A stretch of 64,000 nucleotides of DNA from Guillardia theta CCMP2712 (Eukaryota; Protista; Cryptophyta): positions 802,593-866,592 of the forward strand of contig NW_005434654.1 of NCBI RefSeq assembly GCF_000315625.1, read 5' to 3'. The notes below the pieces were generated by a model that was given only the letters and a program-made list of their open reading frames with translations, made no database searches and was not told the DNA's origin. Of the stretch, positions 1 through 64,000 are shown piece by piece. Within the stretch, counting starts at the first letter, position 1; every line of letters starts with the position of its first letter. The translations under genes were made by a program, and so were the position numbers.

Positions 1-3000
1 GGAGAGAAGCAGGTTGATGGTGCGGAGATAATGGGCAGGGGAGAGAAGGAAGGAAGAGAAGGGAGGAGAGAACGAACGAAAAGAGGACACGGAGAGGAAG
101 ATGAGAGTGAGGACACAGAGGACACAGAGGAGGAGGAGGAGGAGGAGAGTGGTGGTGGTGGTGGTGGTGGTGGTGGTGGAGGAGGAGGAGGAGGAGGAGG
201 AAGCTCCTCACATGGTCTCCTTGGTCACTCCAAGTCGATTGAGTAGGGTGAACTCGTTGCTCTGATGTGATTTGAGAGGACTGAGAACTCCGAAGGCGAT
301 CTGCCACGAGATGAGTGAATTAGATCATGATTAGCAGAACTGACAGAAGTGGATGTGATGATGGTGATGGTGGTGGTGATGGTGGTGATTGTAGAGATGA
401 GCAGCATAAAGGCTGCGCTTCAGGATGGAGAGGAGGAGCAGACCTGATAGAAAGTGCCGTAGGCGCAGGAGGACATACGCATGTATCGCTGCCAGGTCCT
501 GATAGTCTCGTCTGTGGGACGAGGAATCTTTCTCGGCTCCTCCTTCTTCAGAATCGCCTCCATTGCCCCCTCGTGGAAATAATGTGGACGAACAAGCTGA
601 AGAGAGCAGTCAGGGAAGGAGGGGGGAGGGAGGGGAGGGAGGGGAGGGAGGGGAGGGAGGGGAGGGGATGAGAGGGGGGGAGGGGCTGGTGGGGAGGGGC
701 TGATCTTCACCTTCTGCAAAGAGGCATAGGCTGCGATTCCTTGCGCAAGTTGCATGTACCTAAGGAGGAGGGTGAGGGGGATGGACGGCAGCAGCAGCAG
801 CAGAAGTACGTGATGTCCGTGTAGAGATGTTTGACCTCCAGCTCATGATACATGATGAGCGTTTCCAAGATCGCAGCCCCCTGTTGCGCTTCTTAGTCTC
901 CTCCTCCTCCTACCCCCCACTCTAGCTGGTGCTGCTGGTGCTGGTGCTGCTGCTGCTTTTCCGCATGAACCTCCACCACAAGCTTGTTCCTCTGCACTCT
1001 TTCCTTCCGTCGCTGCTCCTCCCCTCCTTCCCTGCTCTCTTCCTGCTCCTCCTGTCTCACCTCAACTCCCAGCAGAATATCGGCCTGTGCTGCAGACAGG
1101 ACAGTCTGTACTCCGGACAGCATTGCCTGCCCTGCCCCCAGCGTCCCGTCCGCAGCTTTTTCTACCACCGTGATGCCTGAAGGCATGCTGAGTAAGTGGC
1201 ATATAAAGATGGGCAGGGGAGGGAGGGAGGGAGGGAGGGAGGGAGGATAACGAGCAAGAGAGGAAGAAGGGGGTTTGGGAGGTAGAAGGAGAGGATGAAG
1301 ACCGCTGGCTGTTGCATTGGAGATTCCGCCTACGATCCAAGTTCCGATGACTGAAGTGAAACCAACCACCTGACCGACGGCTCAGACTAGCAAAACGAAA
1401 GTTGGGAGTGGGACTGAGTGAAGGGGCCAACAAGAGGAGCGAAAGGGTGGGAGGAGGAGGAGGTAGAGGAGGAGGAGGAGGAGGAGGAGCAAGAGGAGGA
1501 GGGGGGGGGTAGGGCACATTACATACCTTGCCCACGAGCTGCATGGAAGGTTTTCCAACGGTAGCAACTTCAGGAGGGAGGACTTCGCCGAACGACGTCA
1601 GACTGCGCAGGATGTCCCTCGTCATGGTCTCGACCCCAGCTCGGACGACGAGGCCTCGTTCAAGCGCCTTATCTCGGTACTGCTGCAGGGCCTCTGAGTT
1701 CTTGGACCGCGCCTCGTCTATCGCCAGGCTGCTCCTCGTCGACAGCTCTTGCATCCACCTCGTCCTCCCCTTCCCCCCCTCGCTGGAAGTGCTGTCGTCC
1801 TCCGAGATCTGAGCCCCGCAGAGCTTGTGGAGCCCGAGGGGATAGAGTTCATCCAGCTGCTTCTGCCCCTTCTGGTCGAAGGGGAACATGGACGAGGAGT
1901 CCCCGGCCTCTCCTTCCCTCTGGTCGTAGTTGCTGTCCTCCTCTGACAAGTTTCCCCCCCCATCCTCCTCTTGCGAGGCAGCCAAGACAGGGACGTGCGG
2001 GGGCTTGAAGCGCGCGCGCAACTCGTGACCTCGGATCACGAGCCTCACCGTGTCTGTTCCCTTCCGCACCTGGCAGTATCCTCCCCGTCGTCGGCGGCAC
2101 ACAAACCGATCCTCGTCGATGTCGATCCTCCTCCGCAGGGTCTCAGAGTCCATCTCCGACATCCTCTGCTGCTCCCTCGTCGCATCCTGCTGGATGAAGC
2201 CGTCCTCCAGCAGCCTCGCCACCTCCTCATCGAACGGATGGAAGCTCCCGTTGTTCTTCTGGTAGAACCAGGACCCTCGCATGAGCACGAACGGCTCTCC
2301 CGTCCGCAACGACGTCATCCTCCTCTTCCTCACCTCGCACCGAAACTCGTCCCCGCGGACCGCCAAGGTCAGGCTCGAGATCCCGCGCACGCAGGCGAGC
2401 TCGAGTGCCTTGGAGTCTGTCTCAGGAAGAGGCTCAAGGTACCTCTCGCTTTGCCCCCAGAACCACAAGCCACACCCCGGATGAGGTACGTCTTCCTTCT
2501 TCCCTTCCATCTCCTCCTCCTCTCCTTCCCCCTCCCGCTCTTGACCTTCCGGCTCCAACCAGGCCATCAGTGACTTGGCCGCCTCCTGCCCTTCTGAGTA
2601 TCCTTCGAAGTACCCCTTGGTCAACTCCAACGCCACGTTCTTTCGTTCTCCTCTCCCCCCTTCCTCCTGAAGCACGATCAACGCCCCGTCTGCTCCTGCC
2701 CCTGTCTTCGCTCCATCTCCTTGAAGGATCAGCCATGTCCCTCTCAGGACCTGTCTCTTTGTGTCTGTGTTCTGCCGCCTTTGAAACATCCTTCCCTCCT
2801 CGTCGGCGCTGACAAACCTGTCGTCGCCGATGGCAACTTCCTCCTTGCACAGCTCCCCTGCTCCCCCACGAGTCTCAAGATGCGACAAATCGCCTCTCGC
2901 CTTCTCACCATCCTTGCCAAAGGCCTCCTCGAGCTGAGTCGCAACGTCTGCAGGATATGGCTGCACCATCATGGGTTACGAGACTTGCGCAACAGGTGCC

Positions 3001-3341
3001 AGAGAGCAAGACCTGAAAGCTTCCATCTGATCGCTGGAAGTGCCATGTTCCTCGCACGACCTCGCGCTCGGTCCCGCTATCACATCGCACTTGCTTCAAG
3101 CTCTCGAAGATGACCTTGTACTTTCCCTCATACCTGTCCGATCGGAGGGTTACAACGAGTCAAGGACAGGTCACTGAACTTACATCAGCGCTTCGTCCTT
3201 GCCGCTACTGAACTCGGTTTCGATAAGTTCGCTATCCTCCTGGTCATGCTCTCATTCGGTGGCGTGCAGAAGCTGCCGTCCTACCTTGCTGTAACTCTGT
3301 AGCCTCCCGTCGTTGCGACGGAAATACCACAGGACCGGCAT
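1..3341 (-). CDS. Tandem WWE-like repeat protein with probable class 3 (DAG-lipase-like) C-terminal region; multi-exon, runs off the left edge
   Basis: Spliced translation gives repeats WYFRRNDGRLQSYSKEDSELIETEF, WHFQRSDGSFQPYPADVATQLEEAF, WFWGQSERYLEPLPETDSKALELAC and WFYQKNNGSFHPFDEEVARLLEDGF, followed by Q..T...R.V.RG-type tails (WWE pattern). The last visible exons read RYMRMSSCAYGTFYQ|IAFGVLSPLKSHQSNEFTLLNRLGVTKET, like the helix that precedes class 3 lipase domains. Start approximate. Confidence 0.6.
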
Positions 3342-3960
3342 GAAAACCCTACAAAGACAGTGTAAGCATGCACACACGAGCTTGAAATCACTTTGACAGA
3401 CCGGTCCTCTTGGTCCTGCATGGCTACTGAAAGATTGAAGTCACACAGAGATACCATCGTTCAACTCAACAGACGCGTAAAGCGCGCAGCAGGTTGTGGA
3501 TCCACCATGAAAAGAAGTCGAAGATCGGGACAGTTGCGCGAAGAGGAAGAGTTTTACATGTCACTCATCAATTCAACAACAGATTGATGTCAAAGTTTCA
3601 CATGAACATGCGGGAAGAAACAGTGGAAGGAATGTGGCAGGAAAAAAAAAACATAGCAAACGAGGACTGCTGGAGATGGCCAGTGGCGAGAGGACGAGAG
3701 GAGAGCTCAGGATGGAGATGAGGAGGAGGGGAAAAAGAGAGGATGAGATACGGGTAGGTAGGGGCTGAGAGGAGATGGTGGAGGCTCGCTTCAGGGTACC
3801 GACGCTTTCCTCGCAACAATGCCATACCTGCGTCTTCCATAGGACGCACACCCCACCCCCCTACCGGGGCTTGCACCCGGAAAATGACCCGTGTCCAGAG
3901 GTACTAGGTAGTACCCCTCGCAACTTTCGCCGGATCCTGTCCGGGTGGATCACTTCGGAG

Positions 3961-4010
3961 TCCGGAGGCCCGGGGCCCGGGCCCGGGGGTGACTGGCACT
4001 GAGACAGTCG
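3961..4010. promoter_or_regulatory. GC-rich intergenic element (CCCGGGCCCGG + GTGACTGGCACTGAGA), copy 1
   Basis: ggaggcccggggcccgggcccgggggtgactggcactgagacag lies between two divergent genes; similar islands at 24.5, 46, 55.8 and 58.7 kb. Confidence 0.4.
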
Positions 4011-4452
4011 GCAGAAGTTCTGCCATCGTGCGAAACAAGGTGTTGTTCTGAGGGGGGCCTGTTTGCAGGCACCCCTAGTGCTGTTTCGGCCATCTCCATG
4101 AATTTGTATGACCCCTACCCCCTTTTTTATCATGATCATTAAGCTCTGAAGCACGGGTACTAAGAGTACCCTGTTTCGATGGACCCCTTGTTTGACACAG
4201 ACACGTCACCCCCCTCTCTGATAGGGTAGGGGCACCCCCGCCGGTAATGATGCCGCCCCACCCCACCGGATCCTACCTAGTGACCCCTTCTTTTCTCTTC
4301 AAAATGGACCCCTACATCCTTCTACCCTCTGACTTCGACGGTTCACCGGTAGGGTCTACCCTCTTCATCGCCTCACCCCAACATCCTATCAAGCTTGCAT
4401 TAGATACCGGTTATTCTTCGCTATCATCTACCTCAAAACGACCAAGGGGTGA

Positions 4453-5827
<1,375 letters not shown>

Positions 5828-6593
5828 TACACATTGATAAGCCTTGTGCTGGTGGGTTTCACTTGCACTGAAGGGTTCTTGGTGGGAGCAGCATCGAACT
5901 TTCGATTTTTACTTTGTTACAGTCTGTTCTCTGATGCTTTGATTGTGGTCTGGTACATAAGAGCTCGATAAGCTGCTGCTCTTGAATTGCAGGAAGGGAC
6001 ATGCTTTGATTTGACCCCATGTTGATACTAATCCATCTATGACTCGAGAATTTCCTGCTACAAACACCCTTGCAAACGAAAATCTTTTGTTGATTGTCAG
6101 GATGGGATTTTTGTTGTTACTCACATAATCCTCCCCGTCATGTTGTGACGAAGACGTTGATGATTCTCATTCCTACCCTTGCCGTCCATGCACATCGTGA
6201 TGTTTTCACCATGAGCTTGCCGATTAGACGGTTTCTTAGATCGCGCATAAAATAGGAAATGATGTCACATGTCATCAGATCAACTCACTCTGGTCGAGAC
6301 GATCTCACATCTCACACTTGTCGAGATGGTCTCACATTCTTCGCTTCATGATCCCCCGTGACTCGCATCATCGTGCAGCAGTACAGGAGCTTTGCCAGCA
6401 GGGTGAACTCTCCAGAAAGTAGGGTGGGGTACTGTGACATGGGTGTTGGTGATCAACTGGGGGTACTTGTTTAAGGAAAAATGTGGGTGACAGATAGGAA
6501 ATGCATACATTTGATGGGGTGGTGGTGGGTGATAGACTTATCATGGAGGGTGGGGTGGTGGATGTGTGGATTCATCGGGGAAGGCAGTCGACG

Positions 6594-9416
6594 ATGCTGC
6601 CGCGATGGGAGGATGAGGCGCACGGAGGAGGAGGAGGAGGAGGAGGGGCGAGGAGGAGGAGGGATACCAGCCCGAAGAAGAGGAGAGGCAAGAAGGGGTT
6701 CGGCTTTATCTCCTGCTGCATCTCCTGCCTGGTCCTCGTCTGGGTGTCCGCAGCTGGTTACTTCCTTGCTGGCCAGATCATGCGGGGGGACGCACTCAAG
6801 GTGTATGGGATGGTCGGGATGGTTCTCCTGGGCCCAGAGACGAAGCTCGGCCATCTATGGCAGGACAAAGTGAGGGGATTCGCAAAAGCTCTGGAGAAGT
6901 TGCAGGAGGTGGAGGGCTACGAAGGGATTGAGGTGCTCTTGGGCTTCAATGAGGGCGACGTTTACAACGAGCTGAAGAGGAAGAGCGATCAGATCAAGGC
7001 AGAGGTAGAGGCTGTGCGACGGCAGCATGCTCCCCAGGTGAAGTCCTCTTGCATCCTTTGATGTTCCACCGATTTTGTCGAACAGATTGCCAACCAGGGG
7101 AAGGTGGGCCAGGACGTTCCCCGCGAAGAGGCGAGGGGCTCGAAGACTGTAGGAGAAGATCCCTGAAGCTGCTCCGATGCTGACGACTTGAATGTCAGGA
7201 AGGTCCAAGGAGCGGAGATCATGGTCATCAGTCCGACGAGCGCGGGAAGAGCATTGGATCGGAAGAAGGAAAACAGCAGCTGGACGCGAAGGACAAGGAT
7301 CAGCACGAGAGGGGCAAGGAGGAGGAGCAGAAGCGCCGAGACTATGAGACGAAGCAGAAACAAGAGCATGCCGAGGCCAAAGTTCAGGAAGCTCAGCAGC
7401 ACGATCAGAGGGAGGGTCAACTGCAGAAGGACTCGAAGGATACCAAGGCTGAGCAGGGGAAGCAAGAGGAGCAATCGGGAGAAGGGAAGCAACAGGGCGC
7501 AGGGAGTGGATCTGAGGTAGTATATGATGATGCCATGCAGTTCCTGACCTCCTGCTGTTGAAAGATTCCCAAGCAGCACAAGGTTGAACAACCCGAGCAG
7601 GTCGACTCTGACAGCAGCGAGAGAAAGGGTCCTGACTCTTCTTGCAGGCTGCCCATGACGCTGCAAATGGTTCAACGCGTTGACGTCGAGTCTTAGTCTG
7701 ACTGATGCTTGCAGCTGCTCACTCTGATCAACCTGTGAAGGCACTCGAAGAGGGGTCGACTGTCAAGAAGAGTGACGACACAGGGAAGGCAGGTGAACAA
7801 GCACCAGGAGCCGTTAAGACAGGAGATGCCAAGGACGAGAACAAGGTCAAGGAAGGCGTTGCTGCCGGTGGCGAAAAGAAAGGAGACTCTGTCTCTCAGT
7901 CGGACTTGCAAGCAGCGAAAGCAAACTTTGATCTTTCGAAAGTGGCACTATTGGTTATCACGACTTCCTCTCATGACATCAACGACATCTCGCAGACTCT
8001 CTCAACACTGTTTGAGCTCCCAGGGGTCAAGAATCACGACATCTTCATCGCCCAGGACTCGCAGCATGGCAAGCTGAGCTCCGTCATTCACAAGTATGTT
8101 GCAAAGGGACTGGCACAAACCATCATGTACACCGAAGCGAACGAGCACAACCTGCGAAAGCGGCACTCCAAGCTTCAAGTTCATTCGATCAAGCATGTGC
8201 TTAGCTTGCCGAAGCAATACAGCGACATCCTGGTGATTGGAAACTCGATGAAGTTTGCTCCGGATGTCTTGGATTTCTTCTACGCCTCCGCTCCTCTCCT
8301 GCAGCTCGACCGGTCTCTCTGGTGCGTCTCGGCGTTCAATGAGAATGGCCTCTCTCACTTCCACTGGGACGAGTGGCGGCTCCTGCGCGACTCCTTCTAC
8401 TCGGGCGTGATGTCGCTGATGAGCCGGGACGCATGGAAGGAAGTGATGGGTCAGCAGAGCGTGCATGGGGAGCCGGGCGACTGACTTGCTCCCTCGCAGA
8501 CAAGTGGGAGCGAGCTGACACGGCAGAGGTGTTCGACGAGTGGATGAACTTGCAGGACGTGAGGATGGGGAGGGACTGCATCGTCCCAGAGGTATCCTTG
8601 ACGGCCTCCCTCCTCTCATCGTTCATGGCGTGAACCCTCCAGGTGTCTAGAGCCAAGAGGCAGCATCCCTCCCCTGAGGTGCACGACCCCTTCTCGGTCT
8701 GCCCCTCCCTCCCTCAGGGAGCTCGTGCGCGTCAGGCTGACGGAGGTTCCCAGGGTCTCTACGACTCCATCGCCCTCGCCAGCTCTCAGCCCAACTCTCA
8801 GCTGTGGGGAGACTTGAGGTGGAACAAGCTCCTTCTCGCTCCCCTCCCCTTCCAACCTGTGCCTCTTGCAGATACTTGCTGCAGCCCGAGTATGACCGGG
8901 TCATCCTGTCGCTCATCCACAACGCCAAGGTCCTGCCCGAGCATGAGAACTTCCTGCCCCTCGCATCGCACGCGAGGTAGCGGCCGGACTGAGAGCCATG
9001 ACGAGCGGAGCTGACGCGAGGGGCAGGATCCCCTTCGTGAAAGTCATCAACGAGCACAACCAGCACGCGATCCTCAGGTCGCTGAAGGTCTGCTGCTTCC
9101 TCCTGCTCTACCCTCCCGCTGACCTCCGACCCTCAGCTGACGGGAACCGTCGCCGGGCAATACAGGTAGGAGCGCCGTAGCGTCCCCTTCCTCCATCTCG
9201 TTCCTCCATCTCGTTCCTCCATCTCGTTCCTCCGTCTCGTTCATCACCAGTTGACGGCCTGGCGTCGCCAGGGGTGTGACGATGCTGAAACGAGAGCGAG
9301 ACAGTCCAATCCTCCTCATCCGGCATGACTCGTAGGCCGCTTCCTCTCCTCTCGAGCCCTGCTGACCCTCTCCGATCCCCTCCAGGCCCTTCATGAGCGA
9401 CGTGAAGCATGCATGA
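6594..9416 (+). CDS. Type II membrane glycosyltransferase, GT13 (GnT-I/POMGNT1-like), with a long acidic stem
   Basis: N-terminal basic stretch + TM helix (GFGFISCCISCLVLVWVSAAGYFLA); IFIAQD, FAPDVLDFF, LDRSLWCVSAFNENG, LLRDSFYSG, FDEWMN...GRDCIVPEVSR correspond to GnT-I motifs. Confidence 0.85.
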
Positions 9417-9862
9417 TGGAAGGACGCAGCTGACGGTTCACCACCGACTAGTTTATTCTTTTCCCTAGGGCGTTTCACGCATGTGAAGTCGATGCTCCTG
9501 CCCTGCACCCACTCGTGCTCCCGCACCCTCCCTCCCTCTCCTCTCCTCCGTCCGTCCGACCGCGTCCTCAATTCACATCCCTCACCGTAACTGGCATCGC
9601 TCCATACATCGCTCATGGGCCCTCCACTTTCTTGTTCAGTCATTTTCGATCCCCCCGCCCCCCTCCCCGTGACTCTCGCGTCATCGACCATCTTCCCTTG
9701 CCTCCTTCCCTCCGTCTCTCCTCCTCCAATCCCTCTCCCTTCGTTTCCAGTCCCTATGTTTTGGCACCTCCCTCCCTCCCTCCCTCCCTCCCTCCCTCCC
9801 TCCCTCCTTCGCTCGCTCGCTCGCTCGCTCGCTCCCACTGTCCCTCTGTCCCTTCTCCTTCC

Positions 9863-9917
9863 CACTCACTCACTCACTCACTCACTCACTCACTCACTCA
9901 CTCACTCACTCACTCAC
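9863..9917 (+). repeat. (TCAC)n microsatellite, preceded by (CCCT)n and (TCGC)n tracts
   Basis: Read directly; upstream of the GT41 gene. Confidence 0.95.
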
Positions 9918-9979
9918 GCTGCTTCCTCCCCCCATCCCCCCCCTCCTCCTCCCTCCCTTCGTCCCTCCTCCCTCCCGCC

Positions 9980-14035
<4,056 letters not shown>

Positions 14036-14268
14036 TGCTCCACCTTCTCGATTAAAATACAGCCAACCATCTCATGCCCTCCTCCTCGTCTCTTCCACTT
14101 CCTCCTCCTCCCGCATCCATCGGGACTGAGGACATCTCGATTGGCCGACCCCACTCATTGACTTCTTCCCTCCCTCCCTCCTCTCCCTCTCCCCCGCTGT
14201 CTTCCCCTTCCTCCTCCTCTCCCCTCTCCCAGCCGCTTCCTTCCCCCTGTCGTATCGACGCCGATCCC

Positions 14269-16389
14269 TTAGAAGTTCGACTCCACGTCCGTCACCTGCA
14301 TCGCTGGGTCAACACTTCATCAGCTGTCGCCTTTCCCACCTTGGCCAGCTGCCTTGAGACTTCACTCTGCGCTTCCTTGAGCTTCCTCTCCTCTCGCTCC
14401 GCCCTCCTGCGCTCGCCCCGTCAGGGCTCCTCTTCCACCACCTCCACCACCACAGTCCCACCTGCGCGCCGCCTGCTCCTCCCTGCTGAGCTCGTCGTCT
14501 CTCCTGCAGCTCTTCAGTCAGGTCTTGGAACGATTCAGCGAGTCGCTCCCGCACCTCCGCTGCAAGTCCAGCGTGTTGCGGTAGCTGTGGTGTGAACCGG
14601 CTGCTCACTGTGTAAGCACACGACTACCTCCAGCTCCTCCTACCTCGCTTCGCCGCTTCGATCGTTGCCTGCGCGCGAGAGTGATAGTCGTCCTCCCTTC
14701 CTCGAGACGATCTCCTGCAGCCGAATAAGACAAGGGAGACAGCAGGGGAGCAGGTCACCTCGATGCGCCTCGACCCCCAGCTAGACCCAAGCTCGAGTCA
14801 GCAATCTTCAGCTTCGCCTCGTTGAGATCGGCATCCTCCCGGTCGAGCTGCGCCTGCATGTTGTTGATGACCTCCTGGTCCTTGGAGTTCTTCGCCTTGT
14901 AGTCATGTGCTCGCATCTCCTCCTCCTTCAGCTGAAGCTTCAGGCGAGCAATCTGCACTTTCATGATCGTCTGGTGCCCGTTGAGCTTAGCGATCTTCTG
15001 CAGGGCCCGCGTGTACCGCTGGCCGGCGTCCTCCTTGGACTGCTTGGTCGACGCAAGTTCGGATCGAAGCTTGCGCACCTCGTCCTCCCTCATGGCCTCG
15101 ATCTTTGACTGCGCAGAGATACTCTTCAAAGTGGCTGACTTGTACTTCCTCGCAGCGAGCAGATGCTCCTTGGCAGCAGCCAGGACTTCTTTCTCAGCTG
15201 CCCCGATCTCAGCTCTGAGCGCCTTAGCTTCCTTGTCCAGGACCAGGATCTGCCTGGCAACGTCGCCCTCGCTCTCCTTCGCCAGCTTCACTTGCTTCCT
15301 GCTTTCGCCCAGCTTCTCCTGCGCAGCTCCTACGGAGTTCGTGTCGATGTTCAAGATCGACTGAAGGGCCTTGGAGCCAGTGAGTTGGCCTTGCTGAATG
15401 CGCAGCAGGGAGGACTGCTCGGGGTTGGTCTGCAGCGAAACCTTGGCTGCCTCCATCACGCGGTTCGAGGCGACCTCATCATCCTTGAGCGCTGTCTTGC
15501 GGTCATCGATGGCCGACGCGAAGTCTTGCTTAGCACGGGCCATGCCCTTGGCTGCTCTGTCCGCGAGGGACTGGGCCAACTTCAGGTCGAGGGAGGCCAA
15601 GGCCTTGGCCTGGGACGAGTGAGACTGATCAAGCACAAGGTTGCTCTGATCGTTGAGCTTCTGCGAGTCCTTGAGGAGGGCAGCCGCAGGTTTCTGCAAG
15701 GCCAGCCCCTGTGCCTCTGCTGTCTCTGACGAGGAGCGCTCATTCCTCGCGAGCCGCTGGTAGTGACGAGCATCTTTCGCCAAGCTCTCAGCCTTCTTCA
15801 ACGTGGCCTCTTGGCTTGTGACAGCCAGCGCCGCGCTCTTTCTGTCGGAGATGGCATCGGATACTCCAGCTGCGCGTTGCTTCTCAACGATAGACAAATG
15901 CTTTGCCACGTTGGTGTCGTCCCTCAGCTTCGAACGCAAGGAGGCCAGCCTCGACTTGGCTGCCACGTACTTGTCCTGCGGAACTTGTCACAGCAACGAC
16001 GGCGAGCAGGACCCCTGGGCAGCGACCAACAACCCCACATCATCAAGTTCGAGCCTCGCACAGGACAAAAAACAAGACTTGTGTACTTGCCTCAGTCTGA
16101 TCAGCGATGGGTCCCTCCTTCGAGATCAGCTTCTCCGCCAGGGAAACTTGCTTCTGCTCCGCGGCCAACATGGCCTTCCTCCCTTGGGGCTTCTCTGCCA
16201 GCTCGCTCTCCGAGGCAGATCTGAACAGCAGCGATCCCGCGAAGCAAGTGCATGCGATCGCCACAGCTAGGCCAATCAGCCTGAGAACATATCAGAGCAC
16301 ACACGCAGGTTTCCTGAATTCGCTATAGCAAGAATAGAGCTGCGTCCCTCCAACTTGAAACTACCAACGTCCTTGACATCAAAACTCAT
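14269..16389 (-). CDS. Type II membrane-anchored long coiled-coil protein, function unknown
   Basis: MSFDVKDVGSFKLEGRSSILAIANSGNLR|LIGLAVAIACTCFAGSLLF (TM), then more than 500 aa of A/K/E/L/Q-rich heptads (ORF 14755-15966); last exon VTDVESNF*. Confidence 0.7.
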
Positions 16390-17323
16390 CTCTTTCTGCT
16401 ATGAGATCCTCAGCTTTGTTAACCCTGATAGCATTTCCTTGTTTGCTTCTCTGCCTCTTCACATCGTTCATTTCCCTTTCGAATCAGGTTCTGGCATGTA
16501 TGGTGAACAAATGCTGTCCTCTCATAATCCACCTCCTGCTCGTGCTCTTCCTTCATTCACTGCTGATCTAGATAGTCCTACTCACATGAATCCCTTCATC
16601 GATCTAGTTCTCCTCATCCCCTCCTCCCTCTCCCGCCTCCGCCTCCGCCTCTCTCCTCCTCACCTTCCCCTCGCCATGGTGACGCTTCGAGCAGTTAACC
16701 TATCTGGACTACCCTACCCCCCATTCTTGTACCCTACCCTTTTGCTCGAAATGCAAGGTGCTCTATCGCCCCCTTTTCTAGCGGAAGTACCCCCTGTAGT
16801 GGACCCCGTGGTCGTGATGGTACCCGTGCTTGTTTGGTACCTACCGGTCCAAAATAGATGTCTTCCACCCACCTCTCCATTTCCATTACCCCCTGCTACG
16901 AGTGGGTTATCAGGGGTAATGGAAGCGGGAAATGATAGATGGAGAGTTACTCTGAGATGGGTAGGGTCATGATGATGGTGGGGTACTATTTGGAATTGGG
17001 GGTAGGGTAGTATTGCATCAGGGTTGGCCCGATTGATGCCTCGAATAATGGGAGGCGGGAGACAAGAGGGGAGGGAGGGGAGGGGAGGGGAAGGAGGGAG
17101 GGAGGAAACAGAATGTAGAACAGAAGCACTGAGCAGAGCGGAAGGAGGAGGTGAGATGAGGAGGTCAAGTCGGAGGAGGAAGATGAGGACCTGAAAGGAT
17201 CACAAGCTTCACGTTGCTCATTCTTCTGCAGATGATATCCCACTGTCTACGTGGCTCGGATGGAGCACAATGACGAACGTTTGAAGATGTCATGCAGCTG
17301 CTGATCCCTCCCACTGCCTTGAC

Positions 17324-20300
17324 ATGTCATCGAAAATCACGCTCCTCCTCACCGTCCTTTGCCTCGGTTTTGTCGGGGTTTCACGGGGGGTCGGGGCGTA
17401 CCCGCGGGCTCTGGCATTGAGAGGTGGCGGCATCTTCGGGAGGAAAGTAGGAGGAAGGTTCGGAGGCACGTTGCCGCTAAGACCAGCTGAAGTCGCCGAG
17501 TCCCCGGCAGGGGATGATGCAGCGGAAGCAGCGGCAGCAGGGGCAGCGACGGAGGAAAAACCAGCCACTGCCCAGGTTGGCTTGAATGAGGAAGGGGAAG
17601 GAGGTGCGGGGGGGGAGCAGGTTGCGGAATCCTCGTCCTCCAAGTCCGCAGGGCTGCAGACGGTGGTGCAGCATTCCTACTCAGCCTGCGATATGAGCTT
17701 GAGGAGGCGAGAGAAGGAGAACGATGGCCAGGAGACCACGTTCCGCTTCAACGAGACCCTGGTCCGCTCCTACTCCGACACGGTCTGTGCTGTTCGACCG
17801 TCCTCCAAGAGGTTCGGGCTGGACTGCATGCAACAGATCAGGAGCGCGAGGTACATCTACATCGTATCGGACAGCACCGGTTTCACGGCCTCGCACGCCC
17901 TCACCAGCGTCATGGCGCAGTTCGAGTCGGTGTCGGTGGACTGGGCGGGGGACAGCGACGTGTTCAACACCTCGCAGTTGGAGGTGCGGACTCAGATGTT
18001 CAGCAACGTCAACGACAAGGTCAGGCTGACGAGGATCGTGCGGCTGGCGGCGACCATGAAAGCTTTCATCGTGTACACGCTCATGACGCCCGAGCTCAAC
18101 GAGCAGATGGTGTCTTACTGTTACTCCCTCAACGTGCCGTGCGAGGACATGCTGGGGCCCATGGTGAGGAACATCGCAGGCTTCCTTGGCATGCATCCTT
18201 CGGGCGAGCCGAGGTGACCCCGCGCTCCGTCAGCCTTTTCTGACGCTCTCCAGGGGGTCCACCAACGTGAAGAGGAAGCCGCTGAGCGACAAGTACTTCA
18301 GTCGGATCGCAGCCGTGGAGTTTACGATACGACAGGTGGAGAGGAGAAGGAAGGACAGGAGGAGGGAGGGGAGGAGCGAGGTGCGAGGAGCGAGGAGCGA
18401 AGATGGAGGGAGGAGGGAGGTAGGAGGACGGGTACAAGGATAAGGGAAGGGGTGCGGGGCAGGAGGTAGCAGGATGAACGAAAGGAGGAAGAGAAGAAGG
18501 GCATTTTTGGCTGAGCCCGTGCAGGACGACGGAAACCTTCCTTCCAACCTCGGCAAGGCCGACGTCGTGCTGCTCGGCGTATCGAGGAGCAGCAAGACTC
18601 CCCTCTCTGTCTACCTGGCGCAGCAGTTCGGCTACCGAGTGCGTCCTGCCTTGCCGCTCGCAGCTCTTGCCTCACCCTCCATGCCCAGGTAGCGAACATC
18701 CCCATCATCAAGGACATGCCGCTTCCCAAGGAGCTGCTGGAGGTGAGGTGGCTACCGATGGAGTATGAATGACTTCCTCCCCAGGTGGATCCCCGCCGAG
18801 TCTTCGGGCTCACTATTGCAGGACCATATTTGAAGAGAATAAGAAGTCGACGACTAGCGGAGACCGCGGTCACTCTTTCTCTCTTCCCTTGTTACTTGCT
18901 TCTCTCCCTTGCTTCCTTTTCTCATCCCCATCCCTCTCTCCCTCCCTCCTCCCTTATCGCCGCGTTTTCTTGCTTTGTCCTCCCTTCTCTTTCCCCCCTC
19001 TCCTGTTAGGGAGGAGCTGGATGCTGACCTGCTGGCCTGCAGCACGACACGAGCGCCATGAGCGGCAACGAGGGAAGCTTCGACTACGACAACATGAAGT
19101 ACATCAACGCCGAGCTAGCCTGGTCCAAGGGTGCGACTCTCCGTCCCGGCAGCGAGTCAACTGACGAGGAGGGCAGATCTCTACAGCCAGCATCCTGAGT
19201 GGTCGGTGATCGACGTGACCGGTCGGTCGGTGGAGGAGAATGCAGCGATCATCAACGAGCTCCTGGGCATCTCAACAGTGAGCAGGTGGCGGCCGCTGGT
19301 GCTAGTGGTGACATGCATGGCAGGGGAAGCCGACGCCGGTGGAGGCAGCGCTACATGCGCTTGACGCGAACTTTTTCATGATCGACCCGCACTGCGAGGA
19401 GGGACGGCACTCACTTGTGTTCGCGTCCGATGGGTTTCTAGAGGCGACAGGATACAAACGCGAGGAGATCATCGGTCAACTTTTTATTTCTTCTCCTCCC
19501 CTCTCCTCTGTTCTGCCCTCCTCTCCCCTCCCCTCCTTTCTCTTCTGTTCTCTCCTCCTCTCTTCTCCTCTCCCCTCCCCTCTGCTCCGCTCCACCGCTT
19601 TCACTTCCTCGCGCTCCCTTGTGCTTCTTCAGTAGCCACTCACCCTTGGGGACAGGAAAAGACATCAGCTCCCTTCATGGCCCCGAGACCAACAACGAGA
19701 CCATCGCTCAGGTCATCAGTCCTTCTAAGTCTCATTCCCTTTCCGCCTATCTTTGTTTCTCTCCCCTTCCTTCCTCGCCTCGCCTCTCCACTCCCTGTTC
19801 TCTCAACTTCCGTTGTCCCTGCCCCCCTCCTCTTTCCTTCTCTCATTCCCCTCATGGTCCTCCTCTTGTCAGATTCGCTCCAGCATCTGCAAGGGGCAGG
19901 AAGGATACTTCGAGATCCTCAACTACCGCAAGGATGGGACCACATACAAGAAGAAGCTTAGCCTTGCTCCCGTCCACAACCAAGAAGGTCTGGCCTCCCG
20001 CTGCTGCCCCGTCCCTTCCTCCTTCCCGTATTACCTCCTCCTTGTCTTTGTCCTTCTCTTGCCTCTTCCTCCTCGTCCTCGTCCTCCTCTCTTCCTCCTC
20101 CTCCTCCTCTCTTCCTGCTTCTCCTGCTCGTGCTCATGATCTTCTCAACCCGCTGCAGGAGTCGTCGAGTTCATCTTTGCAACGCAGTGCGAGCTAGATG
20201 AGAACTTCACGAAGCTGGAGCTGCTAGGGTCGGACGACGACTTCGAGGGGAACCAAGTGCTGCAGACAGCAGCGAGAGCGAAGAAGACTCAGTTCCTTGA

Positions 20301-21686
20301 CGCTCAAGCGCGAGGAGGCATCTCCGTCTTCCTCCTCGAAGTATCCCCGGAGGACAGCAAAAGAACTCTTGAGTCCATGCCGCTGAAGCTAGCTTCTGAT
20401 GGTGAGGAACTTTGCTGCCCTCGCCTCCTTCCCCCCTCCCCCCCCCCTCCTCCTCCTCCTCCAGCTTGAGCGTCAAGGAACTGAGTCTTCTTCGCTCTCG
20501 CTGCTGTCTGCAGCACTTGGTTCCCCTCGAAGTCGTCGTCCGACCCTAGCAGCTCCAGCTTCGTGAAGTTCTCATCTAGCTCGCACTGCGTTGCAAAGAT
20601 GAACTCGACGACTCCTGCAGCGGGTTGAGAAGATCATGAGCACGAGCAGGAGAAGCAGGAAGAGAGGAGGAGGAGGAGGAAGAGAGGAGGACGAGGACGA
20701 GGAGGAAGAGGCAAGAGAAGGACAAGACAAGGAGGAGGTAATACGGGAAGGGAGGAAGGGACGGGGCAGCAGNNNNNNNNNNNNNNNNNNNNNNNNNNNN
20801 NNNNNNNNNNNNNNNNNNNNNNNNNNNNNNNNNNNNNNNNNNNNNNNNNNNNNNNNNNNNNNNNNNNNNNNNCAGCATCATCATCATCGCCGTTATGGTC
20901 ATCCTCCTGCTAATTCTCCTCCTCCGCCCCACCATCTCTACCACTACTGCTCCTCCTCCTCCTCCTCCTCCTCCTCCTCCTCCTCCTCCTCCTCCTTGAT
21001 ATTCAGCTCATGTTTTCGGCAGCCTTCTTCGAGACAACAGGCTTTCTTCCCTCGCAGATCCTGGGACAAACCCTCTCCTTCCTCTTCGGCAAGGAGACAG
21101 ACCAAACCACAATCGGCATGATAGAGGGCGCATTGGAGAGGAAGACATCAGTCAGGTGGGAGAAAGGGGAGCGAGGAGGAGGAGGAGGAGGAATCAAAGG
21201 AGGAGCAGGAGCAGGAGAGTAATTGGAGATGAGGAAGGGGGGGCCAGGGAGGAGAGTTTTCAGCAAGGAGACCAGAGTTGCGGCGATGAGTTTGCAGCTG
21301 CTGACGTCAGTGATAGCACATGTATCATATGCTACAAGAAGGACGGGACCTCCTTCTGGAACCATCTCAGCCTGCAGGTATGACCACGAGGTCGTTTTCT
21401 TGTGCTTGACCGGGTTGCAGCCTGTTTTGACATGAAGGGAGAGCTGCAATTCTACGTGGGGACACAGGTGTGGGAGGAGGGGGTGGAGGGGGAGGAAGAG
21501 GGAAGAGGGATGGGGATGGGGATGGGGATGGGGATGGGGATGGAGGAGGAGGAGGAGGAGGAGGAGACGGTGGTGGTGGTGGTGGTGGTGGAGCAGGAGG
21601 AGGAGGAGCCCTTTGCTCTTCTGAGTCCGTTCCAGTTCACCAGTATTGCGAGAGAGCGACTGCGAGAAGACCCGAGCCCTCTGTAG
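17324..21686 (+). CDS. Pyruvate,phosphate dikinase/PEP synthase regulatory protein (kinase-pyrophosphorylase, DUF299) fused to two LOV-like PAS domains; N-terminal signal peptide + LRGG presequence
   Basis: [27 protein letters not shown]|[53 protein letters not shown] are PDRP motifs. An in-frame splice (ISTv|GKPT) leads into [21 protein letters not shown]|[11 protein letters not shown]...ILNYRKDGT...LAPVHNQEG|VVEFIFATQ and a second repeat LASD|[27 protein letters not shown]...[16 protein letters not shown]...[13 protein letters not shown]. Confidence 0.88.
20001..20772. repeat. Near-perfect 309-bp inverted repeat (arms 20001-20309 and 20464-20772) abutting an N gap
   Basis: 20464-20772 is the reverse complement of 20001-20309 with only a couple of homopolymer indels; the ORF track shows [17 protein letters not shown] on both strands. 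Confidence 0.95.
20773..20872. other. Assembly gap (100 N)
   Basis: Run of N. Confidence 1.
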
Positions 21687-22010
21687 TCACTTGGCGAAGC
21701 GTCGAAGGATAGTATGAAGAGGCTGCAGATCTTTCCGTAGTCCTCCCCACTCAGCCGTGGCAAACTGGAGGAAGCCGTCTTACTCTACGTGTCTCCCATG
21801 GCATCCTGAGCAGGAGGTTCGAAACGTGTGTGAAACATTACAAACAACGTTTCCATATGCATCATATTATTGCACGTGTCATTGCAATATGTTGCCCTGC
21901 GAACAGGAACCTCGCCCATATCAGTTGAACAACCAATCCAACCTCAGCAGACAAACATCAAGACTACATTTGAGATGCATTTTGGAGTCTTTCATTCATG
22001 CATGAACAGC

Positions 22011-23690
22011 TTAATAAACCTCGACGTGCCACTGGCCCTTCTTCTTCAAGCCCTCGAGGTACTCCTCGAAGTTGAGGCCCTTGGACTCGCACACTCCCCT
22101 GAGCATGTCCTGGATTCCAGGCATCATGCCCTTCAAGCCGCAGAAGTAGATGTGGGCTCCCTTGTCGAGGGCATCGAAGACCTCGTCAGCGTACTCCTCG
22201 ACCTTGTCCTGGATGTACATCTTGCCGCCCTTCTTGTTGAGAGGTCCCTCACGGGAGAGCGCGTAGTCGAGGCGCATCTTGTCAGGGTTCTGGCGGAGGT
22301 AAACCTGGAACTCCTCGTCGTAGAGGAGGGAGTCCTTGTTGGCAACTCCGAGGAAGAGCCAGGCGAGACCCTTGAAGTTCTTGCCAGCAGGGTTGCCCTA
22401 AGAGAAGACAACGTGAGGGGCTGTCAAGGACGACAAGGGAGCACATACCTCGCCGAAGAGGCGGCGGAGGAAGCTGCGGAAGGGAGCGATACCAGTTCCG
22501 GTGGCGACCATGATGTAGGTCATGTTGGGGTCGTCCTCGGGCATGAGCATGACCTTGCCGGAAGGTCCGGTGAGGGAGATCTCATCACCGGGCTTGGAGT
22601 CGCAGAGGTAGTTGGAGCAGACACCCTTCTTGGCGGGGTCCTCAGCCTTGAGCTCAGGGCACCAGTAGGTGGCACGGCGAACGCAGAGGGTGGTGGTCTT
22701 GCCGGTCTTGTCGTCTCCGTAGCGGGTGGAGGCGATAGAATAGAGGCGAACACCGTAGGGCTTGTTCTTCTTCGGGTCGATGCCGGGGGGACGACACCGT
22801 AGGACTGGCCCTCCCAGTAGGGGAGCTTGCCTGTAGATCGAGTCAGCTCCACAAACGAGGGTTCTCAGCGCCTGACCCTGATGATCGATGATGATGTTGC
22901 AGGTCTCTCCAGGAGAGTTGGGGCCAACGATGCGCTGGACGGAGATGATCTTGCCGATGAGGGGGTTCTTCTGCTTGGCGATGTTCACCTGGACTCCGGA
23001 CTGGTCCCAGTAACTGCCTCCCAACGTCAGCACCGTCAGATCACTGTCGCAACACCACTTACGGCTTGGCCTCGAGGAACTCGAGGTCCTCCCCGGGAGC
23101 AGGGAGGGTGGGGCCCGAAGGTCCGGTGGGGCTGACGCCGCTGAAGGGAACCTTGGGGATGGTCGCAGCCATGGAGAGGCGCTGGGAGAGAGCTCCAGCA
23201 CGTCCATGGCGGAGTGCTGCAGTTGCAGGTCAGAGGATGAAACGATCCTGCTCCATCTCGTCTCGTCTATCTCTCAGCGTTATCTCGAGCTCATGCATCC
23301 CACTTCTCGTACTCATGCCTCAGGTACACCAAGTCCTTGGAGGTCGGAGCAACTCCAAGGACAGTCATGGCTGCCGGACGTGCTTCCACATCACTTACAC
23401 CCTCCAACACCACGCAAGAGCTATCGCTAGCATGGGCATATCGTTGCTGTCCATGCTAAGGCATCCACACCATCTCTCCACTCCTGACATACTGGTATCC
23501 CTGCCTGCTCATCGAAGAATCCTCTCCTCCTGAACCTGCCTCGCGCTCAACTAAATCCCACGGGGATCTCTCTGTTTCAGCTCTCCGAAGCTCCACCACA
23601 CTTAGTTCTCATGTTCTCACCGACAGGAGCAGGTCCTGTGAACGCGTAGGCGCCTGCAGCGCTGCAGAGCAGGAGAGCGAGCGCGGCCAT
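22011..23690 (-). CDS. petH: Plastid ferredoxin-NADP+ reductase with bipartite presequence
   Basis: [22 protein letters not shown] (signal + Phe), [63 protein letters not shown]-terminal WHVEVY*. Confidence 0.97.
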
Positions 23691-24544
23691 ACCTCTGAGG
23701 AAACTCGTCAGCCGCCTCTCTCCTTTATACCCCCACCCCTACCCACCTACCCTCTTCTTTACCACCTACCCCTACGCACTCTTTCAACTACCCACCATGG
23801 CATAGATGGTCTTTCGGACCCCACGAAGATATCGTACCCCTTCTTCCCTCTTCAGACTGAACAAGTTGGTACTACCCTACCACCATTTTGAACCTTTTAA
23901 AGACGGGTAGTAAGAATATTACTTAGACCCCGTCGTGGTCCCTGATCCAAGGCACTACCCCTTTGATTTTGCACCCCCTTGTTTTCACCACCTACCCCAT
24001 AGTTTCCCATTCTCGTTCTTGCAACCCTCGGATCCTCTAGAACCCACCCCACCCTCTTTCATCTCAATGAGACTATAAAGTACCGGTACACAATTATCGC
24101 AGACTGCACACCGACTACCCCCACCCCCAGTAGATAAGGTCATTGGACCCCCGTGGGTACTCTTAAAACATTGACCCCCCCACCCAATTCCATCTACCCC
24201 CTACCGTGTTCAGGATTCTTTTCATATCAAATTGACCCCTATCATTTCCCAAGTGTACCCCCTTCTTTTCGCAAGGGGTTCCTCAGCAAAATACTACCCC
24301 CCGTCGGTCTTGTGCCCCCCGACGGCTGGCTCCGGATGGCATAAGGGGGTACTTTATGCTAGGGTAGGAGACTACACCCCTGTTTTTACTGTGATATTCA
24401 ATGTGAAATACCACAGGGGTATCCACCCCCACCCCCAACAAACCTTACGTGTCCTTATATCAGGTGAGAGGGGGGCGATGATGCTGCTGCACTTCATTCC
24501 TCTCAAGTTACCAAAAGTGCATGAGATGAGCTGCTCAAGTTACC

Positions 24545-24622
24545 ACTGGCCGGGCCCTCGGCCGATCGAGCACTGAGAGTGCAGGCCGGGCCTCGGGCCC
24601 GGCAGCGGCTCGGGCCCCGGAT
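24545..24622. promoter_or_regulatory. GC-rich intergenic element, copy 2
   Basis: cactggccgggccctcggccgatcgagcactgagagtgcaggccgggcctcgggcccgg between divergent FNR and kinesin. Confidence 0.4.
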
Positions 24623-25217
24623 GGACAGCAGGGGATGAGGGCCTGGAATATTCGATCAACGGATGATGGCAGCCCAGTGGGCGGGAGTGGGGTGAGGGAG
24701 GGTCAGGAGGGAGAGGATACGAGAAGAGAGGAGAAGGAAGACAGAGCGAGAAGGAGAAGGAAGTGGAGGACGTGTAGGGGAAGGGAGCAAGGTTGATCTG
24801 AGGGGAAAGGAGGAAAAGGGAATAGAAGGCGAGGGGTATAGGAAAGCGACTGAACTCCATATAGTGGCGTGGAGGGAAGGGAATACATGATGATTTGATG
24901 TGACAAACCGTTGAAGCAGTGTTTAAGATTGCTGTTGCAAATCATAGTCGATGCGATGAAGGGGAAATAATGGGGTCCGAAATTAGATTTGCTGGATTTT
25001 GCGTCCACTCACCCCACGTTGCATGCTCTGGTGGATTCGGGAGCTAACGAGCTTTCTATTCTTGAAGGTGCGCTTACATCGAACCCAAAAGTTCTTGATG
25101 TGATGCCATGGACCGTCTGCTCTCCGAAGCTCCAAAGTTGATAGAAAGACGCTCTTTGCTCGCTAGAAGGATGTTGCTGCCCTGAAACTCGTGCGCCTGC
25201 TAGTCTACCTGAGCACC

Positions 25218-28200
25218 ATGACGGAGAACAAGATCAACATCTTCCTGCGGATCCGCCCGACGAAGAAGCAGCTGAGCAACTACGAGATCGTCGACGACGG
25301 GCAAGGGCTGGTCATCGACATCCCCAAGGAGAACCAGGCGGTGGAGGTGATCAACAATACCAAAGAGCGGCACGAGTTCCGTTTCAACAAGGTCTTCGAT
25401 CGGGAAGCACGGCAGGAGGAGATATTCCAGGACGTCGCCCTCCCTGCCGTGACGGCGGCGCTAGACGGCTTCAATGGCACCATATTCGCCTATGGGCAGA
25501 CCGGCTCTGGGAAGACCTTCACCATGACGGGGGGACCCGAGAAGTACGCCGATCGCGGCATCATCCCACGTACCCTCTCCCACATCTACAACGAGCTGCG
25601 GCGGCGATCGGACTTCTCGTATCAGATCCACGTCTCCTACCTCGAGATCTACAACAACAATGGGTACGACCTACTCGACCCCTCGCTCGAGGAGCAGGCG
25701 AAGCAGCTGGAAGACCTGCCCAAAGTCTCTCTGCAGGAGGACGAGGATGGTGAGTTGGAGCCGTGGGGAGGGCATGACGGGGAGCTGAGAGGGGGGCAGG
25801 CAACATTCACCTCAAGAACCTATCGGCGCACCATGCGCCGTCGGAGGAGGAGGCCCTCAATCTTCTGTTTCTTGGCGACACGATCCGCACGACCTCCGAG
25901 ACCCCCATGAACCTGGTGGGACAGTCGCTGCCCTGTCCCTCCCTGTTGCTGAGAGCTGCCCACCTCAGGCCTCTTCTCGCTCCCACTGCATCTTCACTCT
26001 CTTCATCACAGCGTGCAAGGTATGGGGAGGGAGAAGTCGGCGTGCGCATTCATCTCTGCTGTTTCAGGTCGGGACTGACGTCATCCGGAAGTCGAAACTT
26101 CACCTCGTCGACCTCGCCGGCTCCGAGCGAGTCTACAAGGTCACTCGGGGTAGCGACGCCTCCACCGGCCCCCTGTGACCTTGTGCTTGCAGACATCAGC
26201 TCAGGGGAGTCTGTTGAAGGAGAGCAAGTACATCAACGTCAGGTCATCATCGACCTCCTTCTCCTCCTTCCTTCCTCCTTCTCCCTCCCTCCTCCATCGC
26301 AACTCTGCATCTGACTCCTCTCCTGCTCATGCCGCCTCTTCCCACTCACTGATCCTCAATCTCCTACAACAATCTCTAACCCCTGTCTGCAGCCTCCACT
26401 TCCTTGAGATGGTCATCGTGGCTCTACAAGAGAGGAGCCAAGTCAGTGACGCTGATGCCTCTCCGCCCCTTCCCCTCCCCCTCTCTCCGCTTCCTCCGAT
26501 TCCTTCCCTTCTTCAGCGCTCCCCTCTCCTTCCCTTGATGTCCCTTTCTCCCCTCCCCACCTGATGCCCCACCCAACCCCAGTGTCCCTCCCCACCTGAT
26601 CCCCTTCCTCCCTCCTGTCTTCGCTCTCCCACACTTTGCCCCCGTCCTGCCTGACCTCGCTGAGCAGGGGAAGAACCAGCGCCACATCCCCTACCGCAAC
26701 TCCATGATGACTTCGGTGCTCCGCGACTCCCTGGGAGGTGAGAAAGTTCCGTCGGCAGGAGGGGATGGGACGTAAATGTGCTGTGAAGGAAACTGCAAGA
26801 CTAGTATGATCGCAACGATGAATCCTGAGAAGTCAGTAGCCTCGCTCCCTCTCCTCTCGCTTCCTTCCTCTTCCTTGATATCCATTCAGCTCCTACTCCC
26901 TCAACACTTGCACCAGCTCCTTCACTACCCCCCCCCCCCCCCCCCCTTTTTCTGGTCCTGGGCCCTTTTCTGGGCCCGGNNNNNNNNNNNNNNNNNNNNN
27001 NNNNNNNNNNNNNNNNNNNNNNNNNNNNNNNNNNNNNNNNNNNNNNNNNNNNNNNNNNNNNNNNNNNNNNNNNNNNNNNNNNNNNNNNNNNNNNNNNNNN
27101 NNNNNNNNNNNNNNNNNNNNNNNNNNNNNNNNNNNNNNNNNNNNNNNNNNNNNNNNNNNCGTAGAGAGCATTCCATCGAACTCGTGTTTGAAAGCGGAAA
27201 AGAGCTGTATGGAGAAGCCTGGGCCACTGGCCCAAGCATTGCGCAGGCTCGCACTCGAGTTCAGATGTCAAATACCGTAGGCATTGTCTCCGTCCAATTT
27301 CTGTTCAAGCCATATCTAAGAGATCTTGACTCAATTATCAGGTCAAGCTTGTTTCAATTTAGTCTCCATGACATCTTCGTAATATGACGGACCAAGTTCA
27401 GATTCCTGCAGAAAAATCAGTTCGCACCACAATTCATGGTCATGCATCTCAATTGTTGCTTGGTATTGATCTTCCGTGTACATAAGAGGATTTCAAATCC
27501 TGATGAGACAAACAGTGGAAGGAAAATACTTCCAGATCCACACGTCATAATTGGTCTTCATTTCCTCAGCTTGATAAGCGGACTTGTCAATGATGGGCAA
27601 GGGTCAGGAGCGAGAGAGACGAGCCAGGGCTCTCAAGGTAGCATTTTCCAGCAGTCCATTGCTCCAGTGCAGGTATTCAGCAAGTCTGCCAACCTCCATC
27701 CTTCCTCCCCCCCGTCCCCCCCCTCCCACCTCCCCCTCCACCACCTCAACCTGTTTCTCCACCACTACCACCGCCACGACCACCTCCACCACCTCCATGT
27801 CGTCGTTCATTTGCTGTTCTTGCTCGACTCTCAACCATGTCATCTTTCCCTTCGTGTTTGCTCCGTCTAAGATTATCCAGTACGATGAAGCCAAGGGAGT
27901 TGGAGAAGCTGTAAATGAAAGTCGATCCAAGATATCCGAGGTTGAAGTGAAGGAGGAAGAGGAGGCAGGGAGGGAAAAGGAGGAGGCAGGGTGACCGAGG
28001 GAAAGAGTCAGTGTGACGTAGCTACAGGGTGCAAGAGGTGGAGTTGCGTACGAATTCTCGAAATGAAATGAGCGACTGAGTGGGATAGAAAGAGAGGAGA
28101 GAGGAGAGTGAGGAGAGAGGAGAGAGAGGAGAGAGGAGAGAGGAGAGGTGTGTATCGAGGAGAAGGGAGGGAAGGAGGAGGGGGAGGAGCGATGGATGTT

Positions 28201-29545
28201 GAATTTTGCTAAGTTGATTTCAGATCAAGTCGCATATCGAGCAGCTGCGAGTGGAGCGAGCGATGAGGGGAGAAACAGATGCGACGGAAGATGACCCGGA
28301 GGTGCGAGAGAGGAGCAGCGAAGAAGAGAGGAGGATAAGGGGCGAGCAGGAGGGGGGGAATTGGGAGGATGAGGAACAGCGGGGAAGGGATGAAGAAACG
28401 TTCAAGGAGGAAGTGGAACAAGAGGAGCGAGGAGGAGAGCGAGAAGTGTCCGAGGAGCGAGGAGGGGTCGGGCCAGGAGATGATGACGCTTTGCAGGAGC
28501 GGGAGCTCAAGTCGCAGATCGAGTTTCACAAGAGCTCCTACAAGGAGAAATTCAACCGGTGAGGAGGAGGAGGAGGAGGAGGAGGAGGAGGAGGAGGAGG
28601 AGGAGGAGGAGGAGGAGGAGGAGGAGGAGGAGCCTCGGCCCTCAATTTCCCTGACAGGCTGCGAGAGTTGAAAGCAGAGATCGAGCAGATCCAGGTAGAG
28701 CCGTTCTCTCCTCCTCTTCCTCCTCCCTCCTCCCTTTTGCTCTCTTGCTCCCTCCTCGTTGCTCCGCCGCTACCTTCTGCTTTCCTCTCCTGCCCATCCT
28801 CCCTCTTTCCGCTCCTTTACAGCTCCCGCTCACTTGCTCTGACGCAGGGCATCATGGAAAAACAGCGAGTTGGGCTGCAAAACGATTTCGAGAACTGGTG
28901 AGGGGAGGGAGATGTTGAGAGGAGGAGGAAGCGCAGAAGCACGAGCACGTGCCGGACAAAGATAAGGAGTTTGACAGCACAAGAAGGGACAGGGGAGGAG
29001 GGGGAGGGGGGAGGAAGGGGAGGAGCAGGAGCAGGAGCAGGAGGAGGAGGAGGTGAGTAGAGCTGCAGGTACAACCTCATGGTGCGACAGTACCGGGCGG
29101 CGCTCAAGGTTTGTTGTGCCGCCGGGCGGGAGGAGGGAAAGTGAAGGTGTGGAGCAGGGGGAACAGCAGGCGGGAGCAGCACAGGGGGAGGTGACCCGGG
29201 AGGAGAGCCAAGAGATTCGACCAGGGAGGGGAGGAAGCAGCCGAGGGGAGGAGAGCAAGAGCGTGCCCGTGCTGACGGGAAACAGTGAGGCGATGCTTCC
29301 TCGTCAGCTGATTGTAACATGGACATGCAGAGGATGCAGATGCCGACATTGCGGCATTTTACAAGGTGAGCGGGAGAGAAGTGGGATAGACGGCAAGGGG
29401 ATGGAGAGAGGAGGGGACGGGGAGAGGAGGGGGAGGAAGGGACGGGAAGGAGAGCAGGAAGAGGATGGAGGAGATGGAACAGGGTGTGACCCAAAACTAT
29501 CAGGCCAGGCAGCAGCTGCTCGAGAAAAGCTCAGGTCAAAGCTGA
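25218..29545 (+). CDS. KIF6: Kinesin-9 family motor (KIF6-like); middle interrupted by a gap and foreign sequence
   Basis: MTENKINIFLRIRP, FAYGQTGSGKT, SYLEIYN, ETPMN..SSRSHCIF, KLHLVDLAGSER, HIPYRNSMMTSVLRDSLGG; C-terminal exons ELKAEIEQIQ|GIMEKQRVGLQNDFENW and VLTGN..ADADIAAFYK|ARQQLL resemble the KIF6/9 tail. Confidence 0.85.
26980..27159. other. Assembly gap (180 N)
   Basis: Run of N preceded by a poly-C, low-quality-looking tract. Confidence 1.
27160..27930 (-). CDS. Fragment of an unidentified minus-strand gene inside the kinesin locus
   Basis: Exon-like reads YWIILDGANTKGKMTWLRVEQEQQMNDDME, LAEYLHWSNGLLENATL, NPLMYTEDQYQATIEMHDHELW, ESELGPSYYEDVMETKLKQ, IWLEQKLDGDNAY with short intron-like spacers; lower GC than the kinesin exons. 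Confidence 0.45.
28561..28632 (+). repeat. (GAG)n microsatellite forming most of a kinesin intron
   Basis: gt(gag)n...ctgacag. Confidence 0.95.
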
Positions 29546-29637
29546 ACAGGACAAGTGGAGAAAAAGGAGCAGCGGGAAGGTCGGGGAGAGGAGAAAGAGA
29601 AGGGGTTGGGGTGGGGCGGTACGACAATCTTTGTATA

Positions 29638-31998
29638 CTATATTACAAACCCGCAAGGTCGCAGGTCCCATACATGCTGCTGTGCTCCTCGGAATCGTCC
29701 GGCGGGATGAAGACACAGACTCTCTCCTCCTCGTCCATGAAGCTCCTCGGCCGATCCGTCGCCGTGGCGAGGAGGATGAGCTGTTAACTGTGAGCTGGGC
29801 AGCAGCAGGGAAGAGCGCAGGACCTGCATGATTGAAGTGTCGAGCACGTGAAGCCACGAGGACTGGCCGAGTCTGAGAGAAGATGAGGGGGAGTGGACAG
29901 ACGACACGGGAACGTGGAGAAGGGTGGTCCGAGGAGGAGGAGGAGGAGGAGGAGGAGGAGGAGGAGGAGGAGGGGGACCTCTTCTGCAGGCCCATGAGGG
30001 CCGCGAGCTTGTTGGCCTGCGGGATCTCCATGCGCGTCGAGGTGGAGCCAACGAGGTCCGCAAGTCTCCTCCATCCACTCGAGCCGAGATCGGTGGGCAG
30101 AGACACTCCGACCCTGTGCAGCATGGTATGCTTCTGCAGCCCTGGTATGGAAAGATCAGAAAGGAGGAGAGAGAAGAGGATAGAAGGGATGAGACCGGAG
30201 GAGTCCAGGGAGGAGACGAGAGGGGGAGGATGGAGAAAGCGAATCGAGTTGGGCGATGGAGAGGAGCAAGTGATGCAGCGCGAAATCAGAAGAGAAGCAA
30301 TAAGAGACGGGGAGGACGGAGGGAGGGGGAGAGGGAGGGAGGGAAGGAGGGAGGGATACCTAAGGCGAGCGTTTTCGCTCCTTTATCTCGGATAGGGTTG
30401 CCTCGAAGGTCAAGTACCTACGGACGTTCACTTCCAGCGGCTGGTAGGATTCGATACCTCGAGCTGGCAGAGACGAGGAAAGATCTTGGTTAGCTCTTTC
30501 ATGCCATCAGGTCCGATCATGTTGCAGGATAAATCCAGATGCTTGATGGGGAGGAAGTGAGTCCTGGAAGGTCGGTGAGCAAGGGGAGGGGAGGAGGACT
30601 CTGGGAGGGAGGGGGGAGCGGCAGGAGGTGCTGAGGTCAGGAGGAGGAGGTCTTCACCTCTTGCCAAGTTCTGGGCTCCTTCGTCTCCTATCGCCTGCGG
30701 ACTCTCATCAGCCGACGTCTCGCAACCTCTTCACAGTCACGTTATGAGCCAGCCCGATGGAGGTCAGCGAGCGATTGCTGGAGAGGAGGCGGGCAAGAGC
30801 AGAAGCCCCAGGTTCCGCCAGGCGCATGAGGCCTCTGTTCGAGGACGCGGATCTCCAGGAACCATTGAAGGGGATGGGGTTCGCAGAGAGCTCCAGCGTC
30901 TGCAGCGTCTTGTTGGACATTAGAGCTTCGCAAACTTCAGTCGCCCTGCAAGAACTTGCACATCAGTTCCTGTGATGCAGAGAGGGCGGAGGAGGCGGAG
31001 GCAAGGCGAAGAGGAGCGCGAGGGAGTCTTACCCTAGGCAGCCCATCCTTTGCCTGCTCAGGTCCAGCATCAAGAGCGACGTGTTGGTGCCCAGCATCTT
31101 AGCGACTGCGGGGACTGAGTACACTTGAAGCTTTGCCATCGAGAGGCATGTCAACGAGCCCCTCCGCCCCTCCTCAATCTCCCTGCAGATCCTCTCAACA
31201 TCCTCATGCACGCTGCCGTAGATCGTAATGCTGCGAACAGGATCAGGGATCGAGAACCTCCTCCGTGAGGAGACCGCTCCTACACCAACCCTCGACCGAC
31301 TGAGACACTGAAGGTACCTTATCTGTACTTCTGCTCTCTTTCTCTCCCTCTCAAGGGCTCATCTCATCTACATTCTCCTAAGCTCATCATCTCCAGGGAG
31401 ATCTTCTTCTACCATCATGAATGTCCGTGCCGTGCGCTCGCTGCTCCCACCACTCCGCGTGTTGCTCCTCACAAAGTTTTGTTGCAACACCCCAGCCCAT
31501 CTGCCCCTGCCATTGAGAACCTGCGACATGCACTCCAGATATTTGTTCCTTGACCTCAGCATCGTCCTGCCAGCAAGAATTCTAGTGCATTTCTATCTCC
31601 TCCTCTCACACTCGCACCCATCCTTCCATCTTTCGTTGTCCGTTCTCCACAACCCCGAGCATCCCACTGGACTGATCTAACTTGTCCTCGTCTCCTAGCT
31701 GTTACTGGTGCCTTGATAACAGATGCTCTCACTATCATCATTCTCCATTTAAGGTGATTTCTCTCTCCCTCTCCCTTCTTCGCGCTTTCCAACCCCGCTG
31801 CCCTGCTCCCCTTGCCTTCCATTTCCTGGCTCTCCACCTTCTGTCTCCTCTCTTGTATCTATTCGTCAACACTACTCCCACATCCTTCTCCTCTGTCCGC
31901 ACAACCCTCCTCCTCCTCCTCCTCCTCCTCCTCCTCCTCCTCCTCCTCTCCTCTTCCGCCAATCACCTTCGCGTCTGCAAGGTATCTACAAGGTGCAT
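29638..31998 (-). CDS. RNI-like leucine-rich repeat protein (NLRC3-type LRRs), multi-exon
   Basis: MLGTNTSLLMLDLSRQRMG, MSNKTLQTLELSANPI, LLSSNRSLTSIGLAHN, IGDEGAQNLA, IKHLDLSCNMIGPDG. Boundaries approximate. Confidence 0.75.
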
Positions 31999-32421
31999 AG
32001 AGATTCCCTGCAGGACCACCCCTGCGGTGTCCTGTACCCTACCATCCCCTTTCCCCATTACTTGAAACTAAAGTACCCGGTAGTATGATCATGGACTACC
32101 CCACCGGATATAGCAGTTCTTTCAGCACACACTTTTTATCTCAAACATTTTATAACTATGAAACGATGGGGTTTGTGAACTCTTTGAGCTTGTTTCAGCA
32201 GGATTGTACCTAATTAGGTACTTTCTGGTTAAAATCAAGTTAAATTGTACCAGAATCGCCATAAACTGTACAAAAGTGCGTTAGGGGCTTGGAGGCACCC
32301 TGCACCCTGAATCTCAGCAAATTAAATGGATTGTAGCTAACTTTAAGTCTAAATTACGTCGTTTCAGATCCCTTGGACAATGATTTAGCAAGTTTCTGGT
32401 TAAATTCAGAAGGCTGTCGAC

Positions 32422-34340
32422 ATGGGCGTGTGGGATGTTCTCGCCGATACACTCTGCAAGCCCAAGAGGTGAAGAGAGCGAGGAGGTTGGGAGGAAGGAG
32501 GAAAGAGGAAGGAAAAGGACAAAGAGGACGAGGAGGAGAAGACAACAGGACGGGGAGGACGAGGACGAGGACGAGGAGGACAGGAGGGAGTAGGAAGAGC
32601 AAGCATTGGTGGGTGCAGCTCGGGGATCGGAGTGAGTAAGGGAGTGAGAATACGTAGTGAAATGATGGAGGAAAGAATGGGGGTTGTTTGAGAAAGAGAG
32701 AGAGGACCAGAGGACCTCTGCTTCAGAGTTTTTTGTGCTCTGATCAGACTACAGGATGGTTTACGATCCTGATGAAGAACTCGGGCCACCATCATTTGCC
32801 ATCAATGACAGAGTTTTCAAGCGGCAGGACCTTGAGGTAGTATTCTCACTGAAGTGTTCTGGTTTTGGTCTTACTCCTAGACAGATTGTGAATGATCGGG
32901 GGCAAATCCTGGCGTGCAGTCACTACGTTCCTACTTTCCTCTCCCAGGTTGCTGCTTAGTCTACTCCACAGCCTCCTCCTTACACGTCATCTTGTCAGTA
33001 CCCTGTCGTTGTGTATTGCCATGGGACGGGAGGTTTCCGAGGAGACGTCGAAGATTACCTTTGGTGCTGCTGAGCCATTCCCTTGATGCATCGCTCGCTT
33101 ACTTCTTGTCCCTCAGCTACCTGCTCCCGGAAGACATAAGCGTGTTCACCTTCGACTTCTCCGGGGCGGGTCTTTCAGACGGAGAGACGTGCAGCCTCGG
33201 CTACTTCGAGAGCCTGGACCTGTTCTGCGTCATCAAGCACCTCCAGAGCTTGCGGGAGGTCAAGAAGATCGCGGTCTGGGGCCACAGCATGGGAGCCGCT
33301 ACCGCGCTCATGCTTGCGGGAACTTGCAAGACGATCTGAGTGCCCTTGTGATCGACAGCTGCTACTCGTCGGTGGAGAGTGTCGCCATGGAGGTCTCGCA
33401 CAGGTACATCAGCATGGTGCCTTTCCTGCAGCTCTGGATGGTCGAGAAGGGCGCTGCTGGGGAGCTCCGTGCGACGGAGGCGATGCGGCACTGCCTCGAC
33501 TCCCTCCGCTCCTCCGTCCTGTCTAGAGGGCACTTCGACATTAACGACGTCTGCCCGGACAAGGCGGTGAAGAAAATCAAACGCACGCCCATCTTGTTCC
33601 TGCACGGGGAGCAGGATGATTTCATCGGACCGTGGAATAGCAGGAAGCTCTACGAGAACGCGCAGTCGGAGAAGCACCTTGCCGTCTTTCAAGGCTCTCA
33701 CAACACAGCTCGCCCCCACGAGCTGCTCGTGATGATCGTGAACTTCCTCAAGAAGAAGATCTTACCATCACAGAGCACGGACGTGCTCCACGGATGCCCC
33801 ATGTGCACCTACAAGCTGAGCCTGGCGCGGAAGTTGTCTAGTGGTGGATGCCTGGCTGGACTGACTCCTTTCCCTCCGACTTCGACCGTGCACCTGCCCC
33901 AAGGCCTCCGCTGTCACTTCCAGGAGAGAGCCAAGGCAAGGGGGCACACGAGGCGTCAGGCTGCCAACTTGGTAGCGCAATTCATGTCGGAGGCCATAGC
34001 TTGTAGCAGGATCCTTATGGTGCAGAGGCGGAAAGCTCCGTGCGGCATCTACATGCCCATAAGAATCGTCGGGGAGTTGTGCACTTGGAGCAAGCGGCGC
34101 ATCGACAGGGCTGGGTATGCGCAGACGATGGAGGCTTGCTTGTCGGGGTTGAAGGTTGCGATGGATCCCATTGCAAGGAGCATCCGATCGAACTCTCAGT
34201 GCAGGTCGAGTCTGTTCGCGACCAAGGAGTCCTGCACCTGCTGGGCTTTTGTGAGCCTCGTCGGGTTGACAGCGGTCCTCAACCTCCGCCAGAGGCTGTA
34301 AACTATCTTGAGCAACTCTTCACACGGTATTCTTTTGTTT
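32422..34340 (+). CDS. Alpha/beta hydrolase (ABHD13/17/YqkD-like) with C-terminal extension
   Basis: MGVWDVLADTLCKPKR|MVYDPDEELGP; VFTFDFSGAGLSDG, nucleophile GHSMG, HGEQDDFI (Asp), GSHN (His). 3' end approximate. Confidence 0.88.
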
Positions 34341-34566
34341 TCCCATTTCCTTTCCTTCCCTTCCCCTCCCTTCCTTTTCTTCCGCTTCTTTTCCTTTCCC
34401 CTCTTTGCTTTCCTTTTCTTCTTTTGGTCTCTTCAAGTATTTTAAAAAAAGATTCTTCGAGTTGCAAGTAGAAATTACATGTAGATGTTGGTGTTTGACC
34501 GCACTCTCCCGTCTTCTGTCTTCAGATTGAGCTGCGCTGAAACTACCGCGTGCCTCGGACATTACC

Positions 34567-35053
34567 TCATTGTCCACCTCCTTGCGCAACGGGCCCTTCT
34601 CCGCCAGGAACAAGCATGCAGATCTGAGCGACGACTGTCAGACTTTCGTCACAAGGGAGCAGGAAAGTTACGTTGTTGCCGTTGAGAAGGATTTGATCGA
34701 GCTTTGTTTCTCGATACCCCCCATCAGGATTCACTTCGAACTCCGTGACATCCTGAGCAGATTCTATCAGCCTCTCACTGGCACAGCGCCCTCCTCCGTC
34801 TTCCAACCTCCAACACCATGTTGACATAGTCATCGAAGCCTTGCAACGTCCCAACAAACTCCTGATGTGGCACGACGTGAGGATCGCGAGAGAATGGCGG
34901 CGCAATTATCAAACCTTGTCGCCTTTGAGGATGATCCAAATTCTTGATCCTGTACAAACCGTCAAACAAATGTTGCTAAGGTGATTCATTCCAACCTATG
35001 CAGCGATCAATCAGCTCCAAGGGCAGCAGCTGTCCACCCATAGTCCTTGACAT
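34567..35053 (-). CDS. LSM5: U6 snRNA-associated Sm-like protein LSm5
   Basis: MSRTMGGQLLPLELIDRCIG|..WIILKGDK|EFVGTLQGFDDYVNMVLE|DVTEFEVNPDGGYRETKLDQILLNGNN|ICMLVPGGEGP. Confidence 0.95.
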
Positions 35054-35698
35054 GTTTGTAGAGTGCTTATGAGATGATACGTGGACGCGTTGTTTCTAGA
35101 CTTTCTGAACAAGGATATTACTGTAATGGAATGCAGAAGCAATAAGACGAAAAGACGAAAAAAAATGTGGAAATCGTGGAAGATCAGATACATCAGATGA
35201 GACAGCAAAGACAAATGATCGCATGAGTCATTGCACAACTTCGTTAGATCTCCGGTCAAATGAGCATCCAAAATCCAATGCAACAGGCCACCAACAAGAT
35301 TCAATCATAGACGTTCTTTCTGAGCACAACGACCTCAAAATACACCAAATAAGGACAGTGCAAGGGGGGATTCAATTTGTTAGTCCGAGCAATAGTGTTC
35401 TTCGATCTCAAATTCGAGTTGGGTCCTTCCATCTAACGTGTAGTCTTTCATGACATTCTCTCCTTCTCTACCATTCTGTGCTGTCAATCGTGTCTCACTG
35501 CAGCTCCTCGTTCCCTTTCGTTCATTCTCTCTCAGCTGCGATCGACAGATGCTGACCCGTCCTTCTCCTCTCCTCTCCCCTCCCCTCCCCTCCCCTCCCC
35601 TCCCCTCCCCTCCCCTCCCCTCCCCTCCCCTCCTCTCCTCTCCTCTCCTCTCCCGTCCTGTCTTGTAGGCTTTGAAGGCTCTCATGCAGGCTGGTGGA

Positions 35699-36269
35699 NN
35701 NNNNNNNNNNNNNNNNNNNNNNNNNNNNNNNNNNNNNNNNNNNNNNNNNNNNNNNNNNNNNNNNNNNNNNNNNNNNNNNNNNNNNNNNNNNNNNNNNNNN
35801 NNNNNNNNNNNNNNNNNNNNNNNNNNNNNNNNNNNNNNNNNNNNNNNNNNNNNNNNNNNNNNNNNNNNNNNNNNNNNNNNNNNNNNNNNNNNNNNNNNNN
35901 NNNNNNNNNNNNNNNNNNNNNNNNNNNNNNNNNNNNNNNNNNNNNNNNNNNNNNNNNNNNNNNNNNNNNNNNNNNNNNNNNNNNNNNNNNNNNNNNNNNN
36001 NNNNNNNNNNNNNNNNNNNNNNNNNNNNNNNNNNNNNNNNNNNNNNNNNNNNNNNNNNNNNNNNNNNNNNNNNNNNNNNNNNNNNNNNNNNNNNNNNNNN
36101 NNNNNNNNNNNNNNNNNNNNNNNNNNNNNNNNNNNNNNNNNNNNNNNNNNNNNNNNNNNNNNNNNNNNNNNNNNNNNNNNNNNNNNNNNNNNNNNNNNNN
36201 NNNNNNNNNNNNNNNNNNNNNNNNNNNNNNNNNNNNNNNNNNNNNNNNNNNNNNNNNNNNNNNNNNNNN
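35699..36269. other. Assembly gap (571 N) flanked by CT-rich repeats
   Basis: Run of N; (CCCCT)n at about 35576-35630. Confidence 1.
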
Positions 36270-36619
36270 CGGACGCAATAGAGGGAATTCCATGCCGTGA
36301 AAGTTTTCGCCTCCCATACCCTCTCTTCTCGTCTCCTCCTCTTCGCTCTCCCCCTCTCCTCCCTTCTCATCTCCGCTCTCCGCTCTCCGCTCTCTCCCTC
36401 TCTCCTTCTCATCTTCTCATCTTCTCATCTTCTCATCTTCACTCTCCGCTCTCGCCCTGCCCTGCCCTGCCCTGCCATCCCTTCTCGACTTCGATGACGT
36501 TCAACCTTCGATGACTTGAACCATCACTCTTGGTCCGTTCTCTCAAGGCCCCTCCTCCTGAGCTCAGAAAGGACCGTTAGGGCTGGAAGAAGAGAGCATC
36601 ACAGAAGGGACATCTGACC

Positions 36620-38550
36620 ATGCATCGTCGCGAGGTCAACTCAAGTAACCTCGTGCTGGCACTCATCTTGATGGATGCCGCCTGTCTTTCATGTTCATTT
36701 CATGGCTTCTCAGCTGCACATTGCCCATCCCGATTCTCACAAGCATGCCGATTCTCACAAGCATGCCGCCATCTCGGGCCCCTCAAGTGCCTTCATTTAA
36801 GAGGAGGAAACGCGTCCGACCTGGAGGCCGCTCAGGTTTCCTCCAGCAAGAATCCTGCTGCGTGCTTGACGGGTCCGTGCGACAGGATGCAGAGGAAGAC
36901 CATGATTGCAATGCTGCTCGAGCTGATCGGAACATATCTGAGGTGAACACAGACATCGATCATTTGTGGATCTTTCTTTATTTTGTAAAATCTCACGAAA
37001 ATTACAGGATCTTACGGGAGAAGCCATAAACGTGACAGGCGGAACCAATGTGTCGCGTTGCAAGAGACGGTGCGAAAGTCTTGAATCCAAGGAGAATGGA
37101 AGCGACGGGAACCAGAGTGCTAAGGCTCGCAAGACGATGGATGGAGTGGAAGAGCGTCTGGAAGCAGCCAAAGGTAACGTAACGAGGGAGAGGTGACGCT
37201 GAAGTTGAGGCAAGGCAGCGAAGTCAACCAGACCACAAGAATACACTCTCGGGCTGAAGAGGAATTCCGCTTGAAGGCAGGGAACATCGTTTCGATCAAT
37301 GAAGATTACAAACATTCAACTGCTGCGAGGGCTTTCATGCAAAATGTACCAGACGCATTTGTTCATTGCATTATGATTGACACTGGTGTCTGAAAAGGGC
37401 AAAGAGCTTTATTGGTGGAAGCAGGTGATAGCGAATTGAATTCTTCACCGATCATGTTGTGCTTTGGCTGCAGTCGTATGAAAACGTCGAGGTATTGTTT
37501 TCCTTCAGGGAGAGCATCAAGAAGTCGGATGTGCAGGTCTTGAATTCTTGTCGTTGACGAAATAGATGAGATTAAGAGGCAGGTCGAGATTCGGCCGACT
37601 TTGATATCTATCAACATGTCCAGTCATCTCCTGGACGGCAACGAGTCACGTTCACGTGAAGCTGATTTGAACACTACGAAGATGCAGCCATTCTTGTCTT
37701 TGAGCCTCTTTGAGAGTGTCTTCCGCCCGCCAGAGAGCTCGTGAGCTGGAGGAGGAGGAGGAGGGAGGAACGATACCTGACGTGTTTTCAGGTGGATGAT
37801 TGAGGACAACACCCTTCAGTTCACTCTCGCCAAGTCCTTGCCTGTGAGAACTCCTGACGTGCTCGTCCACCAACTTGCTGTCGTCTTCCCGGTCGCCCTG
37901 ACTTGGATACGACGAGCCATGCAGGGTCGAGCATGGCATGCAGTCTTTCAAGGGCATGAGAATCTCAACGGAAGTCAAATCAGAATGGTAGGCGTTCCCT
38001 TGCTTCTGACTTGCCTATGTTGACGAGAGGGTTGAAGATCGAGTCCGACATCCATCTGGAGCAGCTAAGAACCAAGTATCCTCAGCTACTCGTCAACGAG
38101 GTCACTCCCTCCTTTTCATTGGCTTGATGCTACCTCAACCACCGATTCCTCTTCCTTGTTCTCCCCCCTCCTCTCCCGTCCTGCTCTGACTGACCTACCT
38201 CTGTCCTAGGATGAGGATGTACAGCCTGCTAGCCTGCAAGAGATTGTCTCGCAAGGTTCTTCTTCTGGATGTCTTTCCCTGTCCCTTCCTCCCCTCTGCG
38301 TCCATTCTGCTGATACTTCTCCACATCGCCTTGCTCCCTCTCACTCTTTCCCTCCCTCTCCCTCTCTCATCGCCCACGGCCCTTCCATGGCAACCCCCTC
38401 CTTGCACCCGGGCATCCTCCCCCACTTGGTCCTCCTGATCGCCTCTGAGCTCTTGTAACCAGCTCGGCTGCCGGAAGAGTTGAACATGGAGGAGAAGCTC
38501 CGCTACCATCAGTCAACCTTCTACGCGCCAGCGATGCTGAACGAGTGAGG
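36620..38550 (+). CDS. NudC/CS-domain (p23-like) protein with signal peptide + LRGG presequence
   Basis: N-terminus MHRREVNSSNLVLALILMDAACLSCSF...CLHLRGG; exons WMIEDNTLQFTLAK and AMQGRAWHAVFQGHE resemble the NudCD2-type CS domain end. Splicing and 3' end uncertain. Confidence 0.55.
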
Positions 38551-38679
38551 AGGAGAGGATGAGCTGCGGTGAGAGCAGACGGGTGCATGGGCAGATCGAG
38601 GGGATCAGTGGAAAAGAATATTTCACTTCCTCTCCTTGCCCCCTCTCTCCTCTGCTGTCCTCCCCTACTCCCTCCTCTC

Positions 38680-41167
38680 TCAGTCCCCACAGATGCTCTG
38701 ATCGCTCACGGCCAGGGCCTTGTAATAGCGCGAGTAGCAGTAAGCTGAGGAGCGATCAGCGAAGAAGCAAGAGGCGAGAGCGGGAAGATGTCCGCGAGCA
38801 GGAATAAGGAGTAGGGGCAGAAGCAAGAAATGCGAGAGAGGAGAAGGAGAAAATAGGGACAAGGACCAGCACAAGGACGAGGACCAGGATGCAGTTCCTT
38901 GATCACCTGGTTTGTTGCCTCTCTTTCTCAGTCGCTCGGCCTCTCTGTTTGCAATGTCCTCGTTGGAAGGATTCACAAGCTCCTGCCCCAACGCACGTGA
39001 GCAGAACCAAACAAAGTGGAAAGAGCATAACTGGAAGATGGAGAGGTAGACGGGGAGGAGCAAGAATGGGTGAAAGGCCCAGGGGGAAGGGGGGAGGGGA
39101 ATAAGAGGAGGAGGAGATTATGAATCTGGAGATTATGAATCTGTGCTCTGCTGGCTACAGTCTTTGACCTGTAGTTTGTTTTCGCTCTGGATGAAACGAG
39201 GGTCGTAACCTGAAGACGTCTCAATGAAGTACTCAACCTCTGACAAGACAAGACGCTTCAAGGAGATGGAGAAGAAACGAATCCAGGAGGAGGAGAAAAT
39301 CGACGAGTGGATTAGGCAGACTGCAGACGACCAGGAGCAGGAGTTGCAGCAGCACAACCACGGCAGCGAGCAGAAGAAGAACAAACAGCAAGCGCAGCAG
39401 GGGCAGGGGCCAGGTAAGGCAGCCAGACCTTCATCTGGCTTGACAGACGAGAAGCCAGCAATGCTCATGACGAGCACAAACAAGGTGGCAGCCTATCGAC
39501 ACGTCAAGTCGTCAGCTGAGAGGCTGGAGGTATCGAGAGCTACCGATGAGATCTTAAGCTTCTCGATCACTGGCGAGACTTCGAACTGGCGGATGAGACT
39601 GAGGAAGGGGATGAGCACGAGAGAAGGAAAGGTGCAGGCGAATGAGAAACAGGCAGAGAAGTTGATGAGAGAGGAAATGCTCCAAGGGAGGCGATGTAGA
39701 GTATGAGAGGGGGGGAGAGGAGCAGGGGGTGCAGAGCTGGGGAGGGTTCAAGGAGCAGAAGTGAAGTGATTACAAACCGATCGCGGGCGATGATGCTCTC
39801 AGGCTTGATCCACATCGCTCCTCTGTTCCTGTAGCCCAACCGCTCGAGATCCGTTGAAGTGATGGGATTCCTTTCATCTGCAAGCTTTCTCAATGCCGCC
39901 CGTCTCAACTCTCTCGCTCCTGCTCCCTCCCGGAGTCCTCCGGTGCGTCCACCCCTCCTCACTCTGCATCCCTCCGTTCCCTTCCTCCTCCCTTCCCTCT
40001 CCATGCTTGCATCCCTCTCCCCCCTCTCCTCCCTCTACCATAACCCTCTCCTGTGAAACTCAATCCCAGCGATTTCATGTCCATCGCATGCTCACCAGAC
40101 TCAAAGTAGACGGCGTCCTGCTGCAGTCGATCCGACACAAACTTTACCCCAAGGAAGAGCCTCAGCAGCAGCGCGGTCACTACGCTGCTCGCTCCGATGC
40201 AGGACGCAAACAGCCGGGGTAAGAGCTCTGCAGCAGAATCATGAGGCTCGCAGACCGACGCTGCTCCTCCCTGACCTTCGGGCTGGTCGTAGGTGATGCC
40301 TGCGATGGGAAGGCTGACGGCGAAGAAGAAGACCCCGAAAACTCCAAGAAGCCTTCAACCATCCTCGTGAGCTCCCGCACAGAATCCTCACCCTCTCCCC
40401 TCCACCTCAGAGCGAAATCTTGCTGGGGAAGCAGAGGCCAGTCGAAGAGGAATGTATCTTTGAGCAAACTCCACTCGTTGGCTGGCTGCATGTCCGTCGG
40501 GACCCACTCAGACGCGCCTTCACTGTCATCAGCTGCTTCCTCTCTGCCTCTCCAGCCTACCCTTGTCGAAGGGAAGCTGCCGCCGCTCCTTCATCCTCTC
40601 CACCTCATCCCTGTCGTCTTCCGACAACTGCGCCACCCAACGGGAGGGACTGCTGCTCCCGCTCCGGGTGCTCCTGCCGCACCTTCATCCTCATGCGTCT
40701 CCACCTGCGGAGTCTTACCTCGGGCACTGGGCTCTCAGCCATGTCGGATGCGTCAGCCGACTGCCCGCAAAAGGATCAGCCTCGTACTGGCCGTCCTATC
40801 TCGTCATCAAACAACTCACCTGACTTGAAACGCTTGAATGGAGGGCAGGAGGACATCCATCTGCGTGAACGAGTGCATCAGCGTCTCTCTTCCTCATCCT
40901 CCTCTTGCTGCTGCCTCCTTACCTCGTTGGCGAGGAGGAAGAACAGAGAGAACACGGCCCTTGCGGAGGGTCCTTGCCCACTCCGGGCCCTCGCCATCTT
41001 CTGCAAGGAAGCATCGAGTGAGATCGGGAGGTGCACTGTCAGCCTGTCCCTCTGCTCCTCTCTCCGTTCTCGTCCTCCCTTCTGCATCACTCTCCTCTCC
41101 TCTCCTCTCCTCTCCTCTCATCACTCCTCTCGCCCTCCTTCACGCTCCCAGGCTACTTGTCTCCCAT
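38680..41167 (-). CDS. Hypothetical multi-exon protein with a hydrophobic segment
   Basis: Minus-strand exons (NEWSLLKDTFLFDWPLLPQQDFALRW, ELRRAALRKLADERNPITSTDLERLGY, FEVSPVIEKLKISS, ATLFVLVMSIAGFSS) separated by GT-AG low-complexity introns; no family recognised. Confidence 0.5.
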
Positions 41168-41342
41168 TTTTCGACCTTATGTGTCCCAACCCCCACCCCT
41201 ACTGAAACAACAGTACCCACCCTATTCCCTTGAATTCCCATGAAAAAATCACCCCTTCATCTCGTATTGAATACTACCCTACCCCGGGATGGTTTGTCAG
41301 ACCTCAGGGCGCTGTGGCATGGAAGGAGGAGGGGCGTCGGCC

Positions 41343-43159
41343 ATGGCGTCAAACTTGTTTGTGATCCTCCTCCTCCTCCTCTGCTCCTCTCCCTCCTCCT
41401 CGTCTCCGCCCCAAGGATACGAAGAGCTTCCCTTCCAGCACTTCATCTCCATGCTCTCGTCCTTCTGGGGCAACCTGACGTCGCGCGACGGGTCCGTGCT
41501 CATGGCGCGGTTGACCGTCATGGCTGGAGCAGAGGAGGCGAAGAGGAGCTTGAAGGCGACTCTAGGAAGCTCATTCATGGGCAAGAAACAAGCCTGCATG
41601 CCTAGCAGCTTCAGGGCGCACGTAAACCGAGTAGAAGCAGCGGCGTCGTTGCTGCAGCTTGTCTACGACCCCAACAAGGCGAGGGGAATGCAGGGGTTCG
41701 GCATCCTGCAGGCCTTCCAGCTAGAGCATGGGGAGTGGGAGAGCTCCATGTACAAGCCAGCCTACCTGGTGCTGCGGAACGTGGAGGACCGGAAGAGAGT
41801 GTGGGTGGTTGTAAGGGGTACGAACTCGGTGGACGACCTCTTCACTAACATGGAGACGGAGCCGGCCAAGTTCATGGACGGGCATGTGCACAAGGGCATC
41901 CTCCTCTCCTCGAAGTTCATCGCAGAGCAGGTGAAGCAGCACATCACGCGGGATACCAAGGAGGTAGTGCTCGTCGGTCACAGCCTGGGAGGAGGAGCAG
42001 CCGCTTTTGCCACCGGTGAGTCTGCATGCGGCGGGCCTGCTCCAGCATGGTGAGAGCAGCGTCGTTGCTGCAGCCATACTGCGCAACGAGGGGTACGAGG
42101 CGTCGGGGATCGTGTTCGGCTGCCCTTCCTGCTTCTATCCGGCCACCTTCGCAGAGGAACTCTTGTGAGTTCTCCCTGCACTTCCTGCCGGCTTCACAGC
42201 GATCGCTGATGGGTGTGAGGTGGGCAGGAACAGACATGTGGTTTCCGTCATTCTAGACGCAGATGTCATACCAAGACTGAACAACAACACAGTCTTCGCG
42301 CTGATCCCAGCAGAGGTTGCGCCGAATCCCGACCATCTTCACTGCTGACTCCCGGCGCAGGGCATGGAGAATCTCCTTCTGTCCACCAAAGATCTGCTGT
42401 GGGTGTTTGCTGGCCTCGGCCTGAGATGGTTGACGTCATGACAGCCTTGACGGCCTCTTGGGCTCGCTGAGGAAGAACAAGCCGTTCGCAAGGTTGTCTT
42501 GTTGTTCCATGTTGCTACTCATCTCCCCTCCTCCCTCTCTCCCCATCCTCTCTCTCTCCCCTCCTCCCTCTCTCCTCTCCTCCCTCTCTCCCCTCCTCCC
42601 TCTGCCCCCCTCCTTCTTCACTCCCCCTCCTCCCTCTTTCCCTCTCTCTTCCTCCTGTCTCTCAATCTCTTGCTCCCCCAGGGCGGTGGGTCTAGATAAG
42701 GTAGCTACTGGGGAGCAACTGCCTCCTGGCAGAAACTTCATCCTCGAGCCTTTTAAGCTCTCCTCAACGGTCAGCGTCTCCTTCCGCTCCCATTGCTCCT
42801 CCTCCTCGTTCTTCCCTCTTCCTTGCTCCGCATCCGTGTACCCTCCCTCGTCCCCGTGGAACACTTCCCTCTCCTCCTCTCCTCTTCCTCCATCCGTGTT
42901 TCTGCCCCTCCTCCTTTCTCCTCGCGCTTTCACGTCTCAAAATATGCAGGAGGTGGAGTGGAACGTGCGAGAAGCGCAGTACGAAGACCTGAACAAGATC
43001 GTGCTGTGTAGCAGCATGCTTTCCGATCACAACGTTGCAAGTTATCTCGATGCAGTGATGGCAAACCTGTATGAGCGTGATGCGATGGCTGACGTTGCTG
43101 TAAAGGTGATCAAGTCTCAGTTGCGACACACTCGATCATGCCGCAGGTTTGAGCTTTAG
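41343..43159 (+). CDS. Class 3 lipase with signal peptide
   Basis: MASNLFVILLLLLC signal; VVVRGTNSVDD, GHVHKGI, VVLVGHSLGGG, DADVIPRL, MLSDHNVASY (Ser-Asp-His triad). Confidence 0.92.
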
Positions 43160-43445
43160 GTCAAGGTTGTGCGATAGCAGAATGTTGTTTTTGCTGTCTT
43201 GGTTGTTTTTTTGGGGTATTTTTTGACATGGGTACAAGAGATCGGAGGCTACAATCAAAAGTGACAACAACCGATGTCTGCACAACTCTCACACAGAACT
43301 CACTTCACACGACAAATTCTATCATACATAACAAACACACGACTAGCCGGGTCGCGGATAATGTTGACAAAAAAGCTTCAGATGCAACCGGGTCCACGAC
43401 CAACAAGCAGTCAAATTGCTCCTGCCATTGTCCCCATCACGCTCC

Positions 43446-45444
43446 TCACGCTCCCTGGTTGATCTTGAGGCTGAAGAGCTTGCAGAAGAGCGAGCTGATG
43501 GGTTGCAGACTCATGTCGCCGAAGGCGAGCAGGTCGAATTTCTCCAAGTACACGTTGAGGTCCCTCTCGTCGCCATGCAGGAAGGCGAGCTGGGAAATCA
43601 GGTCAGCCCATCCTCTCCATCGCATCCAAGAGCCTCACCTTAACCAGGCACTTGGCGTTGATCCCTGCAGCCATCTGCTCTGCCGACTTGCCGTCCCCGA
43701 CCACGAACACGTTGCTCCTGCTCATGATCGCCCTCGCCTCCTTCACAAGCGACGACTGCGACCCTCCTCCTCCCCTTGTTCCCTCAGACTGGCCGGCCAC
43801 AAGCTCAGCAAACGAGCGCAAGTCTTCGTCCATGAGCCTACCGTCCGCCATCTCTTCCCACGTGCGAAAGTGGCCGGAGGAGTAGAAGACAAGAGGGATT
43901 TTCTTCTCCTTCAGGGTCAAGACCAGCTCCTTCACGTCCTCCCTCACTGTGTACCTTCTCCCCTGATGCCCTAAAGTCCCTCCCTCCCCGCCCTCCTCGT
44001 TGGGGCCAGGCTCCTTCCCCTCCTCCCGGGGCCCGATGATCGCCTCCTGATGCTCCTCCGCATGCTCTGCCGCCGTGAGCGCCAGGTTGAAATCCATGAT
44101 GACCTGCACGTTGCCGATGCCGTCCTGAGCGACAGTCTCGAGCTTCGACCGCAGCTGCTTCCCCTTGCCGTACAGGACGGTGTGCTTGTCATGCTCCACC
44201 TCATACTTGCAAGCGCTGCTGAGCGTGCAGTGCCGGAAGTCGTGCATGATTTCGCTCGACGTCACGTCGCAGGGGGACTGAGGTTGCAAGACTCTTGACC
44301 ACTTGGTCTCGTCCGGAATGCTCTGGTAATACCTGTGGAGTCAAACAGTCAACCCGAACGGCAAGGACGAGCACAGGAGCACAGGAGCACAGGAGGAAGA
44401 GACGCACCAGTAGTCAATGTCCACAGGCTTCTGAGTCTTGAGAGACATGATGACTTGACGTGCGATATGAATGCAATCGAGCATGCTCTGCTCTACCAGG
44501 TCCGTCCGCATCCCAGCGCCAGCACCTTGCATGGCCCTCCTTGCCTGCACCACCGCTCGATCCAGCGCTGCCTCGTACTTCTGCGTGAACCTGTAGCTCA
44601 TGCTGCTATACCCCCCCTCCTGTACCACTCCACCTGGCCTGCTGCTAGTCGAGTTGTGGAACTCGTCCTCCCTGCTCATCGAGGACAGCCTATCTCCACG
44701 AAGAATGAACTTCTGATCCTTCACCTCCAGGTTCTGCGCCGTGCTCGTCGTCGTCACCTCACATTGGTTGGGGTACATGAAGTCCACCCGCACTCCCTGC
44801 TCGACGCCTCTGACAGGCGAGGCTGACACCTGAACAGGCCGCATGCAGCAGCAGAAGTTAACAGCAGAGCAGTCCTTGATCACGAGGTCGAACACTTGGT
44901 CCTCGACCTGATCTTGAGACAGGTGCTTGTTGCCAGCAGCAAGCACCTCCTCTGCCTGGGCCTCCTCCTCACACTCTCCTCTCAGCCTCTGAACTTCTAT
45001 TCTGGAGCTGCTCGCAATGCACGACATCATCCTCGAGGTGTAGTGCGAGCCCGTGCGCCCCGGCAAAAAGACGCTCAGAAACTTGTTTTGCCTCCTCGCT
45101 ATCGTGAAGAGCGCTTTGACCTCGCACATCTCACGGGAGACGAAGCTGTCAGCAAGCACATTCTTGTTGTTCTCCAGGGCCTCCTTGATCCTCTGGGAGC
45201 GAAGAGAAAGCTTCCCGCAGACGACGACGAGCTGAACGCTATCGCTCCTGAGGAGCTCGTTGTACGTGAGGGCATGTTGCACTCTTACCCTAGAGCCTCT
45301 CAACGACTGTGAAGCTTCTTGGAGCAGAGCAGTATCGTCCTCTACCACCCATCGCAGCTGAAGCGCACCATCCTTCGCAATGCTCTGTATGAACGATTGC
45401 GCAGCCGCACCATAGCCAACAACGCCAACACCAAACCCAGTCAT
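43446..45444 (-). CDS. Gfo/Idh/MocA-like Rossmann domain fused to a degenerate pyrimidine 5'-nucleotidase (NT5C3/UMPH-1)-like HAD domain
   Basis: MTGFGVGVVGYGAAA...YNELLRSDSVQLVVVC...ALENNKNVL; 75-nt intron 44333-44407 joins in frame to VQVIMDFNLALT, VREDVKELVLTLKEKKIPLVFYSSG, RSNVFVVGDG, LAFLHGDERDLNVYLEKFDLLAFGDMSL. Confidence 0.72.
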
Positions 45445-45859
45445 GATCTGTCTCTTCCTCTTCGTTACAGCTTCAGCACAGTGCTGTCAGTCAGTCACTC
45501 TCGTTCCTCGCCTTGCGCTCGTTTTGACTTCGCCTCCACCGTTTATGTATATAGATGAACCCCCTTTCCCTTTTTTTTTCATTTCTTCTCAAATGACTCG
45601 ATTTCGATTAAGATCCAGCCAAGATGTGCGTTAAAACTATCTCTTTCGCATGCGTATCTCAATGTGGTTGTAATTCACACCCCTCCCTCCTACCACTTCT
45701 CCCCCACCACCCCTCATGCCTTCCGATGACATTGCCTTTAGACCCGGCGGTACGCCCACAGGTCCGCCCTGGCGGCCGCCTCTCTAGGATGACTTCGATG
45801 GATTGCCCTACGACTGTTACGTTGCGGGTGCCGGTACGTAACTGCCAAGAGTTGCACAC

Positions 45860-46340
45860 GGCCCGGTACAAGTCAGGCTGAGTCAGCCTGGCAGCCCGGC
45901 GCTCCGAGCCTCCTCTACACGCCCGGGCGCCGCTCACGCCGGCACGGCGACGGTCACCCGTGAGCGGACTCGCCACGGCAGGTGGCCGGAGTCCGGTGCG
46001 AGAGGCTCACAGCCTGGCAGTCAGAGCCTCCGAGGCTCCGACCGGTCGCCGGGGACGCCGCGCGGCCCCCCCCGGTCCGGCCCGGGTCACGGCCCGGTGA
46101 CCGCCGCGGCCGCCCCCCGCCGGGTCCGGTTTCACTGCTCCGAGCTCTCGGCCCGGCGGAGTCACAGTGCCGCCGCGACTTCGCTGAGTGAGGCTTCAAG
46201 CCGGCCGCGGCCCGCCGCGGCCCGCCGGGGGGACCTCCGATCGGACCGTACTGTGACAGAGCACATGTACCGTACTACGGTACTGACGGTCCGGGTGCCG
46301 GCCCGGTGAAAGTCACTGAGAGTCGGATCACTGACTCCGA
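45860..46340. promoter_or_regulatory. Extended GC-rich intergenic island, copy 3
   Basis: About 480 bp dense in CCGG/CCCGGG/GGTCAC/CACTGAGAGT/GTCACAGTG motifs between divergent genes. Confidence 0.45.
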
Positions 46341-46776
46341 GTGATGCGGCATCAGACTAGTACCGCCGGTGGCAGTGGCGGTTTACCCTAAACCAGAATT
46401 GAGAAGCACTCAGTCTCCCCATATGAGAGATAGCCTCCGACGCCGGGCAGACTTGACTGCATGCTAGGATGTGCAACCCAAGGCTTGAAGCAAAGTTGAA
46501 CACGCGCCGCTAGCCGCTGGGCTCGGAAACTTAGGCCCCCGTCTGAGTCCGACGGACAAGTCAGGGTCGTCTTGGTTTACAGGAGAGTTTTGTTAACTCG
46601 GCACTATCTGACTGCACTGCTCCGTCTTCCGATAACTAAGTTCAATGACTCAGTGATCATGCGGCCATCGGATCGGCACTGCGGCAAGCGGCGGCGCCGG
46701 GGGCCCTTCTGCTTGAAACAAAAGTTGACCTTTTTTTTCGGACCGTCACGGTGGCGGTTCACAGGACTCTTGGAAC

Positions 46777-48544
46777 ATGTCGGCAATGGCTGGAGCCCCG
46801 GTGCTGCTGAAGCAAGGATACATGCAGACGAAGAAGATGCTGGGATGGAACACAAGGTACTACAGGTTGCTCCAGGTCGCCACTGCTCTTGCCCGTCCAT
46901 CGCTACCTGTGACAGCATTGGCAGGACTGCTTGTTCGAGTTCCCATCTCATGACTCCAAGACCCCGACCGACGAGTTTTCACTCTGTGATGGAACTATCG
47001 AAGATGCGTCCTGGGTAAAGAAGCCTGTTGAGTACGATTTGGTTGATCATGCGATGCCGTCAGGAGCTGAAGCTGGCAAACGCTCTGCGGGTCACCACAG
47101 AGTCCGGGAAAGTGTTCGTGTTTGTGTGCACAGATAGCAAGGTAGGTAGTCTACTTCTCTCTCTCTCTCTCGTCAACTGAGATGATCCGATCTTTGCCAG
47201 GAGCACCGCCAGTGGTTTGACGCCATCTACTACTCCACAACTCTTACGAGACTTGCGGAGTACGCTTCTCCTCTCACTGGGAGTTGGCTGTTTTACATGG
47301 ACAAGGGGAAGTTCCAGAAGCACTGGTTTGTGATCAAGGATAGGTAACAAAGCATCGAATGTGAAGATCGCAATATGAGGCCCGTGTGTTTTACTTTCCA
47401 ACAGTTTCCTGTTGTGCTACGAGAAGAGAGAAGACATGACTATGGTCAATGATGGGAAATTGACCAAAAGAAAGTTTGTATTGCCGTTGAATGGAGCTGT
47501 GAGTTTCCCACGGGACAGTTGCTTAAAGGTAGAGTTGACGGTTGTGGCAGGTGCTTGCGTATTACAAATCACACATGCCATACTCGTTCTGTATCCAGAT
47601 GTGGGTCCACGGAGAACTTAGGAGTGAGTTTGTGCTCGCTGCACAGAGCGAAGCGGTTATGCACGTCTGGATGGAGGTCGGTAGGGAGGCCGGGCAAAGA
47701 CAAGAGGCTCATACCTCTGACAGGTCCTGTACACCTCCATGGGGAACAAGATCGAATATGCCGATGAGAGGGACGGCTCGAACTTACCTGCTGTGAGCGT
47801 GCTTGCCCTGACCCTCCTTGCTGTGACCTTGGCCAAGGTGACGGTTGCAACAAGCCTCGATGAGTTGGCAGCCAGTCGCACCCCGGTGAATCATTTCTTC
47901 GCCGCTGAGTAACATGGTCTGAATGCTGCTTCCTCTCCACCTAGGTACCATGCCGATCACACCCTGACATGATTCGAGGCAAGCCGCTGCCGTCGAAACC
48001 AAAAGCAGAGACAAAAGGTTCGGACCCTTCAATTTGCCTCAACACGCTTCTCAGAAGAGCAACAGATGAGGACGTCCTCAATGCGGAGTGGACGGAAGAG
48101 AAGGTTCGACAGCAGAAAGATGGAAGGAATATTCCCAAGGCTGATGAGAACAGCGCTCCTACCAATGGAGCAAATACGGTAGTTGGTTCAATGAACATCT
48201 TGTCCCCTGATGCTGCTTATTGTAGAAGCATGACTTTCCTATGCCGAAAACCGAAGAGACACCAGGTGCGCTATAACCTACTTAGGCCACCTTTCTGACG
48301 TTAGAATCCAGACGTGCCGGCTAACGACGAGGGGTCGTTTCCGGAGACTCAACCGTCCATGCCTTTCTTCGGAGGCAATTCTTCGGACTGGAACCCTTTT
48401 GGTTCTCAACCATTGAGAGAAAGCGGAGGGACGCCAGGCAACGACAGTTGGAACCCGCTGCAATCCCTATGGAGCCAGTTCGGTGGAAACTGGAGTAATT
48501 TGAATGCAGGAGTAACGGGGCTAAGGGACAGTGCAGGTGTGTGA
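46777..48544 (+). CDS. Tandem PH-domain protein
   Basis: LLKQGYMQTKKMLGWNTRYYRLLQ|DCLFEF...TDEFSLCDG; second PH GKFQKHWFVIKD...LLCYE...FVLAAQSEAVMHVWME; low-complexity W/N/P tail. Confidence 0.8.
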
Positions 48545-48719
48545 ATTTGCTTGATCTCTCTAGTCTTGTGGTCTGGCATAATTTGCCTCTCACCAGAAGT
48601 GAAATGAAGTTGGATGATGTGTACGGCTGGCATATCTGAAGATCGATAACGACAATCTTTGACTCGTATAGTTGTTTGTTTGCTTTGACTAGTTCATGCA
48701 AGAGATACCAAAAATCTTT

Positions 48720-50304
48720 TTACTTGCCGAGAACCATCTTGTTGAAGAGATCGACCTCGTTGGCAGAGCCGAGGCAAGCAGGGGTACGCTGCAAGGCACG
48801 GAGATGAGCGAAGAAAAGAGTTCAAGATCTAGAGATAACAACCTGATCGACAGCCTCAATCTTGATATCAAGGCAGGAGTTGCCAGTGACGCCATCAGAT
48901 GTCTTGCCTGCATCGCGCAAATCAAACGGCAACCCCGAGCATGCTCGACCAACCTCCAGCCTTCTCAACGAGGAGGGAGAAGGGAGCGATCTCAAATGCG
49001 ACGCGAAGCTTAGCAGGAGACTGTAGTGCAAGTTACATGCTGCATCATCATGGGTTCTGCAGCACCTTGGGGGAAGTGGGGTTGGCAAAGACTCCCATCT
49101 CCTTGGTGAAGTGCTGGTAGACGTCGGGGACCTGACAACCGTCAGTCAGCAACGGGAAGGCGAGAAGAGACAATCTCAATGGAACTTACAAGTCCGCCCG
49201 AGTAGCGGAGGGTGTAACGCTTCTCCATCCAGTGCTTCACAAGGGCATCGTATCCAGCGTCCTCCTGGCAGCAGCGCAAGTTGGCAGGCGAGAAGATCTT
49301 CGAGTCCTGGCAACAGGTCAGCGGCTGCTCAGCCGTGTCGCCATGTCAGAACCTTCTTGATCTGGATCTTCTCGCGGGAGGCGATCCACTTGTTGCCAGC
49401 TCCGCAGGTGAACTCGTACACACCATCATCGCAAGCGACGAGGGCGGTGGTCCTGGGTCCGTAGAGCACGACGATGGAAGTAACCTGGTCACGGCCGGTG
49501 GCGCCGAGCATGCCAGTCTTCTTGTCCCAGATGCCTAGCATGCACAAGTCAGCTAGAAGTAGAGGGGCAGGAGGAGCACAGCAGACGAATATCCTGCTCA
49601 CCGATCATGGTTCCTACGGCCCAGTTGTTGTCAACGATGGAAGATCCATCAAGGGGGTCCCAGCAGATGGTGAAGCGACCGTTGGGGTTGGTCTCAACGA
49701 GAACAGGCTCCTCCTCGGAAGCAGCCTCCTTGACAACCTTGGAGGCCTTGGCAGCATCCCACATGATGTTGTCGGCGATCACATCAACGCCGAGCTGAAC
49801 GTCGCCGAAGACGGAGTTCTGAGCGTCAGCAACAGTAACGAGGTTGACGCGGAGAGCTTCGGTGATCTTAACAGCAGCATCCAACATCTCCCGGGTAACC
49901 TGGCGAACTCCCTCGTCCTTCATCTTCTGGTTGAGCACTTCATCCAAGGTAGCATAGCTGTCCTTGGCCTTGGCGCTGGTGTAGAAGGAGGTGTGCGAAG
50001 CACCGAACCCCTCTGGCTTCGTCTCAGTGTTCATCTTGGTGGCAACCTGCTGGATCATTCAGAGCTCTCTCTTTGAACATCACATAATAAGCAAGAGACA
50101 TGCCAAGCAAGCAGGGCGACGATGGCTCATTGAGAGAACACATGTCAAACAACTCACCACTGCTCCATGGCGGGCGACCCTGGACGCAGCCGGGAGGGAC
50201 GAACGAGCAGGGGAGGCTCCTCTAAGAGAAACTGAGGGCACGAAGGCGGAGGAGGAGGCGATGACGCCGATAAGGAGCAAGCTCCGCACAGGAAGGAACG
50301 CCAT
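48720..50304 (-). CDS. SBP: Plastid sedoheptulose-1,7-bisphosphatase with bipartite presequence
   Basis: MAFLPVRSLLLIGVIASSSA-FVPS; FGDVQLGVDVIAD, AASEEEP, WDPLDGSSIVDNNWAVGTM.GIW, GRDQV...YGPRTT, IFSPANLRA, YTLRYSGGLVPDVYQ, LRIAFEIAP. Confidence 0.95.
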
Positions 50305-51223
50305 GGCGGAGGCGGCGATGTTAGGTGACAGGGGGTAGGGGTAGAATAACGTGAATGATGGGGGTGATGTGCCCTAGGGGGGTACTATGATAGAATGACT
50401 TCCCTGACGCAAGAGAGCAAAGGTGTTTTTTTATTTTTCTTGGTAGTGATTAAATATTAATTTTAAGGTTTGTATTCTAAAAACTGTTTACTAAAATGTG
50501 TTCACACAGCAGTTCGAAGGGGCCAGACGCCCCCTCCCCTTACATGTACCACCCTTCAAGGTACCGGTGTCGAAAATACAAGTACCGGTACCTTTGTAAT
50601 GATTTATGGGGGTAGTGGGACGATGGGTGACTGTCGCACGTTCGTGGTGGGTGGTAGACAAAGGGCGGAGTGCAGGGGTACATTTCACTGTTAAATCAAG
50701 GGGTGCTCGCGATAGAAGGGTATAATTGTGAATGTGACCTAGTGGGTAGGGTGGTAGACCTCTCGATAGGACGGGGGGTGACCGTGGTAAAGGGGAGGGG
50801 TAGTTCCTCAAAGATTTCATATGAGCGCTCTAAATAAGGGGGTGGGATAGTGACAAATTAAATGATGATTGCAGGAAAATAAGACTTCATTTATCCGGCG
50901 GATTGCCCAGAACACAAGTTTGGTTTGTGGGACGGTGGTGAAATGAAGAGAAGGAGTGAAGAGGGGAGGAGAAGCTGATGAGAAGAATGGATGATCAGGG
51001 ATCAATCAAGGTCTGAGACTTGTGTCCATGTTGAACTGCTTCCCTCGCATGTGAAGAGATCGTCCGCTATGACTGGTGGTTACGAATCCGGGGAAATCAC
51101 TTGCATACGACGCTCCTTTCGGGCACTGTAGCCTGTGTTTACGATATTGAATATCACCATGAAATGACGACACGTTGGGCGACGGCTGAATTGCCCTAAC
51201 ACGAGGCTGGAAGCACCATAAAC

Positions 51224-54200
51224 ATGTTGGGTTCAGTATTGAGCAAGTTCGGCGGTGGGATCGTCAACTCAATTTCTGATAAGGAAGAGGAGATTGTGTC
51301 TGAGAGCAGCACAACGATAAAATTTCATTGGAAGGTAGGTAAGCTTTCGTCCCTCGGCATGAGCAGTTGTGTTACCACCGAGTTCAAGACAGGCAAGAAA
51401 GAATACCAGCAGAGCTGGAGGATGAGCTTCTACCCTCAAGGCTTCTCGGACCCCGAGTCGACGAGCTTCTTTGTCACAAACTTAGGGTGCCTGGAAGGAA
51501 CCGAGTCGAACACGGTCAGTGCGACGGTGGAGATATCGATCCTCAGACAAGCAGAGGACAAGCGGTCTTCCTCGAAGCAGAAGAATGCATCTCGAGCAGC
51601 ATCGGCTCAAAAGGCAGCATCTAGACTGGCTGATGATCGATCCTCCTCCTCTGGGAGTTCAGTGATGTCGAGATCATCTCAGATGTCTGTGTCGAACAAG
51701 GCACGGTCGGTCGGAAACAAACCTGAGGGCTGGGGGATGGAGGTACAGATGGGGTTGTCGCGCAGGTTCTGTAAATCCTTCGACCAGGTGAATCACACCT
51801 ACGGGTTTGAGAAGTTTGTTGATCGCGAGTATCTCTTCAACTTGAGGAATGGATTCCTGCTGGAAACGGCAAAGGATCAGATCAAGCCGATGGATGGAAC
51901 CATCGTCGTTCGAGTGACTCTGTTCTGCATCATTGGAATCACCCTGAATGCTCCCGAGAAAATCAGCGAAATCAACCACAATGGATGGCAGCGCGTAGAG
52001 TGGACAATATCTGACTTCTCCCGTGTCTGTAGATGCTTTCAGAAGGATACAAAGCTTTCATCTCCCGAGTTCTCCTCGAATGGGTTGTGGACCATTGACT
52101 TGTATCCCCATGGCTACCGGATTGGAGACACAAACGATCAATGGATCTCCATCTATCTCCATGCAGTCCGAGATTACTTGGACAGGGTCGTCAAAAGAAA
52201 GTGCAGGTTCAGGATCGGGCTGAAGAAGCAGAACCCTATGCCGCAGGCCCTCTACGCCATTCTCGGAGAGACGGAGGACGACGATGTCTACTTCCCCAAG
52301 AGCACGATGATCACAAACATCTTCACATCTTCGAGCATGACCGCGGGCTACCAACATTTCATACCATTCAATACTCTCATCAAGGGAAGAGACTTGCACT
52401 CCGTCCTCCCAGCTGGGAAAAGCAAAGCACTTGCGCCCCAGCTGCTCAAAGGCCTAGAACGCGAGCTGGTAGCGGGTAAGTTTGACAAGGGGGGCTCAAT
52501 CACGATTGTCGTGGACATCTTGATGATCGACTCTGTGGAGGGTCAAGTGCAGCAGATGCTGCAATACATGCGACCGAAGAAGAAATCGAAACGACAACAG
52601 GCCAAGATGTTGCAATGGCAAGATGTTGAGATTTTCAAACAGTTTGCACAACAGACCCCCTGTTACTTCTGTGGCGAACAGTTTGCGCCGTCCGACTTGA
52701 TCTCGTCTCCCAGCAGCCGAATGCCACAATTTGGTTATGAGATCGGGAGGGAACATGTGGTCGATACTATCCTCGCAGAGGAGGACCCCAGCCTTGCGGT
52801 CTCGTTAGGCAGGATGGACATGAAAGCAAGCATGCAGAAAGTGATTTTTTCCTGTTGATTCTGTTACATCCACTGTTTCTTACCAAAAACATAGATCATG
52901 ACTCACTTTGACTTGCTCCAAAAAGTTCCTGGGATGCCATGTATGAGGAGAAGGAATATCCCCAAAGATCCTTTTTTGGATATTGAACCTGAAGAAGTTA
53001 CGGTCAGCTCTCTGTCGAGCAGGTTTCATCTTCTTGAATTGATCATGATGGTGATCGATGAGCATCTCAGAGCTGCAGCCAAGGAGATGCAGAGAAGCAT
53101 TGAATTTGAAAGGAAATTAGAGGTGCTCTAGATTTCTCCCTGAGTTTTCTTCCATAATTTGTTCTGTGTCGGTTCGTATTTGTTGTTTGTGTGGATTATT
53201 GTTTCACAAAACAGATAGTTGTGTGTTGTATCAAAGCTCTCCAACTTACTTTTGTATATCAGGAGTTGCGTAAAGATGTCGAGGACTCTTTGTATTCCAA
53301 ACCTGTTTGCTTCAAGGTTATCTCAAGCGGGTTACATTCGTGTTTCACGTTGACTTCATCAGTGCATCGAGCTTTGCAACGAGTTAGAAAGCTGCCCAAC
53401 AATCGCAGCCGGCAATCTTTTTGAGGAACCTGAAGATGAGGTATCCAACTCGAAATCAAACACGAAAGTAAGAAGTATCTTGATCGCCGCGAGTCATCTC
53501 AATCTTCTACAGGACGATCAGCCGCTTTGGAGGCAGATGAAGGACAAAGTAGATTTGCTTGTTGCTGGCGTAGGCCTAGACCCGTGAGCCTGACATTTTC
53601 AATACTTGTGGTTGATGATCATGCCAAAGCAGAAACAACAAGTTAGCTCTTGCTCGCGGAGGAATCTACGGAGAACCCCTTGAGCTTGCAAGATATTGTA
53701 GCGGCAGATTAGCCAATGCTGAAGAGGACGCTCTAACCGAAGTCTTCTGCGACGTCAGGTGTGTGGTCATGGTGTTTGTGCCAGAACACAACCGAGTGAT
53801 CCTGCCGGTTCTAGATTTGATCGAAATCGCAAGCAAGTGAGGGGAATGGAACGTTTGTTCTTCAGGGAGCATCGGAAGTATCGTTGCGTTGCGACAGGAA
53901 AGGTATCCTTGAGTTGCCGACCACCAGCAGCAACTGAGAGGAGATGAGGTCTTCTGCGAGAGCTGCATCCGCTTTCGATCTCCCCTGCCTGAGTTCAGTG
54001 AGAGGCCTGAATGTGCTCAAGTCTTCCCTGTCTGCTTTGAGGTGAGCACCTACCTTCACTACTTGTCGCTCTGTTTGACCACTTCCCTTCCCCTCTCTCT
54101 GTTACCTGTCCTCGCGCACTGAATCCTGTCAACAGGCATGGCGGCAGAGGGCGACCGAGCTCAACGGCAAGATCCTCGGCGTCACAGAGCAGAAGCGAGA

Positions 54201-54474
54201 GGAGGGAGGAGCATGGAGTCTCTTCGCGTCTTCTGGTCGACGGGTCGGAGTCGTCGTGCAGGTTTTCTTGCCATGGACCACCGATCCTTCTCAACCCCAA
54301 GCAGGGAGCGCAGGGTGACGACGAGGACGATGATGAGTCTCCTCTCCTGGACGCTGTGCGGAGGTGTTTGTCTCACCTCCTGTTATGGGGAGAGGCTGAC
54401 GCATATGCTACAGCATCCCCTTTGTGGGGAAGGATTGGGCGGAAGGTGCTTCCAAATGGATGAGCGAGCAGTAG
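51224..54474 (+). CDS. Protein with two MATH domains and a C-terminal degenerate FYVE-like zinc finger
   Basis: KFHWKVGKLS...WRMSFYPQG...YGFEKFVDREYL..LRNGFL; VEWTISDFS...SPEF...WTIDLYPHG...WISIYL; later EHRKYRCVATGK|VFCESC...VFPVCFE. 3' end approximate. Confidence 0.72.
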
Positions 54475-54902
54475 GGAGTGTAGAGCCATTGCTCGAACCT
54501 GTCGAAGAGAGGAGCGGGAGTTGTCGGGTTTGGAGCAGGAGAGAAGCGGAAGTTGATGTGAACGTCTCTCGTTCGCTGTCTCTTGCACTCCTCTGCTTGC
54601 TCTCAACTTTTGAACCGCCAACATCGATAAACCCTTTTGTCCGAGGGAAGTATCCCAGGGTTCGCCTTGGCACGCTCCATGAAAATTCCCGTCATTCTCA
54701 CTTGCGGTTCTTGCAACATGCATGCATTCCGATCGTGGCAGTGAACGAGACGCAGAAACGACCAACGACGAACAAATCACTGCAAACGTCGTTTTTTATG
54801 CGGAAAAAACTGCTGCTCAAAAGATTATGTACTCATGTCATGAAGCTTTTCTAAGCATGTCTTCCGGAGGGTGGAGGGAGGTAAGAAATAATACAGAGCT
54901 AT

Positions 54903-55551
54903 TTACCAGCCCTGGTGCCTCCAGTTGTTGTATCTTGCCTTCATGGTGGCTCCAATGTTAACGGCAGAGTGGTACTCCTTGTCGCCCATGGCAATGGCGT
55001 TCTGGGAGGGGAAGAGGCCCAAAGACTGCAGGGAAACATCGCAAGTGAGTCACCTTGCGGATTTTGACACATGCAACAGAGTGCAACAGGGAGAAGGAGA
55101 AGATATAGAGATATTGGTCCTCCATGTTCTAGCTTACAATGACATACCACATATCTACAGAGGAATTCGGGATTTGAAAAATCGATGGAGGATATGATCA
55201 TGTTCTACAGGATTCCCCCTAACTCGATTCAAACTCATACTTCGGACAAGATTTAACAATGCTCTAACGGAGCGCATGAATGCTCTAACGGAGCGCATGA
55301 ATGCCCTAAAGGAGCGCATGCAACAGCATGACAACTCGATCAACATAACATGACTGAAATGATGTCAGGTCGGCAACCAGTTCGGTACCATCGTAGTCAC
55401 AGCCATTCTTTGCATTCTCGGAAGAACGCAGGAAGCATATCATCAACATTATGCTCTAACACACACAAGGAGAGAGGAGAAGTCGAGAGGAGCGATCTGT
55501 TCGCGCAGCAACCTGCATGGTGAGCTTCTCGGGGATGAGCTTGGAGAGCAT
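54903..55551 (-). CDS. Small two-exon protein (53 aa), unknown function
   Basis: gccgccATG context; exon 1 55551-55513 MLSKLIPEKLTMQ, GT...CAG intron, exon 2 55025-54903 SLGLFPSQNAIAMGDKEYHSAVNIGATMKARYNNWRHQGW*; strongly C/G-ending codons. Confidence 0.6.
55258..55320 (+). repeat. 21-bp tandem repeat x3 (aatgctctaacggagcgcatg)
   Basis: Two exact copies plus one with 2 mismatches, inside the intron of the small gene. Confidence 0.95.
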
Positions 55552-55757
55552 GGCGGCACTTGCAGATGACTCTTCCCCAGGGGTCACCAGGCAGGAAAGA
55601 GGACCGCAGTCATAGGTAGGGTAGAAGGTGGATGATATTCTAATTGAGCTAATAGGTAATAACGATAAGGCTGCTAGGAGGACTCTAGCTCTTTATCCTG
55701 GTGCGGGCATGAACTCACATAACTTAACTAATTATCAGTGGAATGATCGAAATTACT

Positions 55758-55890
55758 AGCCGCGCCGGGCGGCCGGGCCGGGGGCGCCGGCCCGGCCCGG
55801 CCGCCCGGCCCGGGCCCCCGCTCAGCGGCGCCGTGGCACTGCGCCACCGCCCGCCCGTGACTGCACTGCGGCACTGTGACACCGAGCCTC
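55758..55890. promoter_or_regulatory. GC-rich intergenic element, copy 4
   Basis: gccgcgccgggcggccgggccgg...cccgggccccc...gtgactgcactgcggcactgtgacaccgag in AT-richer flanks. Confidence 0.4.
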
Positions 55891-56143
55891 AGATAAGAGA
55901 AGATGCCAAGAGCGGGTGTCGGATAAACAGATCATGACTCGCAGATAGGATAAGAGAAGAGAAAGTGATAGCGAATTTGACTTTTTTCATTTCTTGGAGG
56001 CTTTGAGAAAAACTGAGTCGTGACTCATTTCACGGTCACCGGGTGGTTTCCCAAGATCATGCCTTGGGATTTAACGAAGGATCAAAAACAAACAGGCAAA
56101 GATGAGAAGAATCAATGAAGGAGAATACAGAATTCCGGCTGTG

Positions 56144-56989
56144 TCAATTCACCTCTGTCTCTGCTACGTATTGCATGTCGTCAATCTGCGGGATGAGACA
56201 ACGAAATCCCGTGCTTGAAGAAGAATTGCTCCTGATGTGCCTCCCAGCAGAGAAATTTTCCATGTATTCAATAATCTCTGCCTTGAGATTTGCTGTCGTC
56301 TTGTTTCCGTCCTCTGCACAATCCTGGTAGTAGAGCATGCGAGTAACGTATTCTTCCTTCAGACGAGCACCGAGCTCTGGATCAAGGGTCTTGGCGATCT
56401 TGCTGCTGATTTTGCAAATACCCGTTGCAGTCGCTTTGCTGAATCGCTCCAGTGCCTCGATGCATCTCAACAAGGAGCTCATGGTCTTCAGTATGCCCTT
56501 CTTCCTTCCTATCTGAAACGACCACAACTTCTCGGCATCTTTCTCGCACTCTCGCTTCCTTCGCTTAATATCTTCAAGCACCGATCTATGGCATGCTTGT
56601 GCTGTGTCGACGTTGATACGAATCTTGCAGATCAGCTTGAAGCAGACCCCATCAAACCCGGTAGGAACTAGTTTGCTCAGACTAGTCCTACAAAGAGGGC
56701 AGGATGTACACAAGCCGTCCCCCAGGCTGGATATCAAACAGATCGTATGATACGAATGGCCGCATGATGTCATTGTCACGCTGGTTGATTTCCCCAATAC
56801 ATCGAGGCAAACAGGACACTCCGCCTCGCAATAGGTTTCCGAACGCTCGATTACGTCATTTGTATGATTTTCCAACAATTGACGTAAGTGAGCTTTCAGA
56901 TCGCTGTAGCGTATCATGCCGTCCGCAAACTTGACATCACATTGCTCTAAACGAGTTAATTCTTCCGACAAGAACTTGCCAACCGGCAT
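56144..56989 (-). CDS. Intronless SPX-like protein with an internal RING-H2 finger (putative E3 ligase)
   Basis: MPVGKFL...MIRYSDLKAHL (SPX N-terminus), CPVC-x14-CGHSYHTIC-x12-CPLC (RING-H2), then LERFSKATATGICKISSKIAK (SPX C-terminal helix pattern). Confidence 0.75.
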   Translation of the reverse strand: MPVGKFLSEELTRLEQCDVKFADGMIRYSDLKAHLRQLLENHTNDVIERSETYCEAECPVCLDVLGKSTSVTMTSCGHSYHTICLISSLGDGLCTSCPLCRTSLSKLVPTGFDGVCFKLICKIRINVDTAQACHRSVLEDIKRRKRECEKDAEKLWSFQIGRKKGILKTMSSLLRCIEALERFSKATATGICKISSKIAKTLDPELGARLKEEYVTRMLYYQDCAEDGNKTTANLKAEIIEYMENFSAGRHIRSNSSSSTGFRCLIPQIDDMQYVAETEVN

Positions 56990-57529
56990 TGGGAGGAGTG
57001 AAAACTGATACTCAAAATATGTGATAAATCTGCACAATCAATCAAACCTCTCAATGACGAAGTGAAAAAGTGAGACCGGGAATGCTCCAGTACGAACAAA
57101 CTTGTAGCAAAGAAAGAGTTGCAACCGCCACAACCTAAGATCAGCATGTCATGACAAATTTCGTGCGAGAGCAACGTGAGGCTATCAAATGCCAAAAATG
57201 CGACAAACATGCGCTAAGTGGATGCAACGCAGAGTATTAACGACATCGCTCAAATGTGATGAAAATTATTCGTTGACATGAAATGTACAAGAGCCCTCAA
57301 AATGCTTCTGCAACCTCGGTCTCTCATCTTCCAGAGTGCGTCGCATCTGGAACCTATCTCGCCTTCTGACTCAATCTCTGTCTTTCATCATATCCTTGAT
57401 CTACTTCTCATGCTTCAGATTAAGTTACACTGATCATTCTAACTTCTTGACATCCCATGCCCCCTGACCTCAACCTCTTCTCTCAGTTCTCGCGCTGGCT
57501 CATCAGCTCTTGTGGCCCTCCCCCGCGAT

Positions 57530-58625
57530 CATTGCGCCAAAAATGGGCACCACCCCTATCTCCCTAGAACATAAACCCTACCCCTCAGAGAATAGGCTCC
57601 CCCACTACAATCTTTCTCCCCACCCCTATGACCCTATGCATCTGTTACCCTACCCCCTTCTTCATAAAAAACATCTTTCATCCACCCTCTCCCCCATCGA
57701 CCACCCCCCATCCCATCACCCGTACCCTCCATAGCTCTTCTATCCGCATGACCACCCCATGGCCAGTAGTGGTGACGTGACCTATTATTTTTGCTGTCGT
57801 ACAGAAAATCTTAATTTCTACCCCACCCGCACATCCCCCACCCCCCTGCCTTCGGCAGACCCTCACGGAACAGACCACCCCGCTGAGTGTTCCTCTGCAT
57901 ACTACCCCTCCATCAATACCCCCTTCGGACTGTTTTTTTCTACGTCCATGGAACCGTGGTTTAGTCTTGAATTAATCACCCCCACCCTCATGAAATTGGT
58001 CACGTTTCGTGGCGGACAGCTCCTGCTCCCAATCCTTTGACTACCCCTATAAGTCTCGATTTTCACCCCACCCTTAGTACCAGATCACGTCCCTGCAAAG
58101 TCTCCTACCCCCTGATTCTAGAACCGATTCCATGCTATCCCCCGATTGTATCTACGACCCCCCGACGGCCCCCTGCGCAATCATTGTACCTCTCGTGTTG
58201 TTTTTAGGCAGGGGGTGAGGGGGTGCTTTGATGGTGGTAGTACCTAGTAGACCCATCATTTCCCTAATACTTTGTATAATGGAATGGGGGTAGGGGTTAT
58301 CAGCTTGTCTAAACCACCCTTCATCTTGAAACCACCCCCACGGGCGACTCAGAATCAACTTTCACCTCGATTTTGCCGGAATTCCAGAGCTCCTGTTGAC
58401 CCTCTACCCACCCCCAATATGCTCGTATCGGCCAACACTGTGGAGAACCAGGACCTGGCAACCCCACCTTCATGGAGCCCTTTTACTGTTCATTGGTGAA
58501 AGCAAGAAGTCGTGATCTTACGGCTTCTGGGGCTCACAATGGACAACCCACCCCATCCAGAGTGTCCACACTGATCTGCTCAAATACGTACTGAGACGGG
58601 AAGGTAACCCCTACCCCCTATCCAT
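57530..58625. promoter_or_regulatory. TACCC/GGGTA-rich intergenic island (largest example)
   Basis: Many taccc/acccc/ggggta words between the divergent SPX-RING and WDR37 genes; the same signature occurs at other 5' intergenic regions. Confidence 0.45.
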
Positions 58626-59287
58626 CGGAGCTTCCACCGGGTCCTTGAAAAGACCCGGGGTTTTGCATGTTCATTGTCGGTCATGTTGAACACCTTTCAG
58701 TCGTCATCACGTCACGAGCGCCGGCCGGGCCCCGGGCCCGGACGATGTTCCGAAGTACGCCCTGTAGCACTCAAGCTCATTATCTGATTAGGAGAATCAG
58801 CCACAAAATCAACTTTCTCGTGTGTTTTACAAAAGCAAGAATGCGAGTTGTTGAAACTGGGAAGGGGACTTTGCGACTCATACCCCCCGCCAACCCCAGA
58901 AATGCTCTGCAGAAATGTAGTTGCTGCGAGGAGATGCGGGCGATGGATGGAGGGAGGGAGGGAGGAGGGAGGGAGGGAGGAGGTACAGGATGGGGGAGGA
59001 AACGATCAGTGAGAGTTGATGTGAGTCCTGATGGCATGATTTTGTATCTAGTAAACAGATGATCTCGACAAATAGGGAAAGGGAGATGCGAACAAAGAGA
59101 TAAGCAGCGAAAAGATGCTTCAAGGACAGTAGAGCGTCAAGCGAAAACGCCGGGACCGAGAATGAAACTGTGGAAGGAGGAAGGGGAAGCTGTTGGAAGC
59201 GAGGACCATGCTTGCATTTGATATGACATGGCTTCAATGATGTACCCCTATAATGGAGTCTGTGATGCAGGCCCTCGTCTTCGGAGC

Positions 59288-61227
59288 ATGGCGACGACGC
59301 AACAAGGGATGATCTCGAGTGCGAGCAAGATCTCTGAGCAGGTTGCAGTCCTTCTGTCCTTCCTTGGTTGTCCTGTCCACTCACAGCCAGCAGGTTCCCC
59401 TCCACCTGGTCAACCTGAGGAGTCTCTTCTCACAGATTGAGCGGGAGTTTGAACTGCTGTTCCTGTATGCCCTCCACTTGTCTCCTCAGCGCATGCTTGA
59501 CTCCGGGGACACAGGGAAAACGCTCGATTGAAGACTCAGCTAAACAGCAAGGAGCCCTCCCACTCGCCCCTCTCCAGGGGCTGGGCTGAGGACAGCAGGA
59601 GTGAATCGGGAACAGATTCGCCGCTAGAAGCATCCCTCCACCAGAGGAGCAGCATGCCTGGGGACCATTCGCCAGCGTCAGAGAAGCACGGGGATGCGGA
59701 AGACTCGCCCTCCTCCTTTGTCGACCTGTCCCATCGGAGGCCCCAGCCGCAGCTGAGCTTCGAGGAGCTCGACAAGATCATGAATGCCAAGTGAGGCTGC
59801 GAGTCCCTGAGGGTGGCGATTGATGCTGTACATGCAGGAGGGACGAGAGGAACGACAAGACTGCATCGCCTGCTCGAGCTCAATCTCCTCCTAAGGGCAC
59901 GAGTGGTGGGTCACAGAGGTGGAAGGGAGGGCATCCGAACAAGCCAGCGGCGCCTCCTGGCGAGGCCCAACAGGGGACGCTGCAGGCAGCGGCTTCATCG
60001 CGCGCGAGCCCAACGGCTGGGGCCCTGGGGGGAAAGGAGTCGATCGGGGAGAAGATCAAGTCTCGAGGACTGAAGTTCATGTCCAACGCTGTGGGAAGGT
60101 TCAAAGACTCGTCGATAGCGGTGACACGGGTCTTTCGTCAGGGGAACGATGATGAAGCTGTAGAGTGGAAGATGGTGGGGCAGCTGAAGGGGCACACAGA
60201 TGGGGTCTGGAGTTTGACGTCAAGCTCGTGGGGAGGAAGAGGCGATGGCCTGCTGGTGAGTGCGTCGGCTGACAAGAGCGCGAAGGTTTGGTCTGCAGCC
60301 AACTACCAGGAGTTGTTCACTTTGAACGGGCATAAAGGCTCTGTCAACTCGGCCAAGTTTCACAGGACTGAGAGGATACTCTGCACAGCCTCGGGGGACC
60401 GGAGTTGCTGTGGTGTGTGCTTTGCTTTGAGCCTTGATCTTGTTGCATTCAGTGACATCTCACCCTTGTTCGCAGTTTGGAAGTTGCCTGCCCTGGACAA
60501 CTTGGGCGGGGACAAGGAGGAAGGGCGGAGGAGCGACGTCAGGCGCCAGTCCCTCAAGGCCAGCCTGACGCTCTGGGGACACTCGGACGTGGTGAGCAGC
60601 GCAGCATGGATAGCGCTCTCTGACAGCATCGCAACGTCATCATGGGACAAGACGGTCAAGATCTTCGACGCGTCCGGCGCCAGCAGCAAGCCGTTGAGGA
60701 CGCTGATGGGGCATGACGGGCCGCTGACGAGCATCGCCGGATCGCCCGACAGCCATCTCCTCCTCTCCTCATCGCGAGACTGCACGGCTCGACTGTGGGA
60801 CGCGAGAAGCAGCTCGCACCTGGTACACGTCTTCCAAGGTCACTCCAACACCGTCACCTCCGTCCAGCTGTCGCATGACGGGAACTTGGCGGTCACAGCG
60901 AGCGACGACTGCACAGTGAGGCTGTGGGACCTCAAGGCGCGGCAGACGCCGCTGATGATGGTCAAGTGCGGCAGGAACAGCGTCAAGTCCATCAGCTTCG
61001 CCCAGAGGTCAGGTATGATCTCTGCCGTGCTGAGCAACGGGACCGCACGGGTCTACAACATCGAGGGCGTCAAGGTCGGGGTCCTCAAGGGCTCCCCCGA
61101 GGAGGGCACGACTCGCAGCAAGAACCCCAAGTACCTGGCATGCACGACGTGGGGCAGGGAGGAGGAAGCGATCTTTACGGCCGGTTTTGATCCCTGCCAC
61201 ATCGATTGCTGGAAGATGCTGCCGTAG
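59288..61227 (+). CDS. WDR37: WD40 repeat protein, WDR37-like
   Basis: N-terminal LRSLFSQIEREFELL is characteristic of WDR37; WD repeats GHTDGVW, SASADKSAKVW, GHKGSVNS, TSSWDKTVKIFD, SSSRDCTARLWD, TASDDCTVRLWD. Confidence 0.85.
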
Positions 61228-61610
61228 AGAAGGGGCGGGTCGGTCCCCCTGGTCGATTCTGAGCTGACGACGGGGATATTACCGTCGTCTTCCACTTCCT
61301 GTTGTGCTCTCTTGTTAAGAATTCCCTTGCTGCTGTCTTGCTTATATTGTTCTATTAAACATTACAAAGTCTGCATGCGCTGCTGAAACAGACTTGGCTC
61401 CGCCTTATTCTTCGTCCCTCCCCTTAATCTCACCCTCTCCCTCCTCCGCCCGCCTCCGTCTCCTCCCCCTCCCTTGCTAGTCCTGCCCGTCTCCCCCCTT
61501 CCGTCCCCTCCCGCACTCCCGTACACCTCATGGATTCTTTTATTAGACCTCCGGCCCCTTTTCGCTCCCCTGTCCCCCGATCGGCCTCGCCAACAGGGCC
61601 GGCGGTCGTT

Positions 61611-62445
61611 ATGGCAGACAGAGGAGGAGGAGAAGGAGGAGGAGGAGAGGAGAACACTGCTCCTCGGAGGTCGCAGAGTGTGATAGCAGAGACATGCGGG
61701 AAGGAGCTGGAGGACTTCCTCAACTGCTCCTGCCATGTCCCTGAGAGGTTCTGACGATGACGATGGTGATGTCCGAGATTGTGAGATTTCTTCGCAGCTC
61801 GGAGCAGAGGAGGTTGTGCTCGAAGCTCATGTGCAAAGGTGAGGAAAGCAGAGCACGTCGATGGACAAGAGGAGGGGAAGAGGAGGGAGATGAGGGGAGG
61901 GAGAGGATGGCGAGGAACATGGTAGGGGAGGGAAGAGAAGAGGAAAGCCGGGGAGGAGAGAGGGGAAGTGAAGGAAGGAAGGGATAAGTCTTGTTGGCTC
62001 AGAGTTGGAGAAGGGAATTCGAGAATGCACGGCGAAGAACTTGAGGGACGCGCTGCAGGAGGTGCGAGAGCGAGGTTGGGATGCTGGCAGGTAACCGGGC
62101 TGCATGCAGGTTGAGGGAGCTTGTACGAACGAGCTGGATGCGTTTGTGGGTGGAGGAAAGCAGGAGGGAGGGAGCTGACAGGGATGGCTCAGGTCAGGTG
62201 CTACGCTAGTACCACCAAGGACGGCTCGTCGGCCCTGTGCAGCGACATGCGCACAGCGCTCAGCGTGAGTGCCTCGTGCAGGAGGGAGACTGGCCGCTCC
62301 TCTTCCTCCCTCCTGAGCTCTCCTCCCCGCTCTGATCGCCTCCCTCCCCTTATTCCCTTCGTCCTCTCATCGTCCTCCCCGTTAGGTCTGCGCCACTCGG
62401 GTGCTGGGTCCTCGTTCTCCTCTCTTCACTCAAGGGCTCGGTAGA
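61611..62445 (+). CDS. Small Cys-rich protein with several CX9C motifs (CHCH-like)
   Basis: Spliced: CGKELEDFLNC, CK|ELEKGIREC, CSDMRTALS|VC. 3' end uncertain. Confidence 0.5.
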
Positions 62446-62522
62446 CGTCTTCCTGCCCCTCCTCGCATGCTGACGCGCAGCCTCTGCAGACCATCCAGCG
62501 TCCCTCGTGCAGTATCGCATCG

Positions 62523-64000
62523 CTACCGGCCAGACGATCCTGGACTGATGAGACGGGCCGGCGCAGTCTCGAGCCGCTCGAGTTCTCCTGCTGAGGAGGA
62601 GAAGAAGAGAGCAAGGTCGAGGACGGGCGCCAGTTGCTCGTCTGTCCTCGTCGTCCCCTGGATCAAACATCCAACATCCGTAGGAATAGACGTGTGCTCG
62701 AGGACGGTGTGGTCGTAAGAGATGCGGAAATGAAGGCAGGGCTGACAAGCACCTCTGTCAGCAGACACATCCTCCCTGGGAGAGCTGGCGTACCTGACCC
62801 TCGCATAGCTCACCATGAAGGAGGTTGAGGTAGAGAATTTTCCAGCGGATCTCTCCTGCTGTCCGCTGGTGCTCAATCTTGACAAGCTCTTGTACGGGCA
62901 CATCGAGCTCGTGGAAGACGATGCGCAGCACCTGAAACGCTGACGTCAGCTGTGACATTGACAACCAAACGACTACTTTGTCCACAGGAGCGACAAACTC
63001 CTTAAGGGAGTTCTCGAGGATGTACGAGGCCCCATCAACAGGGACAATCCACTGACAAAGAGATCAGGGGGGGAGAAACGTAGGAAACAAATCTCCTCAC
63101 AGATTTCAGACCTAGAGCTTTGACTGTTAGGTGACTTGACATGATAGTTCCCTCCCCCTTCCCCACCAGAGCTACTCAAAGTTGCGTCACACAACGTAAA
63201 CATGCGGAGATCTTCGAGCCCGACCCGGACATACTTCGATCATGGTGGTGCCACGGCGGGCAAAGACTGCTGAGTACACCTGCGAGCACGGTCTCCACCA
63301 TGAAGGGCAAGTGGAGGAGAGTTGTTACGTGTGTGCCATGAGGAGTCACGATGATTGAAGCCTGACTGACTGCCGCTGCGACTTGAAGCAGAGAGTGGCT
63401 CCTCTGCTCGCTCTGTATGACCTCGATCCTACCCGTCGATGATGGCATCTGTCGAACCCGAAAATCCTCAGGAGGTGAGACCGGCAGACGCATTTCAGCA
63501 ACCTTTCTAGCAAGGACTTGAGCTGCCCATTGAAGTGACTGAGCGAGCTCTTTGCTGTTGAGCATGCACCTGCTCCTCTTCCTGCAACTTTCTAGAGTCC
63601 CTCTGCTCATTCAAGCCTCAATCAACCTCTCGTACAGATGTAGACTCCCCTTACCGCACGAAGAGAACGATGCTGGGCCAGCCACTGTGCATCCTCCTCG
63701 AAGAGGAGTGAGCCTCGGCATACGAATCGTCCTGGTAGCAGAGCTCGCATGTCGCATCGCCAGTAGAAGGCAAACGCAGCGAGTCAAAAGCTCTGCACAG
63801 GTCACGGTGCTGATTCCTGTGCCACATGGGAGACTCGATGGTGTGGAAAAGCCTTCGAAGCAGCAGCGAGAAATCCTTCTGTAATCCCTTTAGTGAGGAT
63901 GGGAAACGTTTTCCTTCACAAGTCACCTGCACCAGCCTCAACGCATGTGGGATGGTGACACCGATTTCAGGAAACTGCTCAAGCTGAGATCAGCTGCATG
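62523..64000 (-). CDS. GT61 (DUF563)-like glycosyltransferase, 3' part; continues off the right edge
   Basis: PSIVLFVR|GTLESCRKRSRCMLNSKELAQSL...IEVI...SLLQVAAAVSQASIIVTPHGTHVTTLLHLP follows the GT61 pattern (ilfisR..RrilNe.e...A.vivgpHGagltn). Confidence 0.55.

What the first reader, a model, noticed from the sequence alone, without database searches (positions are those of the whole stretch)
17324..21686. PPDK regulatory kinase/pyrophosphorylase fused to tandem Cys-less LOV-like sensor domains: candidate light/redox switch for algal carbon metabolism
Seen: an apparently intact PDRP/DUF299 domain ([28 protein letters not shown]) continues through a canonical in-frame GT-AG intron (~19279-19324) into two PAS repeats with LOV hallmarks (FASDGF..TGY..EEIIG, GPET, NYRKDG, FWN.L.L.P, G..Q). 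In both repeats the GRNCRFLQ motif is replaced (GKDISSLH; GQTLSFLF), so there is no adduct-forming Cys. The terminal Gln is kept in both, and each keeps one of the two flavin-binding Asn. Established: PDRP/PSRP are normally stand-alone enzymes that switch PPDK or PEP synthase off and on, with light acting indirectly through ADP; Cys-less LOV domains can signal by flavin photoreduction or bind other ligands. Inference: a one-component sensor-regulator linking light, redox or a metabolite directly to PPDK phosphorylation. I do not know of this architecture being described.
Basis: partly seen in the sequence, partly recalled or inferred. Interest (0 to 1): 0.92.

Follow-up and report, generated by a model that had tools for sequence, protein, structure and literature searches.

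The report
PPDK regulator fused to LOV-like domains
This Guillardia theta gene really does encode one protein that joins the enzyme switching pyruvate phosphate dikinase (PPDK) on and off to two domains descended from blue-light (LOV) sensors, but those domains have lost most flavin-binding residues, so it is a new, cryptophyte-specific regulator design and probably not a light sensor.

Summary
Spliced transcript contigs from two studies cover 17230 to beyond 22000 as one mRNA with 14 GT-AG introns. They encode 756 aa: a signal-peptide-type presequence, a complete PDRP domain (PF03618, 254 bits) and two LOV-type PAS domains. My model is identical to the UniRef entry A0A7S4KYR7. The N gap and a 99% inverted repeat lie inside intron 11, and the mRNA joins exons 11 and 12 in frame. 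The genome lacks one T at 21425-21428, which would create a false stop. The public gene model (GUITHDRAFT_85988, 366 aa) reads through intron 7 and shows PDRP only.

All three PDRP loci found in this genome carry LOV-like PAS domains, and one paralogue has the junction in a single ORF. Named orthologues are all cryptophytes. No paper was found that describes the architecture.

The light/redox reading is weak. PAS1 keeps 4 and PAS2 5 of 9 conserved LOV residues, both lose the phosphate-binding Arg, and no family member has the cysteine.

Best reading: a PPDK regulator, targeted like PPDK itself, that is gated through an invariant junction helix by a re-purposed, non-flavin PAS tandem.

Novelty: new variant of a known kind. 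Interest is moderate.

The parts
17230..17323 (+). 5' UTR. The transcript contigs begin at 17230 (X2) and 17242 (X1). It holds an out-of-frame uORF, 17292-17420, that overlaps the start codon.
17324..18213 (+). CDS exon 1 (aa 1-297, phase 2). It carries the presequence (hydrophobic 13-mer at aa 7-19, LRGGG at aa 32-36) and the N-terminal half of PDRP, including [10 protein letters not shown].
18254..18335 (+). CDS exon 2 (PDRP)
18525..18638 (+). CDS exon 3 (PDRP: DDG and the P-loop GVSRSSKT)
18689..18742 (+). CDS exon 4 (PDRP: ANIP)
18785..18868 (+). CDS exon 5 (PDRP)
19043..19130 (+). CDS exon 6 (PDRP). The public model GUITHDRAFT_85988 uses a different acceptor here and lacks 10 residues.
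19177..19277 (+). CDS exon 7 (end of PDRP: DVTGRSVEE)
19278..19323 (+). Intron 7 (46 nt, GT..AG), between PDRP and the PAS part. It is spliced out in the transcripts. The public gene model reads through it to a stop.
19324..19474 (+). CDS exon 8. It holds the invariant junction [15 protein letters not shown] (19324-19368, predicted helix aa 476-486) and the start of PAS1 ([12 protein letters not shown]).
19656..19711 (+). CDS exon 9. PAS1 motif [12 protein letters not shown] in place of GxNCRFLQGxxT; I525 stands at the Cys position.
19873..19987 (+). CDS exon 10 (PAS1: R542, N557 kept, K567 in place of Asn)
20159..20401 (+). CDS exon 11. End of PAS1 (Q588), the inter-PAS linker with a predicted 23-residue helix (aa 607-629, 20242-20310), and the start of PAS2.
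20402..21022 (+). Intron 11 (621 nt as assembled). It contains the N gap 20773-20872 and the second arm of the inverted repeat.
20455..20772 (.). Inverted copy of the exon 10/intron 10/exon 11 region. Arms 20048-20318 and 20455-20725 are 99% complementary, and by eye the match runs on with small indels to the edge of the gap. No DNA or RNA contig depth over 20491-21003. Probably an assembly artefact, but a real intronic inverted duplication is not excluded.
21023..21155 (+). CDS exon 12. PAS2 motif [13 protein letters not shown]; L677 at the Cys position, E694 in place of the second Arg.
21317..21377 (+). CDS exon 13 (PAS2: C709 in place of Asn, N719 kept)
21421..21467 (+). CDS exon 14 (PAS2: [16 protein letters not shown]). 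The genome has 4 T at 21425-21428 and the transcripts have 5. As assembled the frame breaks and a TGA follows.
21636..21686 (+). CDS exon 15 with the stop codon TAG at 21684-21686. The 3' UTR runs beyond 22000.

Best explanation
The locus is one expressed 15-exon gene of Guillardia theta. Its 756-aa product has four parts:
1. A signal-peptide-type presequence ending in an LRGG motif. The genome's single PPDK carries the same kind of presequence.
2. A complete, plant-type PPDK regulatory protein domain (PDRP): an ADP-dependent Thr kinase and Pi-dependent pyrophosphorylase.
3. An invariant short helix, [14 protein letters not shown].
4. Two PAS domains descended from phototropin-type LOV domains, separated by a long helix.

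Shown: the gene structure, the single transcript, the domain homologies, the loss of the LOV flavin consensus, and the conservation of the family across cryptophytes.

Inferred mechanism:
- The PDRP domain phosphorylates and dephosphorylates the Thr of GGMTSH in the co-targeted PPDK, as in plants.
- The PAS tandem no longer works as a flavin photoreceptor. It acts as an allosteric input module coupled to the catalytic domain through the invariant N-terminal (A'alpha-like) helix.
- PAS1 has a remodelled but strictly conserved pocket (His529, Asn557, Lys567, Gln588). It is the likelier site for a small non-flavin ligand.
- PAS2 has a variable pocket. It more likely serves as transducer or oligomerisation partner.
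For: One transcript and one ORF:
- Contigs of 2913 and 3842 nt from two studies carry all 14 GT-AG splices.
- The spliced model is identical to P0336/A0A7S4KYR7.
- The paralogue on C63 has the PDRP C-terminus, PAS1 and PAS2 in one uninterrupted 492-aa ORF.

PDRP intact:
- PF03618 matched over positions 1-255 of 256 at 254 bits.
- Maize chloroplast PDRP 5d0n matches at E 5.6e-66, with all motif blocks aligned.

Substrate present and similarly targeted:
- The only locus found with PPDK_N, PEP-utilizers and PEP-utilizers_C is on C236, and it reads GGMTSHAAVVARGWGK.
- Its N-terminus has a hydrophobic leader followed by LHLRGG.
- The Thr-x-His target is as described in PMC6019023.

PAS domains are LOV-derived:
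- A LOV-core HMM scores them at E 8e-26 and 1e-26.
- Top PDB sequence hits for both PAS domains are LOV domains.
- The predicted fold matches iLOV 4eet at TM 0.92 (normalised to the target), rmsd 1.7 A.

Flavin site lost: 4 of 9 and 5 of 9 consensus residues remain. R58 is Ser in both window domains and Glu/Asp in most family PAS2. No member has the Cys.

Coupling and selection:
- The junction [14 protein letters not shown] is conserved at 0.99, as high as the catalytic motifs.
- It is predicted to be a helix running into the first PAS1 strand.
- His, Lys, Asn and Gln at former flavin-contact positions of PAS1 are invariant in 8 of the 10 alignable PAS1 domains; the two from the divergent C87-type branch, P0134 and P0140, differ. 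By their sources, those eight come from two paralogue groups and at least three genera.
- All three PDRP loci detected in this genome carry LOV-like PAS domains.
Against: - No biochemical data exist. Ligand binding by PAS1 is inferred only from conserved pocket residues.
- A conserved pocket could equally reflect packing of a ligand-free core.
- There are three PDRP-PAS paralogues but only one PPDK locus, so some paralogues may act on another target or have only one of the two activities, as maize PDRP2 does (PMC6019023).
- The compartment (stroma, periplastidial space or ER lumen) is not established.
- A minor intron-7-retaining isoform giving PDRP alone cannot be excluded, because contigs drop rare variants.
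Confidence: 0.4

Rival explanations
1. First reader's reading. One or both PAS domains still bind a flavin and act as Cys-less LOV sensors. Photoreduction or chemical reduction to the semiquinone would switch the PDRP domain and give direct light/redox control of PPDK.
For: - Cys-less LOV proteins can signal through the neutral semiquinone, and natural Cys-less LOV-like flavoproteins exist (PMC4682037).
- The terminal Gln is kept in both domains, and one Asn is kept in each.
- The Baffinella-type member P0010 keeps GRNPRFLH in PAS1, that is 7 of 9 consensus residues, so the ancestor was probably a true flavin binder.
- The overall fold is very close to iLOV.
Against: - The window PAS1 and PAS2 keep only 4 and 5 of the 9 listed residues, against the at-least-9-of-10 criterion of PMC4682037.
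- The phosphate-binding R58 is lost in both. R74 is Glu in PAS2, and the ribityl-binding Gln61 is His or Phe.
- An acidic residue sits at position 58 in most family PAS2 domains.
Confidence: 0.15
2. The PAS tandem binds no ligand. It is a fossil of a former photoreceptor module, kept only as a structural part for dimerisation, for docking to PPDK, or for stability of the PDRP domain. Regulation would still run through ADP and Pi as in plants.
For: - The pocket residues of PAS2 vary between members: position 58 is E/D/S/L/T/Q, position 61 is Y/F/M/R/Q/W, position 89 is N/C/A/M/S.
- A third subfamily (P0124, P0229 to P0231) has a strongly degenerate PAS1.
- From general knowledge, not tested here: PAS and LOV domains commonly dimerise, and maize PDRP is reported as a dimer.
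Against: - PAS1 pocket positions His, Lys, Asn and Gln are invariant in most members.
- PAS identity between paralogues (52-57%) is nearly as high as in the catalytic domain (63-64%).
- The junction helix is invariant, which fits signal transmission better than a passive scaffold.
Confidence: 0.3
3. The PDRP domains of some or all three paralogues act on a target other than PPDK, or carry only one of the two activities, and the PAS domains direct them to that target.
For: - Three PDRP-PAS loci stand against one complete PPDK locus.
- Plant paralogues are known to have lost one activity (PMC6019023).
- Further PPDK_N-containing loci exist on C64, C150 and C1 and were not characterised.
Against: - The PDRP family is only known to act on PPDK and PEP synthase (general knowledge).
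- The PPDK here has the canonical target motif and a matching presequence.
Confidence: 0.12
4. Artefact: two neighbouring genes (PDRP and a twin-PAS gene) merged by transcript assembly, as the 366-aa public gene model would imply.
For: - The public model GUITHDRAFT_85988 ends after PDRP.
- Contigs can merge neighbouring genes. The X2 contig does run on into the convergent downstream gene.
Against: - The junction is a spliced 46-nt GT-AG intron inside a continuous 756-codon frame.
- The public model simply reads through that intron to a stop.
- The C63 paralogue has the junction within one exon.
- Independent transcriptomes of Rhodomonas, Hemiselmis and Teleaulax give the same architecture.
Confidence: 0.02

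Closest known systems
Plant chloroplast PPDK regulatory protein (PDRP/RP1; maize structures 5d0n and 5d1f)
   Same: - Full-length PF03618 domain.
- Matches the maize PDRP chain at E 5.6e-66; plant PDRPs are 38-48% identical to the cryptophyte family's first sequence (P0001).
- The SDxTG, DDG, GVSRxxKT and ANxP blocks are all kept.
- An organelle presequence is present.
- The genome has a PPDK with the T-S-H target.
   Different: - Plant and bacterial PDRP/PSRP in the searches are stand-alone proteins. None of the 96 non-cryptophyte PDRPs listed has a precomputed PAS family.
- Here about 290 residues of twin PAS are appended through an invariant helix.
- The presequence is of the signal-peptide type used for complex plastids.
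Phototropin LOV1-LOV2 and plant/algal twin-LOV proteins (PLP/LLP, 'TWIN LOV 1')
   Same: - Two tandem LOV-type PAS domains separated by a helical linker.
- These are the nearest non-family sequence relatives.
- Best PDB hits are phot1/phot2 LOV2 and Chlamydomonas phot LOV1.
   Different: - No GxNCRFLQ motif, no adduct Cys, and most polar FMN contacts replaced.
- The effector is N-terminal and is a PDRP, not a C-terminal Ser/Thr kinase.
- Assignment of each PAS to the LOV1 or LOV2 type is not robust.
Aureochromes (bZIP-LOV of stramenopile algae)
   Same: The effector lies N-terminal to the LOV-type domain, so any signal must leave through the N-terminal A'alpha helix. Aureochrome LOV domains are among the best structural and sequence hits.
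   Different: Aureochromes have one canonical flavin- and Cys-containing LOV domain and a DNA-binding effector.
Natural Cys-less LOV-like flavoproteins (LOV*, e.g. the halobacterial BAT-LOV* of Yee et al. 2015, PMC4682037)
   Same: A LOV-homologous PAS domain without the adduct-forming Cys.
   Different: LOV* proteins were defined as keeping at least 9 of the other 10 conserved residues, and they bind flavin. The window domains keep 4 and 5 of the 9 residues listed.
Brucella LOV-PAS-histidine kinase and MmoS tandem PAS
   Same: These are the best two-domain structural matches to the predicted PAS1-helix-PAS2 unit: 6pps at E 3e-17 and 3ewk at E 4e-14.
   Different: Only 18-20% identity. The relative domain orientation is not matched (TM about 0.36-0.40, rmsd above 17 A). 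The effector and the cofactor status differ.

Membership tests
PDRP/PSRP bifunctional kinase-pyrophosphorylase (Pfam PF03618, former DUF299) | Full-length match to the family profile above the curated cut-off | tested here: met
   P0336: 254.1 bits against a cut-off of 23.5, residues 178-463 on profile positions 1-255 of 256. Maize PDRP 5d0n matches at E 5.6e-66.
PDRP/PSRP bifunctional kinase-pyrophosphorylase (Pfam PF03618, former DUF299) | Conserved motif blocks, including the P-loop GxSRxxKT and the N-terminal SDxTGxTA | tested here: met
   [10 protein letters not shown] 182-191, DDG 325-327, GVSRSSKT 342-349, ANIP 364-367 and DVTGRSVEE 450-458. They are among the most conserved windows of the cryptophyte family and align with the maize chain. 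Which residues are catalytic was not checked against mutational literature.
PDRP/PSRP bifunctional kinase-pyrophosphorylase (Pfam PF03618, former DUF299) | A PPDK or PEP synthase substrate with the regulatory Thr two residues before the catalytic His in the same organism | tested here: met
   The locus on C236 carries PPDK_N, PEP-utilizers and PEP-utilizers_C and reads GGMTSHAAVVARGWGK. The target is as described in PMC6019023.
PDRP/PSRP bifunctional kinase-pyrophosphorylase (Pfam PF03618, former DUF299) | ADP-dependent phosphorylation and Pi-dependent dephosphorylation of PPDK | not testable with these tools
   Needs an enzyme assay.
LOV photoreceptor domain | PAS fold homologous to LOV domains | tested here: met
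   LOV-core HMM E 8e-26 (PAS1) and 1e-26 (PAS2). PDB hits are LOV domains at E 7e-20 and 1.5e-20. The AF2 model against iLOV 4eet_D gives TM 0.92 and rmsd 1.7 A.
LOV photoreceptor domain | Adduct-forming Cys in the GxNCRFLQ motif | tested here: not met
   Ile525 in PAS1 and Leu677 in PAS2. No member of the cryptophyte family has the Cys at that position in a domain with the motif.
LOV photoreceptor domain | Conserved polar flavin contacts (CrLOV1 N56, R58, Q61, R74, N89, N99, Q120) | tested here: not met
   PAS1 reads D, S, H, R, N, K, Q, so 3 of 7 are kept. PAS2 reads T, S, F, E, C, N, Q, so 2 of 7 are kept. The identity of the contact residues is from established LOV structures, recalled from memory, and from the list in PMC4682037.
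LOV photoreceptor domain | Binds FMN or FAD and shows a blue-light photocycle | not testable with these tools
   Needs expression and spectroscopy.
Natural Cys-less LOV-like (LOV*) redox/photoreduction sensors (Yee et al. 2015) | Lacks the Cys but keeps at least 9 of the 10 other conserved residues (YtvA G59, N61, R63, F64, L65, Q66, N94, N104, Q123 listed) | tested here: not met
   PAS1 keeps 4 of 9 (G, L, N94, Q123). PAS2 keeps 5 of 9 (G, F, L, N104, Q123).
Phototropin / twin-LOV architecture | Two tandem LOV domains followed by a Ser/Thr kinase (phototropin) or nothing (twin LOV) | tested here: not met
   The tandem LOV-type domains are present, but they follow an N-terminal PDRP domain and no protein kinase domain is found.

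The most novel reading that the evidence does not exclude
The strictly conserved, remodelled PAS1 pocket (His529, Asn557, Lys567, Gln588; Arg542 kept) still holds a cofactor or a metabolite. Candidates are a non-phosphorylated flavin or flavin-like chromophore, a haem held by the invariant His, or an anionic carbon metabolite or nucleotide such as pyruvate, PEP or ADP. If so, cryptophytes would control PPDK phosphorylation directly through a one-protein sensor-enzyme, a mode of PPDK control I have not seen described in any organism. The family would then be a LOV module caught in transition from a photoreceptor (the Baffinella-type PAS1 still reads GRNPRFLH) to a new sensor.
Probability: 0.3. 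Interest if true: 0.8.

Novelty: new variant of a known kind. Interest (0 to 1): 0.55.

Why it matters
- As far as I know, PDRP has been described only as a stand-alone enzyme whose light response comes indirectly from ADP and Pi levels. Here every PDRP locus detected in a cryptophyte genome carries a sensor-type module, which suggests a different regulatory logic for the pyruvate/PEP node in a secondary-plastid alga.
- For LOV research it is a natural series of LOV-derived domains that have lost the cysteine and, step by step, the flavin site while staying under selection. That makes it a useful case for studying how photoreceptor domains are re-purposed.
- In practice, the public G. theta gene models hide the architecture. 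GUITHDRAFT_85988 is truncated at a retained intron, and the C63 paralogue is split into fragments. The assembly also carries a one-base frameshift and a probable fold-back artefact in this gene.

Tried and rejected
- Homodimer prediction of residues 466-756 gave no verdict (score 0.00, controls not run). It is not evidence either way.
- The raw-read RNA run X19 gave only 4 reads on the locus. It says nothing about transcript ends, strand or expression level.
- Pfam on single exon pieces gave only sub-threshold PAS hits. This was resolved once the full-length product was available.
- A first attempt to scan exon 11 by reference failed on frame.
- LOV1 versus LOV2 origin of the two PAS domains stays unresolved. 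A quick tree of 110 columns put the PAS2 clade with LOV1-type domains (SH-aLRT 92) and left PAS1 unresolved, but the window PAS2's best PDB hits are LOV2 domains.
- The Glantz et al. 2016 LOV census is not held in the library, so I could not check whether it lists this architecture.
- A PDRP fused to a canonical, Cys-containing LOV was sought and not found. The searches were the top of the profile search (candidates of 412-1312 aa) and the whole-library search with exon 1.
- The chimeric-contig explanation was considered and rejected (see rivals).

Full report
**What is there**

The window is scaffold C20:802593-866592 of an 87.1-Mb, 669-contig assembly. The public protein that matches exon 1 at 100% identity is GUITHDRAFT_85988 of Guillardia theta CCMP2712, which identifies the organism.

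Laying Logan contigs of public runs on 16900-22000 gave one spliced contig per run: X1 at 2913 nt and X2 at 3842 nt, from two studies. Each covers 17230/17242 to beyond 22000. Thirteen joints were listed, twelve with GT..AG ends; the thirteenth (21377/21425) reads GT..TG because of the T-run indel described below. The fourteenth (19475-19655) follows from the record coordinates. A script confirmed GT-AG at all 14 introns.

The runs are labelled only 'RNA?', but introns removed at canonical sites show that they are RNA. Their share of sampled words (0.51) is close to the exonic fraction of the query.

**Gap, repeat and frameshift**

- The N gap (20773-20872) lies in intron 11 (20402-21022). Both transcripts join 20401 to 21023 in frame.
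- Just before the gap, 20455-20725 is a 99% reverse complement of 20048-20318. By eye the match continues with small indels to the edge of the gap.
- Neither the DNA nor the RNA contigs cover 20491-21003. I take the repeat for a fold-back assembly artefact, but a real intronic inverted duplication is not excluded. Either way it does not touch the mRNA.
- In exon 14 the transcripts carry one more T than the genome's run at 21425-21428. The evidence is the five letters CCTGT between the joint sides, and 108 record letters where the genome gives 107.
- With four T the frame ends at ...LQPVLT followed by a stop. With five T it reads [16 protein letters not shown], the expected last strands of a LOV-type fold.

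**The product**

The spliced CDS gives 756 aa. It is identical to P0336, that is UniRef100_A0A7S4KYR7 'PAS domain-containing protein' and MMETSP Transcript_33955.

- Pfam finds PF03618 at 178-463 (254 bits, profile positions 1-255 of 256) and two PAS_9 stretches (E 1.2e-28).
- The public 366-aa model starts at Met124, uses another acceptor for exon 6, and reads through intron 7 (19278-19323) to a stop. It therefore shows PDRP only.
- The C63 paralogue is likewise split into partial models.

**The family**

A PF03618 search of the whole genome finds three loci.

- On C63, a single 492-aa ORF contains the PDRP C-terminus, PAS1 and PAS2 (PAS_9 E 2.8e-35) with no intron at the junction.
- On C87, a PDRP ORF is followed by an ORF with LOV-like motifs.
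- Database relatives with PF03618 plus PAS come from Guillardia, Rhodomonas lens, Hemiselmis andersenii and Teleaulax amphioxeia, plus unnamed marine assemblies. A truncated PDRP-only gene model of Baffinella frigidus shares its N-terminal sequence with the unnamed full-length member P0010.
- Beyond the family, the PDRP part is closest to plant chloroplast PDRPs (38-48% identity to the family's first sequence). The PAS part is closest to green-algal phototropins and plant twin-LOV proteins.
- No PDRP with a canonical LOV was found, and no non-cryptophyte PDRP with a PAS domain.

**Are the PAS domains LOV domains?**

By descent, yes.

- An HMM built from 139 canonical LOV cores scores them at E 8e-26 and 1e-26.
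- All 60 listed PDB sequence hits for each domain are LOV domains or engineered LOV fusions, E about 1e-20.
- An AF2 model of 466-756 has mean pLDDT 77 and about 85-94 in the two cores. It superposes on iLOV at TM 0.92 and rmsd 1.7 A.

By function, probably not. In CrLOV1 numbering, the positions N56, C57, R58, F59, L60, Q61, R74, N89, N99, Q120 read as follows:

- PAS1: D, I, S, S, L, H, R, N, K, Q.
- PAS2: T, L, S, F, L, F, E, C, N, Q.

Yee et al. 2015 (PMC4682037) defined natural Cys-less LOV-like proteins by at least 9 of 10 other conserved residues. The window domains keep 4 and 5 of the 9 listed.

Across the family:

- No member has the Cys.
- Position 58 is acidic in most PAS2 domains.
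- In PAS1, His61, Asn89, Lys99 and Gln120 are invariant in eight sequences from two paralogue groups.
- The PAS2 pocket varies.
- One divergent member (P0010) still reads GRNPRFLH in PAS1, which suggests a flavin-binding ancestor.

**Coupling**

The segment [14 protein letters not shown] between PDRP and PAS1 is conserved at 0.99, as strongly as [10 protein letters not shown]. It is predicted as a helix running into the first PAS1 strand. A helix of about 23 residues links PAS1 and PAS2. PAS identity between paralogues is 52-57%, against 63-64% for PDRP and 18-23% for the linker.

**Substrate and targeting**

- Only the locus on C236 combines PPDK_N, PEP-utilizers and PEP-utilizers_C. It reads GGMTSHAAVVARGWGK, the Thr-x-His target described for maize.
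- Its N-terminus, like those of the PDRP-PAS proteins, has a hydrophobic leader followed 20-50 residues later by LRGG.
- This pattern occurs in 12 of 13 cryptophyte sequences and in 0 of 96 other PDRPs.
- That fits co-targeting, but the compartment is not shown.

**Verdict**

- The architecture is real, expressed, conserved in cryptophytes and hidden by the public gene models.
- The literature searches found no description of it. It exists in UniProt only as an automatically named entry.
- The flavin-based light/redox mechanism is unlikely, at about 0.15.
- I favour a PPDK regulator gated by a re-purposed, non-flavin PAS tandem, at about 0.4. A ligand-free structural role is the main rival, at about 0.3.
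- Two earlier first-stage notes of this scan flag the same architecture on other pieces of this genome. They agree with the paralogues I found independently.

Noticed in passing
window 17342-17431 (aa 7-36); L010 1264-1450 (PPDK N-terminus); L001 814-1431: Every cryptophyte PDRP-PAS protein with a complete N-terminus, and the G. theta PPDK, has a hydrophobic leader followed 20-50 aa later by LRGG. It is often LRLRGG, the same letters as the C-terminus of ubiquitin. The count is 12 of 13 cryptophyte sequences against 0 of 96 non-cryptophyte PDRPs. It may be a targeting or processing signal of cryptophyte complex plastids. I did not check the literature.
   Followed up: partly
window 21425-21428: The genome has TTTT where two independent transcript assemblies and the UniRef protein require TTTTT. 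This is a one-base assembly error or a strain difference that puts a false stop into PAS2. The DNA run laid on the locus has no depth there.
   Followed up: partly
window 20048-20318 versus 20455-20772, next to the gap 20773-20872: A 99% inverted copy of part of exon 10/intron 10/exon 11 sits in intron 11 directly before the N gap. It looks like a fold-back assembly artefact.
   Followed up: partly
window 17292-17420: An upstream ORF of 42 codons starts inside the transcribed 5' UTR and overlaps the main start codon at 17324 in another frame. It could act as a translational control element.
   Followed up: no
window 22011-23207, minus strand: A convergent neighbouring gene has an oxidoreductase NAD-binding domain (PF00175) and a C-terminus typical of ferredoxin-NADP reductase. 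The X2 transcript contig of the PDRP-PAS gene runs on about 1.1 kb past 22000 into it, so the 3' ends probably overlap.
   Followed up: no
P0235 (706 aa, unnamed) and P0236 (769 aa, Cymbomonas tetramitiformis): Both proteins align twice to the window's PDRP domain. They are tandem double-PDRP proteins, a different unusual PDRP architecture outside cryptophytes.
   Followed up: no
G000 C63 (L004) and C87 (L001): Two paralogous PDRP-plus-LOV-like-PAS genes. The C63 copy is split into partial public models GUITHDRAFT_43527 and GUITHDRAFT_39483. The C87 type (orthologues P0134 and P0140) has the most divergent PAS1 and an insertion in PAS2.
   Followed up: partly
G000 C64, C150, C1 (L005, L007, L008): Further loci match PPDK_N only. 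They may be glucan-water-dikinase-like or PEP-synthase-like genes, and could be relevant as alternative PDRP targets.
   Followed up: no
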